A stretch of 64,000 bases of DNA, from NCBI GenBank assembly GCA_963850295.1, contig CAWKKU010000013.1, positions 249,437-313,436 on the forward strand. The letters are read 5' to 3'. The DNA comes from Vicinamibacterales bacterium (lineage in GTDB: Bacteria > Acidobacteriota > Vicinamibacteria > Vicinamibacterales > JAMQPK01). Every line of letters begins with the position of its first letter. Position 1 is the first letter of the stretch. Below are positions 1 through 64,000 of this stretch, one piece after another. The notes under the pieces are model-generated. The model saw only the letters and a list, made by a program, of their open reading frames with translations. It was not told the origin of the DNA and ran no database searches. Made by a program: the position numbers and the translations under genes.

Positions 1-629
1 GAACAGCTTGTCGCGCGCCTGCTCCGGCTGCTCGAAGTTGACCGCTTCGACCTTGATGAGGGCGAAATAGCGCTCGCCTTCTTTCGGAGGACGAATCTGG
101 CCAGACACCGTGTCGCCCGTCTGCAGGTCGAACTTGCGGATCTGCGAGGGCGAGACGTAGATGTCGTCGGGACCGGGCAGATAGTTGTAATCGGGGGCGC
201 GCAGGAAACCGAACCCGTCCGGCAGCACCTCGAGCACTCCTTCCGAGAAGATGAACCCGCTCTGCTCGGTCTGCGCCTTCAGGATCTGGAAAATCAGCTC
301 CTGCTTCCGCATGCCGGTCGCACCGGCGACGTTCAGCTCCTTGGCGATCTGGGTGAGCTTCTGAATGCTCATGTCCTTCAGCTCGCCGATGTTCAGGCCT
401 TCGCCGCGGCGCTGTCCCTGTTGCTGCTGCGGACGCTGCTGTTGGGCGGCGGCAGGCTGGGCAGGTGCCGGCGGCTGCGGCGCGTCCGCGGGGACGCGGC
501 GGTGGCCGCGGGGGACGCCACGGCAGCCGCGGGGGCTTCGGTGGTCGCTACGGGTTGCTCTGGTGACGTCGCGAGTTCACTGGCAGAACCGCGTGACGCC
601 GGGGTTTGGCGCTTGTGATTTGTGGGCAT
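1..629 (-). CDS. rho: Transcription termination factor Rho, N-terminal part (gene runs off the window start); frame broken near 490
   Basis: Minus-strand translation of 1-420 reads ...[135 protein letters not shown], which is the Rho N-terminal/RNA-binding region. That frame has an in-frame stop at 577-579 and no start codon below it. ORF 393..629 ([12 protein letters not shown]...) supplies a plausible start in another frame. Confidence 0.85.
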
Positions 630-864
630 AGACTCGTGCTGGTTTGGGGTGTGGTTTGCGCACGCTTACACAGGCGTAGCGTGGGCGTTGCTGTACCGAA
701 CCGAAACTGAATGTGTGATCAAATTGCGGGGAAATCCGTGCTTATAAACACCGCGGGTTCTAGCCCCGGGGGGCAGGGGCCCCCGGATCAAAACAAAGAA
801 GCCCGCGACCCATTCTGATAGGGATTAATACTCCTTGCGAGTATAGGACCCGTCGCGCGCTCTG

Positions 865-1242
865 TCAAGCGTAGGGATTCTCGCCAATCCCGATGATGCT
901 GCACGCGATGATGGGCTCGACCCGAAGCGAACGCGCCAGCCGCACGAGCGATTCGCTCTCCGCGCCCGGATTCAGCCACACTTCCGGAATGTTCTTCTGC
1001 GCGACCTCCGGCATGACCTTCTCCCCTATATCGGGCGGAACGTAGAACGTCGCCATATCGATGTCGTCCGGCACGTCGAGCACCGATGCGTACGTTTTTA
1101 GCCCTTCGACGACGCTCTCATTGGGGTTTATCGGCACGACCGTATATCCCTGGCGGCGAAAGGCCTTGACCGCCCGGTTTCCGAACTTCCGGGGATCCGA
1201 CGAAGCGCCGATGACCGCGACGACTTTACTCACTGGTGCCAT
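865..1242 (-). CDS. CoA-binding domain protein (YccU/YneT-like)
   Basis: 125-aa ORF MAPVSKVVAVIGASSDPRKFGNRAVKAFRRQGYTVVPINP..., a typical CoA-binding Rossmann-like N-terminus. Its start overlaps the repaired 3' end of the upstream oxidase gene. Confidence 0.8.
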   Translation of the reverse strand: MAPVSKVVAVIGASSDPRKFGNRAVKAFRRQGYTVVPINPNESVVEGLKTYASVLDVPDDIDMATFYVPPDIGEKVMPEVAQKNIPEVWLNPGAESESLVRLARSLRVEPIIACSIIGIGENPYA

Positions 1243-2649
1243 CAGGAAAGATCTTACCCGGATTGAGGATGCCGTTTGGGATCGAACGCGCCCTTGATCC
1301 GCTTCATCAGGGCTATCTCTTCGCGAGAAAGCTCGAGACCGAGATACGGCGCCTTCGTAAAGCCGATGCCGTGCTCGCCGCTAATCGACCCTTCGAGCGC
1401 CACTACACCTTCGAACAACCGCTTCACCGCTCTCTTCCCCGTCTCTCTGCTCTTTGCTCTCTGCTCGTCAGTTTCGGTTCCAGCATCAGGGAGCATGATA
1501 TTGACGTGGATGTTGCCGTCGCCCGCATGTCCGAAACAGGCAATCGGCAGCCCGGTCTCCCTGCGGATGTCGTCTACCAGCGCGAACAGTTCCGGCACAC
1601 GTCCGCGCGGCACGACGACGTCGTTGTTCAGCTTGATGGTGGAGATCTTTCGCAGCGCCGGCGAGAGATCGCGGCGCAGTTGCCAGATGCCGTCTCTCTC
1701 CGCCTCTGAAGCCGCACGCTTCATGCTGAGCGCACCGGCCGCGCGGCAGGCCTCTTCGACAAGCAGGATCTCCGGTCCAACCGCTTCCGGGGAGCCATCG
1801 ACCTCGACGAGCAGCACGGCGCCGGTTCCGGGCGTCGCCATCCTGCGGCCGCTGTACGCCGCGAGCGCGTCGAGCGAATGTGCGTCGATGATTTCCACGG
1901 AGCCAGGGACGACGCGGCGATGGATGAGCTGCGTGACGGCTTCGCACGCCATGCCCGATGTCGGCAAACTCTGCGAGCAGCGTCGCGTGCGCCGGCGGTT
2001 TCGGGATGAGGCGCAGCGTGATCTCGGTGATGATGGCGAGCGTGCCTTCCGAGCCGACCAGCAACTGCGTCAGGTCATAACCGACGACGTTTTTCACGGC
2101 TTTCGAACCAGTGTGGATGATTTCCCCGGTCGGCAGCACGGCTTCGAGCGCCAGGACGTAGCGTTTTGTCGTTCCGTATTTGAAGGCGCGCGGCCCGCCG
2201 GCGCATTCGGCGACGTTTCCACCGAGCGCCGATTGCCTGAGGCTTGCGGGATCGGGCGGGTAGAACAGCCCGACCTTTTCGACCGCGTCCTGTAAATCGC
2301 CGGTGATGACGTTTGGCTGCACCCGCGCCAGCAGATTGAGTTGATCGATCTCGAGGATGCGGTTCATCCGCTCGAGCGACATCACGACTCCGCCGTGCGT
2401 CGGCACCGCCCCGCCCGTGTATCCGGTTCCGCCTCCGCGAACGACGAGCGGCACGCGCTCGGCGTTGCACAGCGCCGCGATCGCCGCGATCTCTTCCGTC
2501 GAGTGCGGCAGCACCACCAGATCGGCGGGAGCGCCCTGCTTCGTCCCGTCGGTGCCGTAGGTTTCGCGGGAGGAGATGTCCTGAAACACGAACGGGCCGC
2601 CGGCGATGGCGGCGACCCGTGACGTGAAACCGTGTGGAAGCGTCGCCAC
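1226..2649 (-). CDS. glcD: FAD-linked oxidase, glycolate oxidase GlcD-like; interrupted by two single-base frameshifts in this sequence
   Basis: Frame 1486..2649 has the FAD-binding region (VVRGGGTGYTGGAVP, ILEIDQLN). Frame 1254..1967 has GDGNIHVNI and GSISGEHGIG. The frames join if one base is removed near 1955. Removing one t of ttt 1275-1277 restores the canonical tail DPNGILNPGKIF and gives a stop at 1226-1228. Confidence 0.8.
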
Positions 2650-3849
2650 CTACCGCGCGGCGGCGCCTTGCCGTTCGCGTTTTTTCACGAACTCGAGGAT
2701 GCGGGTCGAGCCTTCACGAAGGCGATCGAGCGACGTCGCATACGAAATGCGCAGGAATCCGGGCGCGTCGAACCCTTCTCCAGCCGTCAACGCGACCCGC
2801 GCTTCGTCGAGAAGCATCTGCGAGAAGTCTCCCGTGCTGGCGATTCCGGTCGCCTCGAGGATTTTCGTGATGCGCGGAAACAGATAGAACGCCCCGCCGG
2901 GCTTGACGCATTCGAAGCGCGGATCGTCGGCGAACCATTCCATCAACTTGTCGCGGCGCGTCTTGTATTCGCTCAACATCGCCCCGACAGGATCCTGCGA
3001 GCCGGTCAGCGCCTGAAGCGCCGCCTTTTGCGAGATCGACGCGACGTTCGACGTCGAGTGTCCCTGAAGCGTGTCCGCCGCCGTCACGACCTCCGCCGGC
3101 GCGAGAATCCATCCGCACCGCCAGCCGGTCATCGAGTAGGCCTTCGACGCGGACCCGCAGATCACCGTCCGATCGCGCATGCGATCGGTCAGCACCTTGA
3201 CCAGGTTGTGCGGCACGTTGTCGTAAATCAGCTTCTCGTAGCAGAGATCGACGATCACCCAGATCCCGCGCTTGGCGGCGGCATCGGCGATCGCCGCCAT
3301 GCTCTCTTCGGAGATCACGGCGCCGGTGGGATTGGCCGGCGAGTTGATGATGATCGCCTTGGTCCGCGGGGTGATGGCCGCGATGATCGCGTCGGGATGG
3401 ATCGCGAACCCATCTTCGGCTTTTGTGTGCACGATGACCGGAGTGGCATCGGCCAGCTTGATCTGCTCCGGAATCGTCGGCCAATACGGCGCGTGCGTAA
3501 TCACCTCGTCGCCGGGGTTGTAGAGCACCATCGCCGCGTTGTACAGCGCCTGCTTGCCGCCGGCGGTGACGATGCATTCGGCTTCGGTGAACGCTACGCC
3601 ATAGTCGGTCTTGTAGCGGGCGCAGACGGCCTGCTTCAAGTCGGGCATGCCCGCGGGCGGAGTGTATTTGGTGAAGTTCTGATCGATCGCCACTTTCGCG
3701 GCGTCTTTTGCCGGTTGCGGCGTCGGGAAGTCGGGCTCGCCCGCTCCAAAGTCGACGACATCCACGCCCTGGCGCTTCAGTTTGGCCGCTTCGCCCGCCA
3801 CTTTCATCGTCGGCGACGTCGACACTCTCGTCATTCGTTCGGCTAACAT
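2650..3849 (-). CDS. PLP-dependent aminotransferase, class I (aspartate aminotransferase-like)
   Basis: 399-aa ORF with GAGEPDFPTP near the N-terminus and the PLP-lysine motif SASKAYSMTGWRCGW. Confidence 0.85.
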   Translation of the reverse strand: MLAERMTRVSTSPTMKVAGEAAKLKRQGVDVVDFGAGEPDFPTPQPAKDAAKVAIDQNFTKYTPPAGMPDLKQAVCARYKTDYGVAFTEAECIVTAGGKQALYNAAMVLYNPGDEVITHAPYWPTIPEQIKLADATPVIVHTKAEDGFAIHPDAIIAAITPRTKAIIINSPANPTGAVISEESMAAIADAAAKRGIWVIVDLCYEKLIYDNVPHNLVKVLTDRMRDRTVICGSASKAYSMTGWRCGWILAPAEVVTAADTLQGHSTSNVASISQKAALQALTGSQDPVGAMLSEYKTRRDKLMEWFADDPRFECVKPGGAFYLFPRITKILEATGIASTGDFSQMLLDEARVALTAGEGFDAPGFLRISYATSLDRLREGSTRILEFVKKRERQGAAAR

Positions 3850-3856
3850 GATTCAC

Positions 3857-4351
3857 TCACCCTTGACTCACCTTAAGCAGCTGCTTATCCTTTAAACGAC
3901 TTTCAACGATTTCCGGGACAAGGCCGTGCACCTGGCCGCCCAGCGAAAACACTTCTTTGATGAGCCGCGAGCTGATGTAGGTGTACTGCTCGGCCGGCAT
4001 CATGAAGACCGTTTCGATGTGCGGGCTCAAGCGCCGGTTCATCAGCGCCATCTGGAATTCGCTCTCGAAGTCGGACACCGCGCGCAGGCCGCGGACGATG
4101 ACATCGGCATTCCGCTTTGCGATGTAGTCCACGAGCAGTCCGTCGAACGTATCGACCTCGACGTTGGGCCGTCCTTTGAACACGTCGCGCATGATCTCGA
4201 CGCGCTCCTGGACCGTGAACAGCGGAGACTTCTCCACGTTCACCAGGATGGCGACGATGATCTTGTCGAACAGGTGCGTGCCCCGCTCGATGATATCGAC
4301 GTGACCGTTGGTCACGGGATCGAACGACCCTGGATAGACGGCCAATTTCAT
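3857..4351 (-). CDS. coaD: Phosphopantetheine adenylyltransferase
   Basis: 164-aa ORF MKLAVYPGSFDPVTNGHVDIIERG... with the nucleotidyltransferase T/HxGH motif. The adjacent rsmD gives the common coaD-rsmD pairing. Confidence 0.92.
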   Translation of the reverse strand: MKLAVYPGSFDPVTNGHVDIIERGTHLFDKIIVAILVNVEKSPLFTVQERVEIMRDVFKGRPNVEVDTFDGLLVDYIAKRNADVIVRGLRAVSDFESEFQMALMNRRLSPHIETVFMMPAEQYTYISSRLIKEVFSLGGQVHGLVPEIVESRLKDKQLLKVSQG

Positions 4352-4398
4352 TTTTAGTCGCGGACGCCCCTGCGCCCCGCGCCGCTGCGCGCCAAAGT

Positions 4399-4444
4399 AG
4401 TGTCCGGCTTTAGCCGGACCAAACGTTCCTTTTTAGCCGGACAC
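4399..4444. repeat. REP-like GC-rich palindrome GTCCGGC-TTTA-GCCGGAC plus a second AGCCGGAC copy
   Basis: Sequence agtgtccggctttagccggaccaaacgttcctttttagccggacac. Hairpin at 4402-4419. The distal copy 4435-4444 encodes the last codons and stop of rsmD (tat gtg tcc ggc taa). The same core recurs at 9782-9799, 29229-29247 and 44164-44180. Confidence 0.8.
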
Positions 4445-4957
4445 ATAAAACGCCAGTGCGCTGTCTCCTGAAACCAAGTCCCGGGTCAGGCGCAGTCGGT
4501 CCGCCTTTTCTGGTGCCGGCCGCCGGCGCGCGTGCTCGAGCACGAGCATTCCGCCGGGCGCAATCAGCGGCTCGGCCGCGGCAATCGAGACCATCAGATC
4601 GGGTTCGTCGTAAGGCGGATCGAGCACGGCCAGATCAAACGATCCGGCCGTCAGTGACTGCGGCCCACGGATAATAACATAGCGGTCCGTCACGCCGCAG
4701 TGCCGCAGGTTCTGCTCGATTAACTTCATCGCGCGCACGTCGTTGTCCACGAACGTCACCTGCGCGGCGCCGCGGCTCAGCGCCTCAATCCCGATCGCTC
4801 CGGTGCCGGCATAGAAATCGAGCACCCGCGCACCCGCCACACGCCGAGCCAGGACGTTGAACAACGTCTCGCGCAGCTTGTCAGATGTCGGGCGGAGCCC
4901 GTCCCACGTCGGGGTCTTCAGCTTGCGCCCCTTGAGCTCGCCAGAAATAATTCTCAT
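4433..4957 (-). CDS. rsmD: 16S rRNA (guanine966-N2)-methyltransferase
   Basis: 174-aa ORF MRIISGELKGRKLKTP... with the DPPY methyltransferase motif (VLDPPYDE). Confidence 0.88.
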   Translation of the reverse strand: MRIISGELKGRKLKTPTWDGLRPTSDKLRETLFNVLARRVAGARVLDFYAGTGAIGIEALSRGAAQVTFVDNDVRAMKLIEQNLRHCGVTDRYVIIRGPQSLTAGSFDLAVLDPPYDEPDLMVSIAAAEPLIAPGGMLVLEHARRRPAPEKADRLRLTRDLVSGDSALAFYVSG

Positions 4958-4969
4958 CGAAAATTCTTT

Positions 4970-5036
4970 AACAGGAGATCAGCGAGATTAGGAGTTTTGC
5001 TTTTCAAGAATTCTCCTGATCTTTTGATCTCCTGTT
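4970..5036. repeat. AT-richer nested inverted repeat (long hairpin) between recG stop and rsmD start
   Basis: aacaggagatca (4970-4981) pairs with tgatctcctgtt (5025-5036). The inner arms are gattaggag (4986-4994) and ctcctgatc (5013-5021), with one mismatch. Confidence 0.75.
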
Positions 5037-5059
5037 TAATGCGTTTCGTGTCTTCGTGG

Positions 5060-7177
5060 TTACCCGATATCCATCAATCCAAATTTGCTCGGCCATGCAG
5101 CTTTCATCCGCTCCGCGAGCGGCGCGTCCGGCGTCTGCTCGCTGACATACCGCTGCGCTTCGTCGCGCGCCTGTCTCCATCAGCTCGTGGTCGCGCAGGA
5201 GATCCCCGGTTCGCAGCGTTGGCAGACCGGATTGACGCGTTCCAAAAAAATCCCCGGGGCCGCGCAGTTCGAGGTCGCGCTCGGCAATCTCGAATCCGTT
5301 CGTCGTGTCGGCCAGCGCTTGTAACCGCGCCTTGCCTTGCTTCGAGATCGCGAACTGATACAGCAGAATGCAGTGAGACTGGTGCGCCCCGCGGCCGACG
5401 CGCCCGCGAAGCTGATGCAGCTGCGAGAGGCCGAAACGTTCCGCGTGTTCGATCACCATGACGGTTGCGTTCGGCACGTCGATGCCGACTTCGATGACGG
5501 TGGTCGACACGAGCACGTGAATCTCTCCCGCCGCAAACGCGCGCATCACGCGATCTTTCGCATCCTGCTTCATCTTCCCGTGCAGCAACGCGACGCGGTA
5601 TTCAGGGAAGACGTCCTGCGCCAGGGTATCCGCCATCTCCGTGGCGGCCTTCAGATCGACTTTTTCCGACTCCTCGATCAGCGGATACACGACATAGGCC
5701 TGCCGTCCTTCATCCAGCTGCGCCCGGACCAGCTCGTAGACGTCGTTCCGCCGCGATTCCGGCTTCACCATCGTGCGGATCGGCCGTCTGCCCGGGAGGC
5801 ATGTCGCGAATGACAGACACGTCGAGATCGCCGTACACCGTCAGCGCGAGCGTTCGCGGAATCGGCGTGGCCGTCATCACCAGCACGTCCGGCAGCAGTC
5901 CCTTCTCCCGGAGCGTGGCGCGCTGCACCACGCCAAAGCGATGCTGTTCGTCGATCACCGCGAGGCCCAGCGAGCGAAAGTGCACCGTCCCCTGCACCAG
6001 TGCATGCGTGCCGACAATCAGATGGACGTCGCCCGAGCCAAGGCGCGCGAGCACATCCCGCCGGCGCAGGCCGGTGGTGGCGCCGGTGATGATCTCGACT
6101 CGAAAGCGCGACGCTTCGAGCAGTTTGCGCAGACTGAGAAAATGCTGTTCGGCAAGAATTTCCGTCGGCGCCATGAACGCCACCTGCAGCCCGTTTTCCA
6201 TCGCCACCACCGCCGCGAGAAGCGCCACGATCGTCTTCCCCGCGCCGACGTCCCCCTGCAGCAGCCGGTTCATCGGCGTGGTCTTCTGCATGTCGTCGAC
6301 GATTTCCTTCAACGCGCTGCGCTGGCCCTCGGTCAGCTTGAAGGGCAGCACGCGCCGGGCCGATTCACGGACGCGATCGTCCACGTGAATCGTGCGGGGC
6401 TTCGACTCTCGCACCGCCGCGCGCTTGCGCATCATCAAGCCCAGCTGAAACAGAAAAAATTCTTCGAAGATCACCCGGACCTGCGCCGGCGTTCTGAATG
6501 CGTTGAGTCGATCGGCGGGAGTGCCCTCCGGCGGAAAGTGCGTTTCGATGAGGGCGGTACGGCGGTCTGGAAGCTTCAGACGCTCGCGGAGCTCGACGGG
6601 AAACGGATCGGGCAGGTCTTCCGGCATTCGTGACAACACATCGAACACGAGCCGGCGCTGCATCTTCGGCGTCATCGAGCCGGCTTTTTCGTAGATCGGG
6701 AACGATGCGCCCCGTATGCGTGGTCTGCGCCTCTTCTCCGTCGCCCGGCTCGGCGCCTTCGGCGGCGTCCATCACCTCATAGTCGGGATTGATGAGCTGG
6801 AGCTGCGGGCGCGCTTCCACGGCGCCGAAGAGGATGACGCGCACGTCGCGCTTGAGGATGTCCTGCAGGAACGACTGGTTCATCCAGACGGCGAGAATCG
6901 AACCCGAGCTGTCGCCGATGAGCGCCTCGAAAATCTTGAAACCCGGCCGGCGGGTGGTGCGCACCCTGCTGCTCTGCACCCGGCCGCTGATGGACACTTG
7001 CTGGCCGGCTTTGAGGGTCGCGATCGGCTGCAGATGACCGCGATCTTCATAGCGCAGCGGAAACCGGTAGAGGAAGTCTTCGACGGTGGACAGGCCGACG
7101 CGCTGGAGATCTGCCGCGCGCCGCGGTCCAACGCCTTTCAGAAATTGAAGTGGTGTCTGCAGGTAGTCGGTGGACAC
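5060..7177 (-). CDS. recG: ATP-dependent DNA helicase RecG; interrupted by three single-base frameshifts in this sequence
   Basis: Three ORF fragments are collinear with RecG: 6365..7177 (wedge domain, GTG start), 5710..6675 (LLQGDVGAGKT Walker A, DEQHRFG) and 5004..5771 (helicase C, GRVGRG). Shifts lie near 6699, 5792 and 5170. The repaired tail is AQRYVSEQTPDAPLAERMKAAWPSKFGLMDIG, with a stop at 5060-5062. Confidence 0.88.
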
Positions 7178-7773
7178 CTACTGAACGACGATGGCCTGAC
7201 CCTTTGCCAGCTGTATCTCGCGAATGCCTGACGGAAGCACGAATGGCTTGTCGATGGACACACCATTCGGCGCCGACGGAGACTTCGAGTAATAGCGTGA
7301 CGATTTCCTGGAGCATCCACAGAGGCACCGGCACTCCCGAGATCGACGCCGACTCGAGGGAGAACGATCCGACGCCGTTTCGCGTCTGCAGCACGCCGTT
7401 GACGGCGACAGGAACGGAGCCGCTGAGGTAGTTGAACGGATCGAGCATGCTCGTGGATTTGCGGCTCTCGCTCACCTGCGGCGAGGTCAACTGTCGCGCT
7501 CCCCGAGAGGCGGTTTCCCTCCAGAAGGGACACCCACGGATCTTTCACTCCCGCCGGCATCCGGTCGCCGAGCTCGAGGCGCAGATACGAGTTCAGCTCC
7601 GCCTCGGAAATCGGGGTCTTGGCGGCCACGGCTCCACGTTGGCCGGGACTCTTCGTAATCCGGTCGAGCTTGGCCTGAAGACGGGCGGCATCACGGCGAG
7701 ACACTGGCTCCGCGGCGAAGCCCGCTGTCACCAGGACCGCGGTAAGAAGAAGTGAGAAACAGGTTCGTTTCAT
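7178..7773 (-). CDS. Hypothetical secreted protein (signal peptide); two frameshifts in this sequence
   Basis: N-terminus MKRTCFSLLLTAVLVTAGFAAEP. It continues in frame 7047..7490 (..MLDPFNYLSGSVPVAVNGVLQTRNG..) and then a third frame ending ..GVSIDKPFVLPSGIREIQLAKGQAIVVQ, with TAG at 7178-7180 abutting the recG start. Confidence 0.6.
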
Positions 7774-7931
7774 CGATATTCAGCTCAAATCACAGGCGCA
7801 CTTTCGAGTGTAGCGCAACTTTGGGGGCCGGTCACGTCTGTCGCGATTCCATTACCGGCTGGCGGTATGGCGTTTGCTCCATTTGCCGATACTCAATAGC
7901 GCTACCACAAATTGGAGCGCTTGCAGACACT

Positions 7932-8132
7932 ATGGCATTGAAACCGGCCCTTTCGGCGAATCTCACCGACCAGCAGCGGCTCGAGCGGCTCATGCAGCTA
8001 TGCGAGGAACTGCAGGAGGCTGTCGACCGGGCGGGCGATCATCGCCGGTTGCTGGAGCAGGTAAAACAGACCGCTCAGGAGCTGCTGACCGATCAGGAGA
8101 CGAAGCCCAAGCGCCGCCAGCGCGGCAAGTAG
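7932..8132 (+). CDS. Small coiled-coil protein with a basic tail, upstream of lexA
   Basis: Internal ATG of ORF 7752..8132 gives 66 aa: MALKPALSANLTDQQRLERLMQLCEELQEAVDRAGDHRRLLEQVKQTAQELLTDQETKPKRRQRGK. No family recognised and the start is uncertain. Confidence 0.4.
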   Translation: MALKPALSANLTDQQRLERLMQLCEELQEAVDRAGDHRRLLEQVKQTAQELLTDQETKPKRRQRGK

Positions 8133-8142
8133 CACTGATTGA

Positions 8143-8171
8143 TTGACCTTCGCCTTTCTTTTGCGTATAGT
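8143..8171 (+). promoter_or_regulatory. Sigma-70-type promoter of lexA (TTGACC - 17 nt - TATAGT), with an overlapping palindrome
   Basis: ttgacc at 8143-8148, a 17-nt spacer and tatagt at 8166-8171. The imperfect palindrome agtggcgcaact (8169-8180) overlaps the -10 box. GGAGGG at 8181-8186 precedes the GTG start at 8194. Confidence 0.5.
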
Positions 8172-8193
8172 GGCGCAACTGGAGGGCGATGAC

Positions 8194-8799
8194 GTGCTCC
8201 CGCTTACCAAGCGACAACGCGAGATTCTGGACTACCTGCAGGACTTCATTCAGCAGCACGGGTATGCCCCAAGCCTCGAAGAGATCGGCCGCCGGTTTGG
8301 CCTCTCCTCCCTGGCGACGGTTCACAAACATCTGACCAATCTTCAGGAAAAGGGCTTCATCAAACGGGCCTGGAATCGGAGCCGATCGGTGGAGATGATC
8401 CCCACCAATTCGGGCGGCCGGGCCGTGGAATTGCCGCTGCTGGGATATGTCGCGGCCGGATCGCCCATCGAAGCCGTGGCGACCACCGAAACCATCGCCG
8501 TTCCGGAAGACCTCGTGGGCCGGCGCGATACCTACGTCCTCCGCGTGCGCGGCAACTCGATGATCGACGAACAAATCTGTGACGGCGATTTCGTCATCGT
8601 CGAAGATCGAAAAACGGCGCAGAACGGCGAGACCGTCGTCGCGCTGCTGAGCGGCTCCGACGTGACGCTCAAGAAGCTCTATCGCGAGAACGGTCGTGTC
8701 CGTCTGCAGCCGGCCAATCCGACGATGCAGCCAATCTACGTCGAGCCCGAACAGCTCCAGGTGCAGGGGGTCGTCGTCGGGGTCATGCGAAAGTATTGA
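8194..8799 (+). CDS. lexA: LexA repressor (S24 peptidase)
   Basis: V/M-LPLTKRQREILDYLQDFIQQHGYAPSLEEIGRRFGLSSLATVHKHL (winged HTH), the AAG cleavage region (LLGYVAAGSPIE) and the catalytic block RVRGNSMID...DGD. The GTG start was chosen by SD spacing; the track ORF starts at 8143. Confidence 0.9.
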   Translation: MLPLTKRQREILDYLQDFIQQHGYAPSLEEIGRRFGLSSLATVHKHLTNLQEKGFIKRAWNRSRSVEMIPTNSGGRAVELPLLGYVAAGSPIEAVATTETIAVPEDLVGRRDTYVLRVRGNSMIDEQICDGDFVIVEDRKTAQNGETVVALLSGSDVTLKKLYRENGRVRLQPANPTMQPIYVEPEQLQVQGVVVGVMRKY

Positions 8800-8800
8800 G

Positions 8801-9109
8801 ATGCCCGAATCGAAGCAAATCAACTTCACGATCGTTCCCGACGAAACATCGGAAGCGCCACGCACCTACGCAAACTTCTGCGCCGTCAATCACACGCCGT
8901 TCGATTTCACGCTGACCTTCTGCGAAATGGCGCCGCTGTCTGAAAAAGACATCCGCGCGGCTGAGTCCGAGCACGTCGTGCGAGCAGCGGTAAAGTCGCG
9001 CGTCGTGCTGCCTGTGCAGGTGGTGCCCACGCTCATCGCGGCACTGCAGGAACAGCTGCGCATCTACACCGAGTCGGCGGGAAACACGGGCAGTGGCCCG
9101 ATCCACTAA
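8801..9109 (+). CDS. DUF3467 family protein
   Basis: MPESKQINFTIVPDETSEAPRTYANFCAVNHTPFDFTLTFCEM... matches my memory of the DUF3467 N-terminal pattern (YAN...H....F.L.F). The ATG lies 2 nt after the lexA stop. Confidence 0.65.
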   Translation: MPESKQINFTIVPDETSEAPRTYANFCAVNHTPFDFTLTFCEMAPLSEKDIRAAESEHVVRAAVKSRVVLPVQVVPTLIAALQEQLRIYTESAGNTGSGPIH

Positions 9110-9791
9110 AAACAAGAGTCCAAAGGCCGGGCGCGGTGCCAGCCGTGCCCTGCCTGTAATCCGGAAGCTGTACGAACAGCATCCCGATGCCGACACCGAG
9201 CTCGACTACAAGAATCCATTTCAGCTGCTGGCCGCGACCATCCTGTCCGCGCAGTCCACAGACGCCGGCGTCAACCGCGTCACACCCGCGCTCTTCAAGC
9301 GGTATCCGGACGCGTCCTCGCTCGCCAAAGCCAAACCGGCGGAGCTCGAACGGCTCATCCACTCGACGGGATTTTTCCGCTCGAAGGCGCGGTCACTCAT
9401 GGGCATGGCTTCGGCACTCGTGGAAACCCATGACGGCAATGTTCCGAACACCATGGAGGCGCTGGTCGAACTCCCCGGCGTCGGGCGAAAGACGGCAAAC
9501 GTCGTACTTGGCCATGCGCTTGGCGTTCCGGGGTTGCCCGTCGATCGGCACGTTCTGCGCGTCTCGAATCGGATCGGCATTGCCACCTCCGAAGATGCGG
9601 TAGAGGTGGAGCAGCAGCTCACGTCTGCCCTGCCGCCGTCAGAATGGACGAAAGCGTCTGACACGCTCATTCTTCACGGACGCCGTATCTGCAAGCCCAA
9701 GCCCCTCTGCCAGGAGTGTGTGGTGCGCGATGATTGTGATTTTTACCGGACCTTGGTGGCAGGTCCGAAGTCGAAAAAAAAGTCCGGCTGA
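9093..9791 (+). CDS. nth: Endonuclease III
   Basis: 232-aa ORF with the HhH-GPD motif (LVELPGVGRKTANVVLG), catalytic VDRHVLRV and a C-terminal 4Fe-4S cluster loop (CKPKPLCQECVVRDDC). Confidence 0.92.
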   Translation: MARSTKNKSPKAGRGASRALPVIRKLYEQHPDADTELDYKNPFQLLAATILSAQSTDAGVNRVTPALFKRYPDASSLAKAKPAELERLIHSTGFFRSKARSLMGMASALVETHDGNVPNTMEALVELPGVGRKTANVVLGHALGVPGLPVDRHVLRVSNRIGIATSEDAVEVEQQLTSALPPSEWTKASDTLILHGRRICKPKPLCQECVVRDDCDFYRTLVAGPKSKKKSG

Positions 9792-9799
9792 AGCCGGAC
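9782..9799. repeat. REP-like hairpin GTCCGGC-TGAA-GCCGGAC at the nth stop codon
   Basis: gtccggctgaagccggac. The nth stop TGA (9789-9791) lies in the loop and the last nth codons (aag tcc ggc) form the 5' arm. Confidence 0.8.
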
Positions 9800-9825
9800 G
9801 CTACGTCTATCAGTCCGGCAATCGA

Positions 9826-10620
9826 ATGCGTACACGGAAGCGGTTCGGCCAGCACTTTCTGGAGCCTGTGTGGGCGGACAAGGTGGTGGACGCGATCGCG
9901 CCGCTTCCCGGAGATGTCTTCCTCGAGATAGGACCAGGTGCGGGAGTCCTGACGCGGCGTCTGGCGCCGCGCGTGTCGCGGTTGACCGCCGTCGAAATCG
10001 ACCGCGACCTGATCGCCGCGCTCGCACCAGAACTTCCGGCCAACGCAACGATCGTCTCCGGCGACGTGCTCGAGCTCGACCTGCGCGAGATCCTGCCCGA
10101 GAGCGGACCAGTCCGCGTCGCCGGTAATCTTCCCTACAACATCTCTTCTCCAATTCTGTTCCGCGTGCTCGAGCTGGCGTCGCAGCGCCCGGTAACAGAT
10201 GCCACCTTCATGCTCCAGAGAGAGGTAGCGGACCGGATCATCGCGAGGCCTGGCACACGGGAATACGGTGTCCTGAGTGTGCTGACACAGTGGCACACAG
10301 ACGTCTCCCGCCTGCTCGCGATCCCGCCTGGCGCGTTCCGGCCGCCTCCCGACGTGCGCTCCGCGCTCATTCGGATGCGCTTTCGGCCGTCCCCATTTCC
10401 ACTGAAAGATCCCGTGGTGTTCGAGCGCATGGTGAGAAGCGTCTTCACCCAGCGCCGCAAGACGCTGGCGAACGCCCTGGCGCCTTTCGCCGCAAGCGTC
10501 GGGGTCGAAAGCACGGCGGCGCTCACCGCTGCGGCGATCGACCCGCGCCGGAGGCCTGAGACGCTGGAGGTTATTGAAATGGCTAGACTTGCCGACGCCC
10601 TGGCTGCCGAAAAAACGTAA
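9826..10620 (+). CDS. rsmA: 16S rRNA (adenine1518/1519-N6)-dimethyltransferase
   Basis: MRTRKRFGQHFLEPVWADKVVDAI...EIGPGAGVLT...NLPYNISSPILF. The internal ATG of ORF 9718..10620 was chosen to match the KsgA N-terminus. Confidence 0.9.
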   Translation: MRTRKRFGQHFLEPVWADKVVDAIAPLPGDVFLEIGPGAGVLTRRLAPRVSRLTAVEIDRDLIAALAPELPANATIVSGDVLELDLREILPESGPVRVAGNLPYNISSPILFRVLELASQRPVTDATFMLQREVADRIIARPGTREYGVLSVLTQWHTDVSRLLAIPPGAFRPPPDVRSALIRMRFRPSPFPLKDPVVFERMVRSVFTQRRKTLANALAPFAASVGVESTAALTAAAIDPRRRPETLEVIEMARLADALAAEKT

Positions 10621-10766
10621 CTGTGTGTTATCCTTTTCGCCTCTCCTCAGGCGGCGCCCAGCAGCCTGGTCAGGTGGTCGCGCCTAGCGGCGCATCGCAC
10701 TAACGATCGATACCGCCCATCCACCGCCGAAAGGCGACGCGTGGGCCGACCTGTCTGTGTTTACGT

Positions 10767-12434
10767 ATGGCTCCAGCGATACAAGTGGTCCCGCTCGGCG
10801 GGCTCGGCGAATTCGGGATGAACTCGATGGCGGTGTCCACCGATCGAGCGACGCTCGTCATCGACGCCGGCGTGATGTTCGCGGGACCGGAGCTCCCCGG
10901 CGTCGATTTACTGATTCCTGACCTGACCTATCTGCAGCAGTGCCAGCCTCGTCCGTCCGCGCTGCTGCTGACGCATGGTCACGAAGATCACATCGGGGGC
11001 GTCCCGTATGTGTGGCCGCTGATTGAAGGGCCGGTGTACGGCACGCCGCTGACGCTGGCGCTCGTGCGACCCAAGCTCGAGGAGCACGGCATCGATCCCG
11101 GCGACCGACTGGTGCCCGTTCAGCCGCGCCAGCGCGTCCAGATCGGCGATTGCGAGGTGGAGTTCCTTCGGGTGACGCACAGCATGCCCGATTGCGTCGC
11201 GCTGGCGATTCATACGCCCGCTGGAACGATCGTGCACACCGGCGATTTCAAGATCGATCAGACGCCGATCGACGGCCAGCATTTCGACGTGCACCGTTTC
11301 GCGGAGCTCGGGAGCGCCGGCGTCATCGCGCTGTTCGCCGACAGCACGAACATCGATCGCAAGGGGTTCACCGGCTCCGAGCTCGAGGTGAAGGACGCGT
11401 TCGAGGAGATTTTCACGACCTGCACGGGCAAGCTGCTGGTCACGGCGTTCGCGTCCAGCGTGTACCGCATGCAGATTCTGGTCGATCTCGCAGTGCAGTT
11501 CGACCGGCGCGTGGTGTTTGCGGGCCGCGGGATGCTGCAGACATCGGATGCCGCGCAGCGGCTCGGATATCTCAGATTGCCGGCGGGATCGGTGATGCGC
11601 GACAGCGACATCGATTCGGTGCCGCCGTCGAAGGTGCTCTGCATGGCCACCGGCTCGCAGGGCGAGCCGTTCGCGGCGATGTCGCGCATCGCCATCGACG
11701 ATCACCGCCATGTCAAGGTGGGACCGGACGATACCGTCGTGTTCTCGGCCCGTGCGATTCCCGGGAACGAACGGGCGATTGGCCACGTCATGAACCATCT
11801 GGCGCGGCGGGGCACGGAAGTGATTTACGAGGGCATCAAACACGTGCACGTGTCCGGCCACGGCAGCGAGGAAGAGCTGAAGCTGATGCTCACGCTGGTG
11901 AAGCCCCGCTACTTCGTGCCGATTCACGGCGAGTACCGGCAGCTGTCGCAGCACGCGCGCATCGCCGGGCGCGTGTTCGCCGGGGCCATCCCCGAAGTAA
12001 AGGTCATGCTGATCGAAAACGGCGACATCGTCCGATTCGACGAGCACGGGGCGACCCTGGCCGGCAAGGCGCCCGTCGGCCGCGTGCTGATCGACGCCTC
12101 TGGCGCGGGCGAGGTGATCGACGAAGTCCTTCGCGATCGGCGCCATCTCGCCGAAGACGGCGTGGTCGTGCCCGTGGTCGCGATCAACAAACAGACCGGA
12201 ACCATCGAAGGCGATCCAGACGTGGTCAGCCGGGGCCTCGTTCAGGATGCCGGCAGCGCCGAGTTGCTGCGCGAGGGCTTGAAGCTGGTGGCCGACGTCA
12301 TTCATGGAGCAAGCGTTGAAGAACGCACCGATCAGGGCCTCATCAAGGAGAAAATTCGCGTCGAGCTACGACGCTTCATCAGGAAACGTTCGGGCCGCCG
12401 GCCGCTCATCGTCCCGGTCATCATGGAGGTCTAG
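10767..12434 (+). CDS. rnj: Ribonuclease J
   Basis: 555-aa ORF with a metallo-beta-lactamase/beta-CASP fold: LGGLGEFGMNSMAV, LLLTHGHEDHIGG, HVSGHGSEEEL. Confidence 0.92.
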   Translation: MAPAIQVVPLGGLGEFGMNSMAVSTDRATLVIDAGVMFAGPELPGVDLLIPDLTYLQQCQPRPSALLLTHGHEDHIGGVPYVWPLIEGPVYGTPLTLALVRPKLEEHGIDPGDRLVPVQPRQRVQIGDCEVEFLRVTHSMPDCVALAIHTPAGTIVHTGDFKIDQTPIDGQHFDVHRFAELGSAGVIALFADSTNIDRKGFTGSELEVKDAFEEIFTTCTGKLLVTAFASSVYRMQILVDLAVQFDRRVVFAGRGMLQTSDAAQRLGYLRLPAGSVMRDSDIDSVPPSKVLCMATGSQGEPFAAMSRIAIDDHRHVKVGPDDTVVFSARAIPGNERAIGHVMNHLARRGTEVIYEGIKHVHVSGHGSEEELKLMLTLVKPRYFVPIHGEYRQLSQHARIAGRVFAGAIPEVKVMLIENGDIVRFDEHGATLAGKAPVGRVLIDASGAGEVIDEVLRDRRHLAEDGVVVPVVAINKQTGTIEGDPDVVSRGLVQDAGSAELLREGLKLVADVIHGASVEERTDQGLIKEKIRVELRRFIRKRSGRRPLIVPVIMEV

Positions 12435-12435
12435 C

Positions 12436-14730
12436 GTGGCACGATCGACGCTCTCGCGCCGCGTCAGTGAATTCGTCGGCGTCGCGCTCTTCGGAGCGGC
12501 GCTGCTCTGGCTCATTGCGCTCGCGACCTACGAGCCGACCGATCCGGTCTGGTTCTTCAGCGCCGGGTCCGGAGCGCAGCCGGACAACTTCGCCGGCCGC
12601 GTCGGCGCGTTCCTCGCGGAGCTGTCGTTTCAGCTCATGGGCTACGCCTCGTACCTCATTCCCGCGGTGATGGTCGTGCTCGGCTGGCACAAATTCTGGT
12701 GCCGCGACGTCGACGCGCAATACACCAAGGTGGTCGGCGCCGGTCTGCTCTTCGGCTGTCTCAGCGCGCTGCTGAGCCTCGCGTTCGGCAGCGTGGAGGT
12801 GGCGGGCAAGTCGTTCCGCTCGGGGGGGTACCTGGGCGAATGGCTGGCGGCGTCGATGGCCGAGTACCTGAATCGCACGGGCTCGATCATCGTCATTCTC
12901 ACGCTGCTGTTTCTCGCCGTGATGTTATCGACGCAGTTCTCCCTCGGCAGAATGTTCTCGTCGGCGTCCGCGGTGAGCCGATCCGGCAGCTCGCGGCTGT
13001 TCGGCAAGTTCCGGGGCTGGATGGACGAGCGGCGCCGTGCGCGCCAGCGGAAGGCGCTGCTCGAAAAGCAGGGAAAAAAGCCCGATGCTGTGCCCGCCGT
13101 TGCCGCGGTGAAGAAAGCCCGTCGAGGCCGCGTTGGTCCGCGGCGGCGAAGGAGGAAGACGATGCGCCGCCGCCGCTGCAGATTGACGAGCGGCGTCCGC
13201 ACGTGACCAAGCGGCTCAAACCGGTCGAAAACCCGCCGCTGCCGCTGCCCGATCCCGAGCCGCGCGCACCACGCCGTATCGGCGCGTTCACGATCCCGCC
13301 GCTGTCGCTGCTCGACGCTCCGAAAGCCGAGCGAAAGATCGACGAGCGCGAGCTCATGGAAGGCGCGCGCCTGCTCGAAGAGAAATGCCGCGAGTTCGCC
13401 GTCGAGGGCGCCGTCGCGCAGATTCATCCGGGACCGGTCGTCACGACGTTCGAATTCAAGCCGGACGCCGGCGTGAAGTACGGAAAAATCACCGGCCTGG
13501 CCGACGATCTGTGCCTGGCGATGCAGGCCGAATCGGTGCTGATCGATCGCATTCCGGGGAAATCGACGGTCGGCATTCAGATCCCGAACCACACGCGCGA
13601 GCAGATTTCCCTTCGCGAGCTGCTGCAGTCGGAGGTCTACCAGCGCTCGGCGTCAAAGCTGACGCTCGCCCTCGGCAAGACGATCCATGGCGAGCCCTAC
13701 ATGACCGACCTCGCCCACATGCCTCACCTGCTCATCGCCGGCTCGACCGGGTACGGGCAAGTCGGTCGCCATCAACTCGATGCTGTCGAGCATTCTCTTC
13801 CGCGCGACGCCGGAAGAGGTGCGGCTGATCATGATCGACCCGAAGCGCGTCGAGCTCGGGATGTACGAAGACATCCCTCATCTCATGACGCCCGTCGTCG
13901 TCGATCCGAAGCTCGCGGTCAACGCCCTGCGCTGGGCGGTCAAGGAGATGGAAGACCGCTACAAAAAACTCGCTGCCGCCGGCGTCCGCAACATCGAGCA
14001 GTTCAACCGCAACGCCGCGCACGCGGCGAAGGAGAAGTCGCCGGACGAAGAGCTGCTGATGCCCCTCCCCTACATCGTCGTCGTCATCGACGAGCTGGCC
14101 GATTTGATGATGGTGGCGCGCGGCGACGTCGAGGAATCGATCGCACGGCTGGCGCAGATGGCGCGCGCGGTCGGCGTGCATCTCCTGCTGGCGACGCAGC
14201 GGCCGTCGGTGGACGTCATCACCGGCCTCATCAAAGCCAACCTGCCGTCGCGCATTTCGTTCCGCGTGCAGTCGAAGATCGACTCGCGAACGATTCTCGA
14301 CGGCAACGGCGCGGAGCAACTGCTCGGACGCGGCGACATGCTCTTCATGCCTCCGGGTTCGTCTCGCGCCGTGCGCCTGCACGGGCCGTACATTTCGGAG
14401 CAGGAAAGCGCGCGGCTCGCAAGCTTTCTGCGAAAACAGGGCAAGCCCGTCTACAACACGGCCATTACGGCCGAAGAGAAGAAGCTCGACGGCGGCATCG
14501 AGATGGAAAAAGACGACCTGTACGACGAAGCCTCGCGGATCGTCGTGTCGAGCGGCCAGGCGTCGATTTCCTATCTTCAGCGGCGCCTTCGCATCGGCTT
14601 CAGCCGCGCCGCCCGGCTGGTCGACATGATGGAAATGGACGGGCTCGTCTCCCCCGGCGTTGGCGGCAAGCCGCGGGAAGTGCTGGTGGACAAAAGTTAT
14701 TTCGACGAGGTTGATGCGCAGCTTCGGTGA
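12436..14730 (+). CDS. ftsK: DNA translocase FtsK; two frame disruptions in this sequence
   Basis: GTG start 2 nt after the rnj stop, then N-terminal TM helices (12436-13100). The middle frame 12699..14714 carries ..VAQIHPGPVVTTFEFKP... The motor frame 13780..14730 carries the AAA+ and gamma domains. The Walker A GSTGTGKSV is restored by deleting one g of ggg 13749-13751. The other shift lies near 13110-13150. Confidence 0.88.
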
Positions 14731-16489
14731 ACGTCTTGCCGGCGCGCTGGTCATGCTTGCGTGCGCTTCGAGCGCCGCAGCGCAGACGACTGCCCCGCCG
14801 GCGGAACAGCCGGCCGTGAGAACAGCCGCGGGCGCCCGTTATGAAGCGCTGCAGGAGCAAGAGCTGCTCGTCTCGACCTCCGCCGCCTCCGGACCGGACG
14901 ATTTCCGGTTCGTCATCAACAATTACTGGAGCTTCGTCCGGCGGCAGCCGTCGAGCGGCTACGCCGACAACGCGCTCTGGCAGGCAGGGAGCCTGTCGCA
15001 CGAGGCGCTGCGACGCTTCAACCAGGAACGCGACCGCTATCGCGCGGTGCAGTTGTTCCAATGGCTGCGCGACCAGTATCCGCACAGTCCGCTTCGCGCA
15101 AACGCGTCTGCCGCGATCGAACAGATTCAGGCCGGTCCCGCCGCGGCCGCCGCTCCGGACTCGACCATTCGCGCCGTGCACCGTGAGGTGTTGCCTGAGG
15201 TCGTGCGCATCACCGTCGAGCTCGACAAGGAAGTGCCGTTCTATCAGGAGCGCATCGACGGACCGTCGCGCCTGTTCTTCGATCTGAAAGGCACGAAGAC
15301 GGTTCCCGCGCTGGTCGATGCGACGTTCCGGTACGACTCGGACGTGGTGCGGCACATCCGCCTCGGCCGGCATCCCAACAGCATTACCCGGATCGTGCTG
15401 GACCTGGAGAACGTGGCGCGCTACAGCGTGTTCACCCTCTACACACCGTATCGCATCGTCATAGACGCCGAGCGGGCTCCGGGAGTGCGCTTCACGCCGT
15501 CGAAGGAGGCGGAGACTGCGGGGACGGTTGCCGTGGCGACGCAGAAACCACGTCCCGTCGCTGGCTCAACGGCTACGTCCAGCAAGCCACTCTCACCCGC
15601 TGCACGCGTCGCACCAGTGACGCCGATCGCGTCTTCCGCACCGGTGATACCGCCCGCGCCGGCCGCAGCGCCGGCAACCGGCACCGCGAGCATCCCCTCA
15701 GGCGCCGTCGCGCCCGTCGCGCCGAGCACGCCCTTGCCGCCTTCCGCCAACAAAGGCGGGTCGTTTTCGGTTGCGCGGCAGCTTGGCCTCGGCGTTTCAA
15801 AGATCGTCATCGATCCCGGCCATGGCGGCCACGATCCGGGCGCGTCGTCTTTTGGCGCAACCGAGGCGGACCTCGTGCTCGATGTCGCGCTCCGTCTCGA
15901 AAAGCTGTTGCAGCAAGAAGGGGTGGACGTGTTGCTCACGCGCCGGACCAATGACTATGTGTCCCTCGAAGAACGAACGGAAATGGCGAATCGGGAATCT
16001 GCGGATCTTTTCTTGTCGATTCATGCCAACGCGAGCGCGAACCCCGCCGCGCGCGGCGTGGAAACCTATTTCCTGAACTTTGCCTTGAATCCGCAGGCCG
16101 AAGCGGTTGCCGCGCGCGAGAACGCCGCGTCCGAAAAAACGATGAACAGCCTGCCGGGAATCATCAAGGCGATCACCCTGAACAACAAGCTGAACGAGTC
16201 GCGCGAGTTCGCGTCGACCATTCAGCGCGCGCTCGTGCGCGGTCTGCGTCCCGGCAACAAGGAACTGAAGGACCTGGGAGTGAAACAGGCGCCGTTCATG
16301 GTCCTGATTGGCGCCGCCATGCCGAGCGTGCTCGCGGAGATTTCGTTCGTCACCAACCAGCAGGAATCACGCCTGTTGAAGACTCCCGCCTACCGCGACC
16401 GAATAGCCGCTTCCCTGCTCGCCGGGATTCAGCGCTACCAGCAATCACTCAAGAAGGTCGAACGGGTGGCGTTGGAATCTAAGAACTGA
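14714..16489 (+). CDS. N-acetylmuramoyl-L-alanine amidase with an N-terminal TPR-like region and an AMIN domain
   Basis: Signal peptide MRSFGERLAGALVMLACASSAAAQ, an AMIN-like block (VVRITVELDKEVPFYQERIDGPSRLFFDL), a Pro/Ala linker and the Amidase_3 core (IVIDPGHGGHDPGA...SIHANA). The ATG overlaps the ftsK end. Confidence 0.85.
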   Translation: MRSFGERLAGALVMLACASSAAAQTTAPPAEQPAVRTAAGARYEALQEQELLVSTSAASGPDDFRFVINNYWSFVRRQPSSGYADNALWQAGSLSHEALRRFNQERDRYRAVQLFQWLRDQYPHSPLRANASAAIEQIQAGPAAAAAPDSTIRAVHREVLPEVVRITVELDKEVPFYQERIDGPSRLFFDLKGTKTVPALVDATFRYDSDVVRHIRLGRHPNSITRIVLDLENVARYSVFTLYTPYRIVIDAERAPGVRFTPSKEAETAGTVAVATQKPRPVAGSTATSSKPLSPAARVAPVTPIASSAPVIPPAPAAAPATGTASIPSGAVAPVAPSTPLPPSANKGGSFSVARQLGLGVSKIVIDPGHGGHDPGASSFGATEADLVLDVALRLEKLLQQEGVDVLLTRRTNDYVSLEERTEMANRESADLFLSIHANASANPAARGVETYFLNFALNPQAEAVAARENAASEKTMNSLPGIIKAITLNNKLNESREFASTIQRALVRGLRPGNKELKDLGVKQAPFMVLIGAAMPSVLAEISFVTNQQESRLLKTPAYRDRIAASLLAGIQRYQQSLKKVERVALESKN

Positions 16490-16497
16490 CGCAGGCG

Positions 16498-16612
16498 CTA
16501 AATCTATACACTAGAATCTAAAATCTAAAATCTAGAATTAAATCTAGAATCTAAAGTGCTCGGTCGCTGGGCTCCAAATTCCAGATTCTAGATTACAGAT
16601 TCTAGATTCACC
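16498..16612. repeat. CTAG-rich heptamer tandem array (AATCTAR)n, GC-rich core, then an inverted array (AGATTCT)n
   Basis: Left array ctaaatctatacactagaatctaaaatctaaaatctagaattaaatctagaatctaaag. Core tgctcggtcgctgggctcc. Right array aaattccagattctagattacagattctagattcacc. aatctagaatct (16541-16552) is exactly complementary to agattctagatt (16583-16594 and 16598-16609). The element fills the gap between convergent genes. Confidence 0.9.
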
Positions 16613-16626
16613 TTAATGAGCTCGCG

Positions 16627-18502
16627 TCACCTGGCGAGCAACTTCTCAATTTCGTCCATCACCCGGTTCATCTTTGCTATGGTCAGCTCGAGCGGGCGGT
16701 CGGTGGTCATGTCGACGCCGGCATCGGTCAGCAGGTCGATCGGGTATTTCGATCCGCCCGCCGACAGGAACTGCATGTAACGCTTCGTCGCCGCAGCGCC
16801 GGCGGCGCCCGGCGTCAGCACTCCTTCAGAGAGCGCCGTCGCAGCGGTGAAAGACGTCGCGTACTGAAAGACGTAATAGCTGCTGTAGAAGTGCGGCACG
16901 AAGCTCCATTCGTGCTGGATGTAGTCGTCGACGACGCAGACGCCCTGGTCGTGGCCGTAATACTTCTTGGTGACGTCGATGTACAGCTTGGCGATCGAGT
17001 CGCCGGTGAGCGGCCGTCCCTGCTGCGCCATCTCATGGACGCGGAGCTCGAAGTCGGCAAACTGCGTCTGGCGGAACACCGTCGACTTCAGCGTCTCGAG
17101 ATAGTTGCCGAGAATGGCGATGCGTGTGGCCGTATCCTTCACCCGCTTCAGCATGTGGTCGAGGAGCAGATCTTCGTTGAACTGCGACGCCACCTCGGCG
17201 ACGAAGGTGTGATAGCCCGCCAGCTGGAATGGCTGCGACCTGTTCGAGTGATAGCTGTGCATCGCGTGGCCGAGCTCATGCGCGACGGTCGACATGTCGT
17301 AGTACTTGCCGTTGTAGTTGATTAACGTGTAAGGATGGACGTCGTAGGCGCCGCCTGTGGCGTACGCGCCGGACCGTTTCCCTTCATTCGGCAGCAAATC
17401 GATCCACCGCTCCGCAAACGCGCGGTTGATTGCCGCTACATAATCGGAGCCCAGTGGAGCGACGGCGGCGGCGATGTTGGCCTGGGTTTCCTCGGGCGTA
17501 TAACTGAGGTCGACCGAGCCCACGAGCGGCGCATACAGATCGTAATAATGCAGGGTGTCAACGCCCATCATGCGCTTGCGGAGTCTGAGATACCTGTGGA
17601 ACGACGGCAGGCTGCGGTTGACGCCCTCGATGAGACGCGAGTACACGGAGACGGGAATATTCGACGCATCGAGTCTGGCAGCGAGGTCGGATTCGTAGTT
17701 GCGCGCCTTCGCGTAGAACTGGCTGGCGCGCACGGAGCCGCTCAGCGTCGATCCAAGGGTCTGGCTGAACTTCCCCAGCGCGCCGAAATACGCGGACATC
17801 GCGGCCTCGCGGTCGGCGCGATTCGAGGACTGCCGGACGATCGCAAACGTCTGCTGATCCAGTTTCACCGCGCGGCCGTCGCCGAGGGTGATCGTCGGAT
17901 ACGGAAACTCCGCGTTGAGCAGCAATCCTGAGGTAGCGGAAGATGCGCCGGCCACTGGCGAGACGCTGGCCAGTATCCGCTCCTCCGCCTCGCTCAAGGT
18001 ATGGGGAGCCCGCCGCACAATTTCGTCGATGATAAAACCGGTACGACGCGAGGCGGGGCTCGACTGAGAGAAATTGCGCGAGCTTCGGGGCGCCGATTTG
18101 AAGGATCTCGGGTTCGACGAAGGCCACCTCGGAGCCGAACGACGCGCCGATCAACGACATCTCCTGGCGCATGCCCTGATGCTCCGCATGCCGTGTATCT
18201 TCGTCAGCGCGCAGAAACGCGTACGTCCCCAGCCGGCTCATCGTCTTTCTGAGCGCCGTGATGCCCTCGAGCGCGTCGGCGAGCGCCGCAGGCGAATGGC
18301 CGAGCGTGCCCTTGAAACGCCGAACGCCGGGAATCTCCTTTTCGAGCAGATCCTTTGCCGCACGCCACGCCGCGCCCGATGCGTAGATCGGCGTCAGATC
18401 CCACTTGTATTTTTCGGGAATGCTGGCGCGGTCGCGCTGCTGAGCCAGCGCGCCGGCGCTCAGCACAATGACGGCCACGACAACGGAAAGACGCGGCAGC
18501 AT
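16627..18502 (-). CDS. pepF: Oligoendopeptidase F (M3 family metallopeptidase), secreted; one frameshift in this sequence
   Basis: Fragment 17558..18502 has a signal peptide plus the PepF N-terminal region. Fragment 16627..18018 has the zinc motif VAHELGHAMH. The frames join near 18035 (..YRF(Y/I)IDEIVRRAPHTLSEAEE..). Confidence 0.85.
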
Positions 18503-18539
18503 TCCTATCCCTCAGCGGACCCTGCTGTACAATCGTGCG

Positions 18540-18797
18540 ATGCAGGCCCCAAGCCCGCCCATCATAGTGAAAATCGTCGAAGAAAACGAAATCGCCGGAC
18601 TCGGCGACGTCATGATGGAAGCGATCGGCCTCACCGGCGTCATCGCTATCGGGGCGCTGCTATTCGGCCTGGTGCTGGCGACGATCATCATCAGCTACCG
18701 AAAACTGCACGCCCGCCTGCATCCCGACGAAGACGCGCAAACGCAGCCGCTGGGATTGACGCCGACGGACTCGGTGAACGTTGAATCTAAAATCTAG
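18540..18797 (+). CDS. Small single-pass membrane protein (hypothetical)
   Basis: Internal ATG of ORF 18468..18797: MQAPSPPIIVKIVEENEIAGLGDVMMEAIGLTGVIAIGALLFGLVLATIIISYRKLH... TGTACAAT (extended -10-like) lies 7 nt upstream. The last codons gaa tct aaa atc tag lie inside the heptamer array. Confidence 0.5.
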   Translation: MQAPSPPIIVKIVEENEIAGLGDVMMEAIGLTGVIAIGALLFGLVLATIIISYRKLHARLHPDEDAQTQPLGLTPTDSVNVESKI

Positions 18798-18815
18798 AAT
18801 CTAAAATCTAGAATT
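18783..18815. repeat. CTAG-rich heptamer array (GAATCTA/AAATCTA)n
   Basis: gaatctaaaatctagaatctaaaatctagaattt. It contains the stop codons of both convergent genes (TAG 18795-18797 on plus; complement of 18808-18810 on minus). Confidence 0.92.
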
Positions 18816-19227
18816 TACGATCTGGGAACGCGCGAGAGAACGTCTGCTTCCGCTTGGATTGCCTGCGTGTCGCCTCTTGCGCCGCCCAATTGGCGCGCGA
18901 CGTTTCCAGCGATGCTGTGAAGATTGCACAGAGTTCAGTGGCTTCGCAAAGGAGGGTCTGGTCTGTTGCGATTGAGCCCTTCTGCATGAATTCGAGCCAG
19001 CCAACGGATTCGTCGATTTCCTCGACAGCGATGCCGAGCTTGGCGATGAACTCGGGACGCGATCGGCCCCGCTTTGACGCGCGGTAGTTCGACCATGCCG
19101 ATGTTGCGGCTTTGTAAAACTGCACGCCAGGCACCTGAGCGTCGGGCGACTTCGGCAGCTTTCGGTAAAACGCTAGTGACTCCAAGGCAAATTGTTCGGC
19201 TCGCGCGAGCAGTTCTGCTGAATTCAT
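18808..19227 (-). CDS. Four-helix-bundle protein (23S rRNA intervening-sequence protein family)
   Basis: MNSAELLARAEQFALESLAFYRKLPKSPDAQVPGVQFYKAATSAWSNYRASKRGRSRPEFIAKLGIAVEEIDESVGWLEFM... fits the family pattern (LP...., S..N..EG..R.S..EF...L.IA..E..E...WL). An internal ATG was chosen; the track ORF extends to 19293. Confidence 0.75.
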   Translation of the reverse strand: MNSAELLARAEQFALESLAFYRKLPKSPDAQVPGVQFYKAATSAWSNYRASKRGRSRPEFIAKLGIAVEEIDESVGWLEFMQKGSIATDQTLLCEATELCAIFTASLETSRANWAAQEATRRQSKRKQTFSRAFPDRKF

Positions 19228-19333
19228 GGCCTGACTAACCGCATGTAACGTGCCGTCACGAAAGACGGCCAATGTGTGACATGACGCAGCCATGATGGCA
19301 ATTCGTGAGACGCCGCAACGCTATAAAGTGTTC

Positions 19334-19368
19334 AGATTTTAGATTCTAGATTCTAGATTCTAGATTCC
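19334..19368. repeat. CTAG-rich heptamer array (AGATTCT)n, inverted relative to 18783-18815
   Basis: agattttagattctagattctagattctagattcc. Positions 19334-19352 are the exact reverse complement of 18791-18809 (19 nt). The array contains the pepA stop codon. Confidence 0.92.
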
Positions 19369-20867
19369 TGACTCCCCAATCTTCTCGCAACTTCCACCAA
19401 CGTCCGTACTCCGACGCCCGTCGGCCCCTTGGGCATGAACGGCTTGTTCTCCTCCGCCCAGGCGGTGCCTGCGATATCCAGGTGGACCCATGGAAGGCCG
19501 CCGGTGAACTCCTTCAGGAAGAGCGCGGCGGTGATGGCGCCGCCGATGCGGCCGCCGGTGTTGATCATGTCCGCGATTTCGCTTCGGAGCTGATCCTTGT
19601 ATTCATCGAACAGCGGAAGCTGCCAGCAGCGATCGCCGGCGCGCTCTGCCGCAGCGCCGACCTGATCCACGAAGGTCTGCGGCGTGCCGAAGAGGCCGCT
19701 GGTGATCTTGCCGAGCGCGATGCTGATCGCGCCGGTGAGCGTGGCGATGTCGATTAGATGTGTCGCGCCCATTTGCTGCGCGTACCAGAGCCCGTCTCCG
19801 AGAATGAGCCGACCTTCGGCGTCGGTGTTGACCACCTCGACGGTCTTGCCCGACGCGCTCGTCAGGACGTCCCCTGGTCTCAGCGCGCGGCCACCCAGCA
19901 TGTTCTCCGCAATCGGGATCACGCCGACCACGCGGAGCGGTATCTTCAACTCGGCAATCGCGCGAATGGCGCAGGCGACGGCTGCTCCTCCCGCCATATC
20001 GTCTTTCATGCGATCCATCTCCGCCGCGGGTTTGATGGAGATGCCACCGGTGTCGAAGGTGATGCCCTTCCCCACTAAACCGAGCACAGGTGTGTCGGGC
20101 GCCCCGGCCGGCTCGTAGCGGATCGCGACCAGCCGTGGAGCCTCCGCGCTCGCGCGGCCGACGCCGAGCAGCATGCCCATGCCGAGCCGCTCGAGTTGCT
20201 CTTGCTCCAGCACCTCCACAGCCAGACCGCCGCGGCGCGCAATGTCGCGCAACCGCTCGCTGAACACCGAGGGAATCAGTGCGTTCCCGGGCTCGTTATC
20301 GAGCGCACGGGCGAGGTTGCAGTGTTCTCCAATCACCCGCCCTCGTGTGACGGCTTCCGCCGTTGACGGCGATGCGTCGGAAACGAGGATCGCGAGTCGC
20401 TCCAGCTCGAACGGTTCGTACCCCGCTGTCTTGTAGCGTCCGCTGTCGAACTCCGCAAGCGTCAACCCTTCGGCAATCGCTTGCACCATGTCCGCAGAAG
20501 CCAGGGGGCCATCCGCGACGACCGTCAGGCGCGGGATCTTCTTCTGCCTGGCGAGCAATCCCACCGCCGTCGCAGAGCGCCGGGCGCGATCGATGGTGAA
20601 CTCAGACTGTTGCCCGAGACCGATCACTGCAAGCCGCCGGGGTTTGAACGTGGAGTCCGTAATCGGGGTGAAGAAGTGCTCGAACAGCTTGCCGCTGAAC
20701 TCCTTCGTCGCCATGGCGCGATCCACCTCGCGGCCGGTCGGCGCCGACCAGCGCGCGAGCGCGGCTGGCTGCTCTTCGAATGAAGAGGCGATTACAAGAT
20801 CCGTGTCCGCGGAGCGCGGATCACCCGTAAGTACATCCATCAGTTTGGATTTGTGTCCGTCCGTCAT
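19353..20867 (-). CDS. pepA: Leucyl aminopeptidase (M17)
   Basis: 504-aa ORF with VGKGITFDTGGISIKP and NTDAEGRLILGD motifs. The C-terminal codons cag gaa tct aga atc tag are encoded by the heptamer array. Confidence 0.92.
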   Translation of the reverse strand: MTDGHKSKLMDVLTGDPRSADTDLVIASSFEEQPAALARWSAPTGREVDRAMATKEFSGKLFEHFFTPITDSTFKPRRLAVIGLGQQSEFTIDRARRSATAVGLLARQKKIPRLTVVADGPLASADMVQAIAEGLTLAEFDSGRYKTAGYEPFELERLAILVSDASPSTAEAVTRGRVIGEHCNLARALDNEPGNALIPSVFSERLRDIARRGGLAVEVLEQEQLERLGMGMLLGVGRASAEAPRLVAIRYEPAGAPDTPVLGLVGKGITFDTGGISIKPAAEMDRMKDDMAGGAAVACAIRAIAELKIPLRVVGVIPIAENMLGGRALRPGDVLTSASGKTVEVVNTDAEGRLILGDGLWYAQQMGATHLIDIATLTGAISIALGKITSGLFGTPQTFVDQVGAAAERAGDRCWQLPLFDEYKDQLRSEIADMINTGGRIGGAITAALFLKEFTGGLPWVHLDIAGTAWAEENKPFMPKGPTGVGVRTLVEVARRLGSQESRI

Positions 20868-20911
20868 TTTTGTCGTGGGGCGTTAATGCCAGTTAAGGCC
20901 ATTATGCATGC

Positions 20912-21385
20912 TTGCTCTCGGGATTCGCGCTGTGTACGATCTCACCCATGGTTCCCCCTCCTGTAACCACTACGGTGTGCGCCGGGGCATTGCTGCTTGC
21001 CGCAGTCATGTACCCCGTTGGGGCGCAGGAGAAACAGGAGAAGAAAGACGCCAAACGTCCTTCGCTGTCGCTCAAGGCGACGCCGGGGACGGGAATGGTG
21101 CCGGTGCGTGTCTCGGCAACCGCCGAGTTCAAGGGCGGCGACGACGACTTTCAGGACTACTACTGTCCGGCGTTCGAGTGGAACTGGGGCGACGGCACCG
21201 TCTCGGAACAGTCAAACGATTGTGAGCCGTACGAGTCGGGCGTATCACTGATCAAGCGGCGCTACACCGGGTCCCACACCTACAAACGTGCCGGAGCCTT
21301 CCGCATCGTTTTTCGGCTGAAGCACCGCGACAAGGTGCTCACCTCGCAGACGACAATCGTCAGGCTGCTTGGCGGCGGGTTTTGA
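20912..21385 (+). CDS. Secreted PKD-like domain protein (hypothetical)
   Basis: Hydrophobic N-terminus followed by a PKD-type signature (FEWNWGDGT....SHTYKRAGAFRIVFRL). The start is uncertain (alternative Met at about 20947). Confidence 0.6.
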   Translation: MLSGFALCTISPMVPPPVTTTVCAGALLLAAVMYPVGAQEKQEKKDAKRPSLSLKATPGTGMVPVRVSATAEFKGGDDDFQDYYCPAFEWNWGDGTVSEQSNDCEPYESGVSLIKRRYTGSHTYKRAGAFRIVFRLKHRDKVLTSQTTIVRLLGGGF

Positions 21386-21399
21386 TCATCTTCGCTGCC

Positions 21400-21427
21400 A
21401 GAGCTTAGAGCAAAGAGCTTAGAGCGA
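21400..21427. repeat. Heptamer array (AGAGCWW)x4, the reverse complement of the TYTGCTC family
   Basis: agagctt agagcaa agagctt agagcga. It encodes the last residues (..FALSSLL) and the TAA stop (complement of 21405-21407) of the JAMM gene. Confidence 0.88.
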
Positions 21428-21812
21428 AACACTCCGGGCGCCCTCCTTCGAATCGATACGCGCGCACCTCGTCGTCCAGCAGCGACACAATCACGTACAC
21501 GAACTCCGGACCGCTGTTTGCCTCGGCAATATCGGTCGGCGACGGCACTGGCTCGCTTGCCGGGTGTGAGTGATAGGCGCCGATGACGTCCAGTCCTTCC
21601 GCGCGCGCGGCTCTGATGGCTCTGAAGTGATCTTCGGGATGAACGAGGTATCGCGTCGCTTCCGGGGCGATGTTTCTTGCGCGCGCGCTCCGCGCGATGC
21701 GTCCGGCCGTGCCGAGCAACAGGCCGCAGCACTCGCGCGGCGCTTCGGTCCGCGCATGCGCCCGTAGCTCGGCAAGCACCTCGGCGGGTATATACAGGGG
21801 GTCTGACCCCAT
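21405..21812 (-). CDS. MPN/JAMM-domain metalloprotease (Mov34 family)
   Basis: 135-aa ORF with E..C.GLLLG and the JAMM motif YHSHPASEPVPSPTD. The ATG directly follows the tyrA TAA (TAAATG). Confidence 0.85.
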   Translation of the reverse strand: MGSDPLYIPAEVLAELRAHARTEAPRECCGLLLGTAGRIARSARARNIAPEATRYLVHPEDHFRAIRAARAEGLDVIGAYHSHPASEPVPSPTDIAEANSGPEFVYVIVSLLDDEVRAYRFEGGRPECFALSSLL

Positions 21813-22715
21813 TTATTCGCCGGCGACCAGCGTCTCGCGCCAGCGATTGGCGGATTCGAATACGTCCTCGATTGATGTTCCCGTTTTCAGATCGCCGCGC
21901 AATTCCTGCAGCACCGCAATGAGCGCGTCGAGCGCCGCACCAATCTCGTCGGCATTCGTCGCGCAGACTTCTTTCCAGATGTCGGCCGGGCTCGACGCGA
22001 GACGGGTCGTATCGTGCAAGCCGCGCCCGCTGAGTGACAGGCCTTCGCGTCCCGCGGCATGGCCGACGACGTGCATCAGAGCGCTGACGGTCAGTTGCGG
22101 AAGGTGGCTGATGAAGGCGAGCAACCGGTCGTGCGTCTCAGCCGAAAGTGTCTGGGGAACCGCGCCAAGGCCGGCGGCAAACGCGTTGAGCTTTTCCATC
22201 ACCGCGGGGTCGTGTGCGTGGTCCGGAGTAAACAGCCACGGCCGCCCCGAAAACATGTCGGGGCGCGCATGTTCGATGCCGCCGCGAGCGGCGCCGCCCA
22301 GAGGATGGCCGCCGACGAAGGTAAATCGGCTGGGGAGCAACGCGGCGGCAGCCATCATCTCGCGCTTCGTGCTTCCCGTATCGGTGATCACGGCGCTGCC
22401 CGCGATGTTGTCGGGAATCTCGCGCATCACTTCGAGATTCTGCTGAACCGGGGCAGCGAGGATTACGAGATCCGCCTCGGCCAGCACGACCGGATCGTCC
22501 GCCGCGACGTCCACGGCGTGCAACACCATCGCACGCTCCAGGACGTCTTTTCGATCGACCCCAATCACCAGCGCGGCCGGCCAAATCTCACGCGCCGCAA
22601 GGGCAATCGATCCGCCAATCAATCCCAACCCGACGATGCCGATGCGCTGGAAGATTGGCGGCTGCCCCGGATTTTTTTCCGGTCGCAGCATCGGTAGCTG
22701 TTTTCCCTCAGGCAC
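21813..22715 (-). CDS. tyrA: Prephenate dehydrogenase
   Basis: 300-aa ORF with the NAD-binding motif IGIVGLGLIGGSIALAA and a PDH core (GGHPLGG, SHLPQL). Confidence 0.88.
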   Translation of the reverse strand: MPEGKQLPMLRPEKNPGQPPIFQRIGIVGLGLIGGSIALAAREIWPAALVIGVDRKDVLERAMVLHAVDVAADDPVVLAEADLVILAAPVQQNLEVMREIPDNIAGSAVITDTGSTKREMMAAAALLPSRFTFVGGHPLGGAARGGIEHARPDMFSGRPWLFTPDHAHDPAVMEKLNAFAAGLGAVPQTLSAETHDRLLAFISHLPQLTVSALMHVVGHAAGREGLSLSGRGLHDTTRLASSPADIWKEVCATNADEIGAALDALIAVLQELRGDLKTGTSIEDVFESANRWRETLVAGE

Positions 22716-22726
22716 TCAAGCTCCGT

Positions 22727-22766
22727 AATCTTCCAATCTCCCAATCTCCCAATCCGCCAATTCCTA
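22727..22766. repeat. Octamer tandem array (AATCTCCC-like) x5 between DAHP synthase and tyrA
   Basis: aatcttcc aatctccc aatctccc aatccgcc aattccta. The last unit contains the DAHP synthase stop (complement of 22764-22766). On the coding strand it reads (GGGAGATT)n. Confidence 0.88.
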
Positions 22767-23810
22767 CCGCCCCCATCCCCGCTTCACCACCGGCTCCACA
22801 CAGATGCTCCGTCCAATTGCGGGAGCGATGATGCGGAGCTCGGCCATCACCCGATCGAACTGCGCCGGGAACATCGACTGCGCGCCGTCGCTCAATGCCT
22901 TGTCGGGGTTCGAATGGACCTCGACGATGATGCCGTCGGCCCCCGCGGCAACCGATGCTCTCGCCATCGCCGCAACCTTGTTCCGCTTGCCCGTCGCGTG
23001 GCTCGGGTCGGTGATGATCGGAAGGTGGCTCAGCTTCTTGATGACCGGGATCGCCGAGATGTCGAGGGTGTTGCGTGTGTAGCTCTCGAAGGTGCGGATG
23101 CCGCGCTCGCAGAGGATCACGTCGTTGTTGCCGCCGGCGAGCACATATTCGGCCGACAGCAGCCACTCTTCGATCGTCGCGGCGATGCCGCGCTTCAGCA
23201 GCACGGGCTTGCGCGTCCGGCCGAGCTCGCGGAGCAGCGTGAAGTTCTGCATGTTGCGCGCGCCCACCTGATAGATGTCGGAGTAGCGGCCGACGACGTC
23301 GATTTGGCTGACGTCCATGACCTCTGACACCAGCTTCAAGTTGTGCTGGTCCGCCGCCGCGCGGAGCATGCGCAGACCCTCTTCGCCGAGCCCCTGAAAG
23401 CTGTAGGGGGAGCTGCGCGGCTTGAACGCGCCGCCGCGAAGAACCTTGGCGCCGGCCTTTTTCACGGCGGCTGCCGTCGTGAAGACCTGCTCTTCGGTTT
23501 CAGCCGAGCACGGTCCCGCCATCACGATGACTTCGTCGCCGCCGATGCGGACGTCGTCGATGACGACGACGGTGCCCTCCGGTTTGAAGGTGCGGCTTGC
23601 CAGCTTGTACGGCTCGGTAATGCGAAGCACCTCGTGAACACCGTCCATGACTTCGATTAATGCGGGATCCACTTTGTGCGCTCCTACCACACCGAGCACG
23701 GTGCGATTGACGCCCGTCGAGCGGTGCACATCCATGCCTGCGTCCACCAGCGAGGCCACGACTTTTTCAATCTGCGCCTCTGTTGCGCGCTCTTCCATGA
23801 CCACTACCAT
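22764..23810 (-). CDS. aroF: 3-deoxy-7-phosphoheptulonate (DAHP) synthase, type I-beta, with an N-terminal ferredoxin-like regulatory domain
   Basis: 348-aa ORF. The N-terminal ~70 aa (MVVVMEERATEAQIEKVVASLVDAGMDVHRSTG) are followed by a KDSA/DAHPS-I-beta core (GAFKPRSSPYSFQGLG, DPSHATG). Confidence 0.88.
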   Translation of the reverse strand: MVVVMEERATEAQIEKVVASLVDAGMDVHRSTGVNRTVLGVVGAHKVDPALIEVMDGVHEVLRITEPYKLASRTFKPEGTVVVIDDVRIGGDEVIVMAGPCSAETEEQVFTTAAAVKKAGAKVLRGGAFKPRSSPYSFQGLGEEGLRMLRAAADQHNLKLVSEVMDVSQIDVVGRYSDIYQVGARNMQNFTLLRELGRTRKPVLLKRGIAATIEEWLLSAEYVLAGGNNDVILCERGIRTFESYTRNTLDISAIPVIKKLSHLPIITDPSHATGKRNKVAAMARASVAAGADGIIVEVHSNPDKALSDGAQSMFPAQFDRVMAELRIIAPAIGRSICVEPVVKRGWGR

Positions 23811-23812
23811 GA

Positions 23813-24148
23813 CTATCGATCCTCCACTTTGCCCGCCTGCCCCGCCGTAGCGTCTCCGCGGAGGGGGGCCGGGTTATGAGCTGTCGCGCGCTCGATGCGC
23901 CGCGCCTCGTCGATGATCCGTTCGAACACTCGTGCTATTGCGTCCCCTTCGAGGGGGCTGCCCGTCTGTTTGCCGTGCGTGCGTACGTGGTGCAGCACCT
24001 GCGCCTCCCGGTCGGGCTGGTACACCTCGAGGCCGAGACTCTGCTTCAACTTGCCGATCTCGAGCGCGCAGTGCGCGCGTTCGTTCAGCAGCTCCACCAG
24101 CCGTTCATCGAGCTGATCGATTCGCCGTCTGAGCTCGTCGATGTTCAT
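23813..24148 (-). CDS. Chorismate mutase (AroQ class)
   Basis: 111-aa [39 protein letters not shown]...YQPDREAQVL. Confidence 0.85.
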   Translation of the reverse strand: MNIDELRRRIDQLDERLVELLNERAHCALEIGKLKQSLGLEVYQPDREAQVLHHVRTHGKQTGSPLEGDAIARVFERIIDEARRIERATAHNPAPLRGDATAGQAGKVEDR

Positions 24149-24960
24149 CAGCGATGTGTACCACCGCCGGCGTCTCCTTTGAGCCAGCGAACATACGATT
24201 CTACTCTTTCAACCAGTTCCGGGCTCTTCCCGGCCTCGGCGATCACCCCCACGAGCCCGCTCCCGACGACCGCCGCGTCGGCGAACTCTCCGATCTTCCG
24301 CACGTGTTCCGGCGAGGAAATCCCGAACCCGAGCGCGACGGGCAACGCCGATGCCGCGCGTATTCGCGAGGCGAGCGCCTGCGCTCCGTCGGCCACCGTC
24401 GTACGCGTCCCCGTCACGCCGAGCCTGGAGATACCATACAAAAACCCGCGGCCGAGCCGGGCCGCTTCCTTCATCCGCGTGTCGGTGGTCGTCGGGCTCA
24501 ACAAGAAAATCATGTCGATGTCCCGTGCCGCCATCGCGTCGCGGAACGTTCCTGCTTCTTCGATCGGAAGATCCAGCACCAGCACCCCGTCGACGCCGGC
24601 ATCGCGGGCGCGATCGGCAAACGCGTCCACCCCAAGCCTGAGCACCGGATTCGCATATGTAAACAGCACGATCGGCGTCTTGATTTTCGGCCGCACGCGC
24701 TCGACGAGATCCAGCACGCTCCTCGCGGTGGTGCCCGCCGCCAGCGCGCGCTCCGTCGCGCGTTGAATGACGGGGCCATCCGCGAGCGGCTCGGAAAACG
24801 GAATACCCACTTCCATCACGTCGGCGCCGGCCCGCTCGAGGGCATACAGAATATCGGCCGATCGCGCGATGTCGGGGTCGCCCGCCGTCACATAGGTCAC
24901 GAGCCCTGTGCGCCGTTCCTCCCTCAGTTTCTGGAACGTCGCATCAATTCTAGATGGCAC
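24148..24960 (-). CDS. trpA: Tryptophan synthase alpha chain
   Basis: 270-aa ORF with GDPD...[17 protein letters not shown] and GFGIS motifs. Confidence 0.93.
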
Positions 24961-26173
24961 TGTCCGCCCCGTCCGTTGCCGAGACCGTATGAACGTCTTT
25001 GTCGCCCCGGCCAGACAAATTGATCAGAATCTGCGCGTCCGGCCCGAGCTCCTGCGCCAGCGTGCACGCGTATGCAACCGCGTGCGACGACTCCAGCGCG
25101 GGAATGATGCCTTCCGTGCGTGCCAGCTCGCGGAATGCCGCGAGCGCATCGTTGTCGCCGACCCATGAATATTCAGTGCGCCCCATGTCTTTGAGCCATG
25201 CGTGTTCCGGACCTACCGCGGCATAGTCGAGGCCGGCCGAGATTGAGTGCGTGAGTTCGATATTGCCGTTGTCGTCCTGCAGCACGTAGGTTCGCGTGCC
25301 CTGCAGCACGCCGGCGAGGCCGGTCGCAAATCTCGCGGCATGGCGGCCCGCCGAAAGCGCCTCGCCGCCTGCCTCGACGCCGATGAGACGGACGGTCTTG
25401 TCGGCGACGAACGCGTCGAAGATGCCCAGCGCGTTGCTTCCACCACCGACGCACGCCACAACAACATCGGGCAGCCGCCCGTTCATCTTGTGAAACTGTT
25501 CGCGCGCTTCACGGCCGATCACCGATTGGAATTCCCTGACCATCAGCGGATACGGATGGGGTCCAAGCACGGAGCCGAGCAGATAGTAGCTGTCGGTGAC
25601 ATTGGTAACCCAGTCGCGCATCGCCTCGTTGATCGCGTCTTTCAGAGTCCGGCTGCCGGCAGACACGCCGCGCACCGTCGCGCCGAGCAAACGCATCCGG
25701 ACGACGTTCAGCGCCTGCCGGGCCATGTCATCGGTGCCCATATATACGTGGCACTCCAGGCCGAGCAGCGCGCAGACGGTCGCCGTCGCCACACCGTGTT
25801 GACCGGCACCGGTCTCGGCGATGACGCGTTGTTTCCCCATGCGTCTCGCCAGCAGGGCCTGACCCAGCGCGTTGTTGATCTTGTGTGCGCCGGTGTGGGC
25901 CAGATCTTCGCGTTTGAGAAAGAGGCGCGCCGCCGGTTTGCGAAGCGACGCCGACAACCGCACCGCTTCATACACCGGTGTGGGTCTGCCGACATAATCT
26001 GCGAGCAGGCGATCGAATTCCTTCAGGAATGCCGGATCGGCGCGCGCCTCGAGGTACGCGGCCTGCAGTTGTTCGACCGGGGCCACGAGCGTCTCGGGCA
26101 CAAAGGTGCCGCCATACTCTCCGTAATAGCCGCGAGCGTTCGGATCTCGCCGGCCGAATCGCGTATCAGTCAT
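24950..26173 (-). CDS. trpB: Tryptophan synthase beta chain
   Basis: 407-aa ORF with [16 protein letters not shown] (PLP lysine) and GGGSNA. Confidence 0.95.
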
Positions 26174-26780
26174 TCAGCGCCTCGAAAAACATCCGCAATC
26201 GATTCGCATCTTTCACGCCTGGACTCGACTCGACGCCGGATGACACGTCGACGCCGTACGGCCGGACCGTACGCACCGCGAGTTTGATATTCGCCGGCGT
26301 CAGACCCCCGGCGAGAATCGTCGGCCGAACCGCCGCCATTTCGCGGGCTGCAGCCCAGTTGACGGTCTGGCCAGTGCCTCCGCGCCGCTCCGGATCGTGC
26401 GCGTCGGCGAGCAGCACGACATCCGGATCGAAACCTTCGAATGACACAGGTCCGCCGCTGGCCATGGCGATCGACTTGAAAATGCGGCGATTCAGCGTCC
26501 GGCAATATTCAGGTGTCTCCTGGCCGTGCAGTTGCGCCACGTCCAATCCTGCGTCGTCCATGATTCGTGTCACCTCGTCCGCCGGCTGATCGACGAACAC
26601 GCCAACCCTCTCGACGCCCGGCGGGAGATCGTTCGTGATCGCCCTGGCCGCGTCTGCTGTGATGGAGCGGGGACTGCCGGGCCAGAACACGAAGCCCAGC
26701 GCGCTGGCGCCCAGCTCGGCCGCCAGCCACGCGTCTTCCGGGCGTGTGATGCCGCAGATCTTCACGAAGAGACCCGTCAC
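26166..26780 (-). CDS. trpF: Phosphoribosylanthranilate isomerase
   Basis: 204-aa [15 protein letters not shown]...LHG...[11 protein letters not shown]. Confidence 0.9.
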
Positions 26781-27589
26781 GCGCTGGTGCCTTTCAGCAA
26801 ATCCGCCAGCGCCGCCCCTGGATCGTCGGTGGTCATGAAACGCTCGCCGACGAGAAACGCATCGTACCCTGCGCTCTTCAGTTCGCGCAGATCGGCGCTG
26901 GTCTTCAGGCCGCTCTCCGCCACCGCGACCACTTCGTCTGGGATCAGCTCCACCGCATCACGGCTCACCCGCGTATCCACGTCGAGCGTGCGGAGATTGC
27001 GGTTGTTGACGCCGATGATCGACGCCCCCGCTTCGAGCGCCACAGGCAACTCCTGCAGCTCGTGAATCTCCACGAGCACGTCCAGCCCCTGATCGGTCGC
27101 TGCACGATGCAGTTCCGCCAGCGAATCCGCGTTCAGCGCCGCGACGATCAACAGGATTGCGTCGGCGCCCGCCGCCCGCGCCTCGAGAATCTGGTAGCGA
27201 TCGACGATGAAATCCTTGCGAAGCAAGGGCACGGTCGTCGCCCGGCGGACTGCTTCGAGATGTTCGAGCGCGCCGTCGAAAAACGCCGGCTCGGTCAATA
27301 CCGAAATCGCGGCCGCCCCGGCCCGCTCGTAACCCGTCGCAATAGCCGCCGGATCGTAATCGGCCCTGAGCACGCCTCGAGAGGGCGAGCGCCGCTTGCA
27401 TTCCGCGATCACGCTGAGGCGATCGCTGCGAGTAAGGGCATTGGCAAATACGCCGGGTCTAGGCTCAACTCGCGCCGCCTGGCGCGCGACCTCCTCGAGC
27501 GTTTCGCGCGTACGCCGCGCGTCCACTGACCGTCGCGTGGACGCGACGATCGCCGCGAGCAGATCAGGCGTGTCGGCTGTCGAGGTCAC
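26777..27589 (-). CDS. trpC: Indole-3-glycerol phosphate synthase
   Basis: GTG start overlapping the trpD stop (GTGA). Contains VIAECKRRSPSRG, LRKDFIVDRYQI and IIGVNNRNL. The track ORF 26777..27925 is extended upstream artefactually. Confidence 0.9.
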   Translation of the reverse strand: MTSTADTPDLLAAIVASTRRSVDARRTRETLEEVARQAARVEPRPGVFANALTRSDRLSVIAECKRRSPSRGVLRADYDPAAIATGYERAGAAAISVLTEPAFFDGALEHLEAVRRATTVPLLRKDFIVDRYQILEARAAGADAILLIVAALNADSLAELHRAATDQGLDVLVEIHELQELPVALEAGASIIGVNNRNLRTLDVDTRVSRDAVELIPDEVVAVAESGLKTSADLRELKSAGYDAFLVGERFMTTDDPGAALADLLKGTSA

Positions 27590-28634
27590 GACGGCCCGCC
27601 TTCGCGCTTTGGCGCTTCGGCGAGGCAGGCCTTTGACGCGGCGATCATCGCGTCGAGTGTTTTGCCGGCGGCGCCCGAATCGATGGCCTGCGCGGCCGCC
27701 GCGATGCCGTCGCGCACGGACGCTGTTTTTCCGCCGACGAACAACGAGGCGCCGGCATTCAGCAGCACGACGTCGCGGCGCGGACCTCGCTCGCCGCCCA
27801 GAACGGCGCGGATAATCGCCGCATTGGCCACCGCGTCTCCACCTTGCAGATCCTTCCGTTCTGCCTTGGGCAGACCGAAATCCGACGGATGCACGTAGAA
27901 GGTGGAGACCGATCCATCGCGGCACTCCGAGACCTTCGTATGCCCCGTCGTGGACATCTCGTCGATGCCGTCGGCGCCGTGGACGACCCAGGCCCGTTCC
28001 GAGCCCAGCATCAGCAGCGCCCGCGCGATCAGTTCGGTGAGCTCGGAATGCGGGACGCCGACGAGCTGGTTCCGCGTGCCGACCGGATTCGTGAGCGGAC
28101 CTAACAAATTGAATGCCGTCCGCACCGCCAGCTCCTTCCGCACCGGCGCCGCGTATCGCATGGAGGGATGAAAGGTCGGCGCGAAGAAAAACGCGATGCC
28201 GACTTGGTCCAGAGAGCGCTCAACCGCCGCCGGTTCCGCGGCGATGTTGACGCCGAGCGCTTCGTACACATCCGCCGAGCCGCACTGGCTGGAGACTGAG
28301 CGGTTGCCATGTTTCGCCACGCGGAGTCCGGCGGCCGCGGCAACGAGTGCTGCCGCGGACGAAATATTGAAGGTCCCCGAACGGTCACCGCCCGTGCCGC
28401 ACGTATCGAACGCATCGTCATATCGCTTGGAGAGCTGCACGGCGTTGGCGCGCATCGTTCTGGCAAGACCGGCGATCTCGGCGGGCCGCTCCCCTTTCAT
28501 CGTGAGGCCCACGAGCAGCGCGCCAATCTGCGCCGGCGACGCCGAGCCGCTCATGATCGCGCTCATCGCCGCGGCCGACTCGTCGACGGTCAGATTTTCA
28601 CGGCGCATGAGTTTTTCGAGGAGGGACGAGATCG

Positions 28635-28638
<4 letters not shown>
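27586..28638 (-). CDS. trpD: Anthranilate phosphoribosyltransferase
   Basis: The last 350 aa of track ORF 27586..30156: MTISSLLEKLMRRENLT...DTCGTGGDRSGTFNISS...KHGNRSVSS. The ATG overlaps the trpG stop (ATGA). Confidence 0.92.
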
Positions 28639-29216
<578 letters not shown>

Positions 29217-29246
29217 ACGGTACGTCGTGCCCGGACTTAGCCGGAC

Positions 29247-30725
29247 CTATAAGCCCTCGTGCGCCAGCTCGAGCGCCCGAATCAACGCCCTGGCTTTGTC
29301 GCGCGTCTCCTCGTATTCGGCCTGCGGATTCGAGTCCGCCACGATGCCCGCGCCGGCCTGCACCATCGCCCGCCTGCCGGTGATCACGAGCGTGCGAATG
29401 GTGATGCAGAAATCCAGATTGCCGGCGAAGTCGAGATATCCGACCGCGCCCGCGTAGATTCCGCGCCGATCGGGCTCGAGCTCGGCGATGATCTCCATCG
29501 CTCTCACCTTCGGCGCGCCCGACACCGTCCCTGCCGGAAAACAGGCCACCAGCGCATCGAGCCGATCCTGGTCGGCCGCCAGCTTTCCTTCGACGATCGA
29601 CACGAGATGCATCACGTGGGAATATTTCTCGAGCCCCATGAACTGGGGCACCCTCACACTGCCGAACTCCGACACCCGCCCGAGATCGTTGCGTCCGAGA
29701 TCGACGAGCATCACGTGTTCGGAACGCTCCTTCTCGTTGCGCTTCAGCTCCTCGGCGAGGCGCGTGTCCTCTTCGTCGCTCTTGCCGCGCGGGCGCGTGC
29801 CGGCGATCGGGTGCGTCTGCGCCATGCCACCCTCGACACGCACCAGCATCTCCGGTGACGAGCCCACGATCGAGACCTTCCCCATGCGGAGAAAATACAT
29901 ATAGGGTGAAGGGTTCACGTGCCGGAGCGCGCGGTAGATGGTGAAGGGATCGGTCGAGATCTCGGCCTCGAAGCGTTGAGACAGGACGACCTGGTAGATG
30001 TCGCCCGCCGCGATGTACTCCTTGGCGGTCTTCACCATTTCGATGAAGCGCTCGCGTGGCACGTTCGACGTCACCTCGATGTTTCCGGCCGCGCCCGAGT
30101 GCGGATGTGACAGGTCCTTTCGCAGCTCGCGCTCGAGGAAACCGATCTTCGTGCACGCAAACTCGTAGAGGGCCTGGAGGTCGTCGTCCGGCGTGATGCG
30201 CGCGTTTGCGATGATCAGAATGCGGTGCTGCACGTGATCGAATGCCAGCACGGTGTCGAACATCATGAATCCGGCTTCATCGCCAAGCGCCGGATCCGGC
30301 TGGCCGTTGGACTGCAGCGTTACGGGCTCGAACCACGCCGCCGTGTCGTAGCCCAGGTAGCCCACCGCACCGCCGGTGAATCGCGGCAGCTCAGGAACGA
30401 ATGGCGAGCTGAAATCGGCCATCATGCCGCGAAGGATGTCGATGAACTTCTCCGCCCTTTCCGTGGTGACGCCGGCACTTTGCACGATGGTCTTGCCGTT
30501 GCGGGCGCGAAGCGTGACGAAGGGATCCTTGCCGAGAAACGAGTACCGCCCGACGTGTTCGCCTCCCTCGACGCTCTCGAGCAGGAAGGCGTAGTCGGAG
30601 TGTTCGGCGATGCGAAGAAACGCCGAGACCGGTGTCAGCAGGTCGGCCACGAGTTCCTTGACTACCGGCACGAACGTACTGCGTTGGGCGAGCTCGACAA
30701 AGGTCTCGAATGACGTCTGTTTCAT
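29247..30725 (-). CDS. trpE: Anthranilate synthase component I
   Basis: MKQTSFETFVELAQ...LLESVEGGE...GAVGYLDFAGNLDFCITIRT. The ATG overlaps the aroD/E stop (ATGA). The track ORF starts 20 codons upstream. Confidence 0.92.
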   Translation of the reverse strand: MKQTSFETFVELAQRSTFVPVVKELVADLLTPVSAFLRIAEHSDYAFLLESVEGGEHVGRYSFLGKDPFVTLRARNGKTIVQSAGVTTERAEKFIDILRGMMADFSSPFVPELPRFTGGAVGYLGYDTAAWFEPVTLQSNGQPDPALGDEAGFMMFDTVLAFDHVQHRILIIANARITPDDDLQALYEFACTKIGFLERELRKDLSHPHSGAAGNIEVTSNVPRERFIEMVKTAKEYIAAGDIYQVVLSQRFEAEISTDPFTIYRALRHVNPSPYMYFLRMGKVSIVGSSPEMLVRVEGGMAQTHPIAGTRPRGKSDEEDTRLAEELKRNEKERSEHVMLVDLGRNDLGRVSEFGSVRVPQFMGLEKYSHVMHLVSIVEGKLAADQDRLDALVACFPAGTVSGAPKVRAMEIIAELEPDRRGIYAGAVGYLDFAGNLDFCITIRTLVITGRRAMVQAGAGIVADSNPQAEYEETRDKARALIRALELAHEGL

Positions 30726-32155
30726 AAAGACCTGAGCGCGGCTTCCCGCATGAGTCCGGCCGGCGGGCGCCGGCCGGTCCACCACTCCGACTGGTCTTCT
30801 GCCTGCGCGACGAGCATGTCGAGGCCTCCGATGATGGCGCAGCCAGCGGCCGCCGCATCTCGCAGGAGGCGGGTTTCCATCGGGTTGTAAACAAGGTCGT
30901 AGACCAGCCGGCCGTCGAAGCGCCCTTCGAACGGCGTTTCATCGGCGTTCGGGTGCATCCCGACCGGAGTCGTGTTCACCAGCAGGTCCCAGCTATTCGG
31001 CGCGACGGGAAACGCGGCAGCGGCACCGCCGGCAAGCGCAGCGACCTCCCTGGCTCTTCCCCGGTTTCTGCCGTACACCGTCACAGCGCTGCCTGCAGAA
31101 CCCAGCGCCACGGCCACGGCCCGGGCAGCTCCGCCCGTTCCCAGAATCGCCGAGCGCGAGCGACGCAGTTCCATGCGGCCGACGAGCGGCGCCAGGAACC
31201 CGCTCACGTCTGTGTTCCGTGCGAGCCACCGCAGCCCGTCGCGGCTGTAGGTGTTCACCGCGCCAACATTGCGGCTTATGTCGTCCACGTCGTCCGCCCG
31301 CTGGAATAGATCCACCTTGTATGGAATGGTGATGCTGACACCTTGCACCGGCAGAGCTGTGGCAAACACCGTAAAGTCATCCGCGCTCGACGCGACAAGC
31401 GGGAGATACACGGCATCGATTCCGGCCGCACGGAACGCCGCGTTGTGCATTGCCGGAGAAACCGAGTGGGTCAGGGGCGAGCCGACAACGCCATAGATCG
31501 ACGTCCGGTCGGTAACGTCGCGGAATCTGAACTCGCCGAGCATGCGCGACACGTCGATCATTCCGGGAGCGTGACCATCGCCCGCGTACGCCCATCTGGA
31601 ATGAAAGTGAGCCGCGAGTATGCGGGTCGCGGCACCCACTGGCCCCATGCCGATTAGCACGGTGTTCGCGGCGCGCGGCAACTGCAGCAGGTGCAGGTTG
31701 TCCGACAGCGACCGTGCCATAACCGCAACCTTCACGACTTCCGCACCGGCGGCACGCATGGCCCGAACACGATCGATCAGATCCCCGGGCACGCCCTCGA
31801 AGTCGTGCGTCGACAGCACGATGCCCTTGCCGCCCGTACTCGCGATCAGCTCAGCGGCGAACGACGCCTTGAATTCCACATCCACGTATTCGGCGCCCTG
31901 CTGCACGGCGCACGCGAGAATCCTGCGCCGCTCCGCTTCGTCATCCTGAAACGCACCGCCTTCCCAGGCCGGCCGGCAGGTCACGACGACCGGGCTTTTG
32001 CGTCCAGCCAGTGCCGCCGTCACGTCCGGGTCGCTCACCGAATCCAGCCGCAGCTCGACCATATCGGCGCCCGCCGCCGACGCCGCGTCGCGACGGCGAC
32101 GGAGCTCCGCCGTCGTGGGGGCTGCGACAGTGATGACGAGTAAGGGTCTGGACAT
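30722..32155 (-). CDS. aroD/aroE: Bifunctional 3-dehydroquinate dehydratase (type I) / shikimate 5-dehydrogenase fusion
   Basis: 477-aa ORF. The N-terminal half is DHQase-I-like (MVELRLDSV...STHDFEG). The C-terminal half is AroE (VVGSPLTHSVSPAMHNAAF...GTGGAARAV..NTTPVGM). Confidence 0.85.
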   Translation of the reverse strand: MSRPLLVITVAAPTTAELRRRRDAASAAGADMVELRLDSVSDPDVTAALAGRKSPVVVTCRPAWEGGAFQDDEAERRRILACAVQQGAEYVDVEFKASFAAELIASTGGKGIVLSTHDFEGVPGDLIDRVRAMRAAGAEVVKVAVMARSLSDNLHLLQLPRAANTVLIGMGPVGAATRILAAHFHSRWAYAGDGHAPGMIDVSRMLGEFRFRDVTDRTSIYGVVGSPLTHSVSPAMHNAAFRAAGIDAVYLPLVASSADDFTVFATALPVQGVSITIPYKVDLFQRADDVDDISRNVGAVNTYSRDGLRWLARNTDVSGFLAPLVGRMELRRSRSAILGTGGAARAVAVALGSAGSAVTVYGRNRGRAREVAALAGGAAAAFPVAPNSWDLLVNTTPVGMHPNADETPFEGRFDGRLVYDLVYNPMETRLLRDAAAAGCAIIGGLDMLVAQAEDQSEWWTGRRPPAGLMREAALRSL

Positions 32156-32192
32156 AAAAAAAGCCTCTTCAACCGTTCCGGCTGAAGAGGCT
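32156..32192 (-). terminator. Strong intrinsic terminator / attenuator hairpin directly upstream of the aroD/E start codon
   Basis: The minus-strand RNA AGCCUCUUCAGCC-GGAAC-GGUUGAAGAGGCU gives a 13-bp stem with one G.U pair, followed by a run of U's ending at the ATG (32155). The 3' arm contains AAGAGG, the only SD-like sequence for aroD/E. Confidence 0.8.
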
Positions 32193-32217
32193 GTGTTGGC
32201 TCCCGATGACGTCGGTT

Positions 32218-32349
32218 CTAGGCCAAGGCAGTCGCCCCTTCAGTCTGGGCGTAATACCACCATCCAAAACCAAACGACACGCCGGCATGCGCAACCATCG
32301 CGATGACGATGGGACGCGGTGGGCGTTTGGTGGAAGAAGTGGCCTGCAT
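32218..32349 (-). CDS. Candidate aromatic-operon leader peptide (43 aa, ..FGFGWWYY..)
   Basis: atg cag gcc ... ttt ggt ttt gga tgg tgg tat tac gcc cag act gaa ggg gcg act gcc ttg gcc tag gives MQATSSTKRPPRPIVIAMVAHAGVSFGFGWWYYAQTEGATALA. It lies between a promoter-like site and the terminator. It could alternatively be a small membrane peptide. Confidence 0.5.
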   Translation of the reverse strand: MQATSSTKRPPRPIVIAMVAHAGVSFGFGWWYYAQTEGATALA

Positions 32350-32366
32350 GGCTGAAACTCTGGTGG

Positions 32367-32396
32367 AAGATAGCAGGAAGCCTTTGAAATTGTCAA
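32367..32396 (-). promoter_or_regulatory. Putative sigma-70 promoter for the leader and aromatic operon (TTGACA - 18 nt - TATCTT)
   Basis: On the minus strand, cTTGACAatttcaaaggcttcctgcTATCTTcc. The -35 box is the complement of 32391-32396 and the -10 box the complement of 32367-32372. Confidence 0.45.
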
Positions 32397-32443
32397 GACA
32401 TGTGCCACTATAACTGTAAGGATTTCCCAATAGATTCAACGAC

Positions 32444-34267
32444 ATGAAGAGACTTCTTTTCGCCCTCTTTGCGAGCATGGCGGTGCTGGTTGTGTCGCTT
32501 CCGGCGGCGCCGCCCTATTACCCCATCGACCAGGTCAAGCCCGGCATGATTGCCACCGGACACACCGTGTGGCAAGGCGACCGGATTGAAGAGTTCAAGG
32601 TCCATATCATCGGCGTGCTTCGCAACGTCATCGGACCGAAGCGCGATTTGATTCTGGCGAAGCTCGAAGGCGGCCCGCTCGCCCATACCGGCGTCATCGC
32701 CGGCATGAGCGGAAGCCCCGTCTACATCGACGGTCAACTCGTCGGCGCCGTGTCGTATTCGCTCGGGGCGTTTTCCAAGGAACCGATTGCGGGCATCACA
32801 CCGATCGGCGAGATGATCGACGCGGCCACGCTCGATACGCCCCGTCCCCCAATCGGCACGCGCGCGCGGCTGGAAACTCCTGTCACCCGCGAAAGCGTCG
32901 CTGCGGCGCTCCGCGCGTCGATGTCGTGGGCGCGCCCGTTCGCCGATCGCCCGTCCGACGTGCAGGTCTTCGGTGACGGCGTGCAGGGGCAGGTCGCCAC
33001 GATGCTCCGTCCAATCGCCACACCGCTGAATCTCGGCGGCTTCTCGCCCGAGATCGCGGAAATGCTCGGCTCGTCATTCCGTGACTATGGGTTCATGCCG
33101 ATTGCCGGCGCGGCGGCTGCCCAAAATCAGCAGAGTTCCACCGCGCCGCTTCGGCCTGGCTCCGCCGTCGGCGTCAACATCGTGAGCGGCGACTTCAACA
33201 TGGGCGCCACGGGCACGGTCACCGAAGTGATCGGGAACAAGGTCTATGCGTTCGGCCATCCGTTCTTCAATCTCGGGCCGGTCGCATTTCCGATGACCCA
33301 GGCGTACGTGCACACGCTACTCCCCAGCATGACCTCGTCCATGAAAATCGCCACGCTTGGCGATGTCATCGGAACGGTTCAGCAGGATCGCGCCACGACG
33401 ATCGCCGGCTTGACGGGTAACGGGCCCACGACGATTCCCGTGAAGATTGCGCTCGAGTCCGAGCGTGGATTCCGCAAGGAATTCGCCTTCAGAGTCGTCA
33501 ACGACCAGTTGTTCACGCCGCTCTTCACCTATGCGTCGATCCTCAGCACGCTCACCTCGTATGAGCGTGAAACCGGCGCGGCAACGTTCAGCATCAAAGG
33601 CACGATGAACGTGAAGTCGCACGGCGAAATCAAGATTGAAGATCTCTTCTCGGGCAACAGCGCGTCGCTGAACGCCGCGGGCTCCGTCATGGCGCCGCTC
33701 ACGTTCCTGCTCGACAACGACTTCGAGCCGATTCACATCGAATCGGTCGACCTGACGGTCCAGTCAACCGAGCAGCCGCGAACCGCCACGATCGAGCGCG
33801 TGTGGCTCGACGGCGCCCGCGCCCGTGCGGGCCGCGTCGTGCCGCTGAAAGTGCTGATGCGGACCTATCGCGGCGAAGAGGTCGTCAGCACCGTGCCGCT
33901 CGAGATCCCCGCGAACGCAACGGGCGCGTTGTCCGTGATGGTGTCCGACGGCGCCCGCCTTGCTCAATGGGAGCGGCGCGAAGTGCGCCAGCCCACCGAG
34001 CCGCGCAGCGTGCCGCAGCTGATGCGGGCGCTCAATACCACCCGTAAGAACAACCGCCTCTACGTGCGGCTGCTGGCGTCGGATTCCGGCGCCGTGGTTC
34101 GCGGCGAGCCGTTGTCGTCGCTGCCGCCTTCGGTGCTGGGCGTGCTCGAAGCCGATCGCAGCGCCGGCGATTTCATTCCGCTTCGCAACGCGACCCTGGG
34201 CGAATGGAATCTTCCGACCGAGTTTGCCGTCGTCGGCGCGCGGATGCTGACGATCAACATCGAGTAA
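32444..34267 (+). CDS. Secreted peptidase S55 (SpoIVB-like) domain protein
   Basis: 607-aa ORF with signal peptide MKRLLFALFASMAVLVVSLPAAP and the S55 core IIGVL...TGVIAGMSGSPVYIDGQLVGAVSYS. Confidence 0.75.
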   Translation: MKRLLFALFASMAVLVVSLPAAPPYYPIDQVKPGMIATGHTVWQGDRIEEFKVHIIGVLRNVIGPKRDLILAKLEGGPLAHTGVIAGMSGSPVYIDGQLVGAVSYSLGAFSKEPIAGITPIGEMIDAATLDTPRPPIGTRARLETPVTRESVAAALRASMSWARPFADRPSDVQVFGDGVQGQVATMLRPIATPLNLGGFSPEIAEMLGSSFRDYGFMPIAGAAAAQNQQSSTAPLRPGSAVGVNIVSGDFNMGATGTVTEVIGNKVYAFGHPFFNLGPVAFPMTQAYVHTLLPSMTSSMKIATLGDVIGTVQQDRATTIAGLTGNGPTTIPVKIALESERGFRKEFAFRVVNDQLFTPLFTYASILSTLTSYERETGAATFSIKGTMNVKSHGEIKIEDLFSGNSASLNAAGSVMAPLTFLLDNDFEPIHIESVDLTVQSTEQPRTATIERVWLDGARARAGRVVPLKVLMRTYRGEEVVSTVPLEIPANATGALSVMVSDGARLAQWERREVRQPTEPRSVPQLMRALNTTRKNNRLYVRLLASDSGAVVRGEPLSSLPPSVLGVLEADRSAGDFIPLRNATLGEWNLPTEFAVVGARMLTINIE

Positions 34268-34276
34268 CCCACGGAA

Positions 34277-36506
34277 ATGCGTTCGATTCGAAACGACTTC
34301 CTCGTGTTCGCTGTAGTTGCGGCCTGGACGGTGGCGCTCGCCGCCTCGAAGCCGGTCTTCTGGCAAACCGCCACGTTGAACGACTTTCTGCGGGGCGAGG
34401 CCGAGAACCTCTCCGTCGACGGACATGGCCGGCTCGTGCTGGGACCTGCGACCGAGATGGTGGCCGACACCACCGCTCCGTTCCTGTGGGCGATGGTCGT
34501 GGCCCCCGACGGCGCGATTTACGTCGGAACGGGCAACGAAGGCAAAGTCCTCAAGGTCGAGAACGGCAAGCCGACGACCTTCTTCGACGCGGCGGAGCTC
34601 GAAGTGCACGCCCTCGCGCTCGCGTCCGACGGTACTCTCTACGCAGCCACGTCGCCTGAAGGGCGCATCTACAAGATCGATCGTTCGGGAAAATCCGCTC
34701 CGTTTTTCGATCCGGACGACAAGTACATCTGGAGCCTGGCGCTCGACGAGAAGGGGAATGTTTACGCCGGCACCGGCGAAAAAGGCGTGATTTACAAGAT
34801 CACCCCGGACGGGAAAGGCAGCCCCTTCTACTCCACCAAGGCGACGCACGTCATTTCCCTCGCCTTCGAGCGCAGCGGGCAGCTGCTCGCGGGTACCGAA
34901 GGCCCGGGCCGTCTCTTCCGCGTCGACACCGTCGGGAAGGCGTTTCTCCTGCTCGATTCGACGTTTCAGGAGATTCGCGCCATTCGTCTCGATGCGCAGG
35001 GCAACATCTTCGTCGCCGCGCTCAGTGGCCGCACGACTGCAAATCAGCCGGCCCTCGCGCCGCCCGCGGATACCACCTCGTCGTCTCCAGCGCGCGAGCC
35101 GGTAGCCACGGTCACAACCGAGGTCACCGCCATTGCGGTCGTCGACACGGGCGGCGCCAGCGTCGGGTCGAGCGAGCCGCCTGCTCGCGAAGATCGGCGC
35201 AGCGGCCGCGGCGCGATCTACCAGAATCCGCCCCGACGGTCTTTGGGACATCCTCTGGGAATCAGGCGACGATTCGCCCTATGACCTGATGTTCGATTCG
35301 TCCGGCGCGCTCATCGTCGGCACAGGACGGAATGGCAAGCTGTACAGCCTGTCGGGCGAGCCCGCCACGGCGACATTGCTGATGCAGGCATCTGCCCAGC
35401 AGGTGACCGGATTTGCGCTCGATGCGAAGAAGAACGTCTACTACGCGACGTCGAACCCCGGAAAGATCTTCAGGCTCTCGTCGCAGCGCGCATCCGAAGG
35501 CACGTATACGTCGCTCGTCCGCGACGCACAGACGGTCGCCGACTGGGGCACGCTCAGCTGGCGCGCATCGGCGCCCACGGGCTCCAAGGTCGATATGTTC
35601 ACGCGCTCGGGTAACACCGCAACCCCGGACGATACCTGGAGCGCATGGAGCGGCCCCTACGCTGTTTCAGAGGGAGAAGAGATCAAGAGTCCCAATGCCC
35701 GGTATCTGCAATGGAAGGCCGTGCTGAGCGGAAAACAGATGACGCCGGTGCTCACCTCCGTGTCTGCCGCCTACGTTCAGCGCAATCTACGGCCCAAGAT
35801 CACGAGCCTCACCGTGCACCCGGCGGGCACCGTGTTTCAGAAGCCATATCCGACCGGAGATCCGGATATCGCCGGATTCGATGACCAGGCTCCCGATCGC
35901 CGCATCCTCAGCTCGACCGCGAATCCTCCCAGCGGATCGTCGGCGCTTGGCCGGCGCGCCTATCAGCGCGGCCTGCAGACGTTCGTCTGGCGCGGCGAAG
36001 ACGCAAACGACGACGAGTTGAGGTACGAAATCCTCTATCGCCGCGAGGGCGAGACGGCATGGAAGTCTCTGAAGTCCGATCTCGATGAAACGATCTTCGT
36101 GTGGGATACCACTTCGGTTCCGAACGGTACTTACGTTGTGAAGGTCGCCGCGTCCGATCGCGCGTCCAACACGCCGGGCGCCGCACTGGATGGTGAGCTC
36201 GAGAGCTCCGCCTTCGACATCGATAACGGACCTCCCGCGGTCAACGTCACCGCATCGCGGCCCGCGAATGGCCGGGTCACGATCCAGTTCGAGGTTCGCG
36301 ACGAATGGTCGTCGATTTCGAAGGTGGAATATTCACTCGACGCGCAGCGCTGGCAGGTCGTCTACCCGCGCGATGGCATCTTCGACTCGCGGAACGAACA
36401 GTTCGAGCTGACGCTGGAAAGCGCGGACGCGGCCAAGGGTCTGATCATCCGCGCCTACGATGCGAAGAACAACTCCGCCACGGCACGGGGGGATGCCCCG
36501 AAGTAA
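34277..36506 (+). CDS. Secreted beta-propeller repeat protein with C-terminal Ig/FN3-like domains; one frameshift in this sequence
   Basis: Repeated blocks (DGAIYVGTGNEGKVLKV, DGTLYAATSPEGRIYKI, KGNVYAGTGEKGVIYKI, SGALIVGTGRNGKLYSL, KNVYYATSNPGKIFRL). Fragments 34277..35284 and 35133..36506 join at ..GAIY(R)IRPDGLWDIL.. when one c of cc 35221-35222 is removed. Confidence 0.7.
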
Positions 36507-36590
36507 GGAAGAACGTAGAACGAAGAACGAAAAGAATCACGCGTGACGGCGTCTCTTTATTCCGTCTTCGTTCTTCGTTTTTCCTTTTCT
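36507..36590. repeat. Paired inverted heptamer arrays (AGAACGW)n / (GTTCTTC)n forming a hairpin between convergent genes; likely terminator
   Basis: agaacgt agaacga agaacga (36510-36530), a loop containing tcacgcgtga, then cgtcttc gttcttc gtttttc (36563-36583). acgaagaacgaa (36520-36531) is complementary to ttcgttcttcgt (36567-36578), and a T run follows on the plus strand. Confidence 0.85.
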
Positions 36591-36593
36591 TGG

Positions 36594-37385
36594 TTATAGA
36601 GTTTTCCACCCGTCCACGCGCACCGAGACATACGCGCGCAGAGGGGCACGGACGGTCGTGTTCGACACCAGCCACACCACATTCTGAGAGACGGGCGTGC
36701 CGGCGGCCCTGGCGGGCTCGAACCGCGCGGTCGCGGCGGCATTGAGGAGCTCTGACAGTTCCCGATGCGTCGGCAGGCGGCGGCCGGGGCGCGTGCGCTC
36801 GCCAATCAGCTCCACGTCTTCGGGGTACCCGTCCGCGGTGACCAGCATGGCGAACACGACTTCTTCGTCGTCCCGATTCATGACCGCTGTGGGCATGATC
36901 GCTTCGGCATACGCGCGGGGCAGCTCGACGGTCGGCAGGTAGATGTCGGTCGTGCGCGCACGCGCGCTCAACGTCATCGCCGCTTTCAGCGATTCAGGGT
37001 GACGGATAGGCGTCTGCGCCAGCAGGAATGCCCCCACCGCGAGACACAGCGAGGCGACAATCGACACGCTCACGCACGCCGAGGCGCGCCGCGGATCGTC
37101 GAAGAGGTTCCGGAAGGTCCGGCCGAAGGACGCCTTCTCCTCGGCGTCCCACCGCTGCAGAATATCTGTCTGCAGACGGCCGAGCCCGGGCATCACTGCG
37201 ACGTCGTCGGTGCGGGCGATCAACTGGAGCGCCTTGCGGATGGCTTCCAGATCGTCTCCCTCGACTCGGCACGAGGGGCAGCGATCCAGATGGTCCGAGA
37301 TGGCGATGCGATCGGCGACAGGCAGCTCTTCGTCGTAAAACGCCGAGAGGTCGGCTTGCACGCGCTCGCAGGTCCAGGTCAGCAT
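36594..37385 (-). CDS. Anti-sigma factor (zf-HC2 N-terminus, one TM helix, periplasmic C-terminal domain)
   Basis: 263-aa ORF MLTWTCERVQADLSAFYDEELPVADRIAISDHLDRCPSCR. A TM segment near ASACVSVSIVASLCLAVGAFLLA. It overlaps the upstream sigma gene by 7 nt. Confidence 0.8.
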   Translation of the reverse strand: MLTWTCERVQADLSAFYDEELPVADRIAISDHLDRCPSCRVEGDDLEAIRKALQLIARTDDVAVMPGLGRLQTDILQRWDAEEKASFGRTFRNLFDDPRRASACVSVSIVASLCLAVGAFLLAQTPIRHPESLKAAMTLSARARTTDIYLPTVELPRAYAEAIMPTAVMNRDDEEVVFAMLVTADGYPEDVELIGERTRPGRRLPTHRELSELLNAAATARFEPARAAGTPVSQNVVWLVSNTTVRAPLRAYVSVRVDGWKTL

Positions 37386-38005
37386 CGCAGATCTCCGAGC
37401 TCCTGACGCAACGCCTGTCGCGCGCGCGTGAGCCTCGACTTGACGGTTCCCACCGGCAGTCCGAGCGAGAATGCGATTTCTTCGTATCTCAACCCTTCAA
37501 CCTCTCGTAACACCAGCGCGGTCCTCTGCTCGAACGGAAGATTCTGAATCGCCGTCTTCAGGCGCGCGCCGAGCTCCTTGCGCGACAGCTCACGATCGGG
37601 GGTGGACGTTTCGGCGCCCAGGACCATCTCACCGTGATCGCGGATGTGCTCGTCGAGCGACACCTGATTGGACCGCTGCCGGCGTCTCCACCACCGCTGG
37701 CGGTTCCGTACTTGATTGACGACGATGCGGAAGATCCAGGTGCGTAGCGACGACTGCCCTCGGAATCGATGCAACGTGCGGAAGACCCTCAGGAAGACTT
37801 CCTGCGACAGATCCAGCGCTTCCTCGCGGTCTCCCAGGAGGTGTGTCGCCAGTCCGAGCACGAGGCGGTGGTGGTCCGAAACGAGGGCTGCGTGCGCCGT
37901 ATCGTCGCCGGCCAGACAGCGCTCGATGAGCGCAGCTTCACCAGAGGCGACCTCGGAACTCCATCCGATTGCTTCAGCCGGCTTCGCGGAAAAATTTCCT
38001 GCCAT
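37379..38005 (-). CDS. ECF-type RNA polymerase sigma factor
   Basis: 208-aa ORF with region 2 (DLSQEVFLRVFRTLHRFRGQSSLRTWIFRIVVNQ) and region 4 (LVLREVEGLRYEEIAFSLGLPVGTVKSRL). Confidence 0.9.
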   Translation of the reverse strand: MAGNFSAKPAEAIGWSSEVASGEAALIERCLAGDDTAHAALVSDHHRLVLGLATHLLGDREEALDLSQEVFLRVFRTLHRFRGQSSLRTWIFRIVVNQVRNRQRWWRRRQRSNQVSLDEHIRDHGEMVLGAETSTPDRELSRKELGARLKTAIQNLPFEQRTALVLREVEGLRYEEIAFSLGLPVGTVKSRLTRARQALRQELGDLRC

Positions 38006-38039
38006 GCGGTACCCTCGAAATATAGCAGGTTCTGGGAAG

Positions 38040-38067
38040 TTAGACCCGGAATGGCACGAAATGTTCC
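38040..38067 (-). promoter_or_regulatory. ECF-type promoter candidate (GGAAC - 17 nt - GTCTAA) upstream of the sigma/anti-sigma operon
   Basis: On the minus strand, cGGAACatttcgtgccattccggGTCTAAc. The -35 box is the complement of 38063-38067 and the -10 box the complement of 38040-38045, about 35 nt upstream of the start codon. Confidence 0.4.
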
Positions 38068-39494
38068 GGTCCGATCCCTGTTACGATTTTGGCGGAGTGA
38101 AAAGGGCCATCGGGGTCATTGTCGTGCTGGGCGGTCTGATTGCCGCCGGAATCCTCGCCACCCAGGAGGTCGAGCGCGACAACGAGTACCTGCGCCTGAT
38201 TGCAGAAGGGGACGAGGCCCTCAAGAGCGGTCAGACCTTCCTGGCCATCGAGGCATATAGTGACGCAATCGCCCTCAAGCGCGGCTCGATGCTCGCCTAT
38301 CTGAAGCGCGGAGAAGCCAATCAGCGGCGCGGCGACGGCCCGGATACCCTGTCCGCAGCGCTGCGGGATCTCCGAGCAGCCGCTGAGCTCGCTCCCAGCG
38401 ACACGCGGACACTCGAAGAGCTCGGCGATGTGAACTTCCAGCTCAAACGATTCGCCAACGCCACGGCGGAATACGAAGCCTACATCCGCATCGACGATCA
38501 ATCGCCGGCGGTCTTCTACAAGCTGGGGCTCGCCTCGCGAGGCGACGGACGCCTGACTCGCGCGATCTCCGCCCTGCAGCAGGCGGTTACCCTGAAGCCG
38601 GACTTTCACGAGGCGCACTACGTGCTGGGACTCTGCCTGAAAGATCGCGAGCAGCTTTCCGAGGCGCGCCAAGCGTTCGAGCGCACGATCGCGATCGCCC
38701 CGGCGTTCATTCCGGCGCGCGAAGAGCTGGCGGAACTCCACCGGCTGCAGGAGCGCACTCGCGAAGAAATCGATCAGCTCGACGCGTTATACGCGCTTGA
38801 CCCGGTGAAGGCCGAGCGCCTGATCGCAGTTGGGCTCGCCTACCTGCGCTCCGGCGATCGCGATCTCGCCGTCACCGCGCTCGGCAAGGCAGCTGAACGG
38901 TTTCCCGAACATCCCGGAGTGTATGCCGCACTCGGCCAGGTGTGGCTGGAAGCCGCCGAGGAAAGCCGGGAGCCGATCGATTTGCGAAAAGCCCTCGAAG
39001 CGCTCGAGCCGGTCGCTTCGCAATCGTCGGCCACCAGCGAAACACTCGGCTTGTATGGACGCGCGCTTTTACTGGCGGGCCAGACCGCACAGGCGGAAGC
39101 CGTTTTCAGGCAGGCGGCGGAGCGCCTCCCCGTCGATCCCGACGTGCTGCCCTACTACGCCACCGCCGCCCAGCGCGTCGGCCACGTCAACGACGCACGG
39201 CAGGCATTGCTCCGTTATACCCTCCTCGTGGACGACGACCGCGAGCAGATGGCCCACGCCGCATGGATTGGCGACCTGTCGCTGCTCTTGAACGACGCTC
39301 CCGCGGCGGTATCGTGGTACCGGAAAGCAGAGCTGGCGGGCACTCCAGACGCATCGCTGCTCGCCCGCCTCGCCGATGCGCACGCCCGCGCCGGCCAGCT
39401 CGACGACGCCCGCGCAGCCGCGCAGCGCGCTCTGGAGAAAGACCCGAACGATCCGTCTGCGCGCTCCATCGCTCGGCGCCTTCAGGCGCGATAA
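38061..39494 (+). CDS. Membrane-anchored TPR repeat protein
   Basis: MFRSDPCYDFGGVKRAIGVIVVLGGLIAAGILAT (TM helix) followed by many TPR-like repeats (AIEAYSDAIALKRG.., AISALQQAVTLKPDFHEAHYVLGLC..). The start is uncertain; the upstream part of track ORF 37716.. is antisense to the sigma gene. Confidence 0.7.
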   Translation: MFRSDPCYDFGGVKRAIGVIVVLGGLIAAGILATQEVERDNEYLRLIAEGDEALKSGQTFLAIEAYSDAIALKRGSMLAYLKRGEANQRRGDGPDTLSAALRDLRAAAELAPSDTRTLEELGDVNFQLKRFANATAEYEAYIRIDDQSPAVFYKLGLASRGDGRLTRAISALQQAVTLKPDFHEAHYVLGLCLKDREQLSEARQAFERTIAIAPAFIPAREELAELHRLQERTREEIDQLDALYALDPVKAERLIAVGLAYLRSGDRDLAVTALGKAAERFPEHPGVYAALGQVWLEAAEESREPIDLRKALEALEPVASQSSATSETLGLYGRALLLAGQTAQAEAVFRQAAERLPVDPDVLPYYATAAQRVGHVNDARQALLRYTLLVDDDREQMAHAAWIGDLSLLLNDAPAAVSWYRKAELAGTPDASLLARLADAHARAGQLDDARAAAQRALEKDPNDPSARSIARRLQAR

Positions 39495-40279
39495 CGTTTC
39501 GGATCGAGCGCGTCGCGCAGCCCGTCCCCGAGAAAATTGAACCCGAGCACGAGCACGGCGATCGCCGCACCCGGGAAGATCGTGAGGTGGGGCGCGTCGA
39601 GCAGATGCAGACGGCCTCCGTTCAGCATGGTTCCCCAACTCGGCGTCGGCGGCTGCACCCCGAGGCCCAGAAAACTCAGGGAGGCTTCGGCCAGGATGGA
39701 GCCGGCCATGCCGAGCGTCGCCTGCACCATCACCGCTGACATCGTCGTCGGGATGACATGACGAAACAGAATACGCGGCGTTCGAGCGCCAAGCGCGCGC
39801 GCCGCCTGCACGAATTCGAATTCTCGCGCCTTCAGAACCTGACCACGAACGAGCCGCGCATATCCCACCCAGCCGATAACCGAGAGCGCCATGACCACAT
39901 TCGCCAGGCTGGGACCCAGCACCGCAACGAGCGCGATCGCGAGGAGGATGCCGGGAAATGCCAGCAAGACGTCGATGACCCGGCTGATCAGGTCGTCGAG
40001 CCATCCGCCGAAGTACCCCGCGATTGCGCCGAGGAGCACGCCGACGATCGATGAGATACCCACGACGGTAAGACCGACGAAAAGCGAGATGCGGGCTCCC
40101 GCCAACACCCGCGAAAAGATATCGCGTCCGAGTTCGTCGAGTCCGAATGGGTGTTCGAGCGACGGACGTTCGAGCCGCAGCGCAAGCTCCTGGCTTGCCG
40201 GATCGTGCGGCACGGCCCATGGCGCCACGATGGCCGCGACGACGGTGAGGATGACGATGGCGGCGCCGATTTTGATCAC
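39482..40279 (-). CDS. ABC transporter permease (oligopeptide/dipeptide DppC/OppC-like)
   Basis: GTG start overlapping the upstream stop (GTGA). Contains LGLDELGRDIFSRVL and the EAA-type loop QAARALGARTPRILFRHVIP. The track ORF 39482..40837 is over-extended. Confidence 0.85.
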   Translation of the reverse strand: MIKIGAAIVILTVVAAIVAPWAVPHDPASQELALRLERPSLEHPFGLDELGRDIFSRVLAGARISLFVGLTVVGISSIVGVLLGAIAGYFGGWLDDLISRVIDVLLAFPGILLAIALVAVLGPSLANVVMALSVIGWVGYARLVRGQVLKAREFEFVQAARALGARTPRILFRHVIPTTMSAVMVQATLGMAGSILAEASLSFLGLGVQPPTPSWGTMLNGGRLHLLDAPHLTIFPGAAIAVLVLGFNFLGDGLRDALDPKRYRA

Positions 40280-41202
40280 GAGCGATCTACCCGGATGCGC
40301 GGATCGAGAAATCCGTACGTGAGATCGGTGATGAGATTGACGCCGACGTAGGTCACGGCGATGAGAAGAACGCAACCCTGGACGAGCGGATAATCGCGAA
40401 AACTGATCGATTGAATGAGCAGCCGGCCGATTCCGGGCCAGGCGAAGATCGTTTCTGTTATGACGGCGCCGGTGAGCACCACGCCGAACTGCAGCCCCAG
40501 GATCGTCACAATCGGTATCAGACTGTTTCGAAAGGCGTGGTGAAGCACGGCCCGCGTACGCGACACGCCTTTCGCGCGGGCGGCCAGTACATAGGGCTCG
40601 CGCAGTTCTTCGAGCAGGCTGGCGCGCGTCATCCGGGCGAGGATGGCAGCGAGCGCGGCGCCCAACGTGGCGGCAGGGAGAACGAGGTGCGCCGGCGTGC
40701 CGCGGCCGCCGACCGGCAGCCATCCGAGCTCGACGGCAAACACAATCGCCAGCAGCGGCCCCAGCCAGAAATTCGGAATCGAGATGCCGACGAGCGACAG
40801 GGTCATCGCGCCGAAATCGACTGCTGTCCCCCGCCACACGGCTCCGATGATGCCCAGCGGCAACGCGATTAAGACCGCCACGGCCATCGATGCAAACGCC
40901 AGCTCCGCGGTTGCCGGCATGCGCTCGAGGATCTGCTGGGTTACCGGCTGATCGTTGCGCAGCGACACGCCCAGATCGCCGCGCACCAGCCCCTGGAGAA
41001 ACGAACCGTATTGCACGAGCAGCGGGCGATCGAGGCCAAGCCGCGCGCGCAGTTGCGCCACGTCTTCAGGCGCCGCGCCTTCGCCGAGCATCGCCTGGGC
41101 CGGGTCGCCGGGAATGAAGTGAATGAGGGCAAAGACGAGCGTCGCCACGCCGAGCAGCACAGGGATCGTCAGCAGCAGACGGCGGATGAGATACCTAAGC
41201 AT
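40276..41202 (-). CDS. ABC transporter permease (DppB/OppB-like)
   Basis: 308-aa ORF MLRYLIRRLLLTIPVLLGVATLVFALIHFIPGDPA...YVLAARAKGVSRTRAVLHHAFRNSLIP. Confidence 0.88.
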   Translation of the reverse strand: MLRYLIRRLLLTIPVLLGVATLVFALIHFIPGDPAQAMLGEGAAPEDVAQLRARLGLDRPLLVQYGSFLQGLVRGDLGVSLRNDQPVTQQILERMPATAELAFASMAVAVLIALPLGIIGAVWRGTAVDFGAMTLSLVGISIPNFWLGPLLAIVFAVELGWLPVGGRGTPAHLVLPAATLGAALAAILARMTRASLLEELREPYVLAARAKGVSRTRAVLHHAFRNSLIPIVTILGLQFGVVLTGAVITETIFAWPGIGRLLIQSISFRDYPLVQGCVLLIAVTYVGVNLITDLTYGFLDPRIRVDRS

Positions 41203-44152
41203 CGAGATGAAGACGCTGCATCAGTTTTGCGAGTCCCTGGCGGCTGAGCCCTAGAGCCGCCGCGGTTCGGCCACGGTGGCCCGCCGCGCGCGCCAGCGCC
41301 GCGCGCACAAACCGCTCCTCGAAGCGAAGCCGCGCGCTCTCGAGTGACTCGTGTGCGGCCGGCTGCGCCGCGCGGGCAATCGCGGGCGGCAGCTCTGATG
41401 GGCCGATAACGCCGCGCGACGGAGCGTTCACTGCCAGCGCGGTGAGCACGTTCTGAAGCTCGCGCACGTTGCCCGGCCAATCATACCGCGCCAGCGCGGC
41501 GATAGTTCCTTGCCCGAGCACCGCCTTGCTGCCGATGCGTTCCGATGACGAACGCCAGAAGCGCGCGGCGAGCAGAGGAACGTCCTCGATGCGCTCGCGC
41601 AGCGGCGGCACGTTGATGCGAATCACGTCGAGTCTGTACAACAGGTCCTGGCGAAAGCGGCCCGCCTCGACCTCGGTCCTTAGCGCACGGTTGGTCGCGG
41701 CCACCAGCCTCGTATCGAACGGGCGAACGAAATTTTCGCCGATCCGGCGCACCTCGCCTTCCTGCAGCACGCGCAACACCTTTGCCTGGGCGCGCGCCGA
41801 CAGTTCCCCCACTTCGTCGAGGAAGACGGTGCCGCCGTCGGCGCCTTCGAACAACCCGACCCGCTCGATTGCGGCGCCGGTGAATGCACCCTTCGCATGG
41901 CCGAAGAGCTCTGCGTCGACGAGATCTTCAGGCATTGCGGCGCAGTTGAGGGCGCAGAACGCACGGTCGCGACGGCAGCCGGCCCGGTGAATGGCGCGCG
42001 CTACGAGTTCCTTCCCCGATCCACTTTCCCCTTCGATCAGAACCGTGAACGGTGCATTCGCCGCGCGGGCAATGGCTTGTCTCACCTGCGCCATGCCGGC
42101 GCTCGCTCCGATGAGATCGAAGTCCGTTTGGCTCTGGCTGGGGACCTGATCGCGTTCGACGAGAACGAACACCAGCGGCGCGCAGACAGCAGCGGCAGCG
42201 GCGCCGAAGGCGAGGGCGCGGTCGCTGTTCTCGGGGCCCTCGACGCTCCATCGCATGGCAATCGCGCCGACGCATCGGCCCAGATAATGGAGAGGGATAG
42301 CGCCCTCGACCCCGGCGGCTGTCCGTTCGGGACGGATGGGTTGCGCGATATCGATCGCCCGCCGCGCGATCGCGTCCCCCGTGTTTGCCAGCCCGGCAAC
42401 CAGCCTGGGCCGGCCCGCGCCGCACGCAAATATGGCGATGCCGGCTGCGTGGGTGTATTTCCGGATGCCCGACGCCGCTTGTGCAAGCGCCGCCGACTCG
42501 TCGTCGAACTGGTGAGAAAGGGTGAGCAGTTCGCGCACGCCCTCGAGGTCGTCGACGGCATGGCGCGCGTCTACATGGAAACGCGGTGCGGCTTCATGCG
42601 CAGACGACACTTGGGGCGCACTGCTCCTGTTCGGTTCTTCACGATCGACCGCCTCGAGGCTCCTGCTGATGCAGCTCTTCAACAAGGGCGGTACGGCGCC
42701 CGGCCGCAGCGCACGAAAATGACGAGCGGCGGCGCGAGCGGCGCCGAACTGACCCTGGCGAATCAGCGCATCCAGCCACGTGAGCCTCAGCTTGACTGCC
42801 TGCAGCGGCACGTGTCCGGCGCGAGCGGCCTCGATGCCGCGTTGTACGTGGACGCGCACGGCCTCGAGATCGCCGAGTGAGGCCTGCGCTGCCGCTTCAC
42901 AGGTCCGCACCAGCGACTCCACAGCCGGCGAGGCGTCGGCACCTGCACGAGCGCGCCGGACCGCATCCCACACGTCTGCGCGAAGCCCGCTGGACGAACG
43001 TACCCGCGCAACGAGGCACCAATATCGAACGCACCTTTCCCCGCTTTCCCCGGGCGCAACCGATTCGAGAATCGAAAGCGCATCACCGTGACGCCCCTGC
43101 CAGAAGAGCACGCGCCCGAGACAGACGGCGGCATGTGCGATGTGTTCGGTATGGCCCAGGGCCGCTGCCGCGGCATAGGCCAGACGAGTCGTTTGCTCGG
43201 CTTCGATGAGCCGTTCGAGATCGATTTGCGCAAGTCCGGCATGGGCCGATGCGTCGACCGCCTCGGGCGCCGCGTGGGCTTGCTGGAAACGATCGTGCGC
43301 CATGTCGAAAACAGCCTTCGCATCGGAAGCCCGGCCTCGAACGAGCAGGAGCCTTCCGAGCTTCAGCGCAGCGTCGCCGCTGCGCCGCGGATCGTTGCGG
43401 CGATCGAACGCCGCCACAGCGCCTCGCAGCTCCCGCTCGGCTGCAGCATGCCGTCCGCGCTGGATGAGCCGTTCTCCATCGCTCAGCATGTGGATCGCGC
43501 GCGGGTCCATGACGAGCGGCCGGGAGCTGTATCTGGCTCGCCCTTCCGCCGCGGATTCAGCACGCGTGCGTCCCGGTGTCATCCGGCAGCTCATTGCGCA
43601 AACCTCGCGCGTCTTGTGCGCGACCAGCCGCAGGAGCGCGAGCGCCAGTGCGTCCCGCCGGTTGCCGCTCTCGAGGACCGCGATCGATCGGCCGGCTATC
43701 ACAGACCCCAGCTCGCGGGAGACTTCGGGGTTCGCCAGCACCGACAAGTGAATCGGCAGGAAGCCGCGCATGCGCAGATCGCGTGCGTCTGGAAGCGCTG
43801 CGACGGACAGGACGCGAGATGATGACGGCTTCGGCCGCTCGAGCCAGTCGTCCAGTAGACCCACCCCTCTGTCGACAGGCGCGCGAGCTGGCTGACGTGT
43901 AAGCGGCTTTGCTTCGAACCGCAGCGTCGGCCCGATGAAGCCGAAATCCACCAGCGCCCCCGTGCCGTACGCGCGCGCACATTGGTCGATCCAGATGCGC
44001 TGCTCCGCCGACGTACCGGCGCCCGAGACCATCAGCTGCACCGAATCGCCCGTCGCGAGATCGAGCGTGCCGTGCGCGCGAGCGAGAAACCGATCGGCAA
44101 TCAGCGAGTCCATGACAGCGCGTATTGCAATCGGCTCTCCCCGCGGTTTCAT
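41195..44152 (-). CDS. Sigma-54-dependent transcriptional activator (bEBP) with a long N-terminal sensory region (TPR-like and GAF-like)
   Basis: 985-aa intact ORF. The AAA+ core has VLIEGESGSGKE and the GAFTGA sigma-54 contact motif (HAKGAFTGA). The C-terminal Fis-type HTH is GHRGRTAAALGLSRQGLAKLMQRL. About 640 aa of uncharacterised N-terminal sequence. Confidence 0.88.
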   Translation of the reverse strand: MKPRGEPIAIRAVMDSLIADRFLARAHGTLDLATGDSVQLMVSGAGTSAEQRIWIDQCARAYGTGALVDFGFIGPTLRFEAKPLTRQPARAPVDRGVGLLDDWLERPKPSSSRVLSVAALPDARDLRMRGFLPIHLSVLANPEVSRELGSVIAGRSIAVLESGNRRDALALALLRLVAHKTREVCAMSCRMTPGRTRAESAAEGRARYSSRPLVMDPRAIHMLSDGERLIQRGRHAAAERELRGAVAAFDRRNDPRRSGDAALKLGRLLLVRGRASDAKAVFDMAHDRFQQAHAAPEAVDASAHAGLAQIDLERLIEAEQTTRLAYAAAAALGHTEHIAHAAVCLGRVLFWQGRHGDALSILESVAPGESGERCVRYWCLVARVRSSSGLRADVWDAVRRARAGADASPAVESLVRTCEAAAQASLGDLEAVRVHVQRGIEAARAGHVPLQAVKLRLTWLDALIRQGQFGAARAAARHFRALRPGAVPPLLKSCISRSLEAVDREEPNRSSAPQVSSAHEAAPRFHVDARHAVDDLEGVRELLTLSHQFDDESAALAQAASGIRKYTHAAGIAIFACGAGRPRLVAGLANTGDAIARRAIDIAQPIRPERTAAGVEGAIPLHYLGRCVGAIAMRWSVEGPENSDRALAFGAAAAAVCAPLVFVLVERDQVPSQSQTDFDLIGASAGMAQVRQAIARAANAPFTVLIEGESGSGKELVARAIHRAGCRRDRAFCALNCAAMPEDLVDAELFGHAKGAFTGAAIERVGLFEGADGGTVFLDEVGELSARAQAKVLRVLQEGEVRRIGENFVRPFDTRLVAATNRALRTEVEAGRFRQDLLYRLDVIRINVPPLRERIEDVPLLAARFWRSSSERIGSKAVLGQGTIAALARYDWPGNVRELQNVLTALAVNAPSRGVIGPSELPPAIARAAQPAAHESLESARLRFEERFVRAALARAAGHRGRTAAALGLSRQGLAKLMQRLHLDA

Positions 44153-44212
44153 GCGGGATTGCGCCGGCTCGAAGCCGGACGGTGCAGAAAGTTCGTATAG
44201 AATTACGGGGCA

Positions 44213-45463
44213 ATGCTGCGTTTTCTCACCGCAGGCGAGTCACATGGCAAGGGTCTCGTCGTCGTTCTCGAAGGAATGCCCGCCGGCCTGCAGCTCGATT
44301 TCGACGCCATTACGGAACAGCTCAAGCGGCGCCAGGGCGGCTACGGCCGTGGCCGCCGCATGGCGATCGAGTCCGACAAGGCCGAGATCCTCTCCGGCGT
44401 GCGCGCCGGCGAAACACTCGGCTCTCCAATCGCGCTCCTGATCCGGAACAAGGACTGGGAGAACTGGCAGCAGACGATGCATGCCGAGCCGGAGGCGCCG
44501 GCCGGAGCGACCGGTACGGTGCGGCCGATCGTGACGCGCCCGCGTCCGGGCCATGCGGATCTCGCGGGAGCGATCAAATACGACCGGACCGACATTCGCG
44601 ACGTGCTCGAACGCGCGAGCGCCCGCGAAACCGCGGCGCGCGTGGCTGCCGGCGCGATCGCCCGCCAGCTCCTCGCCCGTTTCGACGTCGAGATCGTCAG
44701 CCACGTATATCAGGTCAACGGCATCGGCCTCGACTCGCCTTTGCGCGTCACGTTCGAGGCCGTGCGCGACATCGGCTCCGATTCGGCGCTTCGCTGCGCC
44801 GACCTCGACGCCGAGGTGAACATGATCGCGGAAATCGATCGCTGCCGTGACGCGGGCGATACGGCCGGCGGAGCGTTCGAAGTGATCGCCCGCGGCCTCC
44901 CGGTCGGCCTGGGCAGCTACGTGCAGTGGGACCGCAAGCTCGACGGGCGCCTCGCGCAGGCGATGATGTCGATTCCTGCCATCAAAGGCGTCGGCATGGG
45001 CATCGGCCCCAGGGCCGCCACGGTGCCCGGCTCGCAGATGCACGACGAAATCGTTCCGGCACCGAGCCGCACCAAGCCGCCGATCGGCGTCGCACGGCCG
45101 ACGAACAACGCCGGAGGGCTCGAGGGCGGAGTGACCAACGGCGAGGACCTGCGCGTCAGCGGGTTCATGAAACCCATCGCCACGCTCATGAAGCCCCTGC
45201 GCTCCGTCGATCTCTCCGCGATGAGCGAAGCGCCGGCGGTCATCGAACGGAGCGACGTGTGCGCCATCTCGGCTGCTGCCGTCGTTGGCGAGGCCGTCGT
45301 CAGCCTTGTGCTTGCCGACGCGTTTCTCGAAAAGTTCAGCGGCGACTCGCTCAACGAGATCGAGCGGAACTACGCGAACTCCACCGATCGACTGCAGGCG
45401 AGGTTCAGGCGAACGGCCGGCGGGGCGCCGCGTGACGGCGGGCCAGCCTCGCCGAAGCGCTAG
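44213..45463 (+). CDS. aroC: Chorismate synthase
   Basis: 416-aa ORF MLRFLTAGESHGKGLVVVLEGMPAGL...RPGHADL...RSDVCA, with a short Arg/Gly-rich C-terminal tail. Confidence 0.93.
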   Translation: MLRFLTAGESHGKGLVVVLEGMPAGLQLDFDAITEQLKRRQGGYGRGRRMAIESDKAEILSGVRAGETLGSPIALLIRNKDWENWQQTMHAEPEAPAGATGTVRPIVTRPRPGHADLAGAIKYDRTDIRDVLERASARETAARVAAGAIARQLLARFDVEIVSHVYQVNGIGLDSPLRVTFEAVRDIGSDSALRCADLDAEVNMIAEIDRCRDAGDTAGGAFEVIARGLPVGLGSYVQWDRKLDGRLAQAMMSIPAIKGVGMGIGPRAATVPGSQMHDEIVPAPSRTKPPIGVARPTNNAGGLEGGVTNGEDLRVSGFMKPIATLMKPLRSVDLSAMSEAPAVIERSDVCAISAAAVVGEAVVSLVLADAFLEKFSGDSLNEIERNYANSTDRLQARFRRTAGGAPRDGGPASPKR

Positions 45464-45477
45464 GAGCGCGAAGGCGG

Positions 45478-45988
45478 GTGATTCGTCCGATCCAGAAATT
45501 CGGCGGCCCGCCGCTCCACGATCGCGCGGCAGAGGTCGGCGAGCTGACCAAAGACATTCAAACGCTGATCGACGACATGATCGAGACGATGTACGCCGCG
45601 CCTGGCATCGGCCTCGCCGCCCCGCAGGTCGGCGTGCCGCTCAGGATTTTCGTCGTCGATCTCTCGCTCGGCCACAAGGCCGACGATCTGCTGGTCTTCA
45701 TCAACCCGGAATTCGTCGAGCAGGAAGGCATGCAGCTCGAGGAAGAGGGCTGCCTCAGCGTTCCCGGATTCAATGCCACCGTGGCGCGACCGATGCGAGC
45801 CGTGGTCAGAGGCATGGACCGGACGGGTCAGGTACGCACCGTCGAAGGCCGGGAGCTGCTGGCACGCGCGTTTCAGCATGAAATGGATCATCTCGACGGC
45901 AAACTGTTTCTCGACCGTGTGCGCGGCATCAAACGCGACCTCATCGTCGAAGAAGATCCGCAAGCTGTCGCGCGCGGGAAAATGGTAG
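45478..45988 (+). CDS. def: Peptide deformylase; one frameshift near the 3' end in this sequence
   Basis: GIGLAAPQVG, EGCLSVPG and HEMDHLDG motifs. The natural tail ..KIRKLSRAGKW-stop (frame of ORF 45773..45988) is reached if one base near 45950 is removed. Confidence 0.88.
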
Positions 45989-46957
45989 CCGCCGGCACCC
46001 GCTCTGCGGATTGTTTTCTTCGGCACGCCCGACTTCGCCGTCCCGACTCTCGAAGCGCTTCACACCTCTCGGCATGCCATCGTCGGCGTGGTCACACAGC
46101 CGGACCGCGCCCGAGGACGCGGTCAGAAGTCCGTGCCAGGCCCGATCAAACGCGTCGCAGAGAAGTACGGCGTCCAGATCTTCCAGCCCGAGCGACTGCG
46201 CAACGAAGAGTTTCTCTCCGCGTTCCGCGGGTTGAATCCGGATCTCGGAGTAGTCGCCGCATACGGAAAACTCCTGACTGACGCCGTCCTGGAGATTCCC
46301 CGGCACGGACTGCTCAACGTTCACGCGTCGCTGCTGCCGAAATACCGCGGGGCTGCGCCGATTCATCGCGCGGTGATGGCGGGAGACACGGAAACCGGCG
46401 TGACGATCATGCGTGTCGTCAAAGCTCTCGACGCCGGACCCATGATTGCGAAGGTCACTCGTCAGATTGGAACGGACGAGACAAGCGCCGACGTCGAACC
46501 GGATCTCGCACGGATCGGCGGGCGCGCCCTCGTGGATGCTGTCGATGCGTTGTCCGAAGGACGGCTGAGCGAAACAGCCCAGAACGAAGCCGACGCGACT
46601 TATGCGCACAAGATCGAAAAGCGTGACGGAATTGTGGACTGGTCGAGGTCCGCGTTCGACATCCACAACCAGATCCGGGGTCTCCATCCCTGGCCGCACG
46701 CCTACGCAGAGCTGAATGGCGAGCGCACGATTCTTCTGCGCTCCGAATTAGCCGCTGAGCCCGAGTCCGCGCGCGAGGAGCCCGGCGCCATCGTGCACGC
46801 CTCGGGGGACCGGCTGCTCGTGCAGACCGGACGCGGCGTGCTTCGACTGCTCTCCTTGCAGCGCGAGGGCCGGCGGCCCGTTTCGGCGAGGGAGTTTCTG
46901 GCGGGTCGCCAGATTCGTCCCGGCGACCGGTTCGTCCGTTCGCTGCCCGTCCCATGA
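45982..46957 (+). CDS. fmt: Methionyl-tRNA formyltransferase; one frameshift near the 5' end in this sequence
   Basis: The ATG overlaps the def stop (aaATGGTAG). MVAAGTRSA then shifts into ..IVFFGTPDFAVPTLEAL...VVTQPDRARGRGQK...NVHASLLPKYRGAAPI. An extra g at gg 46008-46009 explains the shift. Confidence 0.88.
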
Positions 46958-48309
46958 TCGCTCCCGCGCGCACGGCGGCGTTTGCCGCGCTCCGCGACAT
47001 CAACGCCGGGAAGGTGGATCTTCCGTCCGCGCTCGCGGCGGTTCGCCCCACGCTGACCGACGAGCGCGACCGCGCCTTAGCTGCCGACCTCGTCATCGGT
47101 ACTCTGCGCTGGCAGCGGCAACTCGACTGGCTGATCGCGGAGTTTTCCAAACGGCCCGTTACCAAGCTCGACTTCGAGGTCTTGCAGATTCTCCGGTTGG
47201 GTGCGTATCAACTGCTGCACCTCGACCGCGTGCCTGCGGCGGCAGCCGTGAACGATGCTGTCGCCATGACGCGGCGCGCCCGCAAGACGAGCGCCGCCGG
47301 TCTCGTGAACGCGGTTCTGCGGGCCATCTCGAGAAATTCACATAGGCTGCCGTTGCCGCCCCGGCCTCCAGCCGGCGAGCCGCTCCCCTATCTGGAGGTG
47401 GCGCTCTCGCATCCCGATTGGCTCGCCCGGAGATGGCTGAGTCGCTATGGCTTCGATCGTGCCGAAGCGTGGGAAACCTTCAACAACTCTGCCGCTCCCC
47501 TGACGCTGCGCGTGAACCGCCTGAAAACCAACCGCGGCGATCTCGAGACGTCCCTGCGTGAGCACGGCGTCGAAGTCGAGCCCGCGCGCTACGCACCGGA
47601 TGGTCTCCTCGTCCGGTCGGGAAACCCGCTGCGAACGCCGCTCGCCGGCACCGGACTGTTTTTCGTGCAGGACGAAGCGTCTCAGCTCGTCGCGCTGCTC
47701 GGGGCCGCCGAGCCCGGCATGCGCGTGCTCGACACCTGCGCGTCGCCTGGCGGGAAGACGACGGCGATGGCGGCAATGGCCGATGACAAGGCACAGATCG
47801 TCGCGGCCGACGTCCGCGGACCGCGCATCCAGCTCCTTCGCGACACCGTAGATGCCAGCGGCGCCGGCAACATTCGCGTCGTGCAGGCCGACCTCGAGAG
47901 AGGCCTGCCATTCTCGGCGGAATTCGACGTCGTTTTCGTGGACGCGCCGTGTTCGGGACTGGGCACGCTGCGCCGCGACCCTGATATCCGGTGGCGCCGG
48001 CGCGAATCCGATCTCCAGCCGTTCGCTCGCGCGCAGGTTGCGATGTTGCGGCATGCGGCAGAGGCGACGCGAGCCGGGGGACGTCTCGTCTATTCGACCT
48101 GCTCGAGCGAACCCGACGAAAACGACGAAGTGGTCTCTGCGTTCCTCGAGGCAGAGCCCGGATTTCAGCAGATCGATCTGAATGCCGAACGTCCCGCGTA
48201 CTTCGACGCCCTCGGCCCCGTCGTCGATCGCACCGGCGTGCTCCGGACATCGCCCGACGAGCACGGCCTCGAAGCGTTCTACGGCGCGGTCCTGCGGCGT
48301 GTAAAATGA
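46954..48309 (+). CDS. rsmB: 16S rRNA (cytosine967-C5)-methyltransferase
   Basis: 451-aa ORF with an N-terminal NusB-like domain and a methyltransferase core (DTCASPGGKT, DAPCSGLGTLRRDPD, YSTCS). Confidence 0.9.
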   Translation: MIAPARTAAFAALRDINAGKVDLPSALAAVRPTLTDERDRALAADLVIGTLRWQRQLDWLIAEFSKRPVTKLDFEVLQILRLGAYQLLHLDRVPAAAAVNDAVAMTRRARKTSAAGLVNAVLRAISRNSHRLPLPPRPPAGEPLPYLEVALSHPDWLARRWLSRYGFDRAEAWETFNNSAAPLTLRVNRLKTNRGDLETSLREHGVEVEPARYAPDGLLVRSGNPLRTPLAGTGLFFVQDEASQLVALLGAAEPGMRVLDTCASPGGKTTAMAAMADDKAQIVAADVRGPRIQLLRDTVDASGAGNIRVVQADLERGLPFSAEFDVVFVDAPCSGLGTLRRDPDIRWRRRESDLQPFARAQVAMLRHAAEATRAGGRLVYSTCSSEPDENDEVVSAFLEAEPGFQQIDLNAERPAYFDALGPVVDRTGVLRTSPDEHGLEAFYGAVLRRVK

Positions 48310-48318
48310 GGGCGCACC

Positions 48319-49045
48319 TTGATGCAGCTTCGCAATCGTGTCTGGAGCGCCGGGCGGCTGTTTGCCATCGTGGCGTGCCTCATCGCCACTTATCTCCTCT
48401 TCGCCGTCACCGCCATGCGCGTTGCGCTCAGAGTGCGGGAGGTGCCGGTGCCCGATCTTCGCAATCGCACCGTCGCCGAAGCGACCGCGGCGCTGCAGGA
48501 GCAGGGACTGGCCCTGACGGTCGATGACAGCGGCCGTCTCGATCCGAAAATTCCCGCCGGCCGCATCGCCGTGCAGGAACCGGCGCCTGGACGCGATTAC
48601 GAGACGCCAGCGCAGCATTCGCGTGTGGGTCAGCCAGGGCCCGCGGGTCACCGTCATCCCCGCGCTCACGGGTGAATCCGAGCGCGCCGCGCAACTGCGG
48701 CTGCAGCAGGACGGCCTGTCGGTGAGGTCGCTCGCGGAAGTGCGTTCCGCCGACTTTCCAAGCGGCACGGTGATCGCTCAGGAACCGCCGGGCAGCGCTC
48801 GCGGAACGGAAGTGGCGCTACTCGTGAACCGCGGCGAAGAAAGCCATTACTACGTGATGCCCGATCTCATCGGCGTGACCGGCGCGCGCGCGGTCGAGTT
48901 GCTGCGCACCCGCGGTTTCCGCGTGACCATCGTCGGCGAGCTTCCCTATCCCGGAATTCCGGCAGGCATCGTGCTGCGGCAGTTCCCGTCCGCAGGATTC
49001 CAAATCGCGACCGGTGACCCGATTTCACTGGAGGTCAGCCGTTGA
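48319..49045 (+). CDS. Membrane-anchored PASTA-domain protein; one frameshift in this sequence
   Basis: TM helix (RLFAIVACLIATYLLFAV), then three PASTA-like units (VPDLRNRTVAEATAALQEQGL.., IPALTGESERAAQLRLQQDGL.., MPDLIGVTGARAVELLRTRGF..). Fragments 48319..48675 and 48524..49045 join near 48595. Confidence 0.75.
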
Positions 49046-49722
49046 TCGGCAAACACCCGCGCATCGCGCCATCGATTCTTTCCGCGAATTTTGCCGCGCT
49101 CGGCGCGGCGATTTCGGCCGTGGAAGCAGGCGGCGCCGACATGATTCACGTCGACGTCATGGACGGCCACTTCGTGCCGAACATCACGATCGGCCCGGTG
49201 GTGGTCAGCTCGGTGAAGCGCGTCGCCCGCGTGCCGCTCGACGTCCATCTCATGATCACCGACCCCGACAAGTACGCGGAGGCCTTCGTCAAGGCGGGCG
49301 CGGATATGTTGTCGGTTCACGTCGAGGTACTGCCGCATCTGCACAGGACAATTCAGCTCATCAAGAGCCTCGGCGTCAAGGCAGGCGTCGTGCTGAATCC
49401 GTCGACGCCGCCGGCCGCCATCGAAGAGGTCGCCGGCGACGTCGATTTCGTGCTCGTCATGTCGGTGAATCCCGGGTTCGGCGGGCAGGCCTTCATTCCG
49501 AGGAGCCTGCAGAAGGTCACGGCCATCCGGGGCATGCTCGACCGCGCCGGCAACGTGCAGGCCGCGATCGAGATCGACGGCGGCATCGATTTGTCCAATG
49601 TCGGGCGCGCCGTCGACGCAGGAGTGGACATCGTGGTTGCCGGCTCCGCGATTTTCAACACGCCCGATCCCGCCGCAGCCACCAAAGCGCTGAAGGACGC
49701 GGCGGCGGCGGTCGCTTCCTGA
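49042..49722 (+). CDS. rpe: Ribulose-phosphate 3-epimerase
   Basis: 226-aa ORF IAPSILSANFAALG...HVDVMDGHFVPNITIGP...MSVNPGFGGQ. Confidence 0.93.
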   Translation: MIGKHPRIAPSILSANFAALGAAISAVEAGGADMIHVDVMDGHFVPNITIGPVVVSSVKRVARVPLDVHLMITDPDKYAEAFVKAGADMLSVHVEVLPHLHRTIQLIKSLGVKAGVVLNPSTPPAAIEEVAGDVDFVLVMSVNPGFGGQAFIPRSLQKVTAIRGMLDRAGNVQAAIEIDGGIDLSNVGRAVDAGVDIVVAGSAIFNTPDPAAATKALKDAAAAVAS

Positions 49723-50126
49723 TGAGCCGCTCGACAACACAGACGATCGACATCCGTGTCCGCTACGCAGAAACAGACAAGATGGGCGTGGTCTATCACG
49801 CAAACTATTTCATGTGGTTCGAGATCGGCCGCTGCGAAATGCTCCGCGCGATAGGACGAAGCTATCGCGAGATGGAGGCCTCGGGCATCGGCCTGCCGGT
49901 GATCGAAGCGCACTGCGAGTACAAGTCGCCGGCACACTACGATGACGAGCTGCAGGTGAGGACGTCGGGCAAATTGCTCTCGCCGGCGCGGGTCGAGTTC
50001 GAATACCAGATCGTCCGTCCGTCGGACGGCACGCTCAATGCCGTCGGCCGCACGGTGCACGCCGCGATAGACACCACCGGACGGCCGTGCCGGCTGCCCG
50101 ACTACATCCGGGAGCTCCTCGAATGA
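49722..50126 (+). CDS. Acyl-CoA thioesterase (4HBT/YbgC family)
   Basis: [37 protein letters not shown]... (hot-dog fold signature). It is the C-terminal portion of track ORF 49014..50126, and the ATG overlaps the rpe stop. Confidence 0.82.
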
Positions 50127-51056
50127 AGGCACTGGTGACCGGCGCCGCCGGGTTCATCGGATCACATCTATCGGCCGCGTTGCTCGACTCGGGCGCCACT
50201 GTTACCGGGATCGACTGTTTTACCGATTACTACCCCCGGCCGCTAAAAGGAAGCCAACCTCTCGGTCGTGCGCACCCGGCCTGGTTTCTCCTTCGTGGAA
50301 GCTGCGGTCCAGGACGTCGATCTGGGCGGCTTGCTCAGCGGAGTGACTCACGTGTTCCATCTGGCCGGGCAGGCAGGCGTGCGGAAAAGCTGGGGACGCG
50401 ATTTCGACGTCTATACGAGGGATAACGTTCAGGCGACTCAGCGCCTGCTCGAGGCGCTCGTTGGCCTCCCGATCCAAAAATATGTGTATTCATCGAGCTC
50501 GTCCGTGTATGGCGACGACGTGCCGCTGCCGATGCGAGAAGACACGTATCTGCAGCCGGTGTCCCCGTACGGCGTGACCAAGCTGGCAGGCGAACATCTG
50601 GGGAATCTCTATAACGCCAACCATGGCATCCCTACGGTGTCGCTGCGCTACTTCACGGTCTACGGACCTCGTCAGCGCCCGGACATGGCTTTTCACAAGT
50701 TTTTGACGGCCGTCCGCGACGGCCGTCCGATTGCCGTGTACGGCGACGGTGAGCAGACCCGCGACTTTACGTACGTGGCCGACATCGTGGCGGCGAATAT
50801 TGCGGCCGCGGACCAGGGCCGCCCGGGCAGCGTGTACAATATTGGTGGTGGCTCCAGGGTCACGTTGAACGAAGTGCTGGAACTGATTGGCAAAGTCACT
50901 GGGAAACCGGTGAACGTTCAACGCGAGCCTCGAAAGAAAGGGGACATGCGCCACACATACGCCGATACGTCGGCCGCCCGGCGCGATCTCGACTTCACCG
51001 CGCAAGTGAATCTCGAGGCCGGCCTCGCACAGCAGTACCGCTGGCTTACTCAATGA
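50123..51056 (+). CDS. NAD-dependent epimerase/dehydratase (SDR family sugar-nucleotide enzyme); one frameshift in this sequence
   Basis: [16 protein letters not shown] (Rossmann motif) in frame 50087..50425, then the YxxxK core ([11 protein letters not shown]) in frame 50268..51056. An extra g at gg 50249-50250 explains the shift. Confidence 0.85.
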
Positions 51057-51853
51057 ATATTCCGCGCTTTTCGCTCTTCGTTCTCTGCTCTTTGCTCTTT
51101 CTCGCTTCGGCCTGTTCGTCGAATCCGCCGGTCACGGCTGGACCAGGCGAGGCGGATCAGATTCTGCTCGACCGGGGCAATGCGGCACTCAAAGAACGTC
51201 AGTGGAGCCGCGCGCGAACCTATTTTGCGGAACTGCTCGAGTCCTATCCACAGAGCCCGCTGCGCGCCGAGGCGAAGCTGGGCGTCGGCGACACGTGGCT
51301 CGGCGAAAACAACAGCGCCTCGTACGTCTACGCGCAGAATGAGTACCGCGAGTTCCTCGCGTTCTATCCGACGAATCCACGGGCCGACTACGCGCAGATG
51401 CAGCTCGGCATGGTGCATTACAACCAGATGCTGAATCCGCAGCGCGACCAGACCGAGACGAAAGAGGCGATTCGCGAGTTCGAGACGTTTCTCACACGCC
51501 ATCCGTCCAGTGCCCTGCTGCCGCAGGTGAAACAGCGGCTTCGGGAAGCGAAAGACCGGCTGTCCGACTGGGACCTGCAGGTCGGCAACTTCTATCTCAG
51601 CATCCGGCTCTACCCGTCGGCCATCGATCGGTACCGCCATATCCTCAAGAACGACCCGGAATACACCCGGAGAGACGCTCTGTACTTCCACCTAGCGGAA
51701 AGCCTCGAAAAGTCCGAAAAGAAGGCTGAAGCTCTGCCCTATTACGAGCGGCTCCTCAACGAGTTCGACAAGAGCGAACATCTCGAAGAGGCGCGGCGTC
51801 GAGTCGAGCGACTCAAGGGCGAACTGAACATCGCCCCCAAAGCAGAGCTGTAA
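51053..51853 (+). CDS. bamD: Outer membrane protein assembly factor BamD (lipoprotein, TPR-like)
   Basis: 266-aa ORF with lipobox LFLASAC-S and a YfiO/BamD-like repeat pattern (AEAKLGVGDTWL..., ADYAQMQLGMVHYNQ...). Confidence 0.8.
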   Translation: MNIPRFSLFVLCSLLFLASACSSNPPVTAGPGEADQILLDRGNAALKERQWSRARTYFAELLESYPQSPLRAEAKLGVGDTWLGENNSASYVYAQNEYREFLAFYPTNPRADYAQMQLGMVHYNQMLNPQRDQTETKEAIREFETFLTRHPSSALLPQVKQRLREAKDRLSDWDLQVGNFYLSIRLYPSAIDRYRHILKNDPEYTRRDALYFHLAESLEKSEKKAEALPYYERLLNEFDKSEHLEEARRRVERLKGELNIAPKAEL

Positions 51854-51879
51854 CCCATACTCCCGTAAGGATTTGCGAC

Positions 51880-52704
51880 ATGCGCAAGGCAAGTATCGCG
51901 TGCGCCGTGTCTGTGTGGCTGGCAGCCTCGCCTGCCGCTGCCCAGACCCCGGCCGCCGAGTCCCAGCTCGTTCCGCCGCCCTCATGGGCGTTCAATGACA
52001 TCGCCTGCGCACCCACGCTCGACATGGAGGCGCGCGGCAAGTCCCAGAAGAAAGCGCAGGCCACACTCCGCGTCGTCGGGGTCCAGGATGGCGCATACCG
52101 CGAGCTGCTAGCGCCCCCCGCCCTCCTCGTGGTGAGCGGCGGATCGAACGCCGGTCTCGAACCGGGACAACGCTACTTCGTCCGCAGGCGGGTGGTCCCT
52201 CTGACGGGCCTTGAGGAAATACCGACAGTGCACACGTCGGGATGGGTGCAGATCGTCGGCGTGGATACTTTGGTGGCAACGGCGGAGATTCTGCACGCCT
52301 GCGAAGGCATCCTGCTCGACGACTATCTCGAGCCGTTCACCGCTCCCACGATCGCCGCACGGCCGCTTCCGGGCACGGTGCCCCAGTTCGAGAACATGGG
52401 ACACATCGTCACGGGCGTGGACGGGGCGCATACCGGCGGCGTCGGAAACACGATGACGATCGATCGCGGCACGAACGCGGGCATCGAGCTGGGGCAGCGC
52501 TTCGTTGTGTTTCGCGACAAGCGCGAGCTGAACGTCGATACGAGCCAGGCGTCGAAGGAACTGGCGGAGGGGACCAAAAACGCTCCGCTCGTGGAAATCG
52601 GCGAGGTGCTTGTGGTGTCGGTGCGTCCGAACGATGCGACGGTGCAGATTACCGTCGCGAAAGACGCGATTTCGAAGGACGACCTCGTCGCCCCGATACG
52701 TTAG
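51880..52704 (+). CDS. Hypothetical secreted protein
   Basis: 274-aa ORF with signal peptide MRKASIACAVSVWLAASPAAAQ. No family recognised. It is co-oriented directly after bamD. Confidence 0.6.
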   Translation: MRKASIACAVSVWLAASPAAAQTPAAESQLVPPPSWAFNDIACAPTLDMEARGKSQKKAQATLRVVGVQDGAYRELLAPPALLVVSGGSNAGLEPGQRYFVRRRVVPLTGLEEIPTVHTSGWVQIVGVDTLVATAEILHACEGILLDDYLEPFTAPTIAARPLPGTVPQFENMGHIVTGVDGAHTGGVGNTMTIDRGTNAGIELGQRFVVFRDKRELNVDTSQASKELAEGTKNAPLVEIGEVLVVSVRPNDATVQITVAKDAISKDDLVAPIR

Positions 52705-53315
52705 GACGCTTTCGAACGCGGGCGTTCCGCGGGAGGAAACGCCGCGACTCTCGCGGGAATTCTGCTGAACCGGCGGTAGTAGTCCACCGCCGAGATCAGC
52801 GCCGTCAGCACGACGACCCAGAGCGCGGCGTATCCTACCCAGCCGAGCAGCTGCAGCCGTTCTTCCTCTCCCAGAATCAACGCCAGAATCGCGACCACCT
52901 GCGCCACCATCTTGACCTTGCCGAGCGGTGAGGCGGGGATGATGACGCCGCGCGCGTAGGCGATGCTTCGCAGCGTCGTCACGGCGAGCTCGCGGCCGAT
53001 AATGACCGCGACCATCCACGCCGGCGCCAGGCCCATCTGGATGAGCGACACGAACGCCGCAGACGTCAGAAGCTTATCGGCGATCGGATCGATCATCTGG
53101 CCGAGCGCCGTCACCTGCTGGCGCCGGCGCGCCAGATAGCCGTCGAGCCAGTCGGTGATCGACGCGAGGCCAAAGATCGCGGCGCCGATCAACTCTTTGC
53201 GAATCCCGAAGATCAGCCGTCCTTCAAAGTTGGTGAGCAGGACGACGACGAGCAGCGGTACGAGAAAGATACGTGTGGCGGTGAGCGCGTTCGGGAGGTT
53301 GATGGTCGAGCGCAC
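52701..53315 (-). CDS. pgsA: CDP-diacylglycerol--glycerol-3-phosphate 3-phosphatidyltransferase
   Basis: 204-aa ORF with the CDP-alcohol phosphatidyltransferase motif DWLDGYLARRRQQVTALGQMIDPIADKL. Confidence 0.88.
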   Translation of the reverse strand: MRSTINLPNALTATRIFLVPLLVVVLLTNFEGRLIFGIRKELIGAAIFGLASITDWLDGYLARRRQQVTALGQMIDPIADKLLTSAAFVSLIQMGLAPAWMVAVIIGRELAVTTLRSIAYARGVIIPASPLGKVKMVAQVVAILALILGEEERLQLLGWVGYAALWVVVLTALISAVDYYRRFSRIPARVAAFPPAERPRSKAS

Positions 53316-53354
53316 GGCTGCCTCAATTGTAATGCAGTATCATCACGCTTCGAT

Positions 53355-54407
53355 ATGAAGGCGCTTCTACTCGTCGGCGGGCAGGGCACCCGCCTGCGGC
53401 CGCTGACGATTCACGCACCGAAATCCATCGTTCCCATCTTCAACCGGCCTTTTCTCAACTACCAGCTCGATCTCATCAAACGGGTCCCGGAGATCGACGA
53501 GGTGATCCTCAGCCTCAACTATCAGCCGGCGCGCATCGAAGAGGTGTTCGGCGACGGACGGAACGCAGGCATCAAGCTGCGATACGTCGTCGAGCCGACG
53601 CCCCTCGGGACCGCCGGCGGAGTGAAATATGCGGCACAGGGCGTGCGCGAGACCATCGTGGTTTTCAATGGCGACGTGCTGACGCAGGTCGATCTGCAGG
53701 AGCTCATCGACTTCCATCGAGACCGCCGGGCGCGCGCGACGATCGTACTGACGCCGGTCGAGAACCCGTCGGCATACGGTCTGGTCGAGACCGATGCCGA
53801 CAGCCGCATCCTGCGCTTCCTCGAAAAGCCCAAGCCAGAGGAAATCACCTGCAATACCATCAACGCGGGCATCTACGTGCTCGAGCCGGAGACGTTCGAC
53901 CGCATTCCCGATAACGTCGCCTGGTCGATCGAGCGCCGCTTCTTCCCGTCGTTCATCGAGCGAGGGGAGACGTTCATGGCGTCGATCTACCGTGGCTACT
54001 GGATCGACATCGGCACGCCGGAAAAATACATGCAGGTGCACCGCGACATCATGGACGGACGCTATTCGATGCCGCCGTTCAACGGAAAGGCGGGGGTCGC
54101 ATGGGTCGCGCCAACGGCGATCGTCGAGGAAGGCGCGCGGCTCGACGGACCGCTCTTCATCGACGAGGGCTGCCGCATTGGAGCGGGCGCCTCGATCGGG
54201 CCCTATTCAGTTCTGGGCGCTGACTGCCACGTCGAAGGCCAGGCACAGATCACCGGGTCGATCCTCTGGCCCGGGACGCACATTGGACGCGAGGCCCGCG
54301 TCAGCGACACAATCGTCGGCCGATCGGGAGAGATCGGCCGGAACGCCACGGTGAATCGTGCCGTGCTCGGAGACGGCACCAACATCGCAGCACACAGCAG
54401 ACTATGA
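53355..54407 (+). CDS. Sugar-phosphate nucleotidyltransferase (mannose-1-phosphate guanylyltransferase-like) with a C-terminal left-handed beta-helix
   Basis: 350-aa ORF MKALLLVGGQGTRLRPLTIHAPKSIVPI..., with hexapeptide-like repeats in the C-terminal third. Confidence 0.82.
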   Translation: MKALLLVGGQGTRLRPLTIHAPKSIVPIFNRPFLNYQLDLIKRVPEIDEVILSLNYQPARIEEVFGDGRNAGIKLRYVVEPTPLGTAGGVKYAAQGVRETIVVFNGDVLTQVDLQELIDFHRDRRARATIVLTPVENPSAYGLVETDADSRILRFLEKPKPEEITCNTINAGIYVLEPETFDRIPDNVAWSIERRFFPSFIERGETFMASIYRGYWIDIGTPEKYMQVHRDIMDGRYSMPPFNGKAGVAWVAPTAIVEEGARLDGPLFIDEGCRIGAGASIGPYSVLGADCHVEGQAQITGSILWPGTHIGREARVSDTIVGRSGEIGRNATVNRAVLGDGTNIAAHSRL

Positions 54408-55753
54408 ATCCCAACATTTTCAAGGCATACGACGTTCGCGGCATCTACCCCACCGAGCTCGACGAGCAGGTCTTCCATCAGATCGGCCGGGCGTTTGTGG
54501 TCTACCTCAAGGCGCGGCGCATCGGCGTCGGCCGCGACATGCGCGTATCCTCTCCAAGCCTCGCGGCGGCGTTCATCGCAGGGGCGCGCGAGCAGGGAGC
54601 GGACGTCGTCGACTACGGGATGATCTCGACCGACATGATCTATTTCGCGGTCGGCACCGAAGGCCTCGACGGCGGCGCGCAGATCACCGCATCGCACAAC
54701 CCGAAGCAGTACAACGGCTGCAAGATGGTGGGCCGGGGTAACACGCCGCTCAGCGGCGACGCGGGCATCTCGGATATCCGCGACATGATCGCGGCCAACC
54801 GTGTTCCCGCGCCTGCCTCCCGCCCCGGCGCGCTGACGCGGAACACCATTCTCGACGGTTACGTCCGGCACGTTCTCGGCTTCATCGATCCGTCGATCGT
54901 CAAGCCTTACAACGCCGTGCTCGACGCCGGATGCGGCATGGGCGGCCTGGTTGCGCCGGAATTGTTCAAGGCACTTCCCTGCCGGGTCGATCCCCTGTGT
55001 TTCACCGTCGATGGGACCTTCCCCACCCACGAAGCCAACCCGTTGATCGAGGAGAATCGCCGCGACATCGTGGCCAGGGTCAGGGAACGGCATGCCGAAA
55101 TCGGCATTGCCTGGGATGGCGACGCGGATCGCTGCTTCTTCATCGACGAAGACGGGGAGTTCGTGTCGGGCGATTTCGTCACCGCGCTGCTTGCCGAAGC
55201 GTTCATGCTCAAGGAACCGGGAGCGACGGTGGTGTACGACCTGCGCGCGAGCTATGCCGTGAAAGACGTCGCCGCACGATACGGGGGCAAGGCGGTGATG
55301 AACCGCGTCGGACACGCTTTTTTCAAGGCGCGCATGCGCGAGCTCAACGCGGTGTTCGGCGGCGAAGTGACGGGCCACTACTACTTCCGCGACAACTTCT
55401 ACTGCGACAACGGCTTCATTCCCGCGCTGCTCATCCTCGAGCTCATGTCGAAGAAGAACCAGTCGCTCAAGCAGCTGCTCGAGCCGCTGCGGGCGAAATA
55501 TTTCATCTCGGGCGAGATCAACACGAAGATGCCGAACATGGAAGCGATGACCTCGCGCATGGCAGCCATCGAATCGCGCTACAAAGACGCCCAGATTTCC
55601 AAGCTCGACGGCATTTCGGTGGAATATCCGGATTGGCACTTCAACGTGCGGCCGTCGAACACCGAGCCGCTGCTGCGGTTGAATCTGGAGGGTACGACGC
55701 CGGCTCAGATGGAATCGAAGCGGGATGAGGTGTTGTCGATAATCCGGGGTTAG
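54404..55753 (+). CDS. Phosphomannomutase/phosphoglucomutase
   Basis: 449-aa ORF with the active-site TASHNP motif (ITASHNPKQYNG), the Mg site GIAWDGDADR and GGEVTGHYYF. Confidence 0.9.
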   Translation: MNPNIFKAYDVRGIYPTELDEQVFHQIGRAFVVYLKARRIGVGRDMRVSSPSLAAAFIAGAREQGADVVDYGMISTDMIYFAVGTEGLDGGAQITASHNPKQYNGCKMVGRGNTPLSGDAGISDIRDMIAANRVPAPASRPGALTRNTILDGYVRHVLGFIDPSIVKPYNAVLDAGCGMGGLVAPELFKALPCRVDPLCFTVDGTFPTHEANPLIEENRRDIVARVRERHAEIGIAWDGDADRCFFIDEDGEFVSGDFVTALLAEAFMLKEPGATVVYDLRASYAVKDVAARYGGKAVMNRVGHAFFKARMRELNAVFGGEVTGHYYFRDNFYCDNGFIPALLILELMSKKNQSLKQLLEPLRAKYFISGEINTKMPNMEAMTSRMAAIESRYKDAQISKLDGISVEYPDWHFNVRPSNTEPLLRLNLEGTTPAQMESKRDEVLSIIRG

Positions 55754-55762
55754 ATTTCCGTT

Positions 55763-55963
55763 TTATTTAAGCTTCCAGCCTTCTCGTTTCAGCCTGTTTT
55801 CCAACTCCAGCCAGCGAAGAGCGAGGACATTCGCATCGTCGGCGTGTTCGACCTGCTTCTGGCCGTCCGAGGTGGTGATCTCCAGATCGAAACCGGCCGC
55901 GTGAGAACTGGGGCGAATCTCACACTGCAGCTGCTTCCCATTGCGCTCGAAGAAGGACAACAT
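55763..55963 (-). CDS. Hypothetical small protein (66 aa) in a lower-G+C islet
   Basis: MLSFFERNGKQLQCEIRPSSHAAGFDLEITTSDGQKQVEHADDANVLALRWLELENRLKREGWKLK. GAAGG lies 4 nt upstream of the ATG. No family recognised. Confidence 0.45.
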   Translation of the reverse strand: MLSFFERNGKQLQCEIRPSSHAAGFDLEITTSDGQKQVEHADDANVLALRWLELENRLKREGWKLK

Positions 55964-56220
55964 CAGACCTTCTATCGGCTTCAGACCGTCGGCACGTGCA
56001 GGGTGAATATGGCAACGGCGTTGCTAAACCTCACGTCGAGTGGGCAAAAACGAGAATTGTTGCTTGCATGAAATACCACCGGCAGCCCGGAGTGTATCGA
56101 AACCTACCAAAAGGGCGGCAGGCGATTTCAAAATTGTTGCTAGCTGATATTCATGAGCGAACGTGCTAACACAAATCGTCGATCTAGAGGCCGCAACCGT
56201 GTATCGATTGTGGTCAACAC

Positions 56221-56436
56221 ATGCGTGTGAGACTGCTGCGGAAGTTTGCTGACCGCATCAACGGCATCGATCTCACGGGAGTCGATGTCGGCGATGTGAT
56301 GATTGTCCTGCCCTACGAAGGAGCGCTGCTCATCGCCGAGGGGTGGGCCGAGGGGTGGGCGGAACGGACGCCGGCGGTTCCCGGATCGCTGCTGACTCTT
56401 CAAGAGATACACGCCAAGCCAACCTCGAGGGGCTAG
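56221..56436 (+). CDS. Hypothetical small protein (71 aa)
   Basis: MRVRLLRKFADRINGIDLTGVDVGDVMIVLPYEGALLIAEGWAEGWAERTPAV... The start is uncertain because the frame is open upstream. A 25-codon ORF (56153-56230) overlaps in another frame. Confidence 0.35.
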   Translation: MRVRLLRKFADRINGIDLTGVDVGDVMIVLPYEGALLIAEGWAEGWAERTPAVPGSLLTLQEIHAKPTSRG

Positions 56437-56457
56437 TCAGCCAGGGTCGCGGCGTGT

Positions 56458-56742
56458 CTATCGTCTGCTCATCCGCTGACGAAGCCGATCGAGCTGAAAA
56501 CAGCAGGCTGCAAAGATCCCGATAGCGAACGCCACGGCAAACTGCCCCTGGAATGCGAGCACGACGGCCCACACGAGCACGCCGGCGCCCACAGCGGGGA
56601 TCAGCCACGTCAGCATGACAGCCTCCTGTTTCGTTAGACACCGACATCCGGCTACTGACTCTAGGGGGTTGAGCCACTGCTCCAAGCCAAGACCGAGCTG
56701 GCGGCCACATTCTGGACAGGGTGTCTTCATCCTATGCATCAA
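56458..56742 (-). CDS. Hypothetical membrane protein with an N-terminal CPxC..CxC zinc-ribbon-like motif
   Basis: (M)MHRMKTPCPECGRQLG...AGCRC... followed by two hydrophobic helices (MLTWLIPAVGAGVLVWAVVLAF, FAVAFAIGIFAACCF). Confidence 0.4.
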   Translation of the reverse strand: MMHRMKTPCPECGRQLGLGLEQWLNPLESVAGCRCLTKQEAVMLTWLIPAVGAGVLVWAVVLAFQGQFAVAFAIGIFAACCFQLDRLRQRMSRR

Positions 56743-56800
56743 GGTTAGTTTGGCTGCGCACGGGCGAACGTCGAAATGCTAAAATCCCGATGAAACCGAC

Positions 56801-56874
56801 GCGGGGTTAGCATAGTGGTAATGCTCTGGCTTCCCAAGCCAGCTAGGCGGGTTCGATTCCCGTACCCCGCTCCA
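56801..56874 (+). tRNA. tRNA-Gly (anticodon CCC)
   Basis: GCGGGGTTAGCATAGTGGTAATGCTCTGGCTTCCCAAGCCAGCTAGGCGGGTTCGATTCCCGTACCCCGCTCCA. Acceptor stem GCGGGGT/ACCCCGC, anticodon stem CTGGC/GCCAG with loop TTCCCAA, T-arm GGTTCGATTCC and an encoded CCA. Confidence 0.93.
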
Positions 56875-56939
56875 TTCCTGATCGGTGTGTGGACTCCTCC
56901 TTGCTCCCTGTTTCATAGCCAAAAGGAGGCGTATCAAGC

Positions 56940-57149
56940 ATGGATAAACACGATCGCCCGGATGATTCCAGCAAGAACCGTCATGCGCCCGGCTCGGTAA
57001 GCGAAGAAGTATCGGGAGCAGGTCAGCGTTTCAAGGGTGCCGTAAAACGAGAAGTCGGCGATGCTATCGATGATGAGCGCATGGAAGAAAAAGGCGAGCG
57101 GGAAAACGAGGCCGGTAAGGCTCGGCAGCGCAGGAACGACGCAGTCTAG
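56940..57149 (+). CDS. CsbD-family stress-response protein
   Basis: 69-aa ORF ...AGQRFKGAVKREVGDAIDDERMEEKGERENEAGKARQ (CsbD-like KG..KE..G......EG......GK pattern). AGGAGG lies 9 nt upstream of the ATG. Confidence 0.7.
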   Translation: MDKHDRPDDSSKNRHAPGSVSEEVSGAGQRFKGAVKREVGDAIDDERMEEKGERENEAGKARQRRNDAV

Positions 57150-57155
57150 AGGTTC

Positions 57156-58046
57156 TCAGTAGAGGGATTTTGACGGGGCGGCGCCAGGTGTCGACAATGA
57201 CCCCTCGGCGCCGCCTCCGGCTTGCTGGACAATCTTCACGCCCGCGCTGGCGCCGACGCGGCTGGCACCGGCCGTCACCAGATTTTTGAGCGCTTCATAA
57301 TCCCGCACGCCGCCGGCAGCTTTGACTCCGATATCCGGACCAACCACCCGCCGCATCAGCTCCACATCCGCGACGGTCGCGCCGCCAGGACCGAAGCCGG
57401 TGGAGGTTTTCACATAGTCGGCGCCGGCCGCTTTGGCCAGTACGCAGGCAGAAATTTTCTCCTCGTCGGTGAGCAGCGCCGCCTCGATGATGACCTTGCT
57501 CAGCACGCGGCACTCGCGGCATGCCTCTACGACGCCCCGGATGTCACGCTCGACGGCCTCCAGATCGCCCGACTTCAGCGCCCCGATGTTCACGACCATA
57601 TCGACTTCGTTGGCGCCGTCGTACACGACACGCCGCGTTTCGGACTGCTTCACATCGCTGGTCGTCGCCCCCAGCGGAAACCCGACGACGGTGCACACCC
57701 CCACCGTGCTGCCCTTCAACAGCCGCGCGCACAGCGAAACCCAGTAAGGATTGACGCAGACCGTGGCAAATCCGAATTCAAGCGCCTCCCTGCAGAGCTT
57801 CTCAATCTCCTGTTTCGTCGCATCAGCCTTCAGCAGCGTGTGATCGATCAGAGACGCCACATTCGTCGGAACCTTGTCGCCGGCGTAGAGCCCCAGCCTC
57901 GAGGCCCCGGCATCGATGACGCCGCGCACGCGGTCGGGACAGCAGTCGTACACGACGGAATGACAGCCGCACGTCCGCGGCCGCCCACGCGCCAGCGCCG
58001 CCGATACCTCCTCGGCAATGATTCTCTGTAGATCAGCCCACTGCAT
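57156..58046 (-). CDS. deoC: Deoxyribose-phosphate aldolase with a ~60-aa Cys-containing N-terminal extension
   Basis: The core runs from ..[20 protein letters not shown]... to ..[14 protein letters not shown].. (Schiff-base Lys). It is preceded by [52 protein letters not shown]. Confidence 0.88.
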
Positions 58047-58088
58047 TTTGCTCTCTGCTCTTTGCTCTCTGCTCTTTGCTCTCCGCTC
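58047..58088. repeat. Heptamer tandem array (TYTGCTC)x6 filling the rpiB-deoC intergenic gap
   Basis: tttgctc tctgctc tttgctc tctgctc tttgctc tccgctc. Positions 58051-58074 are identical (24/24) to 1443-1466 inside glcD. Confidence 0.92.
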
Positions 58089-58090
58089 TA

Positions 58091-58723
58091 TCAGTGTCCA
58101 CCTTCGAGCGCCCGTATCTTCGCGAGCCGCCGGATATATCTGGGCTCGGTCATCGGCGTATTCAGCCAGACGTTCATGACATCGAGCGCGTCTTTCGGCT
58201 GGATCAGCGTCGATCCCAGACTGAGCACGTTGGCGCCGTTGTGCTGCCGCGCGTACCGCGCCATCGTCGCATCATGGCATACCGCCGCGCGGACACCCGG
58301 AATCTTGTTGGCGGCAATAGCCGATCCTATCCCTGCTCCGTCGATGACGATGCCCGCATCCGCTTCGCCTCGCGCCACGCACTTCGCGATGCGTGCGGCG
58401 GTGTCGGGATAGTCGACGGGATCGGCCGTGAGCGTGCCGAGATCGTCCACGGCAATCCCTTTGGATCGGAGCGCCGCCGCGAGCGCTGCCTTCAGCGCCA
58501 GACCGGAATGATCGCTGCCAATCGCCACCCGCCGTATGTCGCTCACAGGAGCGAGCCCCTCGTCCCCGCGATCGAGCAGATCATCCCTGACCACCGTCAC
58601 GCGCCGTGCTTTCAGCGTGTCGGCTGCCAGCGGTGTGATGTGGCCGCCGTTCTGAAGCCCGACGGTTTCGCCGATCTCCAGCGTTCGCGCGTCGGCTTCC
58701 GTGATGATCTCGAACCTTTTCAT
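58091..58723 (-). CDS. rpiB: Ribose-5-phosphate isomerase B with a ~64-aa N-terminal extension
   Basis: The core is [15 protein letters not shown]...[17 protein letters not shown]...GANVLSLG. It is preceded by [50 protein letters not shown]... Confidence 0.85.
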
Positions 58724-58741
58724 GTTATCTTTCGCGCCACC

Positions 58742-59254
58742 GTGACGACGCTATTCACTGCAGAGCAGATAAGTGCGCGCATCGCCGAAATCGCCGCTCG
58801 TATCAATGCGGACTATCCGCACCAGGAGCCGCTTCATTTTGTCGCCGTGCTGAAGGGCGCTTTCGTGTTTCTGTCCGATCTGGCCAGAGCGATCGCGCCG
58901 AGGCCGGTCACCCTCGACTTCATCGCCGTCTCCAGCTACGGAGCGGCGACGAAAAGCTCGGGCGAGGTCCGCCTTCTCAAAGATCTCGACGCGCCCCTCC
59001 AGGGGCGAGACGTCATTATCGTCGAGGACATCGTCGATACGGGCCTGACGCTCAGCTATCTCCAGGACGTCCTCCGCGCGCGCGACCCGCGGACGCTTCG
59101 CACGGCCTGCCTGTTGAGCAAGCCGAGCCGGCGCAAGGTCGACGTCGCCGTTGAATATATCGGATTCGAGATTGAGGACAAGTTCGTCGTCGGATACGGC
59201 CTGGATCACGCCGGCCAGTTTCGCCACCTTCCGTTCATCGGGATTCAGGAATAG
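58742..59254 (+). CDS. hpt: Hypoxanthine phosphoribosyltransferase
   Basis: GTG start chosen (V/M-TTLFTAEQISARIAEIAARIN..). PRPP-binding motif VIIVEDIVDTGLTL. It is the C-terminal part of track ORF 58076..59254, whose upstream part is antisense to rpiB. Confidence 0.88.
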   Translation: MTTLFTAEQISARIAEIAARINADYPHQEPLHFVAVLKGAFVFLSDLARAIAPRPVTLDFIAVSSYGAATKSSGEVRLLKDLDAPLQGRDVIIVEDIVDTGLTLSYLQDVLRARDPRTLRTACLLSKPSRRKVDVAVEYIGFEIEDKFVVGYGLDHAGQFRHLPFIGIQE

Positions 59255-60649
59255 TCACTTCCCCACCGCGGCACGGACGAGATCCGCAAATTTTCTTGCC
59301 TCCGCCAGCACCGCCGGCTCGTCGAGCGTCAGCATCTTCCGATCCCGCATCAACACGCGCCCGTTGACCATGACCGTCTGCACGTCATCGCCTCTCGCGG
59401 CGTAGACCAGGTGTGAGACAGGATCGTACAGAGGCGTGAGGCGGGCGTTCGCCGTGGAGACAATCGCCAGATCGGCGCGCTTTCCGCGTTCGAGCGAGCC
59501 AATCGCACCCTCGAGACCAAGCGCGCGCGCGCCGTTGATGGTCGCCATTTCCAGAGCCGTCGCCGCCGGGAGGGTTCGCGGGTCACCGGTTTTCACTTTG
59601 TGGAGCAGCGCCGCAAACCGCATGGCTTCGAACATGTCGAGATCGTTGTTGCTGGCTGCCCCGTCCGTCCCGAGTCCGACGGTGATCCCCTGCGCGAGGT
59701 ACTCAGGCACCGGCGCGATGCCGCTCGCGAGCTTCATGTTGCTCTCGGGGTTATGCGACACAGCGACGCCGTGACCGCGGAGGATCGCCATGTCGGCCGC
59801 ATCGACCCACACACCGTGATTGATCACCGTCCGGGGGCCGAAAAATGCGATCGACTGCAGGTACCTCACCGGACTCATGCCCGAGTGCGCCTTTTTCGAG
59901 CTGCCAAGCTCGCTTTCCGTTTCGGCGACGTGAATCAGGACGGGAACGCCGTATTTTGCAGCGAGCGCACGTGACGCCAGCAGGTCCCTGGCTTCGAGCG
60001 TATAGGGAGAGTGAGGAGCGACTGCCGGAACGATGAGGTCGTCTTTCCCGAATTCCTTGATGAACGCTTCGTTGCGGGCGAGACCTTCTGCCGGCGTCCT
60101 GGCGTCCGCTACCGGAAACTGAATGATCGTCTGGCCGAGCACTCCGCGCATGCCTGCGGCTTTCGTCGTGCGCGCGATCTCCTCTTCGAAGTAATACATG
60201 TCGGCGTACGCCGTGGTGCCCGACTGAATCATCTCGAGCGCAGCCAGCCGCGTTCCTGCCCGTACCATCTCGCGCGATACGGTTTTCGCTTCGGCCGGGA
60301 AGATGTACTTCTCCAGCCATTCCTGGAGCCGCAAGTCGTCGGCGAGACCGCGATAGAGCACCATCGGGGCGTGGGCGTGCGCGTTGATGAGGCCGGGAAT
60401 GACAATGGAGCCAACGGCGTCGATCTGCTGTGCTGCTTTGAAGCGGGAGGCGATATCCGCGGCGGGTCCAACGGCGACGATGGTGGTGCCGTCTACAGCG
60501 ACAGCTCCGGGGTTGTAGACGCGGCGCGCCGCATCGACGGTAACCACCATGCCGCCCGACACGATGGTGCTCACCTGCGTCGGAGCGCTTTGCGCGAGCG
60601 TCGTGGCAACCAGCGCAGCGGCAGTAACCAGCGTCAGCAGCGTCTTCAT
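59255..60649 (-). CDS. Amidohydrolase-family protein (MTA/SAH deaminase-like) with a signal peptide
   Basis: 464-aa ORF MKTLLTLVTAAALVATTLAQS, metal-binding GLINAHAHAPM, and later HVAE and HGV motifs typical of the amidohydrolase superfamily. Confidence 0.8.
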   Translation of the reverse strand: MKTLLTLVTAAALVATTLAQSAPTQVSTIVSGGMVVTVDAARRVYNPGAVAVDGTTIVAVGPAADIASRFKAAQQIDAVGSIVIPGLINAHAHAPMVLYRGLADDLRLQEWLEKYIFPAEAKTVSREMVRAGTRLAALEMIQSGTTAYADMYYFEEEIARTTKAAGMRGVLGQTIIQFPVADARTPAEGLARNEAFIKEFGKDDLIVPAVAPHSPYTLEARDLLASRALAAKYGVPVLIHVAETESELGSSKKAHSGMSPVRYLQSIAFFGPRTVINHGVWVDAADMAILRGHGVAVSHNPESNMKLASGIAPVPEYLAQGITVGLGTDGAASNNDLDMFEAMRFAALLHKVKTGDPRTLPAATALEMATINGARALGLEGAIGSLERGKRADLAIVSTANARLTPLYDPVSHLVYAARGDDVQTVMVNGRVLMRDRKMLTLDEPAVLAEARKFADLVRAAVGK

Positions 60650-60662
60650 GCGGTGATCTTAC

Positions 60663-60690
60663 TAATCCCCAATCCCAAACCCCTAATCAC
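60663..60690. repeat. Degenerate heptamer array (NAATCCC-like) x4 in a divergent intergenic region
   Basis: taatccc caatccc aaacccc taatcac, between the amidohydrolase start (60649) and the upp start (60724). Confidence 0.7.
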
Positions 60691-60723
60691 CGAGTGCGTC
60701 AGTCAGTGTTGTATAGTCCCCGC

Positions 60724-61348
60724 ATGTCCGTGCACATCGTGCCGCATCCGTTGATCCACGACGCGCTGAGTCAGTTGCGTGACGTCAATACCGACACAGA
60801 GCAGTTCCGCCAGATCGCCAACCGCATCAGCGTGCTGCTGATTGCCGAGGCGCTTCGCGATTTGCCAACGGAACGCGCGGTCGTGCAGACGCCGCTCGAA
60901 AAAGCCGAAGGCCGGCGGGTCGCGCGGGATGTCGTCGTCGTGCCGGTGCTGCGCGCGGGGCTGGGGATGCTCGACGCCGTGCTGGAGTTGCTGCCGGCAG
61001 CTCGCGTCGGCCACATCGGCCTTCAGCGGGACGAATCGACAGCGGTCGCGTCGCAGGTACTATGCGAAGCTGCCCGATAACCTGCCGTCGAGCTACGTCG
61101 TTCTGGTGGACCCGATGCTCGCAACCGGCGGCAGCGCGGTGGCCGCGCTCGATGTGCTCAAGAAGGCGGGCGCCAGCAACGTCCGGGTGGTGTGCATCGT
61201 TGCGGCTCCGGAAGGGATCGCGCTCATCGAGAAGCTGCATCCCGACGTCGAGATCTATACACCGGTCGTCGATCGGGAGCTGAATGCGCAGAAGTACATT
61301 TTGCCGGGGCTGGGCGACTTCGGCGATCGGTTGTATGGGACGTGTTGA
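60724..61348 (+). CDS. upp: Uracil phosphoribosyltransferase; one frameshift in this sequence
   Basis: MSVHIVPHPLIHDALSQLRDVNT... (frame 60694..61080), then ..YYAKLPDNL..VVLVDPMLATGGSA...ILPGLGDFGDR (frame 60842..61348). An extra g at gg 61056-61057 explains the shift. Confidence 0.88.
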
Positions 61349-61379
61349 ATTGAGATAAAATTGCGTTTTCCCGAAGGTT

Positions 61380-61454
61380 GGGCGCTTGGCTCAGCGGTAG
61401 AGCATCGCCTTCACACGGCGGGGGTCAGTGGTTCGAATCCACTAGCGCCCACCA
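61380..61454 (+). tRNA. tRNA-Val (anticodon CAC)
   Basis: GGGCGCTTGGCTCAGCGGTAGAGCATCGCCTTCACACGGCGGGGGTCAGTGGTTCGAATCCACTAGCGCCCACCA. Acceptor stem GGGCGCT/AGCGCCC, anticodon loop CTTCACA, T-arm GGTTCGAATCC and an encoded CCA. Confidence 0.93.
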
Positions 61455-61545
61455 GCTTTCGCTCACTTCTCACGCACTGAGCTTCAGCTAGGCAGGCATA
61501 CCAGCGAAAGCTGTCTCGCCGAAGCGTCGCAGACGCGAAGGCGGA

Positions 61546-62091
61546 CTACTTCTTCGCTTCCTCGAGCAGCGCGGTGAGAATCCGCGCATATTCGTCGTCC
61601 GCGGCGGTAAACGTCTTCTGATAGTCGGCATCCGACATCTTCTGCTTGTCGGGGTCGCCGTCGAACATCACGATCTTCCCGGCGTTGTTCCACGTGTCGT
61701 ACATATTCTCCTGCTTGCGCATCGACAACCCGGGGTCCGCCATGTCCTGCACGAAGATCTTCGTCGTCGGAGTGACGGTTCCGCTGAGCTCCATGTAGGT
61801 GTCGCGATATTGCTTGCCCTGCAGGCGGGGCTCCATCAGCTGAGGCGCGGGATACGTTCCCGAGATGACGAGCAACTGTACCTTCGGAAAATACAAGGCG
61901 GCGGCGTACTTGCCATCTCCAGTAGGCACCTTTGCGGCGATCGCGTCCAGTTTCTTGGCGTCCATGACCTGAATGAGCTCTTTCGCGACCGTGGCCGATT
62001 TCGACGCCGCCTGGGCAGAAGCGTTCGATGCCGCGCAAACAAGGGCAAACACGACCAATAAGACGGAATGGATCAACGCACGCGACATCAT
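61546..62091 (-). CDS. Hypothetical secreted protein
   Basis: Internal Met chosen: MMSRALIHSVLLVVFALVCAASNASAQ (signal peptide), then ..KYAAALYFPKVQLLVISGTYPAPQLM... No family recognised. The track ORF extends to 62175. Confidence 0.6.
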   Translation of the reverse strand: MMSRALIHSVLLVVFALVCAASNASAQAASKSATVAKELIQVMDAKKLDAIAAKVPTGDGKYAAALYFPKVQLLVISGTYPAPQLMEPRLQGKQYRDTYMELSGTVTPTTKIFVQDMADPGLSMRKQENMYDTWNNAGKIVMFDGDPDKQKMSDADYQKTFTAADDEYARILTALLEEAKK

Positions 62092-62197
62092 GGGGACCCC
62101 CTTCAAACCGGGCCGGCGTTTAGATTGTGCTAACGGATTACGCCGATTTCTATCACCGTTGAGGGACCGCGTCAATCAGGCCTGGGCATGAGGCGCG

Positions 62198-62626
62198 TCA
62201 GCCAATGAAGAGAGTGTCCTCTTCCTCGGTGCGGGGACCATTGGTGGCGGGACGGCGGGTCAGATCGCGAAAGACGTCGATTACAGCTTTGACGCCCGCC
62301 ATCAGGGCGGCGCCCTCCCGGAGAGGCTTCAGAATGGCGTCCTGGACGGTCGTGGCGGTTTGCTCCAGCCGGCCGGTCACGTCGCTCACAAGGCGGTCCA
62401 CGCGTTCCACCTGACCCGCGGCAAGCGAACTGATGCGCGCCGCGTCGCGGGCGATGGAGGTGAGGCTTTCGGTAATCGGCCTCATTTCCCGCTCCACTTG
62501 CGTCAGCCCGCGGTCAATCCGCCGGGCCACACCCAGCCCATAGACCACTATGGCGACCTGAATCGCCGCCATCGTCACGGTGGCCAGTGCGATGATTCCG
62601 AGGAACAGTTCCGCCCAGAAGGACAA
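62198..62626 (-). CDS. Membrane-anchored coiled-coil protein (DUF948-like)
   Basis: 142-aa ORF with N-terminal TM helix MSFWAELFLGIIALATVTMAAIQVAIVVYGL, followed by a helical region. The family assignment comes from the architecture only. Confidence 0.5.
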   Translation of the reverse strand: MSFWAELFLGIIALATVTMAAIQVAIVVYGLGVARRIDRGLTQVEREMRPITESLTSIARDAARISSLAAGQVERVDRLVSDVTGRLEQTATTVQDAILKPLREGAALMAGVKAVIDVFRDLTRRPATNGPRTEEEDTLFIG

Positions 62627-62653
62627 TCTGTCTCCTAACGCCTATTCGCGGCA

Positions 62654-62681
62654 CCTAAGCCCTTAGCCCAGCCCTCAGCCC
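62654..62681. repeat. Degenerate heptamer array (CCTWAGC)x2 (YCAGCCC)x2
   Basis: cctaagc ccttagc ccagccc tcagccc, between the mlaD-like stop (62701) and the downstream gene start (62626). Confidence 0.7.
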
Positions 62682-62700
62682 TCTTCCGAGGCGCAGCGCC

Positions 62701-63741
62701 TCAGAAGATGCTCATTCTCAGGTTCAGGTACTTCTTCGGATCTTTCCTGATGTCGGCCAGGAGCTGCTGCAATTCGGTAACGGTCCTATTCATATTCTCA
62801 TACAGCTGCTTGTCGTTCATCAGCTGACCCATCGTCCCTTCGCCCTTGTTGAGTTTGGCCGTCAGAAGCTCCAGATTGGTCGTCACGGCGTCGAGCCGCT
62901 TGTAGAGGGCATCGTTGGTCACCAGCTGACCGATCGTGCCCTGGCCCTTGTTGATCCGGGCCGACAGGGCCTCGAAGTTGGCGGTGACCGCGCTCAGATT
63001 TTTGGCCAGCGACGGATCGTTCATCAGCTGGCCAATCGTGCCCTCCCCTGAGTTGATCTTATTAGTGATGGCCGTCAGGTTCCTCATCGACGCTTCGAGC
63101 TGCCGCGCGCTTTCCGGGTTGTTCAGCAGTTGACCCAAGGTGCCTTTTCCCTGGGACAGCCCCTGCGTCACCTCGCGGGCGGCGGACGTGAACTGCCGCA
63201 GCTCCTGATACAGCTCTTCGTCGGTCACCAGCTTGCCGACGGTGCCTTTGCCGGCCCGGACGTCCTGAATGAGAGCGGTAAGCTCGGTGATCCCTTTGTT
63301 GGCCTGCGCCGTCACGTCCGCGAGCTGCGGCGGCGGCGGATCCGAGGGGATATATTCTCCCTCCGGAATCGGCTGACCGGTGGTGCTGGCGGTGATATCG
63401 ACCGCCCCTTCTCCCAGGAGCGACACCGACCCGATCGTGGCCCGCGACGAGGTGCGTACGCGCTCCTGATGGTCTTTATGCAGCTCGAGCAGCATTTCGA
63501 CGTCGGATCCGATGAACTGCAGCTCTGTCACCGCGCCAACCGTTACGCCCGCGAGCCGCACAGGCGAGCCCCTTTGCACCCCTCCCGCGTTCGAGAACTT
63601 GACCTTCAGGTTGTAACGCTGCCAGAAAAACCCGCCCTCGCCGCCGAGCGCCAGGATGAGCACTCCCGCGATCACAATCGCGACGACGGCCATGATGCCG
63701 ATTTTCAGTTCAGACCATTTCAGCGAACGCGTGCGAGGCAT
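62701..63741 (-). CDS. mlaD: MCE/MlaD-family protein with five tandem GxGT(V/L/I/M)GxL-containing repeats
   Basis: 346-aa ORF with N-terminal TM helix IGIMAVVAIVIAGVLILAL and an MCE domain (VKFSNAGGVQRGSPVRLAGVTVGAVTEL). The repeats are GKGTVGKLV, GKGTLGQLL, GEGTIGQLM, GQGTIGQLV and GEGTMGQLM. Confidence 0.85.
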   Translation of the reverse strand: MPRTRSLKWSELKIGIMAVVAIVIAGVLILALGGEGGFFWQRYNLKVKFSNAGGVQRGSPVRLAGVTVGAVTELQFIGSDVEMLLELHKDHQERVRTSSRATIGSVSLLGEGAVDITASTTGQPIPEGEYIPSDPPPPQLADVTAQANKGITELTALIQDVRAGKGTVGKLVTDEELYQELRQFTSAAREVTQGLSQGKGTLGQLLNNPESARQLEASMRNLTAITNKINSGEGTIGQLMNDPSLAKNLSAVTANFEALSARINKGQGTIGQLVTNDALYKRLDAVTTNLELLTAKLNKGEGTMGQLMNDKQLYENMNRTVTELQQLLADIRKDPKKYLNLRMSIF

Positions 63742-63755
63742 GGTGATTCCTTACC

Positions 63756-64000
63756 TTATGACAGAAATGCCTGAATGTAGGGATCCTTCGACTCGCGCAA
63801 CTCGTCGGCAGTCCCCTCGAAAATGATGATGCCGCCCTTCAGCATCATGAACTCTGCCTCTTCCAACTTCGCCGGTCCCGCGTCCTCGAACTCGACGTTG
63901 TCACCACGGCGCACGGCTTCCTGGGTGGCGACAAAGAACGCATCTCGCAGCTGGTGCGTCACCAGAATCGAGGTGACCTCTTCGAAGTCGCGCAGCTTGA
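63756..64000 (-). CDS. ABC transporter ATP-binding protein (MlaF-like), C-terminal part; gene continues beyond the window end
   Basis: Minus-strand translation reads ..KLRDFEEVTSILVTHQLRDAFFVA... (H-loop), ending ..IIIFEGTADELRESKDPYIQAFLS. The stop lies 14 nt upstream of the MCE gene start. Confidence 0.8.
   Translation of the reverse strand, partial: KLRDFEEVTSILVTHQLRDAFFVATQEAVRRGDNVEFEDAGPAKLEEAEFMMLKGGIIIFEGTADELRESKDPYIQAFLS

Follow-up and report, generated by a model that had tools for sequence, protein, structure and literature searches.

The window, by which we mean the whole 64,000-nucleotide stretch of DNA analyzed here, contains four period-7 arrays of the unit AATCTAR, and these form two inverted pairs at the ends of genes. 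The features discussed below are as follows.

16472–16489, plus strand: end of the amidase gene (L-E-S-K-N and TGA), a degenerate repeat unit, GAATCTA AGAACTG A
16498–16555, plus strand: array A1, ~8 forward units AAATCTA/GAATCTA, left arm of an ORF-less hairpin
16556–16572, no strand: GC-rich loop or core of this hairpin, between A1 and A2
16573–16612, minus strand: array A2, ~5 inverted units, right arm of the ORF-less hairpin
18540–18797, plus strand: gene for a small single-pass membrane protein, 85 aa from ATG 18540, with E-S-K-I and TAG within A3
18783–18817, plus strand: array A3, 4.4 units, 3' arm of the four-helix-bundle cassette
18808–19227, minus strand: four-helix-bundle (4HB) gene, TIGR02436 / PF05635, "23S rRNA intervening sequence protein" family
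19228–19333, minus strand: leader of ~105 nt, from the 5' arm to the 4HB start codon
19333–19368, minus strand: array A4, 4.9 units, 5' arm of the four-helix-bundle cassette, complementary to A3
19353–20867, minus strand: pepA, M17 leucyl aminopeptidase (Pfam and orthologues)
36499–36588, no strand: second ORF-less hairpin, (CGAAGAA)n / (TTCTTCG)n, same build with a different unit

The original prediction described CTAG-rich 7-nt arrays at three loci. The arrays are real, and they number four. Tandem Repeats Finder calls period-7 repeats at 16500–16555 (8.3 copies), 16573–16609 (5.3 copies), 18784–18814 (4.4 copies) and 19334–19367 (4.9 copies), and individual units span 16476–16554 and 18784–18817 in the plus orientation and 16582–16608 and 19333–19366 in the minus orientation. 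With at most one mismatch, AATCTARAATCTA occurs 13 times, always between 16515 and 19366, where 100 shuffles lead one to expect 0, and AATCTAR as a lone unit is present 18 times where 2.9 would be expected (16 of the 18 within 16476–19366). CTAG is depleted in the window (30 observed, 72 expected), with 10 of the 30 inside the arrays. It is not essential to the unit, since the matching sites of relatives have GAAACTG, GGATCTG or comparable units. The arrays are not an assembly artefact, a concern raised at the outset, because separate assemblies from JGI, ENA and NCBI have equivalent arrays at these junctions.

The arrays were also predicted to overlap gene 3' ends and to supply last codons and stops, and this holds. 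Three stops lie inside arrays, those of the small membrane ORF (TAG 18795–18797, tail VESKI), the 4HB gene and pepA (tail QESRI, with the E-S-R-I codons and TAG 19353–19355, minus strand, within A4). A3 thus contains two convergent stops 10 nt apart, 18795–18797 on the plus strand and the 4HB TAG at 18808–18810 on the minus strand. The AMIN/Amidase_3 gene (14660–16489, plus strand, by Pfam) ends at TGA 16487–16489 with an LESKN tail written by the degenerate unit GAATCTAAGAACTGA, 10 nt ahead of the array; the GAATCTAAGAAC string of this end is also the pepA tail in one relative (L124; we number the loci of relatives with the prefix L). The M3 peptidase stop (16627–16629) lies outside the arrays, ~15 nt past A2. 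The small membrane gene is kept beside pepA in relatives and has a gene-like GC3 of 0.77. Array-free orthologues have different C-termini, namely ...ELAFTSxxW.. for pepA, ...TPTEHQ-stop for the small membrane protein and ...KKVQTAALQ-stop for the amidase. These different ends show that the ES(K/R)(I/N) tails are written by the repeat and do not predate it.

The shared tail does not carry the meaning first attached to it. Each unit contains a TAG stop on one of its strands and either TAG or TAA on the opposite one, which closes all six frames. Frame arithmetic shows that any frame entering an array ends within three units, always reading ..NLES(K/R)I-stop in the forward and ..ILD(S/F)RF-stop in the reverse direction. 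With every frame closed in this way, the shared tails arise automatically; common tails and stops are a by-product of arrays that have encroached on the last codons of neighboring genes. It is also highly improbable that the arrays are contingency loci, in which gain or loss of a 7-nt unit shifts the frame and varies C-terminal tails or stops. The period is indeed not a multiple of 3, the repeat supplies the stops and the last 4–10 codons of four genes (those of the amidase through the degenerate unit), and array length varies among distant relatives. However, every frame in either orientation stops within three units with the same tail, the tails lie beyond conserved domains (the Pfam M17 match of PepA ends at residue 491 of 504), and three 98%-identical contigs exhibit point changes in the arrays and no gain or loss of a unit.

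What the original prediction overlooked is that the array at 18783 and the one at 19334 complement each other and bracket the 4HB gene as its two arms. Positions 18783–19368 constitute a complete cassette, co-oriented with the upstream pepA, which on the minus strand runs from a 5' heptamer array through the ~105 nt leader and the 139-aa 4HB gene to the complementary 3' heptamer array. The 4HB protein scores 49.6 bits against TIGR02436 (cut-off 24) and 34.1 against PF05635 (cut-off 33.8), matches PDB 2RLD with an E of 3.7e-7, and has 226 homologues, some of which carry the name "four helix bundle protein". Its longest ORF reaches 19293; judging from homologues of 139–144 aa, the likely start is ATG 19227 (MNSAELLARAEQF..., 139 aa). 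In related cassettes the leader is ~45–170 nt long and has a recurrent GGTTCTGCAGT...CGCATGGA motif ahead of the ATG. We assayed flank complementarity by local alignment of the 5' flank with the reverse complement of the 3' flank, using shuffles as the null, and the window cassette scored 24.5 against a shuffle maximum of 12. In RNA folding of 18775–19380 (minus strand), both the MFE and the centroid structure pair A4 with A3 in a closing stem of ~31 bp (−230 kcal/mol, z −4.5). Another four-helix-bundle protein is Avd, which serves diversity-generating retroelements as an accessory protein and acts with a reverse transcriptase in binding nucleic acid. Its fold is homologous to that of the 4HB protein, a member of the same superfamily (PMC10053308); unlike in Avd systems, the ORFs near the window 4HB gene show, going by annotation alone, no reverse transcriptase, template repeat or variable repeat.

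The pair formed by A1 and A2 (16498–16612) is an ORF-less inverted-repeat hairpin between convergent genes. The hairpin predicted there is borne out by strong RNA folds of 16490–16626 on the plus strand (−37.1 kcal/mol, z −4.0) and the minus strand (−47.4 kcal/mol, z −5.1). The second ORF-less hairpin, at 36499–36588, likewise folds much more stably than shuffled sequence, with a z of about −5 on both strands, and adjoins the stops of a convergent Big_7 gene (35133–36506, plus strand) and a zf-HC2 anti-sigma factor gene (36594–37385, minus strand). Single-armed arrays, which are incapable of forming a hairpin, occur at 21400 and 58047 in the window and at 23465 in the relative locus L218. As all three window hairpins lie at convergent junctions, adjoin stop codons and fold strongly on both strands, they might serve mainly as host terminators or 3'-end stabilizers, with the 4HB gene a surviving passenger in the loop. 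We consider this improbable. A terminator scan gave no match at the arrays, and U-tract and GC-rich stem are both absent; cassettes of other phyla, described below, are embedded in co-directional operons, in which a terminator would do harm; and such a role leaves unexplained why one gene family is the passenger every time. The enterobacterial REP/BIME elements are likewise extragenic palindromes, located at the 3' ends of genes and in the gaps separating convergent ones, and as RNA hairpins they stabilize upstream mRNA. A REP, however, is a single imperfect palindrome with a conserved head and no tandem heptamers, is mobilized by RAYT transposases and encloses no four-helix-bundle ORF.

Relatives with the cassette or an empty hairpin are probably Vicinamibacterales, going by names (Vicinamibacterales/Acidobacteria), and their 4HB proteins are 63–83% identical to that of the window. 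Inverted (RAAWCTR)n arrays bracket the 4HB gene in L129, L141, L201, L203, L204 and L208, and accompany it in L127 as far as the end of that contig. Flanks are complementary in 7 of 8 testable acidobacterial 4HB genes; the cassettes of L202 and L206 have lost one arm and still have an intact ORF. Three orthologous junctions are found in either a cassette-occupied or an empty-hairpin state. The junction of pepA and the small membrane gene is occupied in the window, L129, L141 and L130 (whose contig ends within the 4HB gene) and empty in L124 and L131, while L132 has short remnant arrays and L126 forward units alone. The M3/amidase junction is empty in the window and in L141, which has the orthologous hairpin, and occupied in L127 and L203. 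The Big_7/zf-HC2 junction is empty in the window and occupied in L208.

This polymorphism could be produced by a transposable element acting at the DNA level, with the arrays as terminal inverted repeats (MITE-like where there is no ORF), the RNA stem irrelevant, and movement catalyzed either by the 4HB protein or by a transposase from another locus. A 66%-identical cassette lies in an unrelated neighborhood in L208, GC3 of the 4HB gene (0.66) is below that of neighboring genes (0.77–0.82), and rRNA intervening sequences have been proposed to be of transposon origin (PMC4990558). We nevertheless think it unlikely, as neither a target-site duplication nor a sharp boundary was seen, and empty sites retain both arms, as neither a naive site nor one left by clean excision would. 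At the Big_7/zf-HC2 junction the units of the arms are wholly different (CGAAGAA in the window, AATCTAR in L208), the strong co-orientation with host operons reported below is unexpected for DNA transposition, and the four-helix-bundle family has no known catalytic motif. Since the cassette stays in one neighborhood within Vicinamibacterales-like relatives, any mobility must be slow.

The bracketed arrangement, also missed earlier, holds for the family in the other phyla sampled. The sample, small and dominated by cyanobacteria (13/19), comprised 19 4HB genes found by protein similarity alone (18 on plasmids, 1 on an IMG/VR contig) from Cyanobacteriota, Chloroflexota, Bacteroidota, Spirochaetota and Bacillota. 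Complementarity between 5' and 3' flanks exceeded all 200 shuffles in 19/19 and reached at least 15.5 in 17/19. As a control, among 108 genes of three records only the three 4HB genes scored at least 15.5, the other 105 remaining at or below 13.5. By eye, almost all flanks of the 19 4HB genes are heptamer arrays, with lineage-specific units; two Bacteroidota loci are looser, since the repeats of Bernardetia are mostly direct and the period-7 detector calls no array in Chondrinema. Of 10 period-7 arrays in 80 kb taken from two plasmids, 6 flank 4HB genes. Both neighbors are co-oriented with 13 of the 18 plasmid 4HB genes, which often lie in operons such as hsdS-4HB-hsdR and drmD-4HB-MmeI, and this fits a dependence on host transcription. 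23S_rRNA_IVP genes have also been found inside cas operons (PMC3936711).

These comparisons bear on whether the arrays are neutral, slippage-prone heptameric SSRs that gather in tolerant gene-end spacers, their inversion and the nearby 4HB gene being functionally unlinked. Bacterial genomes are known to be enriched in 7-nt repeats, and heptamers are reported to outnumber the other long SSR classes in many genomes (Mrazek 2007, as cited in PMC4679880). Among the three 98%-identical contigs, change is about fivefold faster in the arrays than in the flanks (7/47 versus 5/155 variable columns). The AATCTAR unit itself recurs in Cyanobacteria, Flavobacterium and Acidobacteriota, arrays far outnumber 4HB genes, many have none nearby, and none was found near (AATCTAR)3 arrays of other phyla within 120 loci. 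The arms are only ~80% complementary, and their mismatches reveal neither a compensatory pattern nor a strand-specific wobble bias (26 sense, 29 antisense, 84 transversions); they thus give no positive support to selection for RNA pairing, and the same unit in opposite orientations could suffice. Neutrality is still unlikely, given complementary flanks in the 19/19 non-acidobacterial and 7/8 testable acidobacterial 4HB genes against 0/105 controls, an inverted arm orientation kept while the unit varies by lineage, and an array position at the pepA end held across a clade of ~72–77% protein identity.

Heptameric SSRs such as the cyanobacterial STRR, GGGAATC in Xanthomonas (PMC4692102) and TAACTGA in Beggiatoaceae, Cyanobacteria and Bacteroidetes (PMC4679880) do resemble the window arrays. 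They are tandem 7-nt units in spacers, often less than 50 bp from stop codons or overlapping them, they form convergent inverted pairs (70 in X. campestris), and units with a stop in every frame necessarily terminate ORFs. Unlike here, those papers make no link to four-helix-bundle genes and propose G-quadruplexes or translational regulators, and the present host is a GC-rich acidobacterium with an AT-rich unit. Also close are the ORF-bearing 23S rRNA intervening sequences of Coxiella burnetii and Leptospira (PMC4990558), which have inverted-repeat ends and a long stem around an S23p/PF05635 ORF, tandem heptamers in the 5' part, an ORF in the sense orientation of the host transcript, and ORF-less relatives. 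In Coxiella, RNase III cuts a 28-bp stem formed by the terminal inverted repeats, the S23p ORF lies in the loop, and there are 2–3 tandem heptamers (GACAGAT), their number varying among strains (PMC4990558); in our literature search, Coxiella was the one case in print of heptamer repeats tied to a four-helix-bundle gene. The window elements differ in that they lie between protein-coding genes and not in 23S helix 25 or 45, their arms consist almost wholly of heptamer arrays, and RNase III excision is for them an inferred step.

The AATCTAR arrays form the two arms of stem-loop elements, each an inverted repeat located in the spacer after a gene, and the build of the cassette is that of an ORF-bearing 23S rRNA intervening sequence placed in an mRNA spacer. 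Taken together, it appears probable by this analogy that the elements are intervening-sequence-like stem-loop cassettes processed by RNase III. Read-through from the upstream gene would transcribe the cassette, and the two arrays would pair into a double-stranded RNA stem of ~30 bp that would be an RNase III substrate, as in rRNA intervening sequences. The ORF-less hairpins would be derivatives or vacant sites and may act as 3'-end stabilizers between convergent genes. Cleavage by RNase III would free the transcript of the enclosed ORF, and the host mRNA would then end in a 3' structure.

The AATCTAR arrays are confined to 3 kb of the 64-kb window, the remaining window arrays being built from other units. 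The surrounding genes and the period-7 arrays reported by Tandem Repeats Finder are as follows.

Genes and period-7 arrays at the locus (window coordinates)
14660-16489, plus strand: AMIN/Amidase_3 amidase
16500-16555: period-7 array
16573-16609: period-7 array
16627-18502, minus strand: M3 oligopeptidase, split between two reading frames that shift near 18018-18032
18540-18797, plus strand: 85-aa single-pass membrane protein
18784-18814: period-7 array
18808-19227, minus strand: four-helix-bundle (4HB) protein
19334-19367: period-7 array
19353-20867, minus strand: M17 aminopeptidase pepA

A two-unit probe, AATCTARAATCTA, allowed at most one mismatch, gave 13 matches in the window, every one within 16515-19366, and none in shuffled sequence, while the single unit AATCTAR occurs 18 times against 2.9 expected. 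Head-to-tail 7-nt units in three or more copies, placed in spacers and at ORF ends, are a mark of heptameric SSR/STRR repeats, and the window arrays are a new acidobacterial member of this known class. The original prediction was thus right that these arrays are a real tandem 7-nt feature; what it left unstated is that they form two inverted pairs, with plus-orientation arrays at 16476-16554 and 18784-18817 and minus-orientation arrays at 16582-16608 and 19333-19366. The CTAG richness that it emphasized is an ordinary consequence of the repeat sequence. The window as a whole has fewer CTAG than expected (30 versus 72), and one third of them are inside arrays. At the corresponding sites relatives have CTGG, CTAA or CTGA instead, which rules out CTAG as a functional core. 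A third unit family, (GCTCTYT)n, forms single-armed arrays at 1443-1466, 21400-21425 (inverted orientation) and 58047-58089. One of these lies past the stop of a FAD-binding protein gene, one past g20912 at a convergent junction, and the array at 58047-58089 directly adjoins the ATG start of 57156-58046 (minus strand), which encodes a DeoC-family aldolase. A similar stretch at 51065-51099 belongs to the part of a lipoprotein gene that encodes the signal peptide.

The ES(K/R)(I/N) tails shared by unrelated proteins at this locus had been proposed to be written by the repeat, and this is borne out. The stop codons of the small membrane protein (18795-18797), the 4HB protein (18808-18810, minus strand) and pepA (19353-19355, minus strand) lie inside arrays, and a degenerate unit immediately 5' of the first array writes the amidase tail LESKN* (asterisk, stop); the M3 stop falls ~15 nt outside the nearest array. 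Array-free orthologues end differently, with ...RTLxELAFTSxxW... for pepA, ...LGLTPTEHQ* for the small membrane protein and ...KKVQTAALQ* for the amidase, which demonstrates that the tails come from the repeat. Translation of (GAATCTA)n and (AAATCTA)n in every frame yields ..NLES(R/K)I* when the array is read forward and ..ILD(S/F)RF* when it is read in reverse, so any ORF entering an array ends within three units with a predictable tail. Only the last 2-10 codons are replaced by arrays, past the conserved domains recognized by Pfam. Collectively these data show that the shared tails and stops are by-products of the repeat sequence. For the window itself, neither the tails nor the CTAG richness needs a special explanation.

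The further suggestion that gain or loss of a unit would alter gene products finds no support, since all frames stop within three units with an identical tail and the tails are outside conserved domains. Unit number is equal across the three 98%-identical contigs that could be compared (L129, L130 and L141, all relatives), and their differences are point changes, concentrated in the array (7 of 47 array columns vary, against 5 of 155 flank columns); the expected copy-number variation between close strains was therefore not seen in these three contigs. Nothing supports a role in phase variation. The neighboring M3 oligopeptidase gene is read as two overlapping minus-strand frames, 17558-18502 and 16627-18018. 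Its orthologue in the related contig L127 is a single continuous frame, gene calls in another relative, L203, are fragmented much like those of the window, and the split gene is either a pseudogene or an assembly indel error.

The hairpin predicted at 16498-16612 between convergent genes was recovered in RNA folding of 16490-16626, which gave -37.1 kcal/mol (z -4.0) for plus-strand RNA and -47.4 kcal/mol (z -5.1) for minus-strand RNA, both stronger than shuffles. A second hairpin, built from (CGAAGAA)n/(TTCTTCG)n units at 36499-36588, has z ~-5 on both strands and adjoins two convergent genes at their stops, one for a Big_7 protein and one for a zf-HC2 anti-sigma factor. The other two arrays at the pepA locus, 19333-19368 and 18783-18817, are mutually complementary, with a local alignment score of 24.5 against a shuffle maximum of 12. 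When the 606-nt transcript 18775-19380(-) is folded (-230 kcal/mol, z -4.5), the MFE and the centroid structure both close on these arrays as a ~31-bp stem, and the 4HB ORF lies in its loop. The four arrays of the locus are arms of two pairs, one of which encloses a TIGR02436 gene. Pairing was measured throughout by local-alignment score against shuffles; a comparison of duplex energies between cognate and non-cognate arms was discarded because GC content dominated the result.

We considered whether the stems are Rho-independent terminators. They are AU-rich and have no T-run, no terminator is predicted at any array, and a scan found neither canonical terminators nor sigma-70 promoters at the arrays, which speaks against this. 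Rfam assigned no family to the arrays, two tRNAs being its only window matches, and a search of known RNA families at the arrays returned just sub-threshold miRNA-precursor look-alikes. A purely RNA-structural reading of the arms is weakened by three observations: the arms are only ~80% complementary, their mismatches show no strand-specific G-U wobble bias (26 sense, 29 antisense, 84 transversions), and single-armed arrays also occur.

The enclosed 139-aa ORF scores 49.6 bits against TIGR02436 (cut-off 24) and 34.1 bits against PF05635 (cut-off 33.8), which places it in the '23S rRNA intervening sequence protein' family; its homologues carry precomputed PF05635 assignments. The protein also matches PDB 2RLD at E 3.7e-7, a match of sequence only, and PF05635 is described as akin to DGR Avd (PMC10053308). 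In a 20-sequence alignment L24, Q36, T42, S43, S56, K63, E73 and W77 are invariant across phyla. The gene has a GC content of 57% (GC3 0.66) and its leader 54%, compared with 62-65% (GC3 0.77-0.82) for the flanking genes.

Homologue names point to Vicinamibacterales (Acidobacteriota). Most pepA orthologues, from soil metagenome relatives, have no arrays, and array-written pepA tails (LESKN*, NLESEI*, LESKNRI*, SETKI*) occur in a subclade whose pepA is 72-77% identical. The 4HB homologues of relatives likewise stand between inverted (RAAWCTR)n arrays, the longest of ~13 units. They have the same neighborhood as the window in L129, L141, L201, L203, L204 and, as far as the contig end, L127, and a different one in L208. 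The 5' arm is cleanly deleted in L202 and reduced to a remnant in L206. L201 and L202 come from the same sample; a ~12-unit 5' array in L201 is cleanly absent from L202, and everything from the leader through the 4HB ORF to the 3' array is kept in both, so that the arm was lost without loss of the gene. Three junctions are found both with the bracketed gene and without it.

State of gene junctions in the window and its relatives
pepA/small membrane gene: occupied in the window, L129, L130 (whose contig stops within the 4HB gene) and L141; empty hairpin or remnants in L124 and L131, arrays reduced to short remnants in L132, units in the forward orientation alone in L126
M3/amidase: occupied in L127 and L203; empty hairpin in the window and L141
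Big_7/zf-HC2: occupied in L208, with AATCTAR-type arms; empty in the window, with a different unit (36499-36588)

At the Big_7/zf-HC2 junction the flanking genes are 64-90% identical and their order is conserved. Gene order around pepA is more variable. Distant relatives have pepA, then the small membrane gene (co-directional), then the amidase; in closer relatives an RsmH-like methyltransferase gene separates pepA from the small membrane gene, which has become convergent; in the window's subclade the methyltransferase gene is missing and arrays or the cassette are found at that junction. Amidohydro_2, Rce1-like or M3 genes alternate beside the cassette when L121-L208 are compared with window positions 16000-21000. 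No simple inversion between arrays reproduces the observed gene orders with the flipped small membrane gene.

The exact three-unit AATCTAR pattern is present in at least 120 reference-genome stretches, mostly from filamentous Cyanobacteria among the matches listed, with Flavobacterium, Ignavibacteria, Planctomycetaceae, Oscillochloris and Acidobacteriota as further carriers. Arrays in distant phyla are often inverted pairs (L001-L120), and an AATC/GATT core is common to the units of many lineages (AATCTAA, AATCCCC, AATCGTA, CAATCTG, GGGAATC). Such an array is not a reliable sign of a 4HB gene at the listed loci: tblastn of the window protein against the 120 loci found no 4HB gene in other phyla, a Pfam scan found no PF05635 among the 133 ORFs within 250 nt of arrays, and a custom HMM run over L001-L200 found no 4HB besides the window's own relatives. 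The arrays are therefore far commoner than the gene, and the link goes from the gene to the arrays and not from the arrays to the gene.

In that direction the link is consistent. We sampled 4HB genes across phyla by protein similarity only, taking 8 plasmid genes, then 10 further plasmid genes from new genera, and 1 gene on an IMG/VR contig, the one locus returned by an IMG/VR scan for cassettes. The genera were Gloeocapsa, Nostoc, Planktothrix, Pseudanabaena, Dolichospermum, Aulosira, Euhalothece, Chlorohelix, Bernardetia, Chondrinema, Emticicia, Treponema and Monoglobus. Complementarity between the 5' and 3' flanks exceeded all 200 shuffles in 19 of 19 genes, with a score of at least 15.5 in 17 of them. 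Among 108 genes scored for comparison (the Gloeocapsa plasmid, 50 kb of the Planktothrix plasmid, and the window), only three reached 15.5, all of them 4HB genes, and the other 105 scored 13.5 or less. Tandem heptamers are visible by eye in almost all sampled flanks, with a lineage-specific unit: TCTAAAA, CAATCTC, AATCCCC/AATCGTA, CGAATTA, GACTTCC, CGACTTG (~37 copies), TGAATTT, CTGGTCA (x13), CTCTCCG, TTCCTAA or CTCTTAC. Of the 10 arrays that the period-7 detector reports in the Gloeocapsa and Planktothrix plasmid sequences, 6 flank the 4HB genes. Two Bacteroidota loci are less regular; in Bernardetia the repeats are mainly direct, and in Chondrinema this detector finds no array. The association is present in every sampled 4HB gene, from six phyla, that retains both flanks, and these comparisons show the same module recurring in relatives and in five other phyla.

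Both neighbors are co-oriented with the 4HB gene in 13 of 18 plasmid copies, often within operons: DUF1156-4HB-Swt1 HEPN, DrmD-4HB-MmeI, hsdS-4HB-hsdR, and RND adaptor-4HB-permease. Further plasmid cassettes lie between a helicase and an N6 methylase gene and upstream of cas1. In many plasmid cassettes (L209-L228) only 0-6 nt separate the 5' array from the start codon, which leaves no space for an ordinary ribosome-binding site, and the 3' array starts at the stop. A Planktothrix plasmid carries, between drmA and the DUF1998 gene of a DISARM operon, 208 nt of (AATCGTA)n in a single orientation (L218, 23465-23672); the annotated 'hypothetical protein' overlapping it is probably spurious.

The 4HB gene and its arrays are an intervening-sequence-like cassette in mRNA spacers. 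As in 23S rRNA intervening sequences, terminal inverted repeats (the window arms, in the predicted fold) form a long stem around an ORF, and an S23p-family ORF, here co-oriented with the upstream pepA, occupies the loop; the window cassette differs in lying between pepA and the small membrane gene and not in helix 25 or 45 of a 23S rRNA gene. The Coxiella intervening sequence is a 428-nt element with 2-3 tandem heptamers (GACAGAT), strain-variable in count, and an RNase III site at the first repeat (PMC4990558). Elsewhere, Xanthomonas has heptameric repeats that lie close to stop codons or overlap them, 70 convergent inverted pairs among them (PMC4692102), TAACTGA repeats of Beggiatoaceae, Cyanobacteria and Bacteroidetes place stops in all frames and hence end ORFs (PMC4679880), and 23S_rRNA_IVP genes within cas operons have been interpreted as Cas-associated (PMC3936711). 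In the literature searched, a link between the 4HB family and heptamer arrays appears only for Coxiella's own element, and we found no earlier description of the cassette in mRNA spacers, which may nevertheless be described elsewhere. REP/BIME elements, which go with a RAYT transposase in the genome, differ from the window arms, being a single imperfect palindrome with a conserved head where the arms are tandem heptamers. Of the features of MITEs and TIR transposons, inverted arms are present; at the compared cassette junctions neither a target duplication nor a clean empty site was seen, and 'empty' orthologous sites retain both arms. The site polymorphisms, together with the different neighborhood in L208, suggest that the cassette may be mobile.

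By analogy, we infer that the module would work as an rRNA intervening sequence does. The cassette would be co-transcribed with the upstream gene, the arms in its transcript would pair into double-stranded RNA, and the stem of paired arrays would then be processed by RNase III. ORF-less hairpins would be derivatives or vacant sites and may stabilize 3' ends. It is conceivable, if rather doubtful, that heptamer-bracketed TIGR02436/PF05635 genes belong to a single class of intervening elements, embedded in transcripts and shared across phyla, of which 23S rRNA intervening sequences were just the first noticed, that bacterial heptameric repeats (cyanobacterial STRR, Xanthomonas GGGAATC and the window arrays) are largely its ORF-less derivatives or docking sites, and that the pentameric protein recognizes heptamers in RNA or DNA, controlling processing, expression or spread.

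Heptameric tandem repeats have been on record since 1990 and, to our knowledge, are still without an accepted function. They and the 4HB ORFs of rRNA intervening sequences are two old puzzles that may be one. 4HB ORFs are scattered in operons, including CRISPR, restriction and DISARM loci, and have so far been interpreted as components of those systems. If the ORF and its paired arrays are one module, 4HB genes in defense operons would be annotated as intervening cassettes and not as system parts, and the arrays would become predictable sites of RNA processing or stability.

Follow-up and report, generated by a model that had tools for sequence, protein, structure and literature searches.

Within the 64,000 nucleotides of Vicinamibacterales DNA analyzed here (the window), we observe a single gene on the minus strand (18808–19227) held between two inverted arms at 18783–18824 and 19333–19367. 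The neighborhood of this element includes pepA, a membrane-protein ORF, pepF, and amiC. On the right, pepA, which encodes an M17 leucyl aminopeptidase (19353–20867, minus strand), ends in the adjoining array, and on the left a conserved 109-aa membrane-protein ORF (TM; 18468–18797, plus strand) is convergent with the element. A preliminary description of the locus had named pepF and pepA as the flanking genes; pepA is indeed one flank, but the immediate left neighbor is the membrane-protein ORF, with pepF lying beyond it.

The 19-nt perfect inverted repeat from which that description started is borne out by direct reading of the sequence, as positions 18791–18809 (aatctagaatctaaaatct) match the reverse complement of 19334–19352 at every base. 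It forms part of larger arms of 32–34 nt with 88–91% complementarity, which TRF resolves into tandem heptamer arrays of approximately five to six GAATCTA/TAGATTC units. The arm on the 5′ side of the gene (19333–19367) holds about five heptamers, reading on the plus strand as CAGATTT followed by four copies of TAGATTC, so that the unit in the sense of the gene is GAATCTA; this arm covers the stop codon of pepA together with the four codons before it. The 3′ arm (18783–18824) holds about six GAATCTA/AAATCTA heptamers on the plus strand, provides the final codons and stop of the convergent membrane-protein ORF, and also takes in the stop and final residues (FPDRKF*) of the enclosed gene. The window contains 16 occurrences of a pattern of two consecutive units, whereas shuffles predict 0.15, and all 16 fall at two loci. 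The window also holds several further 7–8-nt arrays built from different units.

The start codon is separated from the 5′ arm by a non-coding leader (19228–19332, minus strand) that is poorly conserved among orthologous modules (31% mean column identity), with the exception of the bases adjoining the ATG. The likely start, the ATG at 19227, yields a protein of 139 aa, matching most homologs (139–140 aa); an alternative upstream ATG at 19293 would yield a product of 161 aa. The lower G+C content that had been noted by eye for the interior is real, with 57% in the coding sequence versus 65% in pepA and a GC3 of 66% versus 79%.

The minimum free energy fold of the element closes a long-range stem between the arrays (z = −4.5), and in this model pairing of the arms as RNA is feasible. 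A sigma-70 promoter scan returned no site at the element, and an intrinsic terminator scan returned no terminator-like site at the arms, whose G+C content of ~34% is unlike the G+C-rich stem and U-tract of a Rho-independent terminator. Searching the window with Rfam gave only tRNAs at the gathering score and no rRNA; in a permissive scan, a gene-less hairpin described below gave only sub-threshold miRNA-hairpin noise. The element encodes no transposase, the four-helix-bundle protein being its sole product, and the longest word common to the sequences outside the arms is 2–3 nt, the chance level, giving no sign of a target-site duplication.

The encoded protein

That the interior contains a four-helix-bundle gene and nothing else, as the preliminary description had it, is confirmed by profile matches to PF05635 (34.1 bits, borderline against a cut-off of 33.8) and TIGR02436 (49.1 bits against a cut-off of 24). 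The AF2 monomer model has a pLDDT of 91.9 and four helices (residues 3–23, 28–51, 57–83, and 90–132). Its best Foldseek matches are 2RLD (TM 0.87 on target), 2GSC, and 4DWL, and phmmer links the protein to 2RLD with E = 3.7e-7. These three structures were deposited with at least five chains, and the window protein was modeled as a monomer. A dN/dS of 0.06–0.12 was obtained for the gene. The homolog set counted 226 proteins with a precomputed PF05635 assignment; the best match among the genome contigs searched shows 79% identity, and no relatives were found among viral contigs. A candidate second paralog near 10.2 kb of the window proved to be a weak antisense tblastn match within a KsgA-type methyltransferase gene.

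To our knowledge, PF05635 proteins have no known catalytic activity, and we know of no function assigned to the S23p/Avd-like family in 30 years. A conserved family motif is GxxRxxxSxxxNxxE (PMC3936711). In our alignment, Lys39, Ser43, and Asn47 match the R…S…N spacing of this motif, and the Gly and Glu positions are occupied by Gln36 and Ala50 (…QFYKAATSAWSNYRAS…); judging from this alignment, the subfamily appears to diverge from the canonical NIAEG motif.

Conservation of the element at the pepA junction

The gene and its arrays occupy the same junction between pepA and the membrane-protein ORF in four other loci of our set (L007, L017, L026, and L045). Synonymous divergence among these genomes is saturated (pS ~0.73), yet the repeat unit is retained. 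Both the repeat unit and the protein have been conserved across saturating neutral divergence, and the element at this junction is old, in all probability vertically inherited, and static over deep divergence.

The arrays also rewrite the ends of the neighboring proteins. In relatives without an adjacent array the pepA product ends in …LAFTSHTWGEFGTP, whereas here it ends within the array as …RRLGSQESRI. The membrane-protein ORF likewise changes from …TPTGHQ* in relatives to the array-derived …TPTDSVNVESKI. The array-encoded ES(K/R)I thus overwrites the native C termini of the neighbors.

Inverted arrays accompany the gene family

The family loci that we compared were drawn from several phyla, with Acidobacteriota predominating in the sample. 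The expectation that paralogs of the gene would also lie between inverted heptamer arrays was upheld for paralogs and homologs alike, as an inverted-repeat score of at least 14 flanks 81% of 73 family loci, versus 1.2% of 492 random sites of the same geometry and 3.2% (15) of 464 other genes. Among these 15 control genes are five additional PF05635 paralogs and an IS transposase. Flanking inverted arrays were found at 48 of 53 loci in Acidobacteriota and at 11 of 20 in other phyla. The layout is therefore a property of the gene family and not of the window locus.

Across the family the array period is 7 nt, or 8 nt in a minority of loci, with a median of 4.6–4.7 copies and a typical arm of ~32 nt (four to five units). 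The arrays are polar: in 55 of 61 loci the 5′ arm contains more G than C (p = 5e-11). This C-poor arm is stop-rich on either strand and carries stops in at least two frames in 42 of 65 loci, so that outside genes reading inward end at the boundary; stop codons are mostly absent from the 3′ arm. Mismatches within the arms are strand-symmetric (84 G·U versus 82 A·C) and therefore give no positive signature of selection on a stem in the sense RNA.

Several genomes carry two paralog subfamilies, each with its own repeat unit (L007/L016, L010/L026, L012/L045, and L004/L022). The upstream arm is absent in L002 and L004, and the 5′ arm of L001 is located within a divergent promoter region, away from the 3′ end of any gene. 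Cargo from outside the family sometimes sits between the arrays, namely a metallophosphoesterase in L026/L045 and an amidohydrolase in L001/L003/L005. Conserved 23S rRNA motifs were found in none of 83 loci. The G+C content of family members is low in every host examined.

Copies, gene-less hairpins, and recombination

Elsewhere in the window, at 16500–16609 between the convergent amiC and pepF genes, lies a gene-less hairpin made of about eight GAATCTA-type heptamers, a ~26-nt loop, and about five inverted units. The same junction holds a full module in L003 and L005. Across the family, additional arrays with the same unit as the local module were found in 13 of 45 loci, versus 1.7% for shuffled units.

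Another acidobacterial genome (L056) contains three copies within its nuo genes, in the order nuoD-[hairpin]-nuoE-[full module]-nuoF-nuoG-[hairpin]-nuoH. The third copy aligns with the two ends of the full module at 89% identity over 144 columns and keeps ~30 nt from the beginning and ~30 nt from the end of the ORF; it is a version of the full element from which the interior has been cleanly deleted. Because the beginning and the end of the ORF both survive in this short hairpin, at least the gene-less hairpins of this genome come from full modules. A truncated ORF is present in L026. The elements have multiplied as whole units and decay to gene-less hairpins by internal deletion.

Comparison of L026 with L045 reveals flanks that are 93.5% identical in reverse orientation around an interior that is 70% identical in the forward alignment. 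This inversion with replacement of the interior indicates that the arms act as DNA, and across the loci the arms recombine as DNA through inversion, interior replacement, and arm loss. The proposal that the module is mobile accordingly holds at the level of the family, by virtue of the three nuo copies with their deletion derivative and of the L026/L045 rearrangement, but not in the sense of a recent insertion at pepA.

Relation to known repeat systems

The sites of intervening sequences (IVSs) in 23S rRNA are helix 9, 25, or 45. ORF-bearing IVSs, such as those of Leptospira and the S23p IVS of Coxiella burnetii, resemble the window element in enclosing a PF05635 ORF within terminal inverted repeats, which pair into a ~28–34-bp stem. 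The early assessment that our stem-plus-ORF arrangement forms a self-contained module akin to these IVSs is supported, with the difference that here it lies between protein-coding genes rather than in an rRNA gene. The stem region contains tandem heptamers in both the Coxiella IVS and the window element; in the former there are two to three GACAGAT units, RNase III cuts at the first repeat, and the copy number differs between strains (PMC4990558).

Heptamer arrays have also been described in Xanthomonas, where Rehm et al. (2015; PMC4692102) reported 186 GGGAATC arrays with a mode of four units and 70 inverted pairs. Like the window arrays, the GGGAATC/GGGGAYT arrays of Xanthomonas and Nostoc and the cyanobacterial STRR heptamers consist of 7-nt tandem units with a mode of ~4 and many convergent inverted pairs; the Xanthomonas and Nostoc arrays are transcribed, abut or overlap stop codons, and carry their G-rich strand in the sense orientation, so that period, copy number, and stop-codon placement all match (PMC4692102). 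In that study repeat #15 adjoins XCC0516, a crystallized family member (supplementary file 2), although no link to a four-helix-bundle gene was drawn. The report by MacGregor (2015) on TAACTGA repeats does not mention the four-helix-bundle family, and our literature search found no paper connecting heptamer arrays with it. A G-quadruplex reading, which calls for four or more tracts of three or more G, cannot apply to our arrays because the GAATCTA and AAATCTA units lack GGG.

REP/RAYT systems (REPtrons) share with the element a gene flanked by inverted copies of a short repeat that is also dispersed without the gene. They differ in that RAYT is an HUH/Y1 transposase of known chemistry, whereas the four-helix-bundle protein has no recognized catalytic domain. 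Foldback transposons and MITEs are alike in their terminal inverted repeats of tandem units, in deletion derivatives that keep both ends, and in several copies per genome, but the element has neither a transposase nor a detectable target-site duplication. The fold is also that of Avd of diversity-generating retroelements (4DWL), although we found no reverse transcriptase or template/variable repeats among the neighbors of the element. We know of no description of Avd genes bracketed by heptamer arrays. Avd itself forms a positively charged pentamer, and its RNA target is a stem-loop adjacent to a long-range RNA duplex (10.1101/2023.10.23.563531).

Discussion

We consider it probable that 18783–19367 is a resident copy of a widespread, once-mobile foldback element of the IVS type, in which a PF05635/TIGR02436 gene (S23p/Avd-like) lies within two inverted arrays of ~4–5 tandem 7-nt repeats (8 nt in a minority), and that it represents the free-standing equivalent of those 23S rRNA IVSs that carry an ORF. 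An alternative, which we judge unlikely, puts the host hairpin first: inverted heptamer arrays would be a general intergenic feature, serving as 3′-end or mRNA-stability hairpins like the Xanthomonas GGGAATC pairs, and genes would merely land or survive in their loops, the arrays belonging to no element. The window's other 7–8-nt arrays of different units are in keeping with this idea, as are the gene-less hairpins, the non-family cargo between arms, and the placement of rRNA IVSs at helix tips. Xanthomonas likewise combines 70 inverted pairs with a small number of family genes, which the arrays far outnumber (PMC4692102). It is harder to see, however, why a short nuo hairpin would keep both ends of the ORF if hairpins came first, or why paralog subfamilies within one genome would each retain a separate unit in all four pairs observed. 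The 5′ arm of L001, placed in a divergent promoter region, is at no gene's 3′ end, and such flanks occur at only 2–3% of other genes.

The arms might instead serve solely as an RNase III-processed stem in the sense RNA that releases or regulates the four-helix-bundle mRNA, with no role in DNA or mobility. The closed stem of the predicted fold and the cutting of a homologous stem by RNase III in the Coxiella and Leptospira IVSs (PMC4990558) agree with such a device, and elements that lie inside operons are for that reason not terminators. We nevertheless find it rather improbable, since G·U mismatches are not in excess of A·C, inversion and interior replacement between the arms are DNA-level behavior, and the elements were copied in their entirety, with deletion derivatives remaining behind. 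Very improbable is a recent horizontally acquired cassette, freshly inserted between pepA and its neighbor with foreign composition, as the preliminary description would have allowed. The G+C and GC3 values below those of the flanks and the altered C termini at the junction are what such an event would produce, but the presence of gene and arrays at the same junction in four genomes with saturated synonymous sites means that the insertion is not recent, and because low G+C is a family trait in all hosts examined it is not a mark of recent import.

If the locus is an old copy of a once-mobile IVS-type element, its mode of action may be envisaged as follows. The element would be carried in host transcripts, here 3′ of pepA and elsewhere within operons such as nuo. 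Its arms would pair as an AU-rich duplex of ~32 bp that may be cut or insulated by a double-stranded RNA nuclease, by analogy with RNase III acting on rRNA IVSs. The basic protein, presumed pentameric, may act on the arrays that flank its gene, the five or so units of each arm facing five protomers, and this action could serve regulation or propagation. Taken further, PF05635 pentamers would be dedicated trans-acting partners of heptamer-array hairpins, binding one unit per protomer, and the two together would constitute a REP/RAYT-like selfish or domesticated system in many phyla. We offer this extension tentatively, as a possibility on the unlikely side; if true, such a partner system would account for how 23S rRNA IVSs arose, for the long-noted overabundance of heptameric tandem repeats in bacterial genomes, and for the function of PF05635.

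The rRNA IVSs, the function of S23p/Avd-like proteins, and the intergenic heptamer arrays, including the Xanthomonas inverted pairs, have been regarded as three distinct puzzles, but they seem to be aspects of a single element type. Should this be correct, the function of the protein becomes directly testable, and gene-less heptamer hairpins could be annotated as derivatives. The effect of the element on host genes is predictable, in that it provides them with stop codons and with new residues at the C terminus, and its residence inside essential operons matters both for annotation and for the processing of operon mRNA.

The four-helix-bundle gene and its inverted heptamer arrays

Reading the sequence directly, we found the 19-nt perfect inverted repeat of the preliminary description at its stated positions (18791–18809 and 19334–19352), and it proved to be the core of longer arms of 32–34 nt with 88–91% complementarity. 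Both arms are tandem heptamer arrays; on the + strand the left array (18783–18824) reads GAATCTA/AAATCTA in ~6 copies and the right array (19333–19367) reads TAGATTC in ~5. Across the 64-kb window a two-unit pattern has 16 matches, versus 0.15 expected from shuffles, and these are confined to two loci, the element itself (18783–19367) and a gene-less hairpin at 16500–16609. The junctions between GAATCTA repeats yield TAGAAT, a 5/6 match to the −10 hexamer that is directed into the element on both arms (19340–19367, − strand; 18783–18815, + strand); our scan found no paired −35, and the hexamer is absent from other unit types.

As proposed, a single gene lies between the arms, on the minus strand (18808–19227); it exceeds the profile cut-offs of both PF05635 (34.1 versus 33.8 bits) and TIGR02436 (49.1 versus 24 bits). 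Homologs of this four-helix-bundle (4HB) gene mostly encode 139–140 aa and start at the equivalent of the window ATG at 19227; the ORF extends into the 3′ arm (window C terminus FPDRKF*). AlphaFold predicts with confidence a four-helix bundle (pLDDT 91.9), whose closest structural matches are 2RLD (S23 family), 2GSC (Xcc0516) and 4DWL (Avd), and the closer homologs, at about 70–80% protein identity, belong to Vicinamibacterales MAGs. The lower G+C content previously judged by eye is real (57% for the coding sequence versus 65% for pepA; GC3 66% versus 79%), and since family members fall below host-locus G+C in every genome examined, it is a family trait. The immediate left neighbor is not pepF, as had been stated, but a conserved 109-aa membrane-protein ORF (TM; 18468–18797, +). 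A weak tblastn match to the family at 10173–10334 (−; E ≈ 1e-4 against the window alone) runs antisense within a KsgA-type methyltransferase ORF (9718–10620) and was judged spurious.

Association of the arrays with the gene family

We fetched three contexts (L001–L003) and 80 genome-collection loci (L004–L083) around homologs, spanning close relatives down to members of 40–50% identity in other phyla and covering other Acidobacteriota, Nitrospirota, Chloroflexota, Verrucomicrobiota, Bacteroidota, Patescibacteria, Desulfobacterota and Planctomycetota. Flanks were scored by the best ungapped inverted repeat between 350 nt upstream and 300 nt downstream of the gene. Inverted heptamer arrays, whose presence around paralogs had been put forward as a check, were widespread around family members: scores of at least 14 occur in 81% of 73 testable 4HB loci, as against 1.2% of 492 random same-geometry positions in the same loci (Mann–Whitney p ≈ 1e-35) and 3.2% of 464 other genes in these loci. 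Among the 15 other genes that pass are five additional PF05635 paralogs and an IS transposase bearing terminal repeats of its own. The score is reached by 48 of 53 acidobacterial 4HB loci and by 11 of 20 in other phyla.

TRF reports arrays in the upstream flank in 66 of 74 cases and in the downstream flank in 68 of 74, with a period of 7 (8 in a minority of loci) and a median copy number of 4.6–4.7 (mode 4–5). The units are lineage-specific (GAATCTA, GAAAGTA, GATTTCG/GATTGCG, AATTTGT, GGTGATCT, TGGTCATT and others), yet the arms of any one element are complementary in all cases, and where a genome holds two paralog subfamilies (L007/L016, L010/L026, L012/L045, L004/L022) each keeps its own unit. 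The arrays at L077 and L056 were confirmed by eye.

Other heptamer repeats occur in the window. A second gene-less hairpin at 36499–36590, with inverted arrays of another unit (CGAAGAA/TCTTCGT) resembling the arms of one family member (L021), lies between the convergent ORFs 35133–36506 (+), whose stop falls in the first unit, and 36594–37385 (−); both of its strands fold, with z of about −4.4 to −4.8. Single, non-inverted GCTCTYT arrays sit by gene ends or starts at 1443–1466, 21400–21425, 51065–51099 and 58047–58089, and a JAB-domain ORF (21405–21812, −) terminates within such an array (…FALSSLL*). A period-7/8 array (CCAATCTC) at 22723–22765 adjoins the prephenate-dehydrogenase gene and is position-conserved, GGAAGATT-like on the other strand, at L004 392–454, L007 2197–2239, L026 2488–2526 and L045 9794–9833.

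Arm polarity and neighboring genes

G exceeds C in the 5′ arm (19333–19367 in the window) at 55 of 61 loci (p = 5e-11), with C at just 10% and G+C at about 34%, and stop codons fall in at least two of its frames at 42 of 65 loci; the sense-read 3′ arm (18783–18824) lacks any stop at 32 of 65. Because the repeat is inverted, genes incoming from either side reach the stop-rich arm first. The aminopeptidase gene pepA ends in a conserved …LAFTSHTWGEFGTP* without an adjoining array and, with one, in a divergent tail and array-encoded ESRI* (window, L026), ESRN* (L007) or ETRI* (L045); the TM ORF ends in …TPTGHQ* without an array and in …ESKI*, …KSKI* or …KTRI* with one.

History of the locus

Synteny splits the relatives into clade A (window, L007, L017, L026, L045), with the order PDH–JAB–pepA→[arm]4HB[arm]←TM followed by pepF→ … ←amiC, and clade B (L001–L005), with pepA–rsmH–←TM–(pepF)–[arm]4HB[arm]–amidohydrolase–[arm]←amiC. 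The cassette idea of the preliminary description, taken as a recent insertion here, is not supported: every clade A genome carries the element at the pepA|TM junction, synonymous sites of the window gene are saturated relative to those of its relatives (pS about 0.7–0.8; dN/dS 0.06–0.12), and the low G+C is family-wide. The window element is a long-standing resident, inherited vertically and kept under purifying selection. The arrays retain their unit although column identity in the interior leader has dropped to 31%; they are therefore maintained, whether through selection or through concerted evolution.

The pepF|amiC junction exists in four states: empty (L007), a gene-less hairpin (window, 16500–16609), a full 4HB module with an amidohydrolase gene that a third array delimits (L003, L005), and a metallophosphoesterase gene between arms (L026, L045). 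In the last state, inverted GAATCTA-type arrays (L026 8449–9476; L045 2689–3621) surround a gene for a 249-aa calcineurin-like metallophosphoesterase (PF12850), fragmented in L045, rather than a 4HB gene. The Amidohydro_2 gene, placed between two same-orientation arrays, the module's 3′ arm and a third array before amiC (L001 4413–5591, L003 4410–5547, L005 6425–7560), gives the impression of lying within an arm that was duplicated or split. The window pepF (M3 oligoendopeptidase; 16627–18502) consists of two overlapping ORFs in different frames (16627–18018 and 17558–18502), is a single ORF in relatives, and represents either a long-read assembly indel error or a pseudogene; similar fragmentation is seen at several related MAG loci (L002–L004).

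Multiplication, deletion and inversion

Several loci indicate that the elements move, degenerate and recombine at the DNA level. In a complete acidobacterial chromosome (OY969886.1; locus L056), three hairpin elements, at nuoD|nuoE, nuoE|nuoF and nuoG|nuoH, punctuate the nuo operon in the order nuoC–nuoD–[gene-less hairpin]–nuoE–[full module]–nuoF–nuoG–[short hairpin]–nuoH (elements at 5382–6380 and 10138–10273); the layout recurs at L080. Over 144 alignment columns the short hairpin is 89% identical to the two ends of the full module; the aligned portions take in arms and leader together with ~30 nt from each end of the ORF. It is an internal-deletion derivative of the full module at a different site. 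The nuoE stop codon falls within the 5′ arm, and nuoE and nuoF begin immediately downstream of 3′ arms. The elements occupy very small spacers within the operon, where a role as terminators is excluded. The start codon of the full copy is only about 14 nt from its 5′ arm, with no room for a promoter of its own between them.

The ORF is half-deleted at L026. The flanks of L026 and L045 are 93.5% identical in reverse orientation, whereas the interior aligns forward and is only 70% identical; the between-arm segment has been inverted and has a history distinct from that of its flanks. The upstream arm is absent in L002 and L004. Further arrays sharing the local element's unit occur at 13 of 45 loci, versus 1.7% for shuffled units, and several are gene-less inverted pairs. 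No target-site duplications were detectable at the elements.

RNA or DNA

The predicted fold of the sense transcript closes a long-range array stem (MFE −232.6 kcal/mol, z = −4.5), and for the gene-less hairpins folding is predicted for either strand (z −4 to −5). Across 70 elements, non-Watson–Crick arm positions comprise 84 G·U and 82 A·C, giving no signal of sense-RNA-specific selection. Something strand-symmetric therefore maintains arm complementarity; candidates are conversion between the arms, a function that is double-stranded or bidirectional, and selection of insufficient strength to be seen. A scan of the element found neither a sigma-70-like promoter nor an intrinsic terminator, and no Rfam family matches it.

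Discussion

The best-supported reading is that the window locus is a resident copy of a family of foldback elements of the type of the intervening sequences (IVSs) of 23S rRNA genes, in which a 4HB gene lies inside inverted heptamer arrays. The comparisons show its architecture, family-wide association, polarity, copy number and conservation of unit and protein, along with whole-unit multiplication, deletion derivatives, inversion and junction remodeling. The structural analogy to IVSs drawn in the preliminary description is supported and can be generalized, as the array-flanked layout is a property of the 4HB family. The Coxiella IVS has a 28-bp terminal stem cleaved by RNase III and, at its 5′ end, two or three tandem GACAGAT heptamers, their number strain-dependent, with the cut at the first repeat (PMC4990558). 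Family genes have also been noted at scattered positions within cas operons (PMC3936711) and in rRNA insertions of CPR bacteria.

The main rival, less probable, holds that host hairpins came first and that genes then landed in them. In its favor, arrays do at times enclose other genes, and in Xanthomonas arrays far outnumber 4HB family genes: X. campestris has 186 GGGAATC arrays, preferentially of four units, with 70 convergent inverted pairs, located at stop codons or overlapping them, G-rich strand in the sense direction, transcribed, and interpreted as G-quadruplex formers (Rehm et al., PMC4692102). Repeat #15 lies between XCC0517 and XCC0516, overlapping the annotated start of XCC0516 (PMC4692102, supplementary table), the crystallized 4HB family member, although Rehm et al. 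draw no link to the protein; nor did the full-text literature searched, with its incomplete coverage, yield a paper tying heptamer arrays to the family, which is absence of evidence only. The rival is weakened by the deletion derivative at L056 and by subfamily-specific units within single genomes.

By analogy with rRNA IVSs, the arms of such an element would pair within host transcripts and then be cleaved by RNase III. Avd, a positively charged pentamer described as "similar to S23 ribosomal proteins", binds an RNA stem-loop adjoining a long-range duplex (10.1101/2023.10.23.563531); a pentameric 4HB protein may likewise bind about five units per arm, consistent with the copy-number mode. Any mechanism for the element's propagation is likewise presumed. 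The element reading joins three unexplained phenomena and is open to direct experiment.

Follow-up and report, generated by a model that had tools for sequence, protein, structure and literature searches.

The aroDE-trp-CM-DAHPS-tyrA operon on the minus strand of the window (the whole 64,000-nucleotide stretch of Vicinamibacterales DNA analysed here) is very probably coupled to charged aromatic tRNAs by a ribosome-mediated leader-peptide transcription attenuator at its 5' end. As judged from sequence, the mechanism is most likely textbook leader-peptide attenuation, but the family is uncatalogued. The element comprises the following parts, in window coordinates:

32367..32396, minus strand: promoter-like site (promoter scan and conservation in the clade)
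32218..32349, minus strand: leader-peptide ORF, 43 codons plus TAG (sequence and conservation in orthologous loci)
32251..32274, minus strand: regulatory codon cluster, the proposed ribosome stall sites (sequence, conservation)
32234..32243, minus strand: antiterminator 5' arm, termed A, CUGAAGGGGC (pairing with 32191-32182, covariation)
32196..32226, minus strand: inner hairpin P2 of the antiterminator domain (minimum-free-energy folds)
32162..32192, minus strand: intrinsic terminator hairpin (terminator scan and pairing over 77 loci)
32156..32162, minus strand: U7 tract of the terminator (sequence, terminator scan)
21405..32155, minus strand: regulated operon (Pfam assignments)

The genes downstream, all assigned through Pfam, are:

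32155-30722, minus strand: aroD/E fusion, the first gene, a 477-aa ORF
30785-29247, minus strand: trpE
29216-28635, minus strand: trpG
about 28668-27586, minus strand: trpD
ending at 26777, minus strand: trpC
26780-26166, minus strand: trpF
26173-24950, minus strand: trpB
24960-24148, minus strand: trpA
24148-23813, minus strand: chorismate mutase (CM)
23810-22764, minus strand: DAHP synthase (DAHPS)
22715-21813, minus strand: prephenate dehydrogenase, tyrA
21812-21405, minus strand: JAB-domain ORF

The order aroDE-trpEGDCFBA-CM-DAHPS-tyrA brings together eleven aromatic amino-acid genes, and through tyrA it is also found in distant clades (L135, L142, L166). Because the genes are tightly spaced and overlapping, those from aroD/E to the JAB-domain ORF are presumably carried on one transcript. 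The first-pass annotation of this DNA had described an operon of common-pathway, Trp and Tyr/Phe-branch enzymes; Pfam bears out the common, Trp and Tyr functions (CM, tyrA), but there is no Phe-specific enzyme.

The promoter-like site, TTGACA-18-TATCTT, was proposed from the letters alone and the promoter scan agrees: the -35 hexamer TTGACA occupies 32396-32391, followed by an 18-nt spacer and a TG-extended -10 hexamer, TATCTT, at 32372-32367 on the minus strand. The match covers 10/12 consensus positions, with TG ahead of the -10 hexamer; two such sites were found in the region against 0.1 expected from shuffles, and TTGACA-18-TGnTATCGT/TATCTT is kept in 16 relatives from the clade of the window. 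Transcription would start at this site. The leader ATG lies 17 nt past the -10 hexamer in the window (9 nt in most clade members) and no Shine-Dalgarno (SD) sequence is present ahead of the leader ORF in the window, so the leader mRNA is probably near-leaderless; translation would begin at the ATG at 32349. The 226-nt leader folds at -86 kcal/mol, compared with -72 +/- 4.4 for shuffles (z = -3.2).

The leader ORF runs from this ATG to a TAG at 32220-32218 and encodes the 43-aa product MQATSSTKRPPRPIVIAMVAHAGVSFGFGWWYYAQTEGATALA. In the mechanical ORF list these 43 codons sit inside an 86-codon ORF starting at 32478, which is upstream of the promoter. Phe, Trp and Tyr residues are confined to the cluster at 32274..32251, as initially described, where the codons UUU GGU UUU GGA UGG UGG UAU UAC specify F-G-F-G-W-W-Y-Y; the codon shares of the three amino acids across the operon are 0.6% for Trp, 1.8% for Tyr and 3.3% for Phe. 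The cluster uses minor codons (TTT, GGT and GGA account for 29%, 12% and 15% of their synonymous codons). Among orthologues the N-terminus of the ORF is variable and the aromatic codons are conserved, and in alignment A2 conservation of the UGGUGGUAU columns is 90% or higher. In the set of 185 distinct leaders, Trp and Tyr codons make up most of the sensor (WWYW, WRWYW), the family norm being W3Y1; at least two W occur in 178/185 and at least one Y in 177/185, while Phe codons are present in just 56/185. The coverage of all three aromatic amino acids claimed at first therefore holds for the clade of the window, to which the balanced F2W2Y2 sensor is peculiar, but not for the family as a whole. 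The leader ORF should not be annotated as a hypothetical protein.

Conservation was assessed in orthologous loci picked by aroDE protein homology alone (53-93% identity, Vicinamibacterales MAGs). Of 80 genome loci retrieved, 79 had upstream sequence, and 78/79 carry a short, W-rich ORF with the same terminator behind it; the conservation of short ORF and alternative helices that had been suggested as a check on the attenuator thus extends to 53% aroDE identity, and both helices covary. The layout also occurs in 120 metagenome loci, which were chosen by a pattern fixing A and the two terminator arms (T5' and T3'); they were excluded from the covariation of those helices and served only for leader composition, spacing, gene context and the P2 and 1:2' helices. 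The distance from the last aromatic codon (first base) to the start of A is 10 nt in 136/185 leaders, including that of the window, and 43/49 of the remaining leaders deviate from this spacing by multiples of 3, an argument for translation of this stretch. The stop codon lies 13 nt past A in the window and no more than 13 nt past A in 182/185 leaders. With covariance model R1, the window contains no second copy of the element beyond its own palindromic reverse match (30 bits).

A lies inside the leader ORF, where it codes for T-E-G-A, and is complementary to GCCUCUUCAG at 32191..32182 with one G.U pair; this 10-nt pairing with the terminator 5' arm, recognized in the single sequence, is conserved and covarying over 77 loci. 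For A:T5', 95.6% of cells are paired over the 77 loci compared with 37-55% in slid controls, and four pairs show double changes; for the terminator the values are 96.5% against 30-60%, with six pairs showing double changes, the covariation of both helices resting on few events (8 to 19 cells) because the sequences are highly conserved. Compensation across three strands is seen in L064 and L067, where A is CUGGAGAGGC, T5' is GCCUCUCCAG and T3' is UUGGAGAGGC, and in L065, where T5' is GCCCCUUCAG and T3' is CUGAAGGGGC. RNAalifold on the 77-sequence alignment gave the terminator alone; the antiterminator, P2 and 1:2' were tested as named structures.

The terminator consists of a 5' arm (32192-32179), a GAA loop (32178-32176) and a 3' arm (32175-32162) on the minus strand. 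The terminator scan gives 14 pairs, 8 of them G-C, rather than the 13 bp counted earlier, although the layout described at that time, with a U run ending at the aroD/E ATG, stands: the U7 tract ends at 32156 and adjoins the start codon at 32155-32153. Its first U, 32162, pairs with A32192 to close the stem, and this base is therefore common to the tract and the hairpin. Every aligned locus has a U-run behind the stem. Because the U-run adjoins the aroD/E ATG, the operon, having no promoter of its own, would be expressed only via read-through.

Within the antiterminator domain, P2 is formed by UUGGC (32226-32222) and GCCAA (32200-32196), with the stop codon and, at 32215-32203, a small CCGA/UCGG hairpin inside it. 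The stop codon lies within a hairpin of at least 3 bp in 73/77 loci, and the P2-equivalent helix of the major clade is 80% paired with 15 double-change cells; this gives moderate support to P2 as a real helix. Support is likewise moderate for a candidate protector helix (1:2') between the UGGUGG codons and CCACC 3' of the stop, in which 70-72% of cells are paired compared with 35-55% in slid controls. A trpL-like 1:2 hairpin is not claimed; no stable upstream pause or protector hairpin was found in segments that start 75 nt upstream and include the aromatic codons, which are no stabler than shuffles (mean z = -0.33, 8% below z = -2). Such a protector/pause helix is typical of trpL and is not required for the leader-peptide attenuator class.

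In the proposed mechanism, transcription would begin at the conserved promoter and the 43-codon leader would be translated at once. A shortage of charged tRNA for Trp, Tyr or (in this clade) Phe would stall the ribosome at 32274-32251 with its leading edge just before the 8-nt core of A; A, stacked on P2, would then capture the terminator 5' arm while it emerges, blocking the terminator so that RNA polymerase continues into aroD/E and the SD-like 3' arm stays single-stranded. When aromatic amino acids are replete, the ribosome would pass over A to the stop codon 13 nt further on, where it would melt P2 and occlude the 3' end of A, and the 5' arm would pair with the 3' arm, ending transcription at the U7 tract before the ATG. 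We infer from this scheme that read-through responds to amino-acid supply; the ribosome positions and footprints, and the kinetic order of events, are presumed in the same way.

Folding with the ribosome masked, on transcripts cut ahead of the terminator 3' arm, gives antiterminator-core probabilities of 0.94 with the ribosome at the first aromatic codon, 0.89 at the last and 0.03 three codons further. With the ribosome at the stop the probability is 0.17, a value that depends on the assumed 5' edge (0.59 for stop-12, 0.17 for stop-15, 0.01 for stop-18). Full transcripts at equilibrium reach a terminator probability of 0.97, and the comparison of terminator and antiterminator energies that had been recommended gives means of -21.5 kcal/mol for the terminator hairpin (-23.7 in the window) and -24.7 kcal/mol for the antiterminator domain. 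The ORF, terminator, alternative pairing, spacing and masked folding bear out the classical attenuator layout recognized in the first-pass annotation; it is not a clear copy of the four-segment trpL: A lies inside the ORF, and the protector helix is only moderately supported.

In folds lacking a ribosome, the antiterminator is predicted in 46/77 loci, including the window (0.98), so that a robust RNA-only default to termination, as in E. coli trpL, is not predicted. It is possible, though unlikely, that the element has no effective RNA protector and is ON by default across the class, in which case nothing but a closely coupled ribosome would bring about termination. Since A (GAAGRGG) is identical in sequence to the SD-like 3' arm, the ribosome, while translating or terminating, may hold A through its anti-SD, with its P site 5-11 nt downstream during the last codons; rRNA-mRNA pairing, rather than a 1:2 helix, would then be the anti-antiterminator. 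The same proposal holds that the attenuated RNA, which is near-invariant (~200 nt, a promoter-based estimate), or the peptide might act in trans, like rnTrpL/peTrpL.

It is very unlikely that the hairpin acts on translation alone, masking the aroD/E SD until leader translation opens it, with termination unregulated. The motif AAGAGG at 32169-32164 does lie within the terminator 3' arm, with 8 nt separating its GAGG core from the aroD/E ATG, and it is the only SD-like motif, as noted from the outset, with no other purine-rich stretch among the 22 nt preceding that ATG; furthermore, the aroDE start is no more than 10 nt from the stem in 36/77 loci. Against this, a 14-bp G+C-rich stem directly followed by U7 is a canonical intrinsic terminator, and stem and U-run are kept in all loci, also in the 41/77 whose aroDE start is 11 to 211 nt further downstream, out of reach of the arm as an SD. 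Use of the 3' arm as an SD is therefore possible only where the start adjoins the U-run (36/77 loci), and SD masking would be at most an extra layer, in the clade of the window, since the stem is kept where the start is distant.

Alternatively, the 43-codon ORF could be an independent gene that has a promoter and a terminator to itself and encodes a small peptide, possibly inserted in the membrane, with aromatic codons unrelated to operon regulation; this is considered highly improbable. The product has a basic N-terminus followed by a transmembrane-like hydrophobic aromatic stretch, PIVIAMVAHAGVSFGFGWWYYA, its C-terminal ..TE(E/G)A(S/T)ALA is conserved as peptide between clades, and leader peptides with trans functions exist, e.g., peTrpL (PMC7298713). 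However, the N-terminal two thirds vary beyond the clade of the window, lengths differ, and the hydrophobic stretch is likewise unconserved outside that clade, which speaks against the conserved membrane peptide envisaged at first as a counter-explanation. The conserved tail coincides with P2 and A; in L021, L085, L098 and L099, where the ORF stops short of A or within it, the sequence of A is kept as nucleotides outside the ORF or in another frame, indicating a constraint on A at the RNA level. Counted from the first base of A, the stop falls anywhere between -3 and +32 (185 leaders), the operon depends on read-through of a terminator whose U-run adjoins its first ATG, and none of the four leader peptides compared with NCBIfam matches a model, even at E<=10.

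Equally little probability is given to a switch in which a ligand or trans-acting factor chooses between terminator and antiterminator (a TRAP-like protein, a T-box reading uncharged tRNA, or a metabolite riboswitch, for example) and the ORF is incidental. The aromatic and trp operons of Firmicutes use TRAP and T-boxes (PMC4027176), and the leader RNA sequence here is unusually conserved; however, when 31000-33500 was scanned against Rfam with cmscan (E<=10), neither a T-box nor a riboswitch appeared, and the four matches obtained were unrelated chance ones, far under their gathering scores. A T-box leader was rejected on this result, as was a TRAP-dependent attenuator, which needs 9-11 (G/U)AG triplets, 2-3 nt apart, that overlap the antiterminator: the 215-nt leader holds only four GAG/UAG triplets, with gaps of 140, 18 and 35 nt. 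In addition, no part of the ORF is more conserved than its aromatic codons, and codon-to-A indels in multiples of three (43/49 variant leaders) would be unexpected if the leader were untranslated. A chance short ORF with chance complementarity beside an ordinary terminator can be discounted, for although neither a short ORF nor 10 nt complementary to a hairpin arm would count for much in a single sequence, the layout is found in 78/79 loci chosen independently of it and in the 120 metagenome loci, with conserved spacing and compensatory changes.

The leader-peptide attenuator proposed here resembles E. coli trpL (Rfam Trp_leader, the Yanofsky model) in having Trp codons side by side in a short leader ORF, an intrinsic terminator just ahead of the first structural gene, an antiterminator sharing the terminator 5' arm, the selection of the helix by ribosome position, and a distance of ~10-19 nt from the regulatory codons to the antiterminator arm. 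It differs in having no sequence or covariance-model similarity (no Rfam match), a sensor combining W and Y, plus F in the clade of the window, an antiterminator arm inside the ORF with the stop 13 nt past it, a moderately supported 1:2-type protector with an untranslated state predicted to be mostly antiterminated, and an operon that adds shikimate-pathway, CM, DAHPS and tyrA genes. Attenuators sensing several amino acids are known from E. coli, where thr senses Thr and Ile, and ilvGMEDA senses Ile, Val and Leu; like the attenuator proposed here, these use one leader with interspersed codons, so that starvation for any single amino acid relieves termination. In E. coli pheL a run of Phe codons acts as the sensor (PMC3082878). 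The amino acids and lineages of thr, ilvGMEDA and pheL differ from those considered here, and the RNA sequences are unrelated.

A precedent for a composite aromatic sensor is the aroR leader upstream of aroF in Corynebacterium glutamicum, whose Phe-Tyr-Phe codons are reported to attenuate an operon containing DAHP synthase (Neshat et al. 2014, as summarised in PMC11802643). Both systems place mixed aromatic codons on common-pathway genes, a resemblance that is functional only; the leader described there is actinobacterial and without Trp codons, and the trp operon of C. glutamicum is served by a trpL of its own, whereas one leader here would cover the common, Trp and Tyr branches. In the aro supraoperon of Bacillus subtilis the trp genes stand among aroF, aroB, aroH ... 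tyrA, aroE. The trpEDCFBA genes of that species are under TRAP control (PMC4027176). The two operons share trp genes embedded with common-pathway and Tyr-branch genes and a choice of terminator or antiterminator in the leader; however, TRAP binds 11 (G/U)AG repeats at an attenuator inside the supraoperon before trpE, whereas the present attenuator would be ribosome-sensed, lies at the extreme 5' end and has no triplet array. The trpL attenuator of Sinorhizobium meliloti, also a Trp leader-peptide attenuator of a soil bacterium, yields an sRNA, rnTrpL, and a peptide, peTrpL, with trans functions (PMC6614838, PMC7298713). Operon and sequence differ and the trans functions are known for S. meliloti; by analogy, the released attenuator RNA or peptide might have a trans role here as well, given the very high sequence conservation.

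The element is outside every catalogued Rfam RNA family (Trp_leader, Phe_leader and others in Rfam 15). In 2010 almost no function had been assigned to attenuators of Acidobacteria (PMC2965389), and in a further study the phylum appears merely in a statistic on leader-gene distances (PMC4833913); a literature search on Acidobacteria and Vicinamibacter attenuators, leader peptides and supraoperon leaders found nothing relevant, and no description of a leader-peptide attenuator in Acidobacteriota after 2010. Leader-peptide attenuation would thus reach Acidobacteriota (class Vicinamibacteria), an abundant, hard-to-culture soil lineage, with one sensor, mostly for Trp and Tyr and equally for Trp, Tyr and Phe in the clade of the window, governing the common pathway together with the Trp and Tyr branches. 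Since this type of attenuation needs a ribosome close behind RNA polymerase, a conserved attenuator is indirect evidence for transcription-translation coupling in Acidobacteriota. The alignments and covariance model could serve as the seed of an Rfam family; the same element is also found ahead of CM-DAHPS in L099, with the leader FGYAFTYWGWFTTH.

The element ahead of aroD/E on the minus strand is very probably a leader-peptide attenuator of the classical type serving an aro-trp-tyr operon, a reading well supported by comparative sequence evidence. Each part that the first-pass annotation had described (promoter, 43-codon ORF, aromatic codon cluster, complementarity of a segment termed A to the terminator, the terminator itself, and a U-run against the ATG) is present in the minus-strand read-out from 32600 to 32000:

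32396-32367, minus strand: promoter-like site TTGACA-18-TATCTT (promoter scan, 10/12 with TG before the -10 hexamer)
32349-32218, minus strand: leader ORF, from ATG at 32349 to TAG at 32218, encoding MQATSSTKRPPRPIVIAMVAHAGVSFGFGWWYYAQTEGATALA
32243-32234, minus strand: segment A, CUGAAGGGGC, which pairs with GCCUCUUCAG (32191-32182, the terminator 5' arm) with one G.U
32192-32162, minus strand: terminator-like hairpin of 14 pairs (8 G-C) with a GAA loop, then U7 (same scan)

The F, W and Y residues of the leader ORF are confined to the cluster F-G-F-G-W-W-Y-Y at 32274-32251; position 32156 is the last of the U-run, and 32155 the first of the 477-aa ORF. The hairpin and U-run are borne out, but the stem, annotated as 13 bp, is counted as 14 pairs. 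Promoter-like sites number two against 0.1 expected, and the predicted leader fold, which includes the terminator, has an energy of -86 kcal/mol (z = -3.2 relative to shuffles). Minor codons occur in the leader (within their synonymous sets, operon usage is 29% for TTT, 12% for GGT, 15% for GGA and 5% for ACT); RNA pairing or slow decoding may be the cause.

The genes around the leader were assigned through Pfam:

Minus strand, first gene of the operon: aroD/E, a type I dehydroquinase/shikimate dehydrogenase fusion
Minus strand, after aroD/E, in this order: trpE, trpG, trpD, trpC, trpF, trpB, trpA
Minus strand, after trpA: type II chorismate mutase (CM)
Minus strand, after CM: DAHP synthase (DAHPS) with a ferredoxin-like domain
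Minus strand, after DAHPS: tyrA, prephenate dehydrogenase
21405-21812, minus strand: 135-aa Prok-JAB/MPN-domain ORF, starting immediately past the tyrA stop codon
32444-34267, plus strand: upstream gene with a weak SpoIVB/S55 peptidase match, divergent to the leader

Prephenate dehydratase is absent from the operon in these assignments, which therefore span the common pathway, the Trp branch, the shared CM step and the Tyr branch, in agreement with the enzymes first proposed; the JAB-domain ORF appears to close the operon. Distant clades with W3Y1 leaders (loci L135, L142 and L166) have the identical gene order through CM-DAHPS-tyrA. Since the upstream gene is divergent the terminator ends no gene, and with the U-run directly against the aroD/E ATG, read-through would be the operon's only route to expression.

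The promoter TTGACA-18-TGnTATCGT/TATCTT is kept in the window's clade. The leader ATG lies 9 nt past the -10 hexamer in L002-L015 of this clade and 17 nt past it in the window (32349-32372, minus strand), with no SD ahead of the ATG in either; judging by this spacing, the leader mRNA is probably leaderless or near-leaderless. In almost every metagenome locus (L081-L200) the divergent SpoIVB/S55-like gene is in synteny with the leader, the two promoters standing back to back (intergenic 32350-32443). A block conserved in distant clades, GAAGTGCTTRCTGGTCAAGGAGAAATGGGC, reads TTGACC-18-TATAAC on the opposite strand (seen in L098) and is probably the promoter of the divergent gene.

The closest aroD/E homologues are labelled Vicinamibacterales (Acidobacteriota, class Vicinamibacteria). 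One genome per species was scanned using an aroD/E alignment, a choice blind to the leader, which gave 80 loci of 53-93% identity; L051 has no upstream sequence and L077 lacks the element (another ORF reaches up to aroDE), while in each of the other 78 a short Trp-rich ORF stops 60-130 nt ahead of aroD/E and the same terminator comes after it. The cluster varies (FGFGWWYY, AAWWYW, AWRWYW, WWWYW and others) and peptide N-termini show no relation from clade to clade; the aromatic codons hardly vary, nor do the terminator and the stretch that encodes ..(T/S)E(E/G)A... A Val-Cys pair (CGUGUGC) 4-5 codons before the Trp cluster is kept in many distant leaders of otherwise unrelated N-terminus, namely in WWYW/WRWYW clades (e.g., L030, L045, L055, L058; columns 19-26 of the 77-sequence alignment), and may pair with GCGCG past the stop. 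Eight MAG records titled Bifidobacterium, Bifidobacteriaceae or Betaproteobacteria (L007, L016, L029, L030, L040, L052, L060, L072) have a Vicinamibacterales-type aroDE and the same leader; their taxonomic labels look wrong.

The alternative helices proposed for the window recur in these relatives with double-sided changes. Across the 77 aligned sequences the terminator is paired in 96.5% of cells (30-60% in slid controls) with six pairs changed on both sides, and the antiterminator between A and the 5' arm in 95.6% (37-55%) with four, its 8-bp core almost never broken; covariation events are few because the sequences are so conserved. Mutual exclusion of the two helices is upheld by three-strand compensation: L064 and L067 alter one position in all three strands (A CUGGAGAGGC, 5' arm GCCUCUCCAG, 3' arm UUGGAGAGGC), L065 matches a U-to-C change in the 5' arm in both partners, and L043 and L057 have a remodelled, still complementary trio. 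The nucleotides of A are kept where the ORF stops ahead of A (L021) or within it (L085, L098, L099), so the "TEEA" tail is conserved as RNA and not as peptide. A stand-alone small membrane peptide, conserved and indifferent to the aromatic codons, had been raised as a competing explanation; it is contradicted by the unconserved N-termini, the variable stop position, the conservation of A as RNA and an operon without its own promoter.

Spacing was counted over a genome and metagenome set of 185 distinct leaders. In 136 of them segment A starts 10 nt past the first base of the final aromatic codon, and in 43 of the other 49 the shift is a multiple of three, as expected if the stretch is translated. 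The stop codon begins 23 nt past the start of segment A in 156/185 and at most 23 nt in 182/185; it can be nearer and even fall within the segment. A ribosome whose A site holds the last aromatic codon would protect about 12 nt downstream, which reaches just the outer two pairs of segment A, both weakly conserved. When transcripts cut before the 3' arm were folded with the ribosome as a mask, the predicted antiterminator core probability was 0.94 for a stall at the first aromatic codon, 0.89 at the last, 0.03 three codons beyond it, 0.17 at the stop and 0.60 without a ribosome; for full-length transcripts at equilibrium, the terminator is favoured (0.97). The value at the stop depends strongly on the assumed 5' footprint edge (0.59, 0.17 and 0.01 for -12, -15 and -18), so the replete state would need a ribosome on or just past A as the 5' arm emerges, and dwell time at the stop. 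In the energy comparison suggested with the first-pass annotation, the antiterminator domain and the terminator come out roughly equal in stability, with means of -24.7 and -21.5 kcal/mol respectively. The stretch separating A from the 5' arm folds into an inner hairpin, P2 (80% paired, some changes compensatory), whose loop contains or lies close to the stop codon in 73/77 loci. An SD-like core, GAAG(A/G)GG, is common to A (32234-32243) and the terminator 3' arm (32164-32170) on the minus strand, and the 5' arm GCCUCUUC resembles an anti-SD; speculatively, a ribosome decoding the last leader codons would have its anti-SD at SD-like distance from A.

A trpL-like protector is present only in part. 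The UGGUGG codons and CCACC just past the stop are paired in 70-72% of cells (35-55% in slid controls), a pairing that would compete with P2 and cross the antiterminator. In the window, the aromatic-codon region folds better with upstream leader codons (-28.2 kcal/mol) than with the post-stop segment (-20.1 kcal/mol); ACCAAACG (32331-32324, codons S-T-K-R) is the exact complement of CGUUUGGU (32276-32269, codons S-F-G) on the minus strand, and the predicted untranslated fold includes the resulting long-range helix of 8 bp. The helix could be a pause hairpin and may explain why the window's clade conserves STKR and SFGFG; no upstream hairpin of general significance was found across loci. The untranslated state is predicted to be antiterminated in 46/77 loci, the window included. 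Given these results, the element is named a three-helix attenuator (antiterminator and P2 versus terminator) with an optional protector.

The 3' arm also holds AAGAGG (32169-32164), its GAGG core separated from the ATG by 8 nt, so that it would be masked once the terminator forms. This can matter only in the 36/77 loci where the aroD/E start abuts the U-run, and the masking is not the function that is conserved. Control of translation only is contradicted by the canonical stem and U-run, conserved everywhere, even with the start far downstream; leader and terminator lie about 205 nt (L043) and 80 nt (L057) upstream of aroDE, with unrelated sequence between. T-box, riboswitch or TRAP control finds no match, as the leader has no Rfam hit at E<=10 (T-box and riboswitch included) and no TRAP-type triplet array. 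Chance is excluded by the recurrence of the layout across loci.

At least two Trp codons occur in 178/185 leaders, at least one Tyr codon in 177/185 and any Phe codon in only 56/185; the commonest clusters are WWYW (37), WRWYW (27) and FGFGWWYY (13). The composite Trp/Tyr/Phe sensor first described thus stands for the window (F2W2Y2), but the balanced set is a feature restricted to its clade. The proposed mechanism is that of classical attenuation at E. coli trpL. Mixed-codon leader sensors are known for thr and ilv, and aro-trp-tyr supraoperons from Bacillus. The Bacillus supraoperon is sensed by TRAP (PMC4027176), whereas the window element has no triplet array; mixed aromatic codons are shared with C. 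glutamicum aroR (Phe-Tyr-Phe) upstream of aroF, a mixed-codon sensor according to PMC11802643. In 2010, leader peptides were known only from Proteobacteria and Actinobacteria, plus that study's own Firmicutes cases, and hardly any predicted attenuator in Acidobacteria had been given a function (PMC2965389). The searched literature describes no attenuator in Acidobacteria or Vicinamibacteria, and as far as it goes the phylum is new for leader-peptide attenuation; no NCBIfam or Rfam model matches the leader RNA/peptide family, which is new to both. A further new point is that a single 5' sensor would govern the whole supraoperon.

A copy of the attenuator lies directly ahead of CM-DAHPS, not aroDE, in metagenome locus L099 (1437-1557, plus strand; 65.9 bits with the covariance model of the element). 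The leader of this copy reads FGYAFTYWGWFTTH-UGA at its end, the stop falling within A, and the copy points to a small aromatic regulon, or else a split operon, among some relatives.
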